This document shows, piece by piece, positions 1 through 37,894 of a stretch of DNA of 37,894 bases. The notes beneath the pieces are model-generated. The model was not told the DNA's origin. It saw only the letters and a program-made list of their open reading frames with translations, and did no database searches. The position numbers were made by a program, and so were the translations under genes. Position 1 is the first letter of the stretch. Each line of letters starts with the position of its first letter. This stretch comes from a virus (Duplodnaviria > Caudoviricetes): the IMG/VR virus record IMGVR_UViG_3300025128_000132, positions 1 through 37,894 of that record; one strand, written 5' to 3'.

Positions 1-166
1 CCCGAATTCAGAAAGTTGCTTATTTGGCACAACATCTTCAGTCGGAACAGGGAGTGAAGGCGTAGAGATCAGAGGCGACTACGGATATTTCAGGACAGCA
101 AGAAACAGCACAGGTGTTGTCGGCCATTGGGCGATTTATAACTCAAATGGCGAAGTTGGCTCCGTC
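1..166. repeat. Terminal overlap, copy 1 (circular assembly)
   Basis: 1-166 equals 37729-37894 except 35-40 (TCTTCA vs GCCGCC); 41-166 is an exact 126-bp match. Confidence 0.97.
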
Positions 167-499
167 ACGACGCATGATTCGGCAACAGCGTTCAATACAT
201 CATCTGATTATAGACTGAAGGAAAACGAGTCACCGTTTGGTGATGCCCTAGATCTCTTGGGTCAACTCAAGCCTTATAAGTTCAACTTCAAAACTGTGCC
301 AGATAAAGAGGTGCAAGGATTCTTCGCTCACGAAGTCGCTGAGATCGTACCGCAAGCAGTGACGGGCGAGAAAGATGCAGTCAAGGACGATGGTTCGATA
401 AAGGGTCAGAGCATAGACCACTCACACATGGTGCCGCTACTGGTGGCAGCGATTCAAGAACTCACAGCTAAAGTAGAGGCACTGGAGGCCAATAACTGA
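2..499 (+). CDS. C-terminal part of tail fibre with peptidase S74 intramolecular chaperone (continues the ORF starting at 34049)
   Basis: Frame open from base 2; NTSSDYRLKEN cleavage motif, GFFAHEV..IVPQAV, PLLVAAIQEL coiled coil; same frame as the 34049 ORF across the overlap. Confidence 0.92.
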   Translation, partial: PNSESCLFGTTSSVGTGSEGVEIRGDYGYFRTARNSTGVVGHWAIYNSNGEVGSVTTHDSATAFNTSSDYRLKENESPFGDALDLLGQLKPYKFNFKTVPDKEVQGFFAHEVAEIVPQAVTGEKDAVKDDGSIKGQSIDHSHMVPLLVAAIQELTAKVEALEANN

Positions 500-864
500 T
501 GGCAATTTCATACTCATGGTCGTTTTCGGCTCTCGACGTAGAACTCGGGCCAGACGCAGACGATCACACAGATGTCGTTTACACGATTCACTGGCGGTAT
601 TCCGCTACAGACGGTGAAGATCCGCCACATACAGCCTCATCTATCGGCACATCTTCCGTAAAATGGGAAGAAGGCGAGCCGTGGATTCCATACGCTGATT
701 TAACTCAATCTGATGTCGAAGGTTGGGTGGAAGAGGATCTGGGCGAGGAGCGTATAGAGCAGATGGAAAGCTCGCTTGATGCGAACATAGCCGAACAAGT
801 CACGCCTACTCACGAAACGATGCGAGGCGACGAGTTGCCTTGGAACGAAGGTGATGGAGGTTGA
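499..864 (+). CDS. Conserved phage protein downstream of tail fibre (possible fibre assembly factor)
   Basis: Start overlaps upstream stop (TGATG); VVYTIHW, IPYADLT..V.GWV and LPW motifs seen in tail-fibre-adjacent proteins of aquatic phages. Confidence 0.6.
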   Translation: MAISYSWSFSALDVELGPDADDHTDVVYTIHWRYSATDGEDPPHTASSIGTSSVKWEEGEPWIPYADLTQSDVEGWVEEDLGEERIEQMESSLDANIAEQVTPTHETMRGDELPWNEGDGG

Positions 865-1081
865 GGCCGTGGCTACGTTATTATCTTTTCTCGCTGCACC
901 ACTCGCCGCAGGGGCGGCATACGGTGGGGTGAGGGCTGGACTGAACGGTGCCCGTCAGAGCATCCAATCTATTGAACGAATATGTAATCGTTTAGACGAG
1001 AAGGTAGATGAGCATGGGCAGAGAATCACGAAAACTGAAGTCGAAATTATTAACCTCAAAGAAAGGTCAGGAAATGGCTAA
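851..1081 (+). CDS. Small membrane protein with coiled coil
   Basis: N-terminal hydrophobic segment then heptad-like charged helix; overlaps neighbours. Confidence 0.6.
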   Translation: MMEVEAVATLLSFLAAPLAAGAAYGGVRAGLNGARQSIQSIERICNRLDEKVDEHGQRITKTEVEIINLKERSGNG

Positions 1082-1391
1082 GAAGTCAGATACCTCAAAT
1101 CCCGCAATTGAAGGGGCAGATATGGCTACTACAACAACTTCTGGATCGACGAATGGCGAGCTCACCTTGGATGAGCTGGTGACCCTCACTCTAGAACAGG
1201 CGATTAGCTTGAGGACTTTGTTCCAGGCTAAGAAAGAGCGACTAGACGGTTTGCAGAGTATAGATGCAAGCATCGAGCTCGCTTATCAGATGCTTGGCAT
1301 CGAGGGCAGGGAAATCGTGTCCGGTGAGCTCGGTGACGAAAATCCGCATCTAATGCTTAAAGCAATCGAACCCAACGGCGCGATAAAATAA
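1074..1391 (+). CDS. Hypothetical protein
   Basis: ATG 1074 after AAGGTCAGGAA; stop overlaps next start (TAATG). Confidence 0.65.
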   Translation: MAKKSDTSNPAIEGADMATTTTSGSTNGELTLDELVTLTLEQAISLRTLFQAKKERLDGLQSIDASIELAYQMLGIEGREIVSGELGDENPHLMLKAIEPNGAIK

Positions 1392-2935
1392 TGCCAGCAG
1401 CTGAGTACGTTCCCCTCCAATTTGAGCCTGGCGTTTGGAAAAACGGTACGCTCTATCAAGCTCGAGGTCGGTGGTATGACGCCGATCTCATGCGTTGGAG
1501 CGTGGGCGCACTTGGGCCTGTAGGTGGATGGCGTCCGTGGGGTGAGAATACGACAGCGGTCACCGGGGTAGGGCGCACAGCCCTGCCCTGGATGGACAAC
1601 ACCTTTAGGCGTTGGATCGCGGTAGGCACTGCAGCCAAACTATATGTGTACGATTCAGCAGCCGATCTAAGCGACATCACACCTAGCGGCTTCACGGCTG
1701 GTCGTACTGATGCGAACCCCAACATAGGCTACGGAAATGCGGTTTATGGGCAGTCAACATACGGCGATCCGCGTCCAGATCTCGGTATCCCGGAGCCGGC
1801 CACGATTTGGTCTTTCGACCTATGGGGAGAAAACCTGGTAGGCTGCACTCCAGAGGATGGCGATGTCTATATGTGGGATGCGAGCACGGCCACACCCGCG
1901 ACCACGGTAGCCGCGAGGATAGCTAACTCACCTCAGTTTGCGATTGCTACGGCAGTAACCAGTGAGCGTATTCAGATGGTGTTTGGGGGCACTCCTTCCG
2001 GGGGAGCTGAAGCTGACCGGGATCGTCGCCGGGTGTTCTGGTCCGATTCAGAAGATAATACGGATTGGACACCCAGTAGCACCAACCAAGCTGGCGACCA
2101 AATCCTCGACACTGAAGGCGACCTATTGGGGGCTGTTAAGGTTAGGGATAGGCTTTTGATTTTTACCACGATAGACGCCCACTTAGCCACTTATGTAGGG
2201 TTGCCCTACGTCTACTCGTTTGACCGTGTAGGAGATGCTTGTGGGCCTGTGTGCATCAATGCGGTAGCTGTGGCGGGGCCGACAGCTTATTGGATGGGCC
2301 GATCAGCTCAGGGATTCTTTAAGTACGATGGCAGCCTTCAGTCTATCCCATGTGACGTTGAATCATTCCTAGTCACGGACATGAACCAGGCTCAGGCAAG
2401 TAAGGTCGTAGCGTGGCACAATACGTTGTTCAATGAGGTTGTCTGGTTCTACCCAAGTTCAACCATCGAAGTCGATGCTTATGTTGCCTATAACTATGTA
2501 GAAGAGCACTGGTCTACGGGAACGCTGGCACGGACAGCTGTAACGAGCCGTGGCATATTTCTGCAGCCGATTATGTTCGATGTAGATGGTAACCCATACG
2601 AGCATGAAGTAGGTAACACCTACACTGATATTGGAGGTACTGCGAAGGTGCCGTATGTGGAATCTGGACCTATAGAGCTCGGTAATGGCGACCGCGTTTT
2701 GTCTGCGACTAGTCTAATCCCAGACGTTACCAGCTTGGGTGACATCACAACGACTTTTTATACGAGATTGTACCCAACTGATTCGGATACCACGCATGGC
2801 CCGTACACGATGGCAGCACCTACTTCTGTTCGGTTTACTGGGCGCACTTGTCGCATGAAATGTACTAGCGATTCGAGTGCTGCCTGGAATGTTGGAGTGC
2901 CCAGGCTCGAGATGCAGCCAGGAGGTAGGCGATGA
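1391..2935 (+). CDS. Tail nozzle / DNA stabilisation protein (P22 gp10-like beta-propeller)
   Basis: 514 aa, WSFDLWGENLV, VFWSDSED..DW, YNY.E.HWS.G motifs; position before ejection genes. Confidence 0.8.
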   Translation: MPAAEYVPLQFEPGVWKNGTLYQARGRWYDADLMRWSVGALGPVGGWRPWGENTTAVTGVGRTALPWMDNTFRRWIAVGTAAKLYVYDSAADLSDITPSGFTAGRTDANPNIGYGNAVYGQSTYGDPRPDLGIPEPATIWSFDLWGENLVGCTPEDGDVYMWDASTATPATTVAARIANSPQFAIATAVTSERIQMVFGGTPSGGAEADRDRRRVFWSDSEDNTDWTPSSTNQAGDQILDTEGDLLGAVKVRDRLLIFTTIDAHLATYVGLPYVYSFDRVGDACGPVCINAVAVAGPTAYWMGRSAQGFFKYDGSLQSIPCDVESFLVTDMNQAQASKVVAWHNTLFNEVVWFYPSSTIEVDAYVAYNYVEEHWSTGTLARTAVTSRGIFLQPIMFDVDGNPYEHEVGNTYTDIGGTAKVPYVESGPIELGNGDRVLSATSLIPDVTSLGDITTTFYTRLYPTDSDTTHGPYTMAAPTSVRFTGRTCRMKCTSDSSAAWNVGVPRLEMQPGGRR

Positions 2936-3174
2936 GCGTTCAAGCACCGTCTGGGGTGAGGCGTCTAACCTTGGCACCGGCCCGGGAAGAGTATGATCGC
3001 TTGAATCAAGTGTCTAATAACAGGGCACTCGAAGAAGCTGATCACACAAATTTCAAGCACTTTCAGGACATAGACTTGGCGAATAACGAAAGACTGATTT
3101 TGGTCAGTGCGAATGGCACTCGATACCAGGTAGTCGTTTCCGATGCCGGCGTTCTGTCAACGAGCTCGGTCTGA
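2932..3174 (+). CDS. Small tail-associated hypothetical protein
   Basis: ATGA overlap, GGAGG RBS; ILVSANGTRYQVVVSDAGVLS beta motif. Confidence 0.65.
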   Translation: MSVQAPSGVRRLTLAPAREEYDRLNQVSNNRALEEADHTNFKHFQDIDLANNERLILVSANGTRYQVVVSDAGVLSTSSV

Positions 3175-3575
3175 TGAGATCAGTTGACCAAGAAGGGTTC
3201 GCAGAGGCATGGGAGCGGAGTAAGCCTTATATGGTTACTGCGTTGAAAAAATCCGGTGACGAATACTCTGTAGATGACTTATTGACCATGCTAGAAGAGG
3301 ACCGTGCGATTTTCTATCCCGTGAAAAACGGGGCAGCTGTATTTCGGGTAGCCGTCTATCCGAAAAGACGAAGACTCCGGCTATGGCTGATTGGTGGAGA
3401 GGTAGGTGAAGGAGTCGCGAAGCTCGATGCGGTTATGCAAGCAGCGGATTTTCTAGCAGAGGAATATGGATGTGATGGCATAGAATGCACTGGGCGTAAA
3501 GTGTACAAACGGGTGCTCAAGCCTTTTGGGTACGAAGAAAACGCTGTAGTGCTGACAAAGGAATTAGGAGGCTAA
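3174..3575 (+). CDS. GNAT-like virion assembly protein (P22 gp14/T7 gp13 position)
   Basis: LWLIGG...A.EYGCDGIECTGR..YKRVLK.FGY pattern; lies between nozzle and ejection genes. Confidence 0.65.
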   Translation: MRSVDQEGFAEAWERSKPYMVTALKKSGDEYSVDDLLTMLEEDRAIFYPVKNGAAVFRVAVYPKRRRLRLWLIGGEVGEGVAKLDAVMQAADFLAEEYGCDGIECTGRKVYKRVLKPFGYEENAVVLTKELGG

Positions 3576-3576
3576 A

Positions 3577-6500
3577 ATGTGCGGTGGCGGCGGCAATGAC
3601 ATTACGGATATGAATCTGACAAGTATCCAAGGAAGAGATCCGGCGACAGAACGTCGGCAGATCGATTTCTGGAACCAAGCACAACAGTATGCCTCAACGT
3701 CACCGTTCCAGGCTCAGTATGGTGGTCCGTCTGCCATGCCCGGCCTTGGTGCCATGTCGCAACGAGGGCAGCAATACCTTACCAATCAGATTCTCGGACC
3801 AGGACAATACTCTGCACAAAACCTCGGCTTCACAGATTACACTGCACCAGAAGAGGGCACAGGCTACGGCCAACGCTGGCCGTCACCGGATTGGGGCTAC
3901 GAGGTAAATGAAGAACCAATCACGGGCAGAACAGCGGTAAGAAGACCTAGAACTCCAGGTGGGCCACCCGATCCACCCGATCCATCATCCCCTTTCCCAG
4001 ACCCTAGTAGATCTGCTTACAATCTATACGGTGGGAGCCCAGCGAATATCTTAGGCGCGGCACCTCCTGGAGCTCAGGTGCAAGGGCAATCCGGTCCTAG
4101 CGCATACGCTGGCTATATTGCTCCCGGGCAGGGTGGCCTGCTTGGCAGTAGGGCAGAAGAAGGGGCTAGACGGGCAGCTCAACCCGCTGGTCCGACAATG
4201 ATAGGAGCGAGCGATCCCGGATGGGAGGCTTTCTTGGCGACTAAAGATCCAGCCACGCAAGCCTCCTTGAGAGCGCAAGTTGAAAAGTATCCCAATATGG
4301 CGGTAGCTCTTTCCCCTGAACAGCAAAGACCGGCACAAGCTGCTCGACCTTACTCGCCTACGGTCGGTGTACGCGGGATAGAAGAGGCGGGGGATGTCAC
4401 ACGCAGGATGCTCCGCGAGCCAGGAAGAACAGGTGATCCTGCCTACGATCAGTTCCTGCCAGGCACTGGTGGTGATCCAGAAGCCGAAGGATATGTGGCC
4501 CCAGGATGGCATGGTATAGCAGGGGCCGCAGGAACAGGAGCGTTCTTGCCAGCGCATACTGACGCAGCAGGCAACACCTATGCGGCAGGATGGCATGGCT
4601 TGGGTGAGGCAGGGACAGGCACCGCGCCAACTGCCGCACAGACCGCAATTGATGCCCTGACACCGTGGGAGCGGAGAGATCCCGAAACAGGTGTTGTTAC
4701 TGATATAGGGTATCAGCCAGGGTTTGATGAGGTGGGGGCAGGGGATGTAACGGGAGCAGCCACAGACCCACGCTATTCAGATCCCACCACAGACCCACTC
4801 TATAAAGACTGGACGAAAGAGCAGCTAGGTCTGAGAGAGGCCGATGAGGTTACAGATATTCTGGGAGCTCAGGCAACTGGGAAAGCCTTCCGTGAAGGCT
4901 GGGGAATTACCGATCCCACTATTAGTGGTACTGATTGGACGGGTGCAACGCCGTGGGATGATAAGGTTACGGCCACGGATGTCGATGTTTCCCAGATCAC
5001 CCAACCCACACTGACAGACGTAGAGAGGATAGGAGCTACGGAAGTAGGAACGGCAGATACGGCAGGCTTTGCCGTAACGCCAGCGGCGGTAGCTGGCCTG
5101 GATAAGATCTCTGCACCCACAGATGTGACTGTGGACCCCAGCTACTTGCAAATTGCTGGTGAGAAAACTACGGACGTAGCGGATGTAACCCCAGACGCCA
5201 TTACTGGTCCTGGCGAGGTGACGGTCGACCCCGTTACTGGACAAATTACAGAAGCTGTGGGGGCTGTCGCTCCTGGAACGATAGCTGTCCCACAGAGTGT
5301 CACTGTCGATCCGGTTACAGGTCAGGTGTCTGAAGGTATAGGCGGTGCTGTAGACCCAAGTGCTTTCGGTGGAGCATCATTCCTTACTGGTGATCTTTCA
5401 CAGTATATGAACCAGCTTGGTGTCGAATCCCAGATAGAAGCTGCAGAGCTCGACTATGCTCGAGCTCAGAATGAAGAACAGGCTAGAAGGGCTGGTTCTC
5501 ATGCCTGGGGCACCAGAGGCGACATTCCACGGGCAGAGCAGGAATCAGCGATGCTTGCTCGTATCGCGGATATTCGCAGACAAGGATTCAACGACGCAGC
5601 TGACAGATTAGAGTTCGACCTACAACGTCAACAAGCTGCTGGGATGCAGTACCAACAACTACAAATGCAGGGCCAGCTTGCTGGACGGGAAGAAGAATCG
5701 CGGCGACGGGAAGCTAATGCTGCCCGTGCCCAGCAGGCCGCACTAACTGGTCAACAGCTAGGAACCCAAGCTGCCCTACAAACACAACAATTACGGCAAG
5801 CAGGCGATATTCGTGGTGCTGAATTGGGCCTTCAGGCTGGACTTCAAGGACAACAACTTGAGGCCCAACGTAGGTCTGAAGATGCTGCCCGTGCCCAACA
5901 AGCTGCTCTAGCAGGCCAGCAACTTGGGACGCAAGCGGCTATGCAGACACAACAACTAGGACAAGCTGGCGGCATACGGGGAGCCGAACTTGGACTTCAG
6001 GCGCAGCTGCAAGGGCAACAACTCAAAGCTCAACGCAGAGAGGCAGATGCGGCTCGCGCACAACAGGCTGCAATGCAAGGTCTACAACTTGGTACTCAGG
6101 CAGGGATGCAAACGCAGCAGCTCACCCAGCAGGGTGGCATCCGTGGTGCTGAGTTAGGGATGCAGGCTGGGTTGCAGGCGCAGCAACTAGAAGCACAGCG
6201 TCTAGAGGCTAACGCAGCTCGCGCACAACAGGCTGCGTTGGCTGGTCAGGAATTAGGTGGACGATACGGCCTTCAGACCCAGGCACTCGGTCAGCAGGCC
6301 GCGATAAGAAACGCAGAGATGGATATGCAGGCTGCGTTAGCGAACCAACAAGCTGCTCTACAGACAGGCACACAGAGCCAGCAATTAGAAGCGCAGAGGC
6401 AGATTGAACAGGCTAGGCTGAAACTCGCAGGACAGCAGCAGACACAGCAGTTGGGCGTCCAAACTGGTCTGGCAGCGCAGAGCCTAGAGGCGCAGAGGGC

Positions 6501-7458
6501 TGAAGCACAGGCAGCTCGCGCCCAGCAGGCTGCACTCGCTCAGTACCAGGCTGGTGTCGAGGGTGGTATGCAGACACAGAGGCTTGGTGTTGGTGCAGAT
6601 CAACGACAAGCAGAACTGGATATGCAGGCTGCACTTGCGAATCAGCAAGCCGCGTTACAGACGGGTACGCAGGCGGCGCAACTGGAAGCTGGCCGGCGGG
6701 GGCAACAAGCTCAACTTGATCTTCAGAGACTACAGCAGACGCAACAACTCGGTGCTAGTTCAGCAGAACAGCAGACTCAAAACGAGTTCCTGCGTAGGCA
6801 GGCACTCGCTGGTATGGGTCAAGATGCAGCCCAACAACAGGTACAAAATGAGTTCGCTCGCAGGCAGGAACTTGCACGGATGGGGCTGCAGTCTCAGGGC
6901 ATGGGGATGGACGATCAAGCACGGTTTAGGCAACAGCAGATGCAGGCTGCTCAACAGCTGGCAAGCATTGGTGGCATGGAGCAAGGTGCGGCGTTTGGCG
7001 CAGCTGGACAGCTGGGCCAGATGGGCGCAGCTCAAGATGCTGCCCGAAGAGCCCAGCAAGCCTATGCTTACGAGCAGTGGCTGCGCGGCGTAGAAGGCGG
7101 GTCAGAAGGGATGTCCTTCCTTCAGGCAATGCAGCCAGGCGGTCAGCAGTGGGGCTATCAGCGTAAGCCGTCCGTAACTGGTCAGATCATTGGTGGTCTT
7201 GCCCAACTAGGCGGTACTGCGGCAGCGATGGGGAGTGCTGGGTTAATCTCTGATGTGCGATTGAAAGAGAACATCGAACTGGTAGGCTCCGATAACGGAT
7301 TCAACCTGTACGAGTTCAACTACAGAAACCAAGACGCTCGATGGCGCGGGGTCATGGCCCATGAGGTCATGGCGACCAGGCCAGACGCGGTAGGTATGCG
7401 CGAAGGAGTCTTGGTTGTGGACTATGATGCTCTCGGTATGAGGATGGAGGCTGTCTGA
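3577..7458 (+). CDS. Internal virion/ejection protein with Q/A/G-rich repeats and C-terminal peptidase S74 domain
   Basis: AGGAGG RBS; MCGGGG start; C-terminal SDVRLKENI...YEFNY...GVMAHEV...PDAV...VDY; G/A-rich hydrophobic segment before it. Confidence 0.8.
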   Translation: MCGGGGNDITDMNLTSIQGRDPATERRQIDFWNQAQQYASTSPFQAQYGGPSAMPGLGAMSQRGQQYLTNQILGPGQYSAQNLGFTDYTAPEEGTGYGQRWPSPDWGYEVNEEPITGRTAVRRPRTPGGPPDPPDPSSPFPDPSRSAYNLYGGSPANILGAAPPGAQVQGQSGPSAYAGYIAPGQGGLLGSRAEEGARRAAQPAGPTMIGASDPGWEAFLATKDPATQASLRAQVEKYPNMAVALSPEQQRPAQAARPYSPTVGVRGIEEAGDVTRRMLREPGRTGDPAYDQFLPGTGGDPEAEGYVAPGWHGIAGAAGTGAFLPAHTDAAGNTYAAGWHGLGEAGTGTAPTAAQTAIDALTPWERRDPETGVVTDIGYQPGFDEVGAGDVTGAATDPRYSDPTTDPLYKDWTKEQLGLREADEVTDILGAQATGKAFREGWGITDPTISGTDWTGATPWDDKVTATDVDVSQITQPTLTDVERIGATEVGTADTAGFAVTPAAVAGLDKISAPTDVTVDPSYLQIAGEKTTDVADVTPDAITGPGEVTVDPVTGQITEAVGAVAPGTIAVPQSVTVDPVTGQVSEGIGGAVDPSAFGGASFLTGDLSQYMNQLGVESQIEAAELDYARAQNEEQARRAGSHAWGTRGDIPRAEQESAMLARIADIRRQGFNDAADRLEFDLQRQQAAGMQYQQLQMQGQLAGREEESRRREANAARAQQAALTGQQLGTQAALQTQQLRQAGDIRGAELGLQAGLQGQQLEAQRRSEDAARAQQAALAGQQLGTQAAMQTQQLGQAGGIRGAELGLQAQLQGQQLKAQRREADAARAQQAAMQGLQLGTQAGMQTQQLTQQGGIRGAELGMQAGLQAQQLEAQRLEANAARAQQAALAGQELGGRYGLQTQALGQQAAIRNAEMDMQAALANQQAALQTGTQSQQLEAQRQIEQARLKLAGQQQTQQLGVQTGLAAQSLEAQRAEAQAARAQQAALAQYQAGVEGGMQTQRLGVGADQRQAELDMQAALANQQAALQTGTQAAQLEAGRRGQQAQLDLQRLQQTQQLGASSAEQQTQNEFLRRQALAGMGQDAAQQQVQNEFARRQELARMGLQSQGMGMDDQARFRQQQMQAAQQLASIGGMEQGAAFGAAGQLGQMGAAQDAARRAQQAYAYEQWLRGVEGGSEGMSFLQAMQPGGQQWGYQRKPSVTGQIIGGLAQLGGTAAAMGSAGLISDVRLKENIELVGSDNGFNLYEFNYRNQDARWRGVMAHEVMATRPDAVGMREGVLVVDYDALGMRMEAV
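5719..6378 (+). repeat. 55-aa (165-bp) tandem coding repeat, about 4 copies, each of five 11-aa units
   Basis: AARAQQAALTG QQLGTQAALQT QQLRQAGDIRG AELGLQAGLQG QQLEAQRRSED; GCTGCCCGTGCC at 5719 and 5884. Confidence 0.9.
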
Positions 7459-9227
7459 TGGCATATACGAGTCCTCGACAATGGCTAGATCTACTTAGGC
7501 GCAAACCGGGCGCGAGGTTCACAGACCTCGGCCCAGCCGGAAACGTGCTCGATGCGACGGGTGACTTCATGCAGCGCAACAGTGCGAACCCGGGTCGTGA
7601 TTGGCGGTCCATACTAGCTGAAGGCGAACAACGTCGGCAGCAAAGTGAATCGTATAGAACGCCTGGGTCGGCCATTTCACAGGTTGGGATGGGTGGGAGC
7701 TCGAGTGGATTTCAACCGACATCTAGGCAAGAAAGCTATACCGACATCCTTAAACAGGTGCCCGGGTCAGCTGCCAGAGATCCCGTTGATCCGCTTGCCG
7801 GTGACGTATCCCAAGATCCGCAGAGCTTTTTAGGTAAGGTTGGATCGTTCTTCACTCAACCAGGTGTTCCTGAACTACTGATCAGTGGTGGTGCCGGAAT
7901 GTCTCAAGCAGCCAGCCTACCAGGTGCTACTGCGTTGGGTTCGTTTGGGGCTGGGGGAGAGGCAGCACTCGCGCAATATAATCTCATGCAGCAGCAGCAA
8001 GCTGCCCGGGACAAACTGACAGCTGATGCTGCAGCTGGCACCGCAGAATCCCAGCAAGAGATAAGTGCCCGGCAACAGGCCATTCAGCGAATCGGGACAC
8101 AGAAAGGTGTTGAGCCGGCTCTGTTGGCAGAGTATGTGGCGATGGCTACTACCGAAGAAGGCTATGAGTATGCTCTAGGTCAGATAGCACCAGAAGCAGC
8201 CGATGCGGTAACAGACACAGCCGAAAATAGAAACATTCAATCATTGGCAGAGGCTAGAACTCTAGTTCGGACGCTGACAGAGCAAGGGGTGCCGGAAGAC
8301 GATCCCAGGATGCTCGATGCCAAGGCAGACCTCAATGCTTGGCAGCTACGCCTAGGGATAACAGAGCTCCCAGAAGGGGAAAGCCTAAGTACCGGCCAAA
8401 GAGAATGGCGCGACTATGTAGCATTAAGGCAGCAACAAGATCCTAACTATGTGCCCACCCCAGCCGATATGATGAATTTCCGGACGGGTGGATTAACGGC
8501 CCCAGGTCGCGTCACTAGACGCGGTCCAGGTGAGGTGACCGCTGACAGGCTGGCATCGACTGATGCTATGAACTGGGAAACTCGAGACAAGGCGATGTAC
8601 GTCAAGCGTTACGACCAGCTAGAAGAGGTGATGAATGCACTGCAATACTCAATAGACAATCCCAACTCGCCGCGCCTAGTTGGTTTTGCTCAAGGTACGA
8701 TTCAGAGTATTGACGCATTGCGAGCTCTGCAGCCTGAAGCGGCAGATGCGTTTGATAACGTGCGGTCAGTGGTGTTCGAGGGCTTAAAGGAAACTCTCGG
8801 CGGTCAGTTCGCGGAACGTGAAGGTGAACGATTAGTGTCTGCTGCTTACAACCCATATCTGCCTCCTGAGATGAACATCAAGAGGCTGAAGAGGCTTCTG
8901 AATGAAATGCAGATGATCGCCTCTTCGCGGGACAGCCGTGCAAGGCATATAAGAAATAACGACTTTAGTATTAGCGGTTGGGTTGATCCGTATGGGGACA
9001 TGATTGAAGATGCGAATGCTGTACAGCTCGCCAACCTACTTATAGATCCTACCGACTATGAACTAATCGATGATCCGGCAGCAAGAAGTGCTGCGATGTC
9101 AGAGGATGTGGACAGGCTGTCTCGAGCCGAACTCGAAGCGTTGTTCAATGCTGTGTTTAAGGACGAGGACGCTGTGTATACCAAGCTGGAAGAAGAGCTC
9201 CTGGACCTCATCTCTGCTCGTTATTAG
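7458..9227 (+). CDS. Internal virion/ejection protein
   Basis: 589 aa; GGAGG RBS; G/A-rich segment then helical domain (LKETLGGQFAEREGERL); synteny. Confidence 0.7.
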   Translation: MAYTSPRQWLDLLRRKPGARFTDLGPAGNVLDATGDFMQRNSANPGRDWRSILAEGEQRRQQSESYRTPGSAISQVGMGGSSSGFQPTSRQESYTDILKQVPGSAARDPVDPLAGDVSQDPQSFLGKVGSFFTQPGVPELLISGGAGMSQAASLPGATALGSFGAGGEAALAQYNLMQQQQAARDKLTADAAAGTAESQQEISARQQAIQRIGTQKGVEPALLAEYVAMATTEEGYEYALGQIAPEAADAVTDTAENRNIQSLAEARTLVRTLTEQGVPEDDPRMLDAKADLNAWQLRLGITELPEGESLSTGQREWRDYVALRQQQDPNYVPTPADMMNFRTGGLTAPGRVTRRGPGEVTADRLASTDAMNWETRDKAMYVKRYDQLEEVMNALQYSIDNPNSPRLVGFAQGTIQSIDALRALQPEAADAFDNVRSVVFEGLKETLGGQFAEREGERLVSAAYNPYLPPEMNIKRLKRLLNEMQMIASSRDSRARHIRNNDFSISGWVDPYGDMIEDANAVQLANLLIDPTDYELIDDPAARSAAMSEDVDRLSRAELEALFNAVFKDEDAVYTKLEEELLDLISARY

Positions 9228-9236
9228 GAGGCTACT

Positions 9237-11039
9237 ATGCATCAAGGTGTGCCACATACTGACGAACAACAGCCTCCGGGGTTATTGAGTAGGACCGCAT
9301 CGTATTGGGGTGATGTAGCGAAAAATGTGATCCCTTCAGCTGGCCGCGTACTGGGTGATTTTTACCAAGTTCTCAGGCACCCGGTACAGACTGCTGGTGC
9401 TGTGTGGACACTTGGCAGGGGGCTAGTGGAGCTGGCTATACCAGGCGAGCAAGGTAATGAGGAACTGGCTCGCCAGGTGGGTGAGTATTTCATGGACAAG
9501 TACGGTAGCATGGAAGCCGTGCAGCAATCGTTCAGAGATTCGCCTACCGAAGTGGCCGCAGACCTGGCGATGTTGGTGGGCGGCGGTGCCGGGCTGTTAA
9601 CCAAAACTGGCGGCAAGGTTGGCAACATAGCACAAAGAGTATCGCAAGCAGCCCAAAAAGCGGATGTCGCAAACCTCGGAGTGGCTGGAGTTCAGCGGGC
9701 AGCCCAGGCGTTGCCAAACCTCCCTGCGTCAGCTGGAAGGATTGCCTCTCAAGGTGCTGGCGTTTTGCCAGGCACGGGAGACATAGGTATCAGAGCAGGG
9801 GTGCAAGTAGGGCGTGAGGTAGCCGAAACCGGAAGCAGAGCCGGCGTAGATGATTTTCTAAGAGCGATGAACAGTGAAGCTGGTGGGGTTGTCGATGCGG
9901 AGATAGTGCAGAAAGCACTCGACGCGCTAACTGAGATGAGAAAAAACAAAAACGCCAGCTATCAAACTGATATGGGCAACTTCAAGCTGTCCGAAATTGA
10001 CGTTGATACGCAACTGGTCTTCGATAAACTGGACGAGCTCGAAAAGTCTACGGCGACATCAGCCGGTGGAATACCCGATTCAAAGTTCACCGCGAAACTG
10101 AAGCGCATTGAATTGATGCGAGAAATCGCTGAAGATTTTATCACGCAAAAAGGTGGCGTTAAAGCATCCGATATGGATGAGTTGAAAAAGATGTTTGGTG
10201 AGACTTGGCAGAATCCAGGTGATAAGGCCGGGTCGCATCGAGCTAACCAGGCTGTCCAGGATATGCAGGATGTGGTGCGGGACATGGTCATCGACAAGGT
10301 GCCAGACTATGCCGACACAATGGCTGCTTATAGTGCGACTGATAAGTTGATCAAGAGCCTGGAAAGAAATTTGAGCATGACCAGGAATGCGACTGAGCAG
10401 CAGACATTACGTCGATTGCTAGGCGCGTTGCGTGATGGCGTGAACACGAATATGGGAGGGGCGATCAAGCAAGTAGAGAAGCTGGGCGATCCTTCCCTAA
10501 TGCCTCTTCTAGCTGGAACGCAATTTAGAAATGTGGTGCCTACTGGTATGGCTAGGTTTCTGCGACCGGGTACATCAGCTGGAGCTGGGCTGGGAGCTGG
10601 GTTTGCTACCGGTAGTCCGGTGGTAGGTGCTGCCACAGCTGGGATGGCTGCCTTAGCTAGTAGCCCAAGGGTTGTCGGTAGAGGTTCAGTGTTAGCAGGG
10701 CAGGCTCTTGGAAGTCCGTTGGGTCAACGAGTAGGTCAGGCGTGGCGAGGTGGACAAGTAGGTGCTCCTCGACTGCCGTCTAGCCCGTTCGGGCCAACGC
10801 CTCCCGTCAATGTGCCAGGCTTCCAGCAAGCTGTTAGCGGCTATTTCAATAGAGCAGCTGGCCCAGCTCAAAGGCTGCGTCCATTGCAAGCAGCTTTTGA
10901 TGAGTTACCTCCACCCGGCCAAGCGAACCTGACTGAAGATGAAAGAGAGGAGTACGTCACGATAAGAGACAGGATGAATCAAAGCTCTACGGCAAACGAG
11001 AACATACTCAATTGGCGAAACAGGATTAGGAATCGATGA
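9237..11039 (+). CDS. DNA transfer/ejection protein
   Basis: 600 aa; AGGAGG RBS; helical core, C-terminal GAGLGAG...AALASSPRVVG membrane-like segment typical of podovirus transfer proteins. Confidence 0.75.
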   Translation: MHQGVPHTDEQQPPGLLSRTASYWGDVAKNVIPSAGRVLGDFYQVLRHPVQTAGAVWTLGRGLVELAIPGEQGNEELARQVGEYFMDKYGSMEAVQQSFRDSPTEVAADLAMLVGGGAGLLTKTGGKVGNIAQRVSQAAQKADVANLGVAGVQRAAQALPNLPASAGRIASQGAGVLPGTGDIGIRAGVQVGREVAETGSRAGVDDFLRAMNSEAGGVVDAEIVQKALDALTEMRKNKNASYQTDMGNFKLSEIDVDTQLVFDKLDELEKSTATSAGGIPDSKFTAKLKRIELMREIAEDFITQKGGVKASDMDELKKMFGETWQNPGDKAGSHRANQAVQDMQDVVRDMVIDKVPDYADTMAAYSATDKLIKSLERNLSMTRNATEQQTLRRLLGALRDGVNTNMGGAIKQVEKLGDPSLMPLLAGTQFRNVVPTGMARFLRPGTSAGAGLGAGFATGSPVVGAATAGMAALASSPRVVGRGSVLAGQALGSPLGQRVGQAWRGGQVGAPRLPSSPFGPTPPVNVPGFQQAVSGYFNRAAGPAQRLRPLQAAFDELPPPGQANLTEDEREEYVTIRDRMNQSSTANENILNWRNRIRNR

Positions 11040-11353
11040 TCTTAGAGATCCTAGCTGACGAGAAGGGTAAGCTCAGTGCAGCCAGGGTGCTGCTTGTTTG
11101 CTGCCTGGGGTTCACGGCGGTGCTTGTTGTCTTTGATAGCATTCTCTGGGCTACTGTCGAAAATGCTGTCTACGCATTGTTGGGTACAATTTTCACCGGA
11201 CTCCTTGCTTGGACCGCCGGTCCGCGTATCGCTCAATACCTCGGTCCCCAAATCTCAGGTGTCGCGAGTGGTATCGGTTCTGCTCTGACCCGGGAACCAC
11301 GCCGGCCTCAGACGCTCGATAACTCGCCAGGCTTCCGTGATGACGAAGGATGA
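11036..11353 (+). CDS. Putative holin
   Basis: Two TM segments after a GKLSAARV motif, charged C-tail; directly upstream of endolysin. Confidence 0.7.
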   Translation: MILEILADEKGKLSAARVLLVCCLGFTAVLVVFDSILWATVENAVYALLGTIFTGLLAWTAGPRIAQYLGPQISGVASGIGSALTREPRRPQTLDNSPGFRDDEG

Positions 11354-11810
11354 GTGGGTAGAGGTTTGTGCTACCGCACTACTATCAAGAGGTATAGAAA
11401 ACTTTCACCCGCTCGAGATCGCTGACGTTGGCAGAGAAGCCCGGGCTCTAACCACCAGATCTCAGTCAGAGCTCAAGGCTCCAGCTCTGGAGCTCATCCC
11501 AAACGCAATCATGCTATGCGAGCTCCTATGCGAGCTCAGGGAAGCTCACCCAGTTGGTCCGGTTTTAATCAATTCTTGGTATCGGGATCGTCTGTATAAT
11601 TACCTTATCGGAGGGGTGACACTCTCGATGCATTTGACCTGTGGCGCAGCTGATGTCACCAAGATTGGTTGGGCACCGCAGGAGGTCGCTGAATGGTTCG
11701 AGGCCCATGAGGATGCTAACAGCTTAGGCGTCGGACGTTACCAGACTTTCACGCATATCGATATCAGAGGAAAACTTCACAGACCGGCACCGGCTCGATG
11801 GGAACGCTAA
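11337..11810 (+). CDS. Endolysin, peptidase M15 family
   Basis: INSWYR...YN..IGG...SMH..C.AAD and GVGRYQTFTHIDIRG zinc-peptidase motifs. Confidence 0.9.
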   Translation: MMTKDEWVEVCATALLSRGIENFHPLEIADVGREARALTTRSQSELKAPALELIPNAIMLCELLCELREAHPVGPVLINSWYRDRLYNYLIGGVTLSMHLTCGAADVTKIGWAPQEVAEWFEAHEDANSLGVGRYQTFTHIDIRGKLHRPAPARWER

Positions 11811-12430
11811 AGATTCCCAACTGGGTATGGATAGCGATCCCGGTAATTGGATTGCTCGCGGTTGGTATCCGGGGTGCTACCCAGGCAAGCTACTATCGCG
11901 GCATAGCCGATGATGCCGAACAGCGACTCGAGCTCCAAGAGGTTGTGCTCGACTCGGTACGCTCGATGGCGAAAATTCTGAGCGACGAGCTCGCCCGGGC
12001 TGATTCTGTCGCCATAGCCCAAAGGGCCATAGCGGAGCGTGAGGTGGCTAGACTTACTCGTAGCCGCGAAGAAGCCCAAGAACGCACAGAAGTGATTTCT
12101 GAGCGTCTAAGGATGTCTTTGGACTCGATGCAATCGGTAGAATTGGACAGCCTCGTCTATGGTTATGAAAATCAGATTCAGTCGCTTTATTCTATTATAG
12201 AAGTAGAGCGCACCCTCACCGCAGCTGAACGACTCCGGGCCACTCAGGCCAGCGAGCTCGTCCTGGGCCTACGCTCTGTCATTGTCGAACATGAAGAGAG
12301 GGCAGCGATCCAAGACTCTCAGATCGCCGCCCTCAGAAACGCTGCCTCGCCTTCGTTCGGCCTGAGACTTAAAGCCGATTGGTGGCTGGCCGTTGCCGGT
12401 TTTGCAGTTGGCGTTGCCGTGACGAGGTAG
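11798..12430 (+). CDS. Spanin-like coiled-coil membrane protein
   Basis: N-terminal TM, long coiled coil, C-terminal hydrophobic segment; follows endolysin. Confidence 0.6.
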   Translation: MGTLKIPNWVWIAIPVIGLLAVGIRGATQASYYRGIADDAEQRLELQEVVLDSVRSMAKILSDELARADSVAIAQRAIAEREVARLTRSREEAQERTEVISERLRMSLDSMQSVELDSLVYGYENQIQSLYSIIEVERTLTAAERLRATQASELVLGLRSVIVEHEERAAIQDSQIAALRNAASPSFGLRLKADWWLAVAGFAVGVAVTR

Positions 12431-12615
12431 TGGACTGTTTACGTTGTGCCTCAGAGAATGACGAGGGTGAAAGATTTTGCTGGTTGTGTGGTTGGGACTT
12501 CACCAAGGAATCAAAGATCTGTGATCGGTGTGGCTTAGAAATAAAGAGGAATGGCGAGTGTGCTGTTTGTGATCCGACAGCAGGATGGATGTCAACGAAC
12601 AAGGACGATGAATGA
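12430..12615 (+). CDS. Zinc-ribbon protein
   Basis: Four CxxC pairs; GTG start overlapping upstream TAG with GAGG RBS. Confidence 0.65.
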   Translation: MDCLRCASENDEGERFCWLCGWDFTKESKICDRCGLEIKRNGECAVCDPTAGWMSTNKDDE

Positions 12616-13451
12616 AGCATATAGTTGTGTGCGTAGGGGACACACATTGCGGCTCGACGGTTGGGCTGTGTCCTCCTGAAGGACTAGAGCTAGATGATGG
12701 AGGTATGTACGAACCTAATAAATCCCAAAACTGGCTATGGGATAACTGGGAGATGGCATGGGGTGTAATCAAGTCAGTCAAACGCAAGAACAGAAAGGCG
12801 AAGCTGCACTTGGTTCTAAATGGTGACCTCATCGACGGCGACCACCATCGTACTACTCAGATCGCAAGCGGATTGACGGGCGTCCACATGAGCTGCGCGA
12901 TTGAATCACTCAGGGTTCCGCTGGCACTCAAGCCTCAGTCGATTCATATCCTGAGAGGTACACCTAGTCATGTAGGACGGGCTGGTGGAGCAGAGGAAGG
13001 AATCGCACGGGCACTCAGTGCCCAGGGCTGGAAGGTTGTCGGAGATCCCGACACCGGGAATAAATCATCATACTCGAGGCTGATCCAGATCGGTCCAGTC
13101 CTATTCGATATCAAACACCACGGACGCATGGGAAGAAGGGCACATACCAAAGGTCCGTACATTAGGTGGTTCGCTCAGGACATCTTCTTTAACTACATGA
13201 TGGACTATGAAGAGCCGCCCGACATTGCTGTCCGCTCCCACTTCCATCAGTTCGCTGACAGTGGCAGGATTCACAAGGTAAAGACCAGAGCCGTGGCACT
13301 CCCGGCGTGGCAGTTAGCTACGGAGTATGTGCATAGGGTAGCTGAGTCATTGGCAGACATCGGACTTGTATGGTTTGAAATCGACGATGATGGTTATGAC
13401 ATGAAAACGGTACTATACAAACCAGATCGGCCAACGACGGTGGAGGTGTGA
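12612..13451 (+). CDS. Calcineurin-like metallophosphoesterase
   Basis: VGDTHCG, NGDLIDG, GTPSH, KHHG, RSHFH metal-binding motifs. Confidence 0.88.
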   Translation: MKHIVVCVGDTHCGSTVGLCPPEGLELDDGGMYEPNKSQNWLWDNWEMAWGVIKSVKRKNRKAKLHLVLNGDLIDGDHHRTTQIASGLTGVHMSCAIESLRVPLALKPQSIHILRGTPSHVGRAGGAEEGIARALSAQGWKVVGDPDTGNKSSYSRLIQIGPVLFDIKHHGRMGRRAHTKGPYIRWFAQDIFFNYMMDYEEPPDIAVRSHFHQFADSGRIHKVKTRAVALPAWQLATEYVHRVAESLADIGLVWFEIDDDGYDMKTVLYKPDRPTTVEV

Positions 13452-13705
13452 TGGGAGAGATTACTGAATCGGAGTTACTTGAACAGGTAAGGGATGCGCT
13501 GGTTTTCACCGAAACAGAAGATGGTGCCATGTCGGTATTACAGTTAGCAGATGCTTTGGACATAAGCCCAAAAGCTGTACGCAGTCGGCTACGAAAGTTA
13601 TTAGAGGAGGGTGTCGTAGAAACTGTGAGGGTCAGGCGAAAAAAAATGAATGGCGTCGTATCGCCTATGATCGCCTATGCTCCAGTGAAAACCCGAAATA
13701 AATAG
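13448..13705 (+). CDS. Winged helix-turn-helix protein
   Basis: MSVLQLADALDISPKAVRSRLRKLLEEGVV. Confidence 0.82.
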   Translation: MMGEITESELLEQVRDALVFTETEDGAMSVLQLADALDISPKAVRSRLRKLLEEGVVETVRVRRKKMNGVVSPMIAYAPVKTRNK

Positions 13706-13715
13706 TAACTTGCTA

Positions 13716-13832
13716 TCACAATTGCCGGCGGCTAACCCACCACTCGATGACCATAGCCACCACTAAAAATGTTATGGCGCATATCATGGCGACGATGACA
13801 AAAAGATCGTCCTGCCCGTAGGGTCCGTTCAT
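13716..13832 (-). CDS. 38-aa single-pass membrane protein (not in ORF track)
   Basis: MNGPYGQDDLFVIVAMICAITFLVVAMVIEWWVSRRQL; AGGAG RBS, ATGA overlap with upstream stop. Confidence 0.7.
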   Translation of the reverse strand: MNGPYGQDDLFVIVAMICAITFLVVAMVIEWWVSRRQL

Positions 13833-14494
13833 GGTTTCTCCTGTAGCCATTCGTTTAGCTCCTTCTTTTCTTCCTCACTGATAATGAAGTCGCTGACATA
13901 CCCGGCGGCGTCCCAATCTGGATTGCCATTGGTGAGGGTGGGCGCGGCCATCCATCCATCATTCGTTCGCCAGTAGGTGTGACCGTCCTCTTCACGTTCC
14001 CAGATATATGCGAATGTAAGAAGGTTCCGGAACGGCAAAACCTCGGAGGCATGGGGGGTTGTTTCGCTCCACATCCAGGTGCGGCCCCACAGTTTCAAGT
14101 CAACTTCTTTAGCCAACTCTAGGATCTCTTGTGGAACTGGGGAAGCTGCATGTGGTGCCTCCCAACTCCCACCTCGACTGAGCTCAATCTGGCCGTCATC
14201 CCATAGCCGCCAATCATCCACTCTGTAATTTGGTTTGTATGTAACGTCCGTAGTTTCGAGTATCACCTCCCTGCTGGGCTCTATGGAAGTGACGTTGCCG
14301 GGGTAATTGGCAGCTGCTAGGTCAGCGCACTGCAGACAGTAGTTCACTAAAATTGCTGGCTCATTGTCGAAGCTGACTAGGTATAGTCGAGTAGGGGTAA
14401 TGCAGTCTTCGCTACCTTCACAGCGGTGCCTTGGGTGCTGGCCCGGGAAGGTGTGCTTTCCATGAGCGTCCTTGAAATAAGATTGCTCTGTCAT
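13829..14494 (-). CDS. Hypothetical protein, possible N-terminal Zn site
   Basis: 221 aa, GGAGG RBS, ATGA coupling; HRCEGSEDC...YCLQC. Confidence 0.75.
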   Translation of the reverse strand: MTEQSYFKDAHGKHTFPGQHPRHRCEGSEDCITPTRLYLVSFDNEPAILVNYCLQCADLAAANYPGNVTSIEPSREVILETTDVTYKPNYRVDDWRLWDDGQIELSRGGSWEAPHAASPVPQEILELAKEVDLKLWGRTWMWSETTPHASEVLPFRNLLTFAYIWEREEDGHTYWRTNDGWMAAPTLTNGNPDWDAAGYVSDFIISEEEKKELNEWLQEKP

Positions 14495-15393
14495 GCTACC
14501 TCCTTGATTAAGGCTTCAGCGAATAGGGGCGGGATGGCGTTGCCTAGTCCCGCGATTGTGTCTGACCTGGTGGCTCCAGTAGGCCAGCCGTAGGTGTCCG
14601 GGAAGGACATAGCCCGGGCTACTTCACGAATCGTTAGTGGGCGATATGAATCGTCATTAACTACTACCCACTGATCTTGCTTGGTGATGGTTCGGATAGG
14701 CTCGTCCAAGCCTACACCCTTGTGGCCGGTAACGTGCTGGGACAGGCACTTGGCACCGTGCCGGTCCTGGGCGTCACCGATCCGCTGCTGCACGTTCGAG
14801 CTCGCGTTACCGATGGGCCTCCAGGTGCCGGCGTCCCATTGGATGTGAGAACCAAACGCAGCTTCTGGGACGGTGGGCTCTACCGGCAACTCAGCACCGA
14901 CTCGCGATGCACAGACCACCAACCTACGCCGCCGCTGCGGGACACCAAAGCGAGCACAGTTATATAGTCCGGTCGAGACTTTGTAGCCCATGAGCTCAAA
15001 GCAGTTCAGCCAATTATTGAAGAAGATCCAGCTGGCGAATGGCGGCACGTTTTCAACGATGACAGTTTCCGGGCGCGTTACTTCAGCGCACTCCACCACG
15101 GCCCAGGCTGTCGCCCTCAATGCGTCATGGTAGTGACGGCGTTTCGGCTGCGATGCGGTCGAGTGACCCTGGCAAGCAGGGGAAGCTAGGAGCAGCTCAT
15201 AGTCGGGCAGCTGGGTCCAATCAGCTTGCTGTAGATCTTGGCAGCTGTGCGCTGTGCCCGGATGATTGAGCGCATGAGCTTCGACTGCCAGCGGCCAATG
15301 GTTAGCTGCCCAAAGTACCTCGACTCCTGGGACACGCTCCGCGCCTTCAGTGAAGCCGCCCCAGCCGGCGAAAAGATCAACTGCTCTAGTCAT
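14491..15393 (-). CDS. DNA (cytosine-5) methyltransferase
   Basis: DLFAGWGG (motif I), ASPACQGHS (IV), VENV (VI), PQRRRR (VIII), RAMSFP (IX), GNAIPP (X). Confidence 0.93.
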   Translation of the reverse strand: MTRAVDLFAGWGGFTEGAERVPGVEVLWAANHWPLAVEAHALNHPGTAHSCQDLQQADWTQLPDYELLLASPACQGHSTASQPKRRHYHDALRATAWAVVECAEVTRPETVIVENVPPFASWIFFNNWLNCFELMGYKVSTGLYNCARFGVPQRRRRLVVCASRVGAELPVEPTVPEAAFGSHIQWDAGTWRPIGNASSNVQQRIGDAQDRHGAKCLSQHVTGHKGVGLDEPIRTITKQDQWVVVNDDSYRPLTIREVARAMSFPDTYGWPTGATRSDTIAGLGNAIPPLFAEALIKEVA

Positions 15394-16223
15394 GCTATCT
15401 CCAGTGAGAGTTGTGGGTCATCGTTCGTTCCTAGCACTGTGTCGTACACGCCTAAGAAGCGAGCCCAACGATCCGGCCCAAGGCGTAGTGGGTGCGAGCT
15501 ATCTGCACTGTCGCAACCGGCGTCTTTGGCGATCTGTATTTTGGTTTGTGTGCAACGTCCGTAGTGGAGCTTGAGGCTATGCTTGCGGCAGAACGCCTTC
15601 CAATCAGCAAGCGTGTTCTTCTTGAACTCATCAGTGCCACCGATGAAGATGCCATCGATCTTCCAGAGAACTGGCTCACCCATGATGCCGTCTACGCAAC
15701 CGGTGTAGCCGTCGAGCGTCGGATCGATCACCATGCCATTCTCGTCTTCGTTGAATCCCCATTCCAGGTCAGCTGGGACCATGCCGTCTTGGACTGCGAG
15801 GTAGAGAGGGAGGCTTGCATAGCCTGTGTGGGAAAGGACTGGGTCGTTGTCCCAAGCTAGTCCTTCGCTCAGATATTTGTCTAACCAGGAAAGCGATTCG
15901 AGAAGTGATTCTGGACCCTCGCCTGGTCTGTCAGGGATGACCATGAAGTCCGGTCCACGGCCTTCAGCAGCGAGCTCTGAAGCTACAGGAATGCGGCTCT
16001 CGAAATGAGCATACTCAGCTGAGAAGCTACGGCCAGGAGTCCGAGTCTCACCGTTCTCGTCTGGACGGTTCCAGGCTGGGAAGACGCCGTTGTCTAGGAA
16101 CCAGGGCTCGTTAGCAAATGGGTTGATCGGGCGCGTCACGAAGCATCGTCCGATACCCCGTGGGTATGCGTCCTCAGTTAGCTTCTTCGCTCCGTTGCTT
16201 TGCTCGCCTAAGAAGTATTTCAC
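15390..16223 (-). CDS. TGT/DpdA-like TIM-barrel protein (putative DNA base transglycosylase)
   Basis: WFLDNG.F, VIPD, LAVQDG, IFIGGT.EFK, LHYGR, CDSADSS motif series; GTG start with GGAGG RBS. Confidence 0.65.
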   Translation of the reverse strand: MKYFLGEQSNGAKKLTEDAYPRGIGRCFVTRPINPFANEPWFLDNGVFPAWNRPDENGETRTPGRSFSAEYAHFESRIPVASELAAEGRGPDFMVIPDRPGEGPESLLESLSWLDKYLSEGLAWDNDPVLSHTGYASLPLYLAVQDGMVPADLEWGFNEDENGMVIDPTLDGYTGCVDGIMGEPVLWKIDGIFIGGTDEFKKNTLADWKAFCRKHSLKLHYGRCTQTKIQIAKDAGCDSADSSHPLRLGPDRWARFLGVYDTVLGTNDDPQLSLEIA

Positions 16224-16259
16224 CCTGCCTCCCCTTCTGGGTATTGTCCCTGGACACCT

Positions 16260-16288
16260 ATAATAAGCTCTAGGGGGCTAGAGCACAA
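16260..16288 (-). promoter_or_regulatory. Leftward sigma70-like promoter with operator-like palindrome in spacer
   Basis: Minus strand TTGTGC-N17-TATTAT; perfect inverted repeat GCTCTAG-GGGG-CTAGAGC at 16267-16284. Confidence 0.6.
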
Positions 16289-16365
16289 GTAAAATATAAG
16301 GTTTTCGGGAAATTAATTTTCAGCTATTTTGGGCTACTTTTGTCCTCAGCCAGTGCTCTGGGACA

Positions 16366-16394
16366 TTGCGCCGTCGAGCCTCTCAGCTTAAAAT
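16366..16394 (+). promoter_or_regulatory. Rightward sigma70-like promoter
   Basis: TTGCGC-N17-TAAAAT upstream of HTH gene. Confidence 0.6.
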
Positions 16395-16430
16395 CAGTGC
16401 GGAGTTATGTGTGAATCAAAGGAGGTGGAC

Positions 16431-16679
16431 ATGGCACTCACCGTAGTTCGGGGCGGACCGTACGCCCAGGATTGGGCTTGCTTAAAATTGCATCGAGCCA
16501 TTGAGCTGGACGGTCGGTCGGTCGAACAGTATGCAGATGAGTTTTTATTTTGCAGCGCATCGAGCTGCTACAAATGGCTCCGAGGTGACAACAGGATTCC
16601 CAAGGTGTATCGGAGAATGTTGTCTCCAGCGTTAGCGGAACTCGAGAGGAATGACACCCAAAATCCCACGGGAGAATAG
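16431..16679 (+). CDS. Cro/XRE-like HTH regulator
   Basis: SVEQYADEFLFCSASSCYKWLRGDNRIP; AAGGAGG RBS before ATG 16431. Confidence 0.7.
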   Translation: MALTVVRGGPYAQDWACLKLHRAIELDGRSVEQYADEFLFCSASSCYKWLRGDNRIPKVYRRMLSPALAELERNDTQNPTGE

Positions 16680-17382
16680 AAGCATGGAATTACAGATGAG
16701 CGATGGCATCGAGAATGTCAGCAAGGCTCTGGTCGGAGCTCAGGCTGACGTTGGTAAGGCGTTAAAGAACCAGGAGAATTCTCACTTCAAATCTCAGTAC
16801 GCAGATCTGAGTGCGGTACTTGAAGTGTCGAAGCCGGCACTAGCGAAGCACGGCTTGGCACTCACCCAGTTCCCGGGTCAAGGTGAAGGAACGGTCACCA
16901 TGAGCACACTCCTGGTGCATGAGAGCGGTGAGTGGATCTTGCTTCCACCGGCATCGATTCCCCTCCAGGCGCACACAGCGCATGGATACGGGTCAGCGAT
17001 TTCGTACTTGAGGAGATACACCACGCAAGCTGCGCTTGGAATCTCAGTCGGCTTGTCGGATGATGATGACGGGAACGAGGCTACAGCCAACGCTCCAAAG
17101 AAGGCACCTAAGAAGAGAGCAGCTCCGAAGAAGGCTACCCCAGCCTTCGAGCCGAAAAAGAAAGCAGTAGTAGATCCTAAGATCTTGAAGGCCGAGCTCG
17201 CCAAGCTGAAGAAGCTCATCGACGCAGCTGAAGAGAATGGGAACGTCGAAGCCAAGGCGATTGACCTGGCTAAAAGCGTTCTCGAGAAAGACGGGGATGG
17301 CGACCCGGATCGCTCACCTCTGGAATTCACAGCTGCAGCCATCGAGTATCTGGAGTCGGCGTTGAAGGACTCACCCAAGTGA
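16651..17382 (+). CDS. erf: ERF-family single-strand annealing protein
   Basis: NSHFKSQYADL, HESGEW, GSAISYLRRY, DDDGN motifs; start may be 16684. Confidence 0.92.
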   Translation: MTPKIPRENRSMELQMSDGIENVSKALVGAQADVGKALKNQENSHFKSQYADLSAVLEVSKPALAKHGLALTQFPGQGEGTVTMSTLLVHESGEWILLPPASIPLQAHTAHGYGSAISYLRRYTTQAALGISVGLSDDDDGNEATANAPKKAPKKRAAPKKATPAFEPKKKAVVDPKILKAELAKLKKLIDAAEENGNVEAKAIDLAKSVLEKDGDGDPDRSPLEFTAAAIEYLESALKDSPK

Positions 17383-17816
17383 CCGGCAAGACGGGGATGG
17401 ACGAGCTCGACTTCCCGACAGCTCGAAAGAGGAAAGAGCAAGAGCTTGACCCGGACCAGGTCGGACTGTTTGATCGGCCACCACCACCACCTACGGGACC
17501 GTTGGCTGATTCTTACAGCCGTGAAGAAGGCAAACCCCATGCGTTCATAAAGTTCATGGAGAGCGAGGACGGTCCTGTGTTCTGGCGAGCCCTCGAAGAC
17601 GCCGCGCTGGACGCCTTCAAGCGTCAGGAAACGAGGTTCTCACCACGGGGGTTCTTAGCCCACTACCGTGATACCAAGAAGGTGCGGATCAACAACAACT
17701 TCAGTCCTTGGTTCGCGGATCAGTTGGTCGCGGAGCACCCCCAATTACTCGACCTAATCGAGCGGCGAGTGAGAAAGAAAGAAGGACCATCTATTCAACC
17801 GAAGGAGAATGGCTAA
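17379..17816 (+). CDS. Conserved hypothetical phage protein
   Basis: GTGA overlap; RINNNFSPWFA motif. Confidence 0.7.
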   Translation: MTGKTGMDELDFPTARKRKEQELDPDQVGLFDRPPPPPTGPLADSYSREEGKPHAFIKFMESEDGPVFWRALEDAALDAFKRQETRFSPRGFLAHYRDTKKVRINNNFSPWFADQLVAEHPQLLDLIERRVRKKEGPSIQPKENG

Positions 17817-18073
17817 TGCCAGCACCGAAAGAGTTTTTGAACAGAGCCAATGGATTGACCGTGTCGGTTCCACCAGAAAAGGCACAGCATTTTATCTGCT
17901 GTACACTGCGCTTGTACCCAGAGCAGCTGATCGAGTGGCTGACAAAGAAAGAGGAAGAGATGGTGAAGGTTGATGTCAAGATTTATGACGGCAAAAACCA
18001 AGAAGCTCCTCCGCTCTACCTAGAGGTCAACACCTACAAGGCACCAGGGGGGAATGATGAGCCGGCCTTCTGA
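17816..18073 (+). CDS. Small protein, possible SSB-like
   Basis: AAGGAG RBS, TAATG overlap; beta-rich with acidic-aromatic tail (NDEPAF). Confidence 0.55.
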   Translation: MPAPKEFLNRANGLTVSVPPEKAQHFICCTLRLYPEQLIEWLTKKEEEMVKVDVKIYDGKNQEAPPLYLEVNTYKAPGGNDEPAF

Positions 18074-18323
18074 GCTGGGTCCAACCGGGCTGCGCTTAGA
18101 CCATGACAAGCTGCTTGACGATTGCTCTGCGATTTTGGGACAGGTAGCGAAGGACGCTGAACGGCTCCGTGCTAAGTTGGGGAATGTGCCTTGGGATTTT
18201 GTCAACACAGCTGGGCAGGGCTACCTGGAAAAAGCTCGCATGAGTTTAGCTAAAGCCGAAGGCTGCTTACTCGAAGCTAGAAAGCAGCTTGAGCATCAGC
18301 GGGACCGTGCCCGGAACGGGTAG
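18054..18323 (+). CDS. Hypothetical helical protein
   Basis: Fills operon gap, GGGGGG RBS-like tract. Confidence 0.6.
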   Translation: MMSRPSELGPTGLRLDHDKLLDDCSAILGQVAKDAERLRAKLGNVPWDFVNTAGQGYLEKARMSLAKAEGCLLEARKQLEHQRDRARNG

Positions 18324-18696
18324 TGCTGGGCCGTACCAAATAGTCTTACCGTGGGAAGGGCTCGTCCCTGACAACCGCCGCTTCATAGGTGGGAAGGGGC
18401 ACATACTGACCCAACGCTATCGAGCGGGGAAAGAGTTCTGTTACACCCTGGCGATGACTCAGGTACGGCACCGGCCATCACACCCGGACGGTACTGTCTG
18501 GATGCACTTAGCATTCTATATGCCGGATAAGCGCAGACGAGATCCGAACAATCTCTTGAAGGGGATCGCTGACGCTCTCGAAGGGGTTGTGTACACAGAT
18601 GACAAACAGATCACGAAGCTCTCCTGGGAGAACATGGGCCTAGACCGTGACCAGCCCCGGGTAGAGATCAGCTACGGAGCTCACGGCGATGAGTAG
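18289..18696 (+). CDS. rusA: RusA-like Holliday junction resolvase
   Basis: PDKRRRDPNNLLKGIADALEGVVYTDDKQI; start uncertain. Confidence 0.9.
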   Translation: MSISGTVPGTGSAGPYQIVLPWEGLVPDNRRFIGGKGHILTQRYRAGKEFCYTLAMTQVRHRPSHPDGTVWMHLAFYMPDKRRRDPNNLLKGIADALEGVVYTDDKQITKLSWENMGLDRDQPRVEISYGAHGDE

Positions 18697-19441
18697 GAAT
18701 ACGCCAGGCTTCATTTTGCTGAGCAGGGATCTGCTCGACAAGAGCATCTTTGGCGAGCCGGATATGCTGAAGCTGTGGATCTTCATCTTGCTTAGGACCA
18801 ACTTTGGCAAGAAGAGTTACGAGTATTCCGGCGTGAAGGTAGGCCGAGGTCAGTTCCTCAGAAGCTATCGAGCGATAGCCCGGGACTGTGCCTACAGGCT
18901 TCGTAGCAAAAAGGTGCAGTGGTCGCCGGGCAAGGTCGAGCGGATGATCAAGACGTTGGTCGCTGGTGGTAGGATTCGTATCATTCCACATGACCAGCCG
19001 AACGTGGGCACACTCATCGAGGTCATCAACTACGACAAGTGGCAGAACATAGCTTCCTATGTGAAAGCTGCACCGGCTGATGCAAAGAAGAAAACGCAGG
19101 GAGCTGATCACTCGAAAGAGCTGTGGCAGATCTGGCTAAACGAGCTCAGTCCGAAAGGTCCACACCCTACGCTGACCGCCAAGCGAGCTCGCGTCTTGAA
19201 TGCGCTCTACTCAGAGCACCTGTCAAAGAATGGCGGTGACCCGCACCAGCTGTTTCGTGGAATAGTGAAAGCCCTCAAGGCCAGCGAGTTCCATAGCAGC
19301 AAAAGACAGTATCAATATCCGGAGAGTTTTCTCTCTAGCCCGGAGCGTAGAGAGTCCTGGTATTTGAAATCATTAGAGAAGTCCCATAACCCACAAGCGG
19401 CTCAAGGCGTAAGCCTCGAAGAGCTATGGAGCGACGAATGA
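18689..19441 (+). CDS. Replication initiator (lambda O/DnaD-like N-terminal wHTH)
   Basis: GFILLSR...LKLWIFILL...RGQF..S...TLIEVINYDKWQ N-domain; helical C-domain. Confidence 0.8.
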   Translation: MSRNTPGFILLSRDLLDKSIFGEPDMLKLWIFILLRTNFGKKSYEYSGVKVGRGQFLRSYRAIARDCAYRLRSKKVQWSPGKVERMIKTLVAGGRIRIIPHDQPNVGTLIEVINYDKWQNIASYVKAAPADAKKKTQGADHSKELWQIWLNELSPKGPHPTLTAKRARVLNALYSEHLSKNGGDPHQLFRGIVKALKASEFHSSKRQYQYPESFLSSPERRESWYLKSLEKSHNPQAAQGVSLEELWSDE

Positions 19442-20241
19442 GAAGTCTCAAATTGCACTACGATATGTCCGACAGCGACTACTTCGATTATCCAGCTGCA
19501 AGCAACAGCTTGTTGACGCAGCTCAAGCGGAGCCCGGCTCATTTGATGGAGGCGATCAAAAATCCTGCACCGCCTACTCCGGCTATGCGGCTTGGTTCAG
19601 CGTTCCATGTCGCTACGCTTGAGCCTGAAAAATTCGACAAGTTCTGGGCTAGAGGCAGCGAGCTCAAGGGCACCACCAAAGAAGGCAAGGCAGCGAAGAA
19701 GGAACTCTCGATGCAATTTTCTCCGGACAAGATTTTGAAGCCAGCTGACTACGATACTGTCTGCCGGATGCGAGATTCTGTACTGGGACACTCGGTAGCT
19801 GGTGAGCTCCTGGAAGGTGCAAAGACTGAGGTGGTCGCGATGTGGGAGGACGATTCGACGGGCATCTCATGCAAGGCAAAGATCGATGTGTTGCCTGGAG
19901 ATGACGGTTACCTGGCAGACCTCAAATCGACAGTTGATGCGAGTCCGGAACACATGGCAAAGGCCATTCACAATTTTGGGTATTACCGCCAGGCCGCATG
20001 GTACACCAGCCCGTTTGAAACTCGATCTGACTTCTACATGATTTGCTGCGAAAAAAAACCGCCATTCGCGGTCGCAGTCTATTGGGTGAGGGAGTCAGCT
20101 GTGCGCCAAGGGCAGATTGAGGTGCAAGCATTGCTCCAGCAGTGGGCAGATTGCATCGATCAATACGGGCTCGACGGCGAGTGGCCGGCCTATGCAGAGG
20201 TGGTACATGAGATCGATCTGCCGGTCTGGGCGCAACGATGA
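19438..20241 (+). CDS. PD-(D/E)XK exonuclease, RecE/exonuclease VIII-like (DUF3799)
   Basis: MRLGSAFH...LEP, CKAKID, DLKST, YYRQAAWY, EKKPPF motifs. Confidence 0.9.
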   Translation: MRSLKLHYDMSDSDYFDYPAASNSLLTQLKRSPAHLMEAIKNPAPPTPAMRLGSAFHVATLEPEKFDKFWARGSELKGTTKEGKAAKKELSMQFSPDKILKPADYDTVCRMRDSVLGHSVAGELLEGAKTEVVAMWEDDSTGISCKAKIDVLPGDDGYLADLKSTVDASPEHMAKAIHNFGYYRQAAWYTSPFETRSDFYMICCEKKPPFAVAVYWVRESAVRQGQIEVQALLQQWADCIDQYGLDGEWPAYAEVVHEIDLPVWAQR

Positions 20242-21104
20242 AAAAGGTCAACATCTTTGGTGATGAATGGCTGCAGGAATATGAAGAGCTGCAGACGAAT
20301 CCGAAGGTGCATTCGATTAGCTTTGGGCTTCCAAGCCTCGATAGGATTTGCCATGACCAAGGGCAGAGGAAAGGGAGCGGCCCCTGGCTCAACTGTCTGG
20401 CCGGCAATCCCGGAATCGGCAAGACAACGGTAGCACTCTCGATGTGTGCAGCTGCCCTCAAGGATGGTCATTCGGTTGGCATGATCAACCTGGAGCAGAC
20501 AAACATCCAGCTGAGTACGAGACTCTACTCGATATACACCGGCCAGAAGCTGCGCGACCTCGAACCGGGAGGCTTCAACAAGTTCGCCTGGGAGGTAACG
20601 AAGCAAGCATTTGTAGATGCTCCTGCCTTGTATGTGCCTGAAGGAATTTTGATGAGCTGGGAAGAGATCCTGGCCTACGCGACCAGTTGCCATGAGCAGG
20701 GGTGCAAATTTTTCTGCTTGGATTATTTGCAGCTGGCTACAGCCGGCACGGAAGCAGCGATCTATGAATCAACGCAGCGTGTGGTGACCGAGCTCAGGCG
20801 GTTCTGTCTTGAGACTGAAAGCACGGTGCTGATGCTGAGTCAGTGGAACAGGACAGGCTCAACGTCAGAGCATCCTCCTACGGCTCAACATCTTCACGGC
20901 GGTATGACGGTAGAGGCCAGTTGCGATTTGGTCTTGGGGCTCGATCACACGACCGTCATCCGGAAGGGATCGAAGGGCTACTTCAAGCTGCTGATCTTAA
21001 AGAATCGACATGGCGAATTGATCCAGGGCGGCATCCCTCTCGAGATAGATTTTTCTAATCTCACTGTCACTGAGTGCTTGCCGGACGTAGACCCGTGGGG
21101 TTGA
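20238..21104 (+). CDS. DnaB-like helicase (C-terminal ATPase domain only)
   Basis: GNPGIGKT Walker A, INLE, LDYLQL, MLSQ, KNRHG. Confidence 0.88.
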   Translation: MKKVNIFGDEWLQEYEELQTNPKVHSISFGLPSLDRICHDQGQRKGSGPWLNCLAGNPGIGKTTVALSMCAAALKDGHSVGMINLEQTNIQLSTRLYSIYTGQKLRDLEPGGFNKFAWEVTKQAFVDAPALYVPEGILMSWEEILAYATSCHEQGCKFFCLDYLQLATAGTEAAIYESTQRVVTELRRFCLETESTVLMLSQWNRTGSTSEHPPTAQHLHGGMTVEASCDLVLGLDHTTVIRKGSKGYFKLLILKNRHGELIQGGIPLEIDFSNLTVTECLPDVDPWG

Positions 21105-21781
21105 AGCTCTACTACCAGGACCGCTCGATTACGATCTATCACGGCGACTGCCGGGAGGTCGGATCACTCGAGCTCCAGGTCAACGATGCTCCACTGAAAG
21201 CACCTGACGCGATTATCGCTGACCCGCCATATAACGTAGGCAAAGATTTTGGCGAGCTCACCAACGACAGCCGCGACGATTACCCGGAGTGGACCCGCGA
21301 ATGGTTCGACGCGGTGAGGTCGGTCGCCTGGAAGATGGTGGTCTTTCCCGGTCACGGGAATCTGCCGATGTGGTTGTCTGAGTTTCATCCGTCAGCGGTA
21401 GGCTGCTGGCTGAAGACTACAGGTGGAGCTCCGTCACTACTCGGTATCTGTAACTGGGAACCTTGGCTGTACTGGTGCGGCGACAAAGGTGCGCTGGGCG
21501 GGAGCGATGTCATCAAGTCGAGGGTAGGCACACCATATGAGCGGGGCAGCAATGCAGCTGCATCGAGTGCTCATCCGACTGCGAAGCCGGTCGATTTGAT
21601 GCAGGGGCTGGTGCAGAAGCTGCGTTGTGAGGTGGTGCTGGACCCGTTCGCTGGGAGTGGATCGACCCTGTTGGCTGCTAAGAATTTGGGGAAGAAGGCA
21701 ATCGGCATCGAGATTGAAGAGAAATACTGCGAGCTCGCAGCTCAACGCTGCAGTCAGAACTCACTCGACCTGGAAGGCTAA
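21101..21781 (+). CDS. DNA N4-cytosine/N6-adenine methyltransferase (beta class)
   Basis: IYHGDC, DPPY, HPTAKP, LDPFAGSGST, IGIEI; TTGA overlap start. Confidence 0.93.
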   Translation: MKLYYQDRSITIYHGDCREVGSLELQVNDAPLKAPDAIIADPPYNVGKDFGELTNDSRDDYPEWTREWFDAVRSVAWKMVVFPGHGNLPMWLSEFHPSAVGCWLKTTGGAPSLLGICNWEPWLYWCGDKGALGGSDVIKSRVGTPYERGSNAAASSAHPTAKPVDLMQGLVQKLRCEVVLDPFAGSGSTLLAAKNLGKKAIGIEIEEKYCELAAQRCSQNSLDLEG

Positions 21782-22101
21782 TGGCAGACGTTAACTATGT
21801 GATGCGGGTGTTGGCCGGGGTATCGATGCTGCCACTCGAAAGGTGTACCGATCATGCAGCTGAATGGAAGCGTGACTTGGCGCGAGCCATCGAGGAGCTG
21901 GACTCGACTCCGAGGTTGCCGGCTGACGATCCGTTACGTTTCAATAGTGAAGGTGAACTGCTCAGTAAGGAAACACTCAGTGCCAAGCTAGGAGACATCA
22001 TTGAGTCTTGGCCGTCATGGGAACAGGAGAAGAAACGCTATGCCAGGAAAAAAACTTACCCGGTCTATAGGCCGCAAACTTTCAAGGTACGGAGAGGATG
22101 A
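21781..22101 (+). CDS. Hypothetical protein
   Basis: TAATG coupling, GAAGG RBS. Confidence 0.6.
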   Translation: MADVNYVMRVLAGVSMLPLERCTDHAAEWKRDLARAIEELDSTPRLPADDPLRFNSEGELLSKETLSAKLGDIIESWPSWEQEKKRYARKKTYPVYRPQTFKVRRG

Positions 22102-22546
22102 GGTCTTTGCGCTGTACCTGAAGTACGGCTCAGTGCGTAAGCTACTGAAGTCGATGCCGAAGGAAGTGGGTACGATGTCGCACGGCGTGTTTTATGAATG
22201 GCTGAAGGAGACTGCCGAACGGTGGAGTAAGTGGCAGTCGGTCCAGGAGATACGAGCGAACCAGTGGGCTGAAGAAGCTCTCGAAATTGTAGACTCAGCT
22301 GATGAGGACAATGTCCAAGTCGCCAGGCTTAGAGCTGATATGCGGAAGTGGTTAGCTGAGAAGTTCAACAGGAACCAGTTCGGCAAGCCTGAGCTGGTAG
22401 CTGCGATTGGTATCCAAATCAGTGACGAGTTCCTGAGCTCGTTGAAGGAGGTCGAGGTGATGGCTAAAGAGCGAGCTGAGAAGGCCAAGCTGGCAGAGCT
22501 GGAGGTGGAAGCCGAAGAGGTTGAGTTCGAGGTGGTTGGTGAGTAG
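22040..22546 (+). CDS. terS: Terminase small subunit (Sf6/P22-like)
   Basis: HTH (SVRKLLK...HGVFYEWL), AEEALEIVD, ARLRADMRKWLAEK...FG; AGGAG RBS. Confidence 0.82.
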   Translation: MPGKKLTRSIGRKLSRYGEDEVFALYLKYGSVRKLLKSMPKEVGTMSHGVFYEWLKETAERWSKWQSVQEIRANQWAEEALEIVDSADEDNVQVARLRADMRKWLAEKFNRNQFGKPELVAAIGIQISDEFLSSLKEVEVMAKERAEKAKLAELEVEAEEVEFEVVGE

Positions 22547-22866
22547 TGAGTGGGACTCGATACCTGGCGTTGGCTGTGGTGCTCAGAGCTGTGAGGGATA
22601 TGCATATGCATGGAGCCAGGATGACTACCGCACCTAGTCTGAAGGAACACCTCGACGCTATTGTCTGGCTAGGATCAACTCATGCAACTGTGTGGTTTGA
22701 TGTAGCTGATGTAAACCAGTTCAACGTGCTATGGGAGAATGATTGGATGAGGTACGCAGGAGCTGCACTCGATGGCGATAAGCTCGATGCCGAAGAACGT
22801 CAGCTGCTCCAGGTTGGAGTGAAGGTGTTCAGGGACCTAAAGGCTAGGTATGACAATGGGTTCTAG
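22546..22866 (+). CDS. Hypothetical protein
   Basis: TAGTG coupling; LALAVVLRAVRD motif common in small phage proteins. Confidence 0.65.
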   Translation: MSGTRYLALAVVLRAVRDMHMHGARMTTAPSLKEHLDAIVWLGSTHATVWFDVADVNQFNVLWENDWMRYAGAALDGDKLDAEERQLLQVGVKVFRDLKARYDNGF

Positions 22867-22920
22867 AGCCAACTCCCGCCCACCAACCCCGAACACTCGC
22901 ATGTGCCCGTGAACGGGCTC

Positions 22921-23111
22921 GTAAGTTGTTGTGCCACATGGGTTTAGGTCCGTGGAACTAGAACCGTACGACCAAACCAGTTCAGGAACCCGGACTGGGT
23001 TCCGGTTTGGGTTTTATGCAAGATCGATGAATAATTGTCCACGGATAGGTAACGATAACATTGACGGTTTATGCATGAAGTCAGTAAGTCGTTGTGTTAC
23101 ATAGACTTAGG
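22921..23111. repeat. Pair of 28-bp imperfect direct repeats with dyad symmetry (IHF-like)
   Basis: GTAAGTTGTTGTGCCACATGGGTTTAGG (22921-22948) vs GTAAGTCGTTGTGTTACATAGACTTAGG (23084-23111), 22/28 identical. Confidence 0.75.
22972..23016 (+). terminator. Bulged hairpin, probable intrinsic terminator
   Basis: CCAAACC-(6-nt bulge)-GGAACCC-GGACT-GGGTTCC-GGTTTGG followed by GTTTTA. Confidence 0.5.
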
Positions 23112-23122
23112 GGTTCGGTCCA

Positions 23123-23150
23123 AGGTAACATAATGGATATTATACGAACT
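23123..23150 (-). other. dif-like XerC/XerD recombination site
   Basis: Minus strand AGTTCGTATAA-TATCCA-TTATGTTACCT; 11-6-11 layout; compare E. coli dif GGTGCGCATAA-TGTATA-TTATGTTAAAT. Confidence 0.8.
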
Positions 23151-23264
23151 TGTCATCAAAATAGGACACTTTTCAGGAAAAAAGACCCCCCCTAAAAACA
23201 AAGAGGGCCGGTGATTTTGAGTTGCTCGACACACATTATTTCCCAAAAAATTTAGGAGAAAAAA

Positions 23265-23498
23265 ATGACAGCCAACGGAACGGATGTTTTAGATCTAGCT
23301 GACAGGATACAGGGCCGAGTCCGGTTTTATCCGGTTGGTGATCCACATCGTAGACTACTCGAGACTACGTTTGCTGCTCTGCGGTCCATAGCTGACGGAG
23401 AGAGCTCGTTGACAGCTGAATCGGTCCAGGACTGGCTCCGGGACCAGGGCGTAACTCTGACTAAAACGCAGCTCAAAACGCTAGGCTTAGATGGCTAG
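23265..23498 (+). CDS. Hypothetical protein
   Basis: Strong TAGGAG RBS, 77 aa. Confidence 0.7.
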   Translation: MTANGTDVLDLADRIQGRVRFYPVGDPHRRLLETTFAALRSIADGESSLTAESVQDWLRDQGVTLTKTQLKTLGLDG

Positions 23499-23505
23499 AG
23501 TTCCG

Positions 23506-23685
23506 GACACCCCTTCAAGACACCCTTCAAGACACCCTTCAAGACACCTCGCATCGAGCGTTAAGCCTGTACTGATGCGACATCTTGGGTCTATTGCCGG
23601 GAGATCTAGACACCCATCTAGACACCTTTCAAGACAGGGGTTCCCGACAATAGTAACTAAGTAACTATTAAAGAACTAAATAATA
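23506..23685. other. Putative replication origin: 12-bp iterons plus AT-rich tract
   Basis: GACACC(C/T)(T/A)TC(A/T)A units at 23506, 23519, 23531, 23609, 23621, partial at 23543 and 23633; AT-rich 23649-23685. Confidence 0.7.
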
Positions 23686-23732
23686 CACGGAGAGAATTTG
23701 TTTGACGGGCTGGTGGTACTTGTCGCATAGTT

Positions 23733-23945
23733 ATGGAACCGGGAGCTGGTATGAAGCTGACAACGAACAAACGTAATAGGATGCATTCGAGCTCGTTCGC
23801 GTTGCCTGAGAAACGAGCGTTTCCGATCAACGATAAATCTCACGCGAGAAACGCATTATCTCGTCTACATTACGCAACGCCCTCCGAACAAAAACAAATC
23901 AAAAGAGCTATCGATAAACGCTATCCGGGTCTACGAAAGAAATGA
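23733..23945 (+). CDS. Small basic conserved phage protein
   Basis: KRN.M.SSSFALPEKRAFPI.DKSHARNALSR motif seen near phage head genes; start may be 23751. Confidence 0.7.
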   Translation: MEPGAGMKLTTNKRNRMHSSSFALPEKRAFPINDKSHARNALSRLHYATPSEQKQIKRAIDKRYPGLRKK

Positions 23946-23958
23946 GGAAGTCTGACTG

Positions 23959-24126
23959 ATGCCGTATCGCGTCAAAGACGCTACAGTCCAGGTCGAACGC
24001 AAAAACGGATGGAAAACACTGAAAGTCCATAAACAGAGAACTGCGGCATTGGCACACTTGAAAGCTCTCAATATGAATGTCGGTAAGTCTTCGCACGGAC
24101 GTACAAAGAGGAAGGGGTACAGGTAA
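23959..24126 (+). CDS. 55-aa basic protein (not in ORF track)
   Basis: MPYRVKDATVQVERKNGWKTLKVHKQRTAALAHLKALNMNV...; GAGGA RBS, TAATG coupling to next gene. Confidence 0.7.
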   Translation: MPYRVKDATVQVERKNGWKTLKVHKQRTAALAHLKALNMNVGKSSHGRTKRKGYR

Positions 24127-25721
24127 TGCATCGAGGCCAGCCTCACTTTGATCCTACGCAAGAATTACCTGAAGACGGCTGGAACAGCTTTCAGGGCATC
24201 CCACATCAGTATCCGACTGAAGGTGAGCCGCTCCAGCTCAGTATGGAATACGGGACCGAACAGCCGGTAGGACCGCTAAAAGAAGGTTACGCCTACCCGG
24301 AGTATCAGCCTGGATTACTCGAATCACTTCCCGACCCCGACGCTCCATTTCGAGCCCGAGAAGAAGACCCGGATGAGGACACCCTTTGGCGTAAAGCGCG
24401 GAGGCTGGTTGAGCCGGAAGGGCTGGGTGAAACAGGAGCTCTCGTAGGAGCTGGGTTTGTACCTGGTTTGGATATTGGTATCGATTTGGTAGACCTGACA
24501 GCTGCCATCGAGGACAGAGATTTATCTAGAGGGCTGTGGGCGATGGCCGGCTTAGGGCTTCCTATCGCCGGTCGCTCCCTGAAAGAGCTCGTCGGATCAC
24601 TGGAGATCTTTAGACGCAAGGCTCCAAATATCGAAGGCACTCGAGCACCGCACCCAGATCAGCCGAATCCACAAGCTGGTGTATCCGGCAAGGTGCAGCC
24701 AACTGAGCTGAGTGAAAGGTTCGCTGAGAGCAAGGAAGCACAGAGGATTATCGACGAGCAAGTAGCGTCCGGCATCGAGACAGGTGGTCACAAGTGGTAC
24801 GAAACCGGCGGTATGCTGGAGACAATGCCAGAAGGATCGCCTGGTATGTCATTCGATGAATTTCACCTCATGGGCGCGGCCCTATCGCCACAATCGGATG
24901 TTGCAAGCGAGGCTTTTATAACCTCAATCGTGAATTTTGCGAGACAAAACAACATACCCCTAGAAGAAGCTCGTCGGATTTATGAGGGCGTATATCCATC
25001 TGAGCTTTTTGCTAGTCCAAGATGGAATCGTGCAAACCAACCCAGAGCCTCTGACTACGCTGACAGGGGTTGGATATTCCCACTGAAGGAAGGACAGCCG
25101 GATTTCAGTACAGGAGGACTCAAGACGCCATCCTACTACAGCGGTAGGGCCGGGCGTGGATCACTTGATCCAAGGTTGACGGGAGGGATGGCACCGATAG
25201 ATACGCATGAAGTCCAAGATATCCACTATATCATCAACCAGGTTCCAGAGCTCAGGGATGCAGCAATTCGTGCGAATTATGCTGGAAAGGTTCCTAGTGG
25301 GTTCGATCCGACACGCTATAGTCCGGATGATTTTTATGTGAACCCTAGTGGTGGCGGTGTAAAGACCACCTTGTTCCAAAACCCGCCAAGTACGCAAAAC
25401 CTCTCAGTACCCTACCGGAGAGCTGCAGAACGATTCAATCTACCTACGGTACAATCTGCCCAAGCAGCCAGATGGGAAGGCGGTAGAAACCTCGGTATCT
25501 CTATCCCCAAGACGCCACAATCTACGTTACAAGGATTGATTGAGCGATCAGTCAGAGAAGCGAACGAACTTTCCAATCAAGGATATGGCAATATCGCAGA
25601 CTTTGGCATAACTGGCGGCTATGACGATACCGCTCAAGGGTTGCTGCAATACTGGCAAGATGTGAGAGAGGGGAGACGGCTTCTCCCTAGCTCCAAGAAA
25701 GCCGCGCCCTGGATGCGCTGA
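24126..25721 (+). CDS. Effector-like protein: pre-toxin-TG-like module plus HhH-glycosylase-like (DUF7178-like) domain
   Basis: GFVPGLDIGIDLVDL module; WYE, AALSPQ, KTPSYY, PIDTH, YRRAAE...AQAARW motif series. Confidence 0.55.
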   Translation: MHRGQPHFDPTQELPEDGWNSFQGIPHQYPTEGEPLQLSMEYGTEQPVGPLKEGYAYPEYQPGLLESLPDPDAPFRAREEDPDEDTLWRKARRLVEPEGLGETGALVGAGFVPGLDIGIDLVDLTAAIEDRDLSRGLWAMAGLGLPIAGRSLKELVGSLEIFRRKAPNIEGTRAPHPDQPNPQAGVSGKVQPTELSERFAESKEAQRIIDEQVASGIETGGHKWYETGGMLETMPEGSPGMSFDEFHLMGAALSPQSDVASEAFITSIVNFARQNNIPLEEARRIYEGVYPSELFASPRWNRANQPRASDYADRGWIFPLKEGQPDFSTGGLKTPSYYSGRAGRGSLDPRLTGGMAPIDTHEVQDIHYIINQVPELRDAAIRANYAGKVPSGFDPTRYSPDDFYVNPSGGGVKTTLFQNPPSTQNLSVPYRRAAERFNLPTVQSAQAARWEGGRNLGISIPKTPQSTLQGLIERSVREANELSNQGYGNIADFGITGGYDDTAQGLLQYWQDVREGRRLLPSSKKAAPWMR

Positions 25722-25727
25722 CGCTCG

Positions 25728-27044
25728 ATGTCGCACAATCCATTTCATTTAACTAACGGACCCTGGTATGCGTCCCAAGAGGAACGCCGCCGTGCCCAGG
25801 AACTAGCGGAACGGGATCGCCAACAACGGGAACGCCGGCAGGAACTTCAGGACGCACCAAATGCGTGGCAGAGTATTCGTGGATTACTTGAGCCGGAAAC
25901 CGGGGCCGGAACAGCTGGGCTTATAGGTGCTTCTGTTCTGCCAGGCGTAGGTGAAGCTATCGATGTGGCAGACCTGGCCGCTGGTTTTCAGGATCGCGAC
26001 CTTGGTCGTATGGGTTGGGCTGCTGGTGGACTGCTACTTCCGGCTGTTGCTGGGTCTACACTGAGAAAGATCGTGCAACGGGGAGCAGACGAGCTCCCAG
26101 TGGATGAGGCGAGTCGGGTGGCAAGAAGAGATGAATGGGTCGAGCCAAGTGCGGTTAAGGACCAAGTGTATCACGGGACTACCCATGTGGTTGATGAGTT
26201 CGATCCCAAGATGGGACACGCCGAAAGCCATCATGGTCGGTCGCTGTATTTCAGCACATCTCCGGATGATGTTGCCCGGAATTATGCCAGGGCCGATGGC
26301 CCAGACTTAACAAGACATTACGAATCAAAGGTGGATGAGATAATGGGCCGCGATGATTTGAGTTACGACAATCCGGCGCATAAAGCTCAAGCAGCAGCGG
26401 AAGCCGAAGCTCTCGTTCTTGGGCCACATCAAGGCGCGACAATTCCAGCTCACTTGCGACTGAAAAATCCAGTGGACACCCGGGAAGGTGGCACGTTCTT
26501 CGAGTGGAACGAGGAATACCTTGAAGATTTGGATGAATGGACTGAGCCTGAAGGATCATTAGTAGACCTACTTGACTCTCTAGATAATGTTTCATGGAAG
26601 CTGGATATGGACCCTGGTGATTTCAAGCAGATGGTGGTAGAACACGCGATAGATGAAGGTGGAATCTCCGCGAAAGATTTTGAAAGACTTATGCGAGGCA
26701 ACAGCGCGGCTGATCCTATGTTCGATTTCTATGATGCGTGGGATGATGTCCATGATACGCCGCTTGGAGGCCCAGGAGAGTTGCTGCGCCGTATATATAT
26801 GGACGCTGGCTATGATGGCACCATCGTGGATGCAATGGATCAGTTCGGCAACCACGGGTTTGGCATGAAAGGGGTGGAGGACGCAATCCATTATGCAGTG
26901 TTTGAACCGAAGAATATCCGGTCGCCGTTTGCTCTATTCGATCCGTCACAAATAGAAAGTGGACATCTCAGTGCTGGCTTGGCTGGGTTGCTGGGCACTG
27001 GCATGGTTCGAGCCCAGAATAGAGAAAATTATGTAGAGCGATGA
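25728..27044 (+). CDS. Effector-like protein: pre-toxin-TG-like module plus ADP-ribosyltransferase-like domain (ART-PolyVal type)
   Basis: VYHGT...FD, LYFSTS...A..YA, IPAHLRLKNP, AGYDG, YAVFEPKNIRSPFALFDP. Confidence 0.75.
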   Translation: MSHNPFHLTNGPWYASQEERRRAQELAERDRQQRERRQELQDAPNAWQSIRGLLEPETGAGTAGLIGASVLPGVGEAIDVADLAAGFQDRDLGRMGWAAGGLLLPAVAGSTLRKIVQRGADELPVDEASRVARRDEWVEPSAVKDQVYHGTTHVVDEFDPKMGHAESHHGRSLYFSTSPDDVARNYARADGPDLTRHYESKVDEIMGRDDLSYDNPAHKAQAAAEAEALVLGPHQGATIPAHLRLKNPVDTREGGTFFEWNEEYLEDLDEWTEPEGSLVDLLDSLDNVSWKLDMDPGDFKQMVVEHAIDEGGISAKDFERLMRGNSAADPMFDFYDAWDDVHDTPLGGPGELLRRIYMDAGYDGTIVDAMDQFGNHGFGMKGVEDAIHYAVFEPKNIRSPFALFDPSQIESGHLSAGLAGLLGTGMVRAQNRENYVER

Positions 27045-28426
27045 GCTACACTGACCAACTGATCTTGATGCGGGAAGATCCCGTATTGTTCGTGGAAGGT
27101 ATCCTGAAAGCAGAGCCAGATCCGTGGCAAGCCGATGTGATGACGGCGGTAGCTGCCGGAGCTCGCGGTGTCAGCATCCGCTCAGGTCACGGAGTCGGGA
27201 AGACGAGCTGCTTATCTTGGCTGGCTCTTTGGTGGATTTCCACACATTACCATGCGAAGGTGGTAATGACCGCACCAACCTCAGCCCAGCTGCAAGATGC
27301 TTTGCTGCCCGAAACAAAAGCATGGCTCAAACAAGCACCAGCTGGCTACCGAGATCTGTTCAACGTCAAAGCGGATCGCATCGAGCTCATCTCAGACGCT
27401 GAACGCAATTTCATATCTGCGAAGACATCGAGGGCTGAACAGCCAGATGCGCTTCAGGGCGTTCACGCTGACAGCGTTTTATTGATATGCGACGAAGCCA
27501 GCGGAGTACCAGAACAAGTTTACGAGTCTGCCGGTGGATCAATGTCGGCGCATCGAGCGTCTATGGTTTTGGCCGGTAACCCGGTCAGGAGCTCTGGCTA
27601 CTTCTACGACACATTCCACAAACTGAGCGAGAGTTGGAAGACGTTCCATGTGTCCTGTGAAGACACCGCCCGGGTATCTGAAGATTATATCGAAGAGTGC
27701 CGGGTACGTTACGGTGAAGAAAGCAACGTCTATCGAGTGCGGGTGCTGGGTGAGTTCCCCCGGGGCGACGATGATACGGTAATCGCCCAGGAGCTCATCA
27801 CCGAAGCGATCAGCCGTGACGTTGAGCCTACGCCATTTGGTCCTACGGTATGGGGCGTGGATGTAGCACGGTTTGGGTCCGATTCATCAGCACTTTGTAA
27901 GCGAAAAGGAAATGCGATCACTGAGCCGATCCGGCTGTGGCGTAACCTCGACACCATGCAGCTGACCGGGGCAGTGAAAGCTGAATACGATTCGACCGAC
28001 GAGAAACCGATGGAAATTTTTGTTGATTCTATCGGATTAGGTGCAGGAGTGGTTGACCGGCTGCGTGAGCTGGGGCTGCCGGCTTACGGGATCAATGTCG
28101 CTGAAAGTCCTGCGCTGGGCACTCAATACATGAACCTTCGCTCCGAGCTCTGGTATAAGGCTAAGGCTTGGTTGGAAGGTCGAGATGTTCGACTTCCTCG
28201 AGATCCGACTTTGAAGGCCGAGCTCGCTACCGTGCGATATAGTTATACGTCGAGTGGGCGAGTGAAGATTGAATCGAAGGGCGAGCTCAAGAAGCGGGGC
28301 GTGGCATCACCAGACTCAGCTGACGCATTCGTATTGACCTTTGCCAGTGACGCAGGAACCGCGATTGGTGGTAGGAGCTCGAGACACACAGGCAAGCTCA
28401 AGCGGAATTTAGCAGGAGTAATTTAG
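27041..28426 (+). CDS. terL: Terminase large subunit
   Basis: PDPWQ, RSGHGVGKT Walker A, ICDEASG Walker B, GVDVARFGSD, SPDSADA nuclease motifs. Confidence 0.96.
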   Translation: MSYTDQLILMREDPVLFVEGILKAEPDPWQADVMTAVAAGARGVSIRSGHGVGKTSCLSWLALWWISTHYHAKVVMTAPTSAQLQDALLPETKAWLKQAPAGYRDLFNVKADRIELISDAERNFISAKTSRAEQPDALQGVHADSVLLICDEASGVPEQVYESAGGSMSAHRASMVLAGNPVRSSGYFYDTFHKLSESWKTFHVSCEDTARVSEDYIEECRVRYGEESNVYRVRVLGEFPRGDDDTVIAQELITEAISRDVEPTPFGPTVWGVDVARFGSDSSALCKRKGNAITEPIRLWRNLDTMQLTGAVKAEYDSTDEKPMEIFVDSIGLGAGVVDRLRELGLPAYGINVAESPALGTQYMNLRSELWYKAKAWLEGRDVRLPRDPTLKAELATVRYSYTSSGRVKIESKGELKKRGVASPDSADAFVLTFASDAGTAIGGRSSRHTGKLKRNLAGVI

Positions 28427-28534
28427 GGGGCCTATGCTGGTGGGGTGTGGGATCTCACGGCGAGGCTTAAATAACCACAGGGAATCATCTTCCACTCTGC
28501 CCCGGAAGCCCGGTGCCCCTAAGTGTTTTGGTTT

Positions 28535-28564
28535 TTGACAGAATTTGACCTAGAAGGGTATGTT
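28535..28564 (+). promoter_or_regulatory. Putative late promoter upstream of portal
   Basis: TTGACA-N18-TATGTT. Confidence 0.5.
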
Positions 28565-28595
28565 ATCAGTGGGGCAGGGGATTGGAGTACCATCT

Positions 28596-30662
28596 TTGGC
28601 ATACATAGATGAGGCCGAAACTGAGGCCGGCGTAGGGATGACCGAAGAGGAGCTGGAAAGCTCTGTTCGTTCAGCCATTGAAGACGCTATTCAGTACATC
28701 GATGACGAGATCAGCCCTATCCGGGCCGAAGCTACTAAATACTACCGTGGTGAGCCGTTCGGCAATGAGGTTGTTGGTAGATCGCAAGTAGTGTCTCGAG
28801 ATGTGCGTGACGCCGTCCAGGCGGTGCTGCCCTCGATGATGCGCGTCTTTTTCGGATCGTCCAAGGCGGTCGAGTTCATTCCCCGGAACCCAGATGATGT
28901 GGCTATGGCAGAACAGGCCACAGATTATACGAATTACATCCTCCAGGCCGACAACGATGGCCTTGAGATTTTCTATAGCGTCTTCAAGGACGCTTTGATG
29001 AACCGTGGCGGGTTCGTTAAATGGTGGTGGGATGATTCGCTAGAAGTAAATACACACACATTTGAAGGCTTGGACGAGGGATCGCTAGGACTGATACTCC
29101 AGGAGGAAGGAGTTGAAGCTGTGTCGGTAGTCGGCAAGCCGGCACTTGGTGTCAGCGAAGAGCAGATGATGCAGCTCGCAGCCCAAGGTCAGCCGGCTCC
29201 GCAAATGTATGATGTTGAAATTAAGAGGAGCCGAAAGCGGAATCGGGTTAAAGTTGAAACAATGCCGCCGGAAGAATTTTTTGTAGATGCGGCAGCTACT
29301 TCTCTGGACGATTGCCAGATTTGTGGACACCGCACAATGGCTACGGTGAGCTCGCTTGTCGCGTTGGGCTATGACCAAGAGATGCTCGAAGAGCACCTGA
29401 CAGATGAAGTTGGGTTTATCGACAGCCAAGAATATATCGCTAGGACTTCAGACCCAGACACTCGGAGCCCATTGTCGGCCTACGAACGTAGGCGCGTTCT
29501 GTACGTCGAAGCATGGACCTATATCGATTATGACGGTGACGGCATTGCAGAGCTCAGAAGAATCTGCACGATAGGCGACAACTATGAAGTTGTGAACAAT
29601 GAGCCGGCTACAAGTATTCCGTTTGCCGTGTTCAATGCAGATCCGGAGCCGCACGTTTTCTTTGGGTCTGACCTGGCTGACCTGACCAAAGACATACAGA
29701 GAATCAAGTCAGCTACGATTCGCGGTATGCTCGACAGTCTGGCGTTCAGCCTTTATCCACGCATGGGTGTGGTAGACGGGATGGTGGATTTGGACGATGT
29801 GATGAACGATGAGCCTGGCGCGATTATCCGACAGCGACAGCCTGGGATGGTTACACCGTACACTGTGCCGTTCCTGGGCAAGGACGCTTTTCCGATGGTC
29901 GCCTACCTGGATCAGATGAAAGAATCACGCACCGGCCAAACGGCTGCATCACAAGGGCTTGACCCGGATGTGCTGCAATCGACTACCCGGGCAGCTGTCC
30001 AGGCGACAGTGAAAGGGGCCGAACAGCACCTCGAGCTCATGGCTCGACTTTTCGCGAACGGCTTCAAGCGTATGATGAAAGGAATCCTCGAATTGGTGAC
30101 CACTCACCAAAACCGCGAGCGCGTTGTTCGACTACGCGACACCTGGGTGCCCGTCGATCCGCGAGTGTGGGACGCTACGATGGACTGCGAAGCATCCGTT
30201 GGGTTAGGTAGTGGTTTGACCGACGAGAAACTCGCAGTGCTCGCCCAGGTTGCAGGACAGCAGAAAGAAATCCTAGAGAAACTCGGACCCGATAACCCAT
30301 TGGTTGGGCTAGGCCAGTTCAGGAATACATTAGCGAAGATGCTCGAAGTGGCAGGGTTCAAAGATGCGAACCAGTTCTTCAAGCCGATCCCAATTGATTG
30401 GACGCCGCCACCACCAGAGGAACCCCCGCAGCCCTCAATTGAGGAGCAAATGCTCCAGGTGCAGATGGCTGATATTCAGACCCGAGCTCAGATAGAGCAG
30501 CAGAAACTGCAACTGGGAGTAATGAAACAGCAGCAGCTCGATGAACGTGAGTCGGCTAGGATTGCTGGCGACTTGGCGATTAGGGAGTTCCAAGCTGAAG
30601 AGAAATTCCAGAATGATGTAGATCTCGAGATTGTGAAAGCTAATCTAAAGGAAGGCTTATGA
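28596..30662 (+). CDS. Portal protein (P22/SU10-like)
   Basis: YYRGEPFGNE..GRSQVVS.DV, FKDAL, PPEEFFVD, DYDGDGIAELRR, C-terminal Q-rich barrel; TTG start after GGAG preferred to 28560. Confidence 0.95.
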   Translation: MAYIDEAETEAGVGMTEEELESSVRSAIEDAIQYIDDEISPIRAEATKYYRGEPFGNEVVGRSQVVSRDVRDAVQAVLPSMMRVFFGSSKAVEFIPRNPDDVAMAEQATDYTNYILQADNDGLEIFYSVFKDALMNRGGFVKWWWDDSLEVNTHTFEGLDEGSLGLILQEEGVEAVSVVGKPALGVSEEQMMQLAAQGQPAPQMYDVEIKRSRKRNRVKVETMPPEEFFVDAAATSLDDCQICGHRTMATVSSLVALGYDQEMLEEHLTDEVGFIDSQEYIARTSDPDTRSPLSAYERRRVLYVEAWTYIDYDGDGIAELRRICTIGDNYEVVNNEPATSIPFAVFNADPEPHVFFGSDLADLTKDIQRIKSATIRGMLDSLAFSLYPRMGVVDGMVDLDDVMNDEPGAIIRQRQPGMVTPYTVPFLGKDAFPMVAYLDQMKESRTGQTAASQGLDPDVLQSTTRAAVQATVKGAEQHLELMARLFANGFKRMMKGILELVTTHQNRERVVRLRDTWVPVDPRVWDATMDCEASVGLGSGLTDEKLAVLAQVAGQQKEILEKLGPDNPLVGLGQFRNTLAKMLEVAGFKDANQFFKPIPIDWTPPPPEEPPQPSIEEQMLQVQMADIQTRAQIEQQKLQLGVMKQQQLDERESARIAGDLAIREFQAEEKFQNDVDLEIVKANLKEGL

Positions 30663-30910
30663 GCTTGACACCAGAGCTGAAGGCCAGGCGAGCTCAGGAG
30701 ATCTTGAAAGATGATGTGTTTTTAGAAGCTGTCGAGAACGCTAAAACTAGCGTGATCGCTCAATGGTCTTTGACTGAATTGAACGACATGACAACACGGG
30801 AAAGTCTATACCATCAATGCCGTGGCCTTGACGAAGTTTTAAGGCATCTGCGAACATTGATCAACGATTGGACCGTAGATAAGGAACGTAAGAAAAAAAT
30901 GAGGACATAA
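30659..30910 (+). CDS. Conserved small protein between portal and scaffold
   Basis: ATGA overlap; RAQEIL.D.VF.EA...W....RE.LY pattern. Confidence 0.75.
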   Translation: MSLTPELKARRAQEILKDDVFLEAVENAKTSVIAQWSLTELNDMTTRESLYHQCRGLDEVLRHLRTLINDWTVDKERKKKMRT

Positions 30911-30914
30911 CGAT

Positions 30915-31940
30915 ATGAGTGAACTGGTGGCGACAGAAGCACCTGAACGCACCGGGCCACGCTCTATGGGTGAGATCCAAGACGAACTCGCCCAAGTGCT
31001 CACCGGATCTGATGAGCTACCGCAAGAGGATTCTTCTCAGGAAGAGCCACCTTCGAGCGATTCATTAGAGGCAGGGCAAGAGGAGGATGCCGCGTTAGCC
31101 GATGACGCGGTGGTGGACGAGCAACCAGCTGACGAACCGGAAGGCGAGCTATCTGAAAATGATCAGCCGATTTACACCATCAAGACGGATGGTGAAGAGT
31201 CGCAAGTATCGTTGAACGAACTCGTCGCTGGATACCAGCGAGGTGCGACGTACACACAACGGCAGCAGGAGCTCGCAACAGAGCGGCAGACGCTGGAGGA
31301 ACAACTCCAGAATTTGCCAGCTCAAGAGGCGGCACTGAGCCAGACGTATCAGCAGTACCAGGGGGTACTGCAGCAACTTCGAGCACAGATGGAAGCAGCT
31401 AATCAACCAGCTGACATGGATTGGGCCGCTCTTGAGCGTGAAAATCCAGTGCAGTATTTGCAGCTCAGAGAGCTAGAGCGGCAACGAGCTGGTGAGATTC
31501 AAGCTGTGATCGCGGAACAGCAACGAATGCAAGCTATACAGGAGCAAGAGCGTAAAGAGAAGCTCCAAGAGTATTTAACTGTTCAGCGTGGTCAGGTGCT
31601 CGAAAAAATTCCTGAATGGTCTAATGGTGAAGTTCAAGCTGAAGATCAGCGGAAATTGATGGAGTATGGACAGGTTGAGGGCTACTCCCAGGAGGAGCTC
31701 AGTAAACTGTACGATTCGCGAGCGGTAGTAATACTGCGAAAGGCTATGCTCTACGATGAACTGACCAACGGTACGAAAATCACTGAGGCCAAATCTAAAA
31801 TCGGCAGTGTCCAAGGTGGTAGTCGAGAGACTACGCGCCGGACGCGCACCCGTAAACAGAAGGCACAACGGCAGAAGCTGAGAGCGACCGGCAAGGTTGA
31901 TGACGCTGCTCCATTGTTTGCTGAGATGCTTGCGGAGTAA
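30915..31940 (+). CDS. Capsid scaffolding protein
   Basis: Acidic N-terminus, YTIKTDGEE..VSL.EL..GYQR..YTQR.Q, DW..L...NP, IPEW, basic C-terminus. Confidence 0.9.
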   Translation: MSELVATEAPERTGPRSMGEIQDELAQVLTGSDELPQEDSSQEEPPSSDSLEAGQEEDAALADDAVVDEQPADEPEGELSENDQPIYTIKTDGEESQVSLNELVAGYQRGATYTQRQQELATERQTLEEQLQNLPAQEAALSQTYQQYQGVLQQLRAQMEAANQPADMDWAALERENPVQYLQLRELERQRAGEIQAVIAEQQRMQAIQEQERKEKLQEYLTVQRGQVLEKIPEWSNGEVQAEDQRKLMEYGQVEGYSQEELSKLYDSRAVVILRKAMLYDELTNGTKITEAKSKIGSVQGGSRETTRRTRTRKQKAQRQKLRATGKVDDAAPLFAEMLAE

Positions 31941-31961
31941 CTAAGAGGAAAAAATAATTCT

Positions 31962-32984
31962 ATGGCAGTTGTAGCCAATACTTTTCTGACCTATGACGCT
32001 AAGGGTATCCGGGAGGATCTGTCTGATCTAATTGCAGATATTTCTCCGACGCAGACGCCTTTTCAGAGCAACGTAGGTACGAGAGAAGCCGAGAATAGCT
32101 ACTTCGAGTGGCAGACTGACAGCCTTAGTGCTGCCAGTGCTACACCAGTAGTTGAGGGCCAGGATCTGAGCTCTTATACGGCAGTTAGTCCAACCGTGAG
32201 ACTTGGGAACTATGCCCAGATCAATATGCGCGATTTCATCATATCGGGCACAGAACAGGTAGTACGGAAGGCCGGGCGTCAGTCCGAAGTGGGCTACCAG
32301 GCTGCTAAGGCAGCTAAGGAGCTCAAGCGCGACATCGAGAAGGCTTGTCTACAGAATGCTGGTGCGGTTGCTGGTGCTACGGCGACAGCTCGCGTTACCG
32401 CTGGATTCCCTGCGTGGATTAAGACAAATGTCAGCGCGAATGGGACATCCACTCCTGTAGTGCCTCCGGCGTATACGGGATCTACACCATTGGCTAGTTC
32501 GTCTACGGATATCTGGAATGTCTTCGATACTCCGGAAGCGTTCACGGAAGCTATGCTTAAAACCACGATGCAGTCTTGTTTTGAGTCGGGTGGCGAGCCG
32601 CGTATGTTGATGGTATCACCTTACAACAAGACTGTTGTGAGTGGATTCAGCGGGATTGCTTCTAGCCGCTACAATGTAGACGGTGCAGAGCCTTCCGTGA
32701 TCATCGGTGCCGCTGACATTTATGTCAGTGACTTTGGTAACCTGTCAGTTGTTCCAAACCGTTTCTTCACCACGGTGGTAGATGCTGGCAGTTCAGCGAT
32801 GAACGATTGGGCGTTTTTGATCGACACCGACGAGGTGGCGGTTGCTACGCTACGACCATATCGCATAGAGGCTCTTTCGAAGTCGGGAGATGCGGATAAG
32901 CGAATGGCTCTCTCAGAATGGGGCGTCCAAATGAACAACGAGGCCGCTCACGGATGTGTCGCTGGAATCAAAGCAGTAGCATAA
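31962..32984 (+). CDS. Major capsid protein (SU10/DUF5309-like)
   Basis: GIREDLSDLIADISPTQTPF, FEWQTD.L, ELKRDIE, YVSDFG.L.VVPNRF. Confidence 0.95.
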   Translation: MAVVANTFLTYDAKGIREDLSDLIADISPTQTPFQSNVGTREAENSYFEWQTDSLSAASATPVVEGQDLSSYTAVSPTVRLGNYAQINMRDFIISGTEQVVRKAGRQSEVGYQAAKAAKELKRDIEKACLQNAGAVAGATATARVTAGFPAWIKTNVSANGTSTPVVPPAYTGSTPLASSSTDIWNVFDTPEAFTEAMLKTTMQSCFESGGEPRMLMVSPYNKTVVSGFSGIASSRYNVDGAEPSVIIGAADIYVSDFGNLSVVPNRFFTTVVDAGSSAMNDWAFLIDTDEVAVATLRPYRIEALSKSGDADKRMALSEWGVQMNNEAAHGCVAGIKAVA

Positions 32985-32997
32985 TCCCAAAACCCTT

Positions 32998-33029
32998 GAG
33001 GGGGTGGGGGCGTAAGCCCTTGCCCCCTC
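32998..33029 (+). other. 14-bp RNA hairpin with GNRA loop after major capsid gene
   Basis: GAGGGGGTGGGGGC-GTAA-GCCCTTGCCCCCTC (3 G-U pairs); no U-tract. Confidence 0.7.
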
Positions 33030-33042
33030 CAGCGGGAGTATC

Positions 33043-33408
33043 ATGGCGACAAAAAAAGAACCATTGTTGTCGTATGATGAGGCTACCGGACGAACGGAAG
33101 TCTACCATTATGACGCTATAGAGAACCGCAGCATCATCGAAACGGTGCAAGACATCGAGCCGATTCTGATCCAGAATCGGGCTGATTATAACAGCTTCGA
33201 TGAAAATGCTCGTTGGGGTAGTCCTACACGGCAGTCCCAGGAGACATTTCATCACGTTGGTCGCATTCCAAATGTGATCCTCGAGCAAATGCCAGCTGAG
33301 ATGCGCCAGGGTTTTATGTCCGGAAAGGGGCTGCACGGTAAGGCATGGAAGCGTTGGCTGAATGATTCAGACAACCAGATGTTCCGGACGCGACCTGGTA
33401 GGGTCTAA
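33043..33408 (+). CDS. Conserved virion-associated protein
   Basis: QDIEPIL..N, HHVGRIP, WLND.DN..FRT..GRV motifs; GGGAG RBS. Confidence 0.75.
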   Translation: MATKKEPLLSYDEATGRTEVYHYDAIENRSIIETVQDIEPILIQNRADYNSFDENARWGSPTRQSQETFHHVGRIPNVILEQMPAEMRQGFMSGKGLHGKAWKRWLNDSDNQMFRTRPGRV

Positions 33409-34043
33409 TGGCGAGTATCGGAACGTATGCCCAGCTGCAAACTGAAATCGCGAACTGGTTGGATCGCTCAGATCTAACAAGTCAGATACCGGCGTTTATC
33501 GAGCTCGCAGAAGCCTCATTTAACCGGATCATTCGTGCTCCGGATATGATCACGAAGAATGACAGCTTTTCGATTAGTGGTCAGTACAACACGTTACCAA
33601 GTGACACTCTCGAGATCGTTCGCATCGTTGTAGACGTACAGCCTGTGATTGTACTTGAGTATCTCACGCCACAGGATCTCTCTGAGCTCCGAGGTGAGCT
33701 GACCGGGGGAGGAAAGCCCTACTATTTCACGTTGGTCGGGGGTTCGAGTAATCAGCTGGAGGTGCTGCGCTCTCCGGACCAGACGTACACTTCATCGATA
33801 GTCTACTACACACGCATACCAGCACTGACTGATAGCGCGACAACAAATTGGTTACTGACCGCTAATCCGGACATATATCTGTTCGGAGCCCTAGTTGAAG
33901 CGGAGCCATATTTGAAAAATGATGAACGGATGCCGATGTGGACTAACCGCTTAGACAAAGCCCTGACCACCCTCCGCTTGCAGGGCGAGCGCGAACTCCA
34001 CAGCGGCTCATCACTTCGTATGCGAGCTCAAGTGCTAGGATAA
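33408..34043 (+). CDS. Head-tail adaptor (tail tubular protein A-like)
   Basis: TYAQLQTEIANWLDRSDL..QIP.FI.LAEA, TNWLL..PDIYLFGALVEA.PYLKNDER. Confidence 0.88.
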   Translation: MASIGTYAQLQTEIANWLDRSDLTSQIPAFIELAEASFNRIIRAPDMITKNDSFSISGQYNTLPSDTLEIVRIVVDVQPVIVLEYLTPQDLSELRGELTGGGKPYYFTLVGGSSNQLEVLRSPDQTYTSSIVYYTRIPALTDSATTNWLLTANPDIYLFGALVEAEPYLKNDERMPMWTNRLDKALTTLRLQGERELHSGSSLRMRAQVLG

Positions 34044-34048
34044 ATTAT

Positions 34049-37000
34049 ATGGCTAACCCGACGACAAATCTGAGCATGACGAAACCCACCGTTGGTGGGT
34101 CTACTGATACTTGGGGCACAACGCTCAATGAAGAGGTTGTAGATGTAATCGATGCCGTATTCAGTGTTACCGGCACCGATGTCAGTATGTCGGACATCAC
34201 ATTCAACTCTGTGGCTCTCCAGGAAACCGGATCTGGCACAGATACGGTCAAGGTTCAGGCTCCCAGCGCGGTCACCACTTCCTACACGCTCACGATGCCG
34301 GCAGCTGTCGGTGCGTCAGGTCAGATCCTTAGAACCTCGGATGCTTCTGGGACATTGGCATGGGTGACCGATGAAGAAGGTGACCTGAAATCTGTAGCTG
34401 ATGCGACGAACGGAGGGCTCGATGTCACGAACGGCACCGGCCCGGACGTTACCCTGGCAGTCGATTTCAATGATCTAGCAGCTGCGGTTGTAGATGTGGC
34501 AGCTGATTCAATTGGAATCCTCGATGCGACTGATAACGATACCAAAAAAGAAACGATTGCTGACTTGGTGTCTGCGATGGGCGGCACCGGGTTAACCGGG
34601 GCGAGCGGCCAGCTTAGTGTGGACGCAGCTCAAACTCAGATTACCTCTGTCGGAGCTCTCGATGCCGGGAGTATAACGTCTGGCTTTGGTGCAATCGACA
34701 ATGGCTCAAGTGCGATCACAACTACGGGAACCGTATCAGCGACTACGCTCGCAGGGACGCTTTCTACGGCTACCCAAAACAGTGTAACCACTGCTACGGG
34801 CCTAGTAACTGTTGGAGCCTTAGACTCTGGATCTATTACATCTGGGTTTACTTCTATTGATGTAGGTTCGGGAGCTATAACGACTACTGGTACGGTATCG
34901 GCTACAACCCTTACAGGTACGTTGTCTACGGCTAGTCAGGGCAACCTCACGACCGCATCTGCCCTGGTCACGGTCGGGGCCTTGGACTCGGGTTCGATTA
35001 CATCTGGATTTGGAACCATCAACACTGGATCGTCTGCGATAACTGGTGGTGCTGGCTCATTTACGACAATCAGCGGCAGCACAAGTCTGGCGTTAGCGAC
35101 AGGTGCTACCGTCACTGGAATCGACAACGCGACACTAGCTACGGGATCAGCCACACTGCTTGCTACCCAGGGTGCAATTAAGACCTATGTGGATGCCCAG
35201 GTAGGTACAGTAGACACGCTTGCAGAAGTGCTTGCGAACGGAAACACCACAGGCTCGACAAACATCATTGTGTCGGCCAGCCAGAAAATCACTACTGACA
35301 CGATTGACGAAACTACGGCTGCGGCTGGAGTCACAATCGACTCAGTGCTGCTGAAGGACAATGCGGTTACAGCCACCACGTTTACTGGTGCCCTGACAGG
35401 TAACGCAGATACAGCTACCCTGGCCTCGACGGTCACGGTCGCAACCACGACGGATACTACTTGTTCAGTAGCATTATTCGAGAGCGCGACAGGTAGCTTG
35501 GCTGTGAAAACAGACGGCGGTTTAGATTACAATGCATCTACGAACACACTAACTACTACGACTTTCGTCGGTGCCCTAACAGGTAACGTCACTGGAAATG
35601 CGAGCGGCACGGCGGCCACAGTCACGGGTGCGGCTCAGTCAGCGATCACCAGTGTCGGAACGCTGACCTCGCTGGGAGTCGGAGCCATCACAAGCACGGG
35701 TGATATAGCTGTTACAGGTACGAGTTCTGGTTCTGATGTTTCGACCTTTACGAGCAATGCTGTAGCAGACACGAACATATCTGTCTGGCAGAGGCTAGGC
35801 GGTGCGGTAGCGGCAGAAATGAAGTATGTGGATAGCTCCACGGATATGGAGCTTGGGACTAGCACGGCTCACGCATTTAGTCTCAAGACAGGTGACACAC
35901 GGGCACTGACCATCGACTCGTCACAGAACGTCGGCATCGGGACCGCATCGCCAGACGCTCACTTGGAAATTTCTGCCGCAGATAATGCACCTACTATAAA
36001 GTTTAGTGAGAGCGATGATGCCAATAAAATGCTCATCGGATTTGGCCGCACTACTGATACTGGCGAATTAACCGTCATCGCCGATAAGCCTCTCGTATTC
36101 AAGAACAATAATACGGCTCGGATGACGATAGACGCTGGCGGCAACGTCGGCATCGGAACCACGGGGCCAGATCGCAATCTGCAAATCGAAACGGCTGGCG
36201 ATACCTATGTGCGTGTCTCAGGGAATAGGGGCAACAGCAACGATTTACATATAGGTAATGTAGAATTTGAAAACACCCTCGGCAGTGTCGGGGTTGTTGC
36301 AGAAATGCGAGCCATCACGGGGAACACTGGAACCCAAAGCACTATGGGCCAACTGGCGTTTTATACCGACGATGGCAGTGCATACGCAGAAAGGATGAGA
36401 ATCCAACAAGACGGCAAAGTCGGCATCGGGACCGCGACACCTAGCACCAACTTGTACGTCGAAGGCGGCACTTCGTTAGCACATATCCGAACACACTCTA
36501 CTGTCACGCAGAGCGATACCACCGTATTTGGGAAAATCTCCATGCAAGGAGATTCCAGCGAGGAAGCCTCGATCCGTGGTTTCTATGACCACGCTACATC
36601 TGCTTATTCTGGGATGTCGTTCTACACTGATGGGGCGGCTGGCACTGTACACGCAATGACCATCGACTCGTCGCAGAACATCGGCATCGGAACTACAGAT
36701 CCAGCACATAAATTGGAAATCCGATCTGGTGCCGATCCAACTCCTGCGATGTTTGGAACCACTACGCATAATTACACGGAGATCATGACCACGAATGCTG
36801 GTGGTGGGGCACTTGTCGTGTATAGGAACTACGGTGACAACACTCATGCTTGGAGTACGGGGAGAGCCGCAGACGACACCTTCATGATCGGGTACAACGC
36901 CACGACGGGTGGTCCCGATGCGCCAAAGCTCACAATCGACACATCGGGCAACGTCGGCATCTCAACCACATCACCAGCCGCTAAACTTGACATCCAAGGT

Positions 37001-37894
37001 TGGTCTGATGGTGCTGGGATAGATCTCAATTACGGCAATGCGACAGGGACGGTAAAGGGCTTCTCTCTGATGGCGAACAGCGTTGTCTGCGGCTCCATCG
37101 GAATGGAAATGCGTCAATCGCCAGACGAGGGGGATTTGTGTTTCTTCGGTGGTGCACAGGCTTCACCAGTTTTGAGGATCACGAATGATGGTGATGTCGC
37201 TATCGGGTCATCCATTGACCCGAATTGTCGATTCAATGTTAGACATCCATCTGGTGCCCTCATAAGCAGACTTGAAGGATATACCAACTCATATTCCAGT
37301 AAGCTGTTAATAAGCAGCAGCAGTTCTGGTGATGGTGGGATGATGTACGATCCTGCCGACAATACGATGGATGTGTTCTCCTACGGCAAGTTGACGTTTA
37401 ACGTAGGAACATCAAATACAGGTGGAACGGTCGGCGATCCCAGAATGGTCATTGATCAAGACGGCGAGGTCGGCATCGGGACCACATCTCCGAGCGAACT
37501 TCTAGATGTGCGAGGGGCAGGATATACCGCTTCGTTCGACACTAGTTCAGGTGATTGGGGTGGCATCAAGCTGCACAACAGTTCTGGTGGTACTTATGAC
37601 GGACAAGTCGGTGCATTGACGCTTAATAGCGGGAATGTATATGTCGGTGGTGAGTCTGGCGTCGGTGTGGTAGTTGCAACGAACGGCCAGACGGGAATGA
37701 AGATCGCCACCGACTACCAAGTCTCATTCCCGAATTCAGAAAGTTGCTTATTTGGCACAACAGCCGCCGTCGGAACAGGGAGTGAAGGCGTAGAGATCAG
37801 AGGCGACTACGGATATTTCAGGACAGCAAGAAACAGCACAGGTGTTGTCGGCCATTGGGCGATTTATAACTCAAATGGCGAAGTTGGCTCCGTC
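34049..37894 (+). CDS. Long modular tail fibre (continues to base 499; about 1392 aa in total; not in ORF track)
   Basis: ATG 34049 after TAGGA; KPTVGGSTDTWGTTLN anchor, T/S/G/A-rich shaft, seven xVGIGT-type modules; no stop seen in frame on manual translation. Confidence 0.92.
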   Translation, partial: MANPTTNLSMTKPTVGGSTDTWGTTLNEEVVDVIDAVFSVTGTDVSMSDITFNSVALQETGSGTDTVKVQAPSAVTTSYTLTMPAAVGASGQILRTSDASGTLAWVTDEEGDLKSVADATNGGLDVTNGTGPDVTLAVDFNDLAAAVVDVAADSIGILDATDNDTKKETIADLVSAMGGTGLTGASGQLSVDAAQTQITSVGALDAGSITSGFGAIDNGSSAITTTGTVSATTLAGTLSTATQNSVTTATGLVTVGALDSGSITSGFTSIDVGSGAITTTGTVSATTLTGTLSTASQGNLTTASALVTVGALDSGSITSGFGTINTGSSAITGGAGSFTTISGSTSLALATGATVTGIDNATLATGSATLLATQGAIKTYVDAQVGTVDTLAEVLANGNTTGSTNIIVSASQKITTDTIDETTAAAGVTIDSVLLKDNAVTATTFTGALTGNADTATLASTVTVATTTDTTCSVALFESATGSLAVKTDGGLDYNASTNTLTTTTFVGALTGNVTGNASGTAATVTGAAQSAITSVGTLTSLGVGAITSTGDIAVTGTSSGSDVSTFTSNAVADTNISVWQRLGGAVAAEMKYVDSSTDMELGTSTAHAFSLKTGDTRALTIDSSQNVGIGTASPDAHLEISAADNAPTIKFSESDDANKMLIGFGRTTDTGELTVIADKPLVFKNNNTARMTIDAGGNVGIGTTGPDRNLQIETAGDTYVRVSGNRGNSNDLHIGNVEFENTLGSVGVVAEMRAITGNTGTQSTMGQLAFYTDDGSAYAERMRIQQDGKVGIGTATPSTNLYVEGGTSLAHIRTHSTVTQSDTTVFGKISMQGDSSEEASIRGFYDHATSAYSGMSFYTDGAAGTVHAMTIDSSQNIGIGTTDPAHKLEIRSGADPTPAMFGTTTHNYTEIMTTNAGGGALVVYRNYGDNTHAWSTGRAADDTFMIGYNATTGGPDAPKLTIDTSGNVGISTTSPAAKLDIQGWSDGAGIDLNYGNATGTVKGFSLMANSVVCGSIGMEMRQSPDEGDLCFFGGAQASPVLRITNDGDVAIGSSIDPNCRFNVRHPSGALISRLEGYTNSYSSKLLISSSSSGDGGMMYDPADNTMDVFSYGKLTFNVGTSNTGGTVGDPRMVIDQDGEVGIGTTSPSELLDVRGAGYTASFDTSSGDWGGIKLHNSSGGTYDGQVGALTLNSGNVYVGGESGVGVVVATNGQTGMKIATDYQVSFPNSESCLFGTTAAVGTGSEGVEIRGDYGYFRTARNSTGVVGHWAIYNSNGEVGSV
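34649..35040 (+). repeat. 54-aa (162-bp) tail-fibre shaft repeat, about 2.5 copies
   Basis: VGALD(A/S)GSITSGF at 34649, 34811, 34973. Confidence 0.88.
37729..37894. repeat. Terminal overlap, copy 2
   Basis: Matches 1-166 with 4 substitutions at 37763-37768. Confidence 0.97.

What the first reader, a model, noticed from the sequence alone, without database searches (positions are those of the whole stretch)
23123..23150. dif-like XerCD site in a tailed phage that encodes no integrase
Seen: AGTTCGTATAA-TATCCA-TTATGTTACCT (minus strand), intergenic, exact 11-6-11 geometry; XerD arm 9/11 and XerC arm 8/11 identical to E. coli dif. No tyrosine or serine recombinase ORF recognised in this complete genome. 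Known: Xer-exploiting elements are mainly filamentous phages (CTX, VGJ), TLC, genomic islands and plasmids (cer, psi, pdif). Inference: this podovirus uses host XerCD either to integrate at chromosomal dif or to resolve circular multimers; the site could also identify the host. The neighbouring 77-aa gene (23265) is a candidate activator by analogy to TLC XafT, which is speculative.
Basis: partly seen in the sequence, partly recalled or inferred. Interest (0 to 1): 0.85.

Follow-up and report, generated by a model that had tools for sequence, protein, structure and literature searches.

The report
Host dif copy at phage end
This marine phage, in which no recombinase gene was detected, carries between its two DNA-packaging genes a copy of the site bacteria use to untangle their chromosomes, so it likely borrows the host's XerC/XerD enzymes to join its own genome ends into a circle, as cultured E. 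coli phages with such a site in their end repeats may also do.

Summary
The 28-mer is real and no integrase or serine resolvase was detected. Both 11-bp arms are identical to the single-copy chromosomal dif of two marine Gemmatimonadales genomes (likely host); only the spacer differs (TATCCA vs TATATA). The site is conserved in relatives down to 78% TerL identity, always between terS and terL, 35 bp before a poly-C tract. In the cultured relative phiM5 such a tract lies 34 bp inside the end of the annotated terminal repeat. Cultured phages of three unrelated groups (Wifcevirus, Vequintavirus, RpT1) carry dif-like sites in their terminal repeats or at both record ends. No prophage or phage-host junction was found. 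Best reading (0.6): host XerCD recombines the two terminal copies to circularise or resolve phage DNA, like P1 loxP but with a host enzyme. Integration at dif remains possible (0.15). The 77-aa gene is not coupled to the site. This phage's ends are inferred, not mapped, and 4 of 5 near-complete TerL relatives lack the site. Ten literature searches found no description. The scan has reported the same arrangement on other DNA. It is testable in E. coli K-12.

The parts
23123..23150 (-). dif-like Xer site: XerC-type arm 23150-23140, 6-bp spacer 23139-23134, XerD-type arm 23133-23123
   Evidence: arms 22/22 identical to the chromosomal site in L242 and L320
23085..23109 (.). IHF-like inverted motif ending 13 bp from the XerD-type arm (IHF consensus recalled; function not tested)
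   Evidence: conserved in the clade alignment; same 13-bp offset in L063 and in Wifcevirus records, but in only 6 of 78 terminase-linked loci overall
22922..22946 (.). second IHF-like motif of the same conserved non-coding module
23186..23192 (+). poly-C tract, the only run of 7 or more C or G in the window; inferred marker of the right end of the terminal repeat (predicted end near 23226)
   Evidence: in phiM5 the annotated 357-bp terminal repeat ends 34 bp after such a tract. It also forms part of a minus-strand terminator-like hairpin
22001..22546 (+). terminase small subunit, Sf6-like
   Evidence: PF20901 E 5.5e-13, phrog_1482
27041..28426 (+). terminase large subunit, 51% identical to that of phiM5
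23265..23498 (+). 77-aa ORF of unknown family; neighbour of the site but not coupled to it
16651..20241 (+). phage homologous-recombination genes (ERF annealing protein, RusA resolvase, exonuclease VIII-like); alternative route to circularisation, and RusA could resolve a XerC-made junction

Best explanation
The 28-bp site carries the host's XerC and XerD binding arms with a changed spacer and likely lies inside the terminal repeat of the packaged genome, so host XerCD would recombine the two identical end copies and close the incoming linear DNA into a circle (or resolve or join phage multimers) without a phage recombinase. Shown: the site, its conservation, arm identity with a single-copy chromosomal dif, its place between terS and terL before the poly-C tract, no detected recombinase, and dif-like sites in the terminal repeats of cultured phages. 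Inferred: the host; that this phage has a terminal repeat ending near 23226 that includes the site; that XerCD binds and recombines it; activation by host FtsK, or a XerC-first junction finished by replication or phage RusA; and that the C at spacer position 5 hinders a XerD-first crossover with the chromosome.
For: (1) Arms 22/22 identical to the site in Gemmatimonadales genomes UBA7835 (L242) and UBA2975 (L320), 26/28 overall. That site type is single-copy in 61 of the 63 positive genomes among 151 of the family and lies 0.46-0.52 of the replicon from dnaA in 4 of 5 genomes tested. G001 encodes XerD (above the NCBIfam cut-off), a XerC-like protein (best match, below cut-off) and an FtsK gamma domain. 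(2) Of 80 TerL-relative loci, 7 include a TerS hit; 6 of the 7 have a strong site in the same place and orientation and the seventh (L012) a degenerate one. (3) Spacer position 5 is C in 8 of 9 distinct sites from 13 related phage loci but T in 46 of 47 host sites. (4) 13 of 43 clusters of site-bearing viral loci have a terminase gene within about 1.3 kb, in at least three terminase families; 71 of 120 distinct loci have a C or G run of 6 or more within 150 bp, against 72 of 2104 background windows. (5) phiM5 (TerL 51%) has an annotated 357-bp terminal repeat just upstream of terL ending 34 bp after the poly-C tract; phage C72C1 has terS, IHF-like motif, dif-like site, poly-C, terL in the same order. 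(6) Cultured phages: Mansfield, site at 3309-3336 inside a 3,673-bp PhageTerm-predicted repeat that also holds an Sf6-like terS; WFH, both copies of a 3,701-bp repeat; Gotham, site at 170-197 of a 459-bp repeat; RpT1, identical sites near both record ends. (7) PF00589 in only 2 of 50 viral records searched, 36 or so of them site-bearing.
Against: This phage's termini were not mapped; only assembled contigs were available. The site is not needed across the wider family: of 5 TerL relatives at least 90% complete, 1 has a true site, 1 only a 3-mismatch hit and 3 none; phiM5, the fetched 15 kb of HTVC023P and three Manatee Spring terL regions lack it. The phage encodes ERF, an exonuclease and RusA, which could close a terminal repeat by homology. 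No XerD activator was recognised (no FtsK-gamma in G000) and no E. coli-type KOPS lies near the site. Spacer positions 1-2 match the host in 8 of 9 related sites, which is also what XerC-first integration would need. In Seurat and VogelGryff the site is not beside an annotated terminase or repeat. Nine of the 13 terminase-linked clusters share this phage's terminase family, so they are not independent. The host call rests on the arms and similar GC only; no other DNA match to 201 family genomes beyond the site and one 41-bp hit, and the genome scan covered 29 of 64 parts.
Confidence: 0.6

Rival explanations
1. Non-recombinational use: XerC and XerD bind the site near the genome ends as a protein cap or landmark (end protection, stopping or recruiting FtsK or topoisomerase IV, or helping terminase define the end) without a productive crossover.
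For: Arms are kept host-perfect while the spacer drifts within the clade; the site sits in a conserved non-coding module with IHF-like motifs and the poly-C tract; the phage has its own homologous-recombination genes.
Against: The full two-arm, 6-bp geometry is kept in all variants, and two identical copies in direct repeat are a natural recombination substrate; relatives package DNA with the poly-C tract but without the site.
Confidence: 0.17
2. The phage is a tailed IMEX: the site is an attP that integrates at host dif by a XerC-first exchange finished by replication, as VGJ-phi does, with the position-5 mismatch preventing excision.
For: Arms identical to host dif; spacer positions 1-2 equal the host's in 8 of 9 variants with the mismatch on the XerD side, the pattern described for CTX/VGJ (passages; introduction). 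Three candidate-host contigs end 1-10 bases from dif (L241, L242, L320), as variable insertions would cause. An earlier unchecked scan note (e1-7266747) reports another tailed phage inserted at dif.
Against: No capsid homologue in 301 genomes of the order (incomplete genomes, no positive control); 8 metagenome hits were 6 phage-flanked and 2 host-flanked, none hybrid; no host dif flank over 60 nt in 256 viral loci; no CI-type repressor among annotated ORFs; insertion here would separate terS from terL; the same layout occurs in phages regarded as virulent (recalled for rV5-like and Wifcevirus).
Confidence: 0.15
3. The phage persists as a circular plasmid-like prophage and uses the site like cer, psi or pdif to resolve dimers, unrelated to genome ends.
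For: Spacer unlike host dif, as in plasmid Xer sites (recalled); theta-type replication genes.
Against: No partition genes among annotated ORFs; does not explain the fixed place beside terS and the poly-C tract or in terminal repeats.
Confidence: 0.06
4. Chance match or a non-functional relic of host DNA.
For: 17/22 to recalled E. coli arms arises in about 1.5% of simulated genomes; patchy presence; L012 copy is degenerate.
Against: 22/22 to a host dif; conservation far above the flanks; recurrence at equivalent places in unrelated phages with arms that differ by host group.
Confidence: 0.02

Closest known systems
Chromosomal dif / XerC-XerD / FtsK dimer resolution (PMC9226527, abstract and introduction read; PMC3025954, passages)
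   Same: 11-6-11 layout; both arms identical to a Gemmatimonadales chromosomal site that is single-copy and opposite dnaA
   Different: On a phage; spacer differs at positions 4-5; no sign of FtsK-orienting motifs of the E. coli type; sits beside packaging genes
P1 Cre-loxP circularisation of terminally redundant DNA (mechanism recalled; PMC8026635 passages list P1 only as headful with Cre)
   Same: A tyrosine-recombinase site placed near the packaging start so that it can occur at both ends
   Different: No phage recombinase detected; the site is a host XerCD target; fixed terminal repeat inferred rather than headful redundancy
IMEXs: CTX-phi, VGJ-phi, TLC-phi, dif-type double jelly-roll prophages (bioRxiv 10.64898/2026.06.12.731946 and PMC12715192, passages)
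   Same: dif-like site, no integrase, spacer partly unlike host dif
   Different: Tailed 38-kb podovirus; canonical 6-bp spacer and perfect arms; no XafT/XafV-like factor recognised; no integrated copy found
Plasmid Xer sites cer, psi, pdif (ColE1 mentioned in PMC9226527 introduction; otherwise recalled)
   Same: Host XerCD acting on the element's own identical copies; spacer unlike chromosomal dif
   Different: In a virion-packaged linear genome; possible accessory motifs lie on the XerD side and are IHF-like
Sinorhizobium phage phiM5 (GenBank MF074189 annotation; its paper was not held)
   Same: TerL 51%, portal 40%, capsid 45% identity; poly-C tract upstream of terL
   Different: phiM5 has its own integrase and no dif-like site

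Membership tests
dif-like XerC/XerD site | Two 11-bp arms around a 6-bp spacer matching a host dif | tested here: met
   22/22 arm identity, 26/28 overall to L242 and L320
dif-like XerC/XerD site | The matching host site is a true dif (single copy, terminus, xerC/xerD/ftsK present) | tested here: met
   single copy in 61 of 63 positive genomes; opposite dnaA in 4 of 5 family genomes; XerD, XerC-like and FtsK-gamma in G001. Terminus position not testable in the fragmented G001 and G002 themselves
dif-like XerC/XerD site | Bound and recombined by XerC and XerD | not testable with these tools
   needs EMSA or a recombination assay
IMEX | No element-encoded integrase | tested here: met
IMEX | Found integrated at host dif (attL/attR junctions) | tested here: inconclusive
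   none in 301 genomes, 8 metagenome hits or 256 viral loci; host genomes are fragmented and some break at dif
IMEX (TLC/VGJ type) | Xer activation factor gene beside attP | tested here: not met
   77-aa gene uncoupled from the site, no Pfam/PHROG/NCBIfam/fold match; the model was of low confidence (pLDDT 65) and XafT was not compared directly
P1 Cre-loxP | Phage-encoded Cre-type recombinase | tested here: not met
P1 Cre-loxP (works like) | Site present at both ends of the packaged DNA | tested here: inconclusive
   inferred here from phiM5 geometry; seen in records of Mansfield, WFH, Gotham, RpT1
Plasmid cer/psi-type resolution site | Plasmid lifestyle and accessory-protein sites next to the XerC arm | tested here: inconclusive
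   no partition genes annotated; IHF-like motifs on the XerD side only; PepA/ArgR sites not tested

The most novel reading that the evidence does not exclude
Tailed phages of many unrelated lineages, including well-studied coliphages (rV5-like, Wifcevirus), have independently placed a host-matched dif site in their terminal repeats and use the host XerCD machinery to circularise or concatemerise their genomes during lytic growth: a general host-recombinase step in tailed-phage DNA metabolism, and a 28-bp host-prediction tag that here names a phage clade of uncultured marine Gemmatimonadota.
Probability: 0.5. Interest if true: 0.88.

Novelty: new variant of a known kind. Interest (0 to 1): 0.76.

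Why it matters
How phages with direct terminal repeats close or join their DNA after injection is assumed rather than shown for most groups (own knowledge). A host-XerCD route would extend Xer exploitation from integrating filamentous and tailless phages and plasmids to the genome ends of tailed phages. Cultured E. coli K-12 phages carry the same arrangement, so it can be tested with xer mutants at once. The arms also give a host lead for uncultured phages, here marine Gemmatimonadota.

Tried and rejected
Prophage search: capsid protein against 301 genomes of the order, 0 matches; 14.7 kb of phage DNA against 201 family genomes gave 4 short hits, 3 of them the dif site itself. Extra dif-like sites in G319 and G194 were fetched: no phage-protein hits; the two G319 copies are one duplicated 4.6-kb assembly stretch. 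Contig depth: in 6 of 8 runs laid, contigs over about 22850-23250 had 2-4 times the depth of their neighbours (X4 34 vs 10.9; X7 56.5 vs 14.7 and 12.4; X14 41.8 vs 19; X17 25.4 vs 10.6 and 11.6; X16 32.8 vs 13 and 12.2; X15 14.3 vs 5.1 and 6.5, this contig ending before the site); X1 and X3 had one long contig across it. This fits a terminal repeat, but contig depth is no copy number and other phages share this module (loose ends at 22920-23173), so it is not counted as evidence. No loose end was traced to host DNA. The 77-aa protein: 11 close and 20 wider homologues, none named; no Atlas hit; no fold match at E<=0.001. E. coli-type KOPS: none within 4 kb of the site. A fixed IHF-like motif at 13 bp is not general (6 of 78 terminase-linked loci). 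The window's own 34-nt site found no convincing cultured phage, nor did the 411-nt module. HTVC023P, nearest cultured match to one site-bearing cluster, lacks the site in the 15 kb fetched. The 166-nt end overlap of the record was rejected as the biological terminal repeat. Literature: searches returned no paper describing dif-like sites at tailed-phage ends (judged from listings and abstract starts); the Mansfield announcement has no occurrence of 'dif' or 'Xer'. Subscription journals and bioRxiv supplements were not searchable, and no supplements were read.

Full report
Observation. The minus strand of 23123-23150 reads AGTTCGTATAA TATCCA TTATGTTACCT, in a 398-bp intergenic stretch. Against recalled E. 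coli arms it scores 17 of 22, next best 14; 3 of 200 simulated genomes reach 17, so that count alone is suggestive only. A matrix from 88 chromosomal sites gives 35.2 bits against a null maximum of 18.9 in 300 simulations, with the caveat that the training sites were fetched by patterns drawn from this site. The genome is a complete podovirus-like phage with SU10-type portal, capsid and adaptor, Sf6-like TerS, TerL, and ERF, RusA, exonuclease VIII-like and DnaB genes. No tyrosine or serine recombinase was detected. The 166-nt end overlap falls inside the tail-fibre frame and is an assembly overlap.

Conservation. Of 80 loci fetched with TerL (best 80 of 131), most are too short upstream. Seven include a TerS hit; six have a strong site after terS in the same orientation, at TerL identities from 100% to 78%, and L012 has a degenerate one in the same place; L009 has the site 19 bp from its contig start. 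Identity to the window across 11-12 related loci is 0.83-0.93 in the site and 0.45-0.54 in the flanks. The site is patchy in the wider family: of 5 records at least 90% complete, one has a true site. Those lacking it also lack PF00589, so site and integrase are not simple alternatives.

Host. A scan of species genomes (120 hits from 29 of 64 parts) found both arms identical only in two Gemmatimonadales genomes, UBA7835 and UBA2975, with spacer TATATA. In that family 63 of 151 genomes have such a site, 61 of them once; in 4 of 5 genomes it lies 0.46-0.52 of the replicon from dnaA; in the genus 17 of 25 have one. G001 encodes XerD, a XerC-like protein and FtsK-gamma. GC is 51-55% at these host loci and 53% in the phage. 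The host is an inference from these matches. Spacer position 5 is C in 8 of 9 distinct phage sites and T in 46 of 47 host sites; positions 1-2 match the host in 8 of 9.

Integration was looked for and not found. No capsid homologue in 301 genomes of the order. The 28-mer with either spacer gave 8 metagenome contigs: 6 with phage genes and the phage spacer (one, L360, is identical to the window), 2 with host flanks and the host spacer, one of them continuous across an empty dif. None of 256 viral loci has host dif flanks. Against this, host genomes are fragmentary and three break within 10 bases of dif.

Position. Thirteen clusters have a terminase gene within about 1.3 kb, mostly with the site between terS and terL; nine of them share this phage's terminase family and four use others. 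Seven clusters have filamentous- or microvirus hallmark hits, and the rest were not assigned. A C or G run of 6 or more lies within 150 bp in 71 of 120 loci against 3.4% of background windows. In the window the only such run of 7 starts 35 bp after the site. phiM5, the nearest named isolate by TerL (51%), has an annotated 357-bp terminal repeat directly upstream of terL that ends 34 bp after a like tract; phiM5 has no dif-like site and has its own integrase. By that geometry this phage's right end would lie near 23226, with the site inside the repeat. This is inferred. Phage C72C1 shows terS, IHF-like motif, dif-like site, poly-C and terL in the same order.

Cultured parallels. Searching 50,697 phage records with two 30-nt site variants found intergenic dif-like sites in Wifcevirus, Vequintavirus, Seunavirus, Seuratvirus, Listeria P70-like phages and RpT1, among many weak partial hits. 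In four records examined that show their ends, the site is in the repeat: Mansfield (3309-3336 of a 3,673-bp PhageTerm prediction, with an Sf6-like terS), WFH (both copies of 3,701 bp), Gotham (170-197 of 459 bp, arms 22/22 to the recalled E. coli arms) and RpT1 (identical copies near both ends; repeat not annotated). For rV5, 4MG, P70, Bas100, Seurat and VogelGryff the fetched regions show no repeat annotation, and in the two Seuratviruses no terminase is annotated nearby. All spacers differ from the recalled E. coli spacer where the host is E. coli.

The 77-aa gene. Homologues (36-51% identity) occur in L022, L023, L027, L035-L037, L046, L048, L052 and L053 with no site in the fetched DNA, and the site occurs without a homologue in L009, L010, L039, L063, L104, L409 and L411. 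No family, Atlas or fold match. It is not supported as an activator.

Mechanism. Most likely the virion DNA carries the site at both ends in direct repeat. Host XerC and XerD would pair the two identical copies and a crossover would give a circle; the same reaction can resolve or join multimers. Identical copies need no particular spacer, which explains its drift, and the position-5 change would hinder the XerD-first route with the chromosome. XerD activation is unexplained: FtsK, or a XerC-first junction finished by replication as described for CTX-phi and ColE1 (PMC9226527 introduction) or by the phage's RusA. ERF and the exonuclease offer a second route, which may be why many relatives do without the site. 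Rivals are binding without recombination (0.17), VGJ-type integration (0.15; rules from passages of bioRxiv 10.64898/2026.06.12.731946), plasmid-type dimer resolution (0.06) and chance (0.02).

Novelty. Six searches aimed at this question returned papers on filamentous, micro- and double jelly-roll phages and on plasmid prophages with their own recombinases (PMC12715192 and PMC8026635, passages), none on host dif sites at tailed-phage ends; the Mansfield announcement does not mention them. Subscription journals and supplements were not seen. The scan's earlier unchecked notes report the same arrangement in other phages, including an rV5-like terminal repeat; they are not independent evidence. 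Verdict: real, conserved, host-matched Xer site; a new variant of Xer exploitation; mechanism inferred; interest 0.76.

Noticed in passing
L420:3309-3336, L421:3337-3364, L422:6920-6947, L424:6202-6229 (Wifcevirus Mansfield, WFH, Bas100): dif-like site in the long terminal repeat of these coliphages, followed after 13 bp by the same IHF-like motif as in the window.
   Followed up: partly
L425:5000-5027, L428:170-197, L427:4000-4027 (rV5, Gotham, 4MG): dif-like sites with near-perfect E. coli-type arms and altered spacers; the surrounding 251 nt match 115 phage records.
   Followed up: partly
L423:7002-7029, L462:3002-3029 (VogelGryff, Seurat); L426:5002-5029 (Listeria phage P70): Intergenic dif-like sites in Seuratviruses and P70-like phages; genome ends not checked.
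   Followed up: no
L121, L146, L152 and cluster 2 (about 59-kb, 32% GC phages related to HTVC023P): Thirteen loci carry a dif-like site about 200 bp upstream of terL with spacers all starting with C, while HTVC023P itself lacks it there.
   Followed up: partly
L292 and clusters 0, 1, 5: Arms of several marine phage clusters match the site in a 'Candidatus Salinivivens marinus' genome, a possible host lead.
   Followed up: no
L465:9973-10000 (G319:C8): A second dif-like site about 1.1 Mb from the main dif, beside transposase-like genes; possibly the border of an Xer-integrated island.
   Followed up: partly
window 25728-27044: Variable 438-aa gene before terL with an ART-PolyVal (ADP-ribosyltransferase) domain hit; this and the upstream 531-aa gene are swapped among close strains.
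   Followed up: no
window 23503-23558 and 23605-23636: 12-bp tandem repeats downstream of the 77-aa gene, possibly iterons or packaging-related sites.
   Followed up: no
window 14491-16223 (minus): C5 DNA methyltransferase next to a 277-aa unknown gene (phrog_15826); the pair recurs in L372 and L391.
   Followed up: no
L083 and L085 (one 36.9-kb record): The record's terminal duplication includes the dif-like site, with terL at one end and a TerS-sized gene at the other.
   Followed up: no
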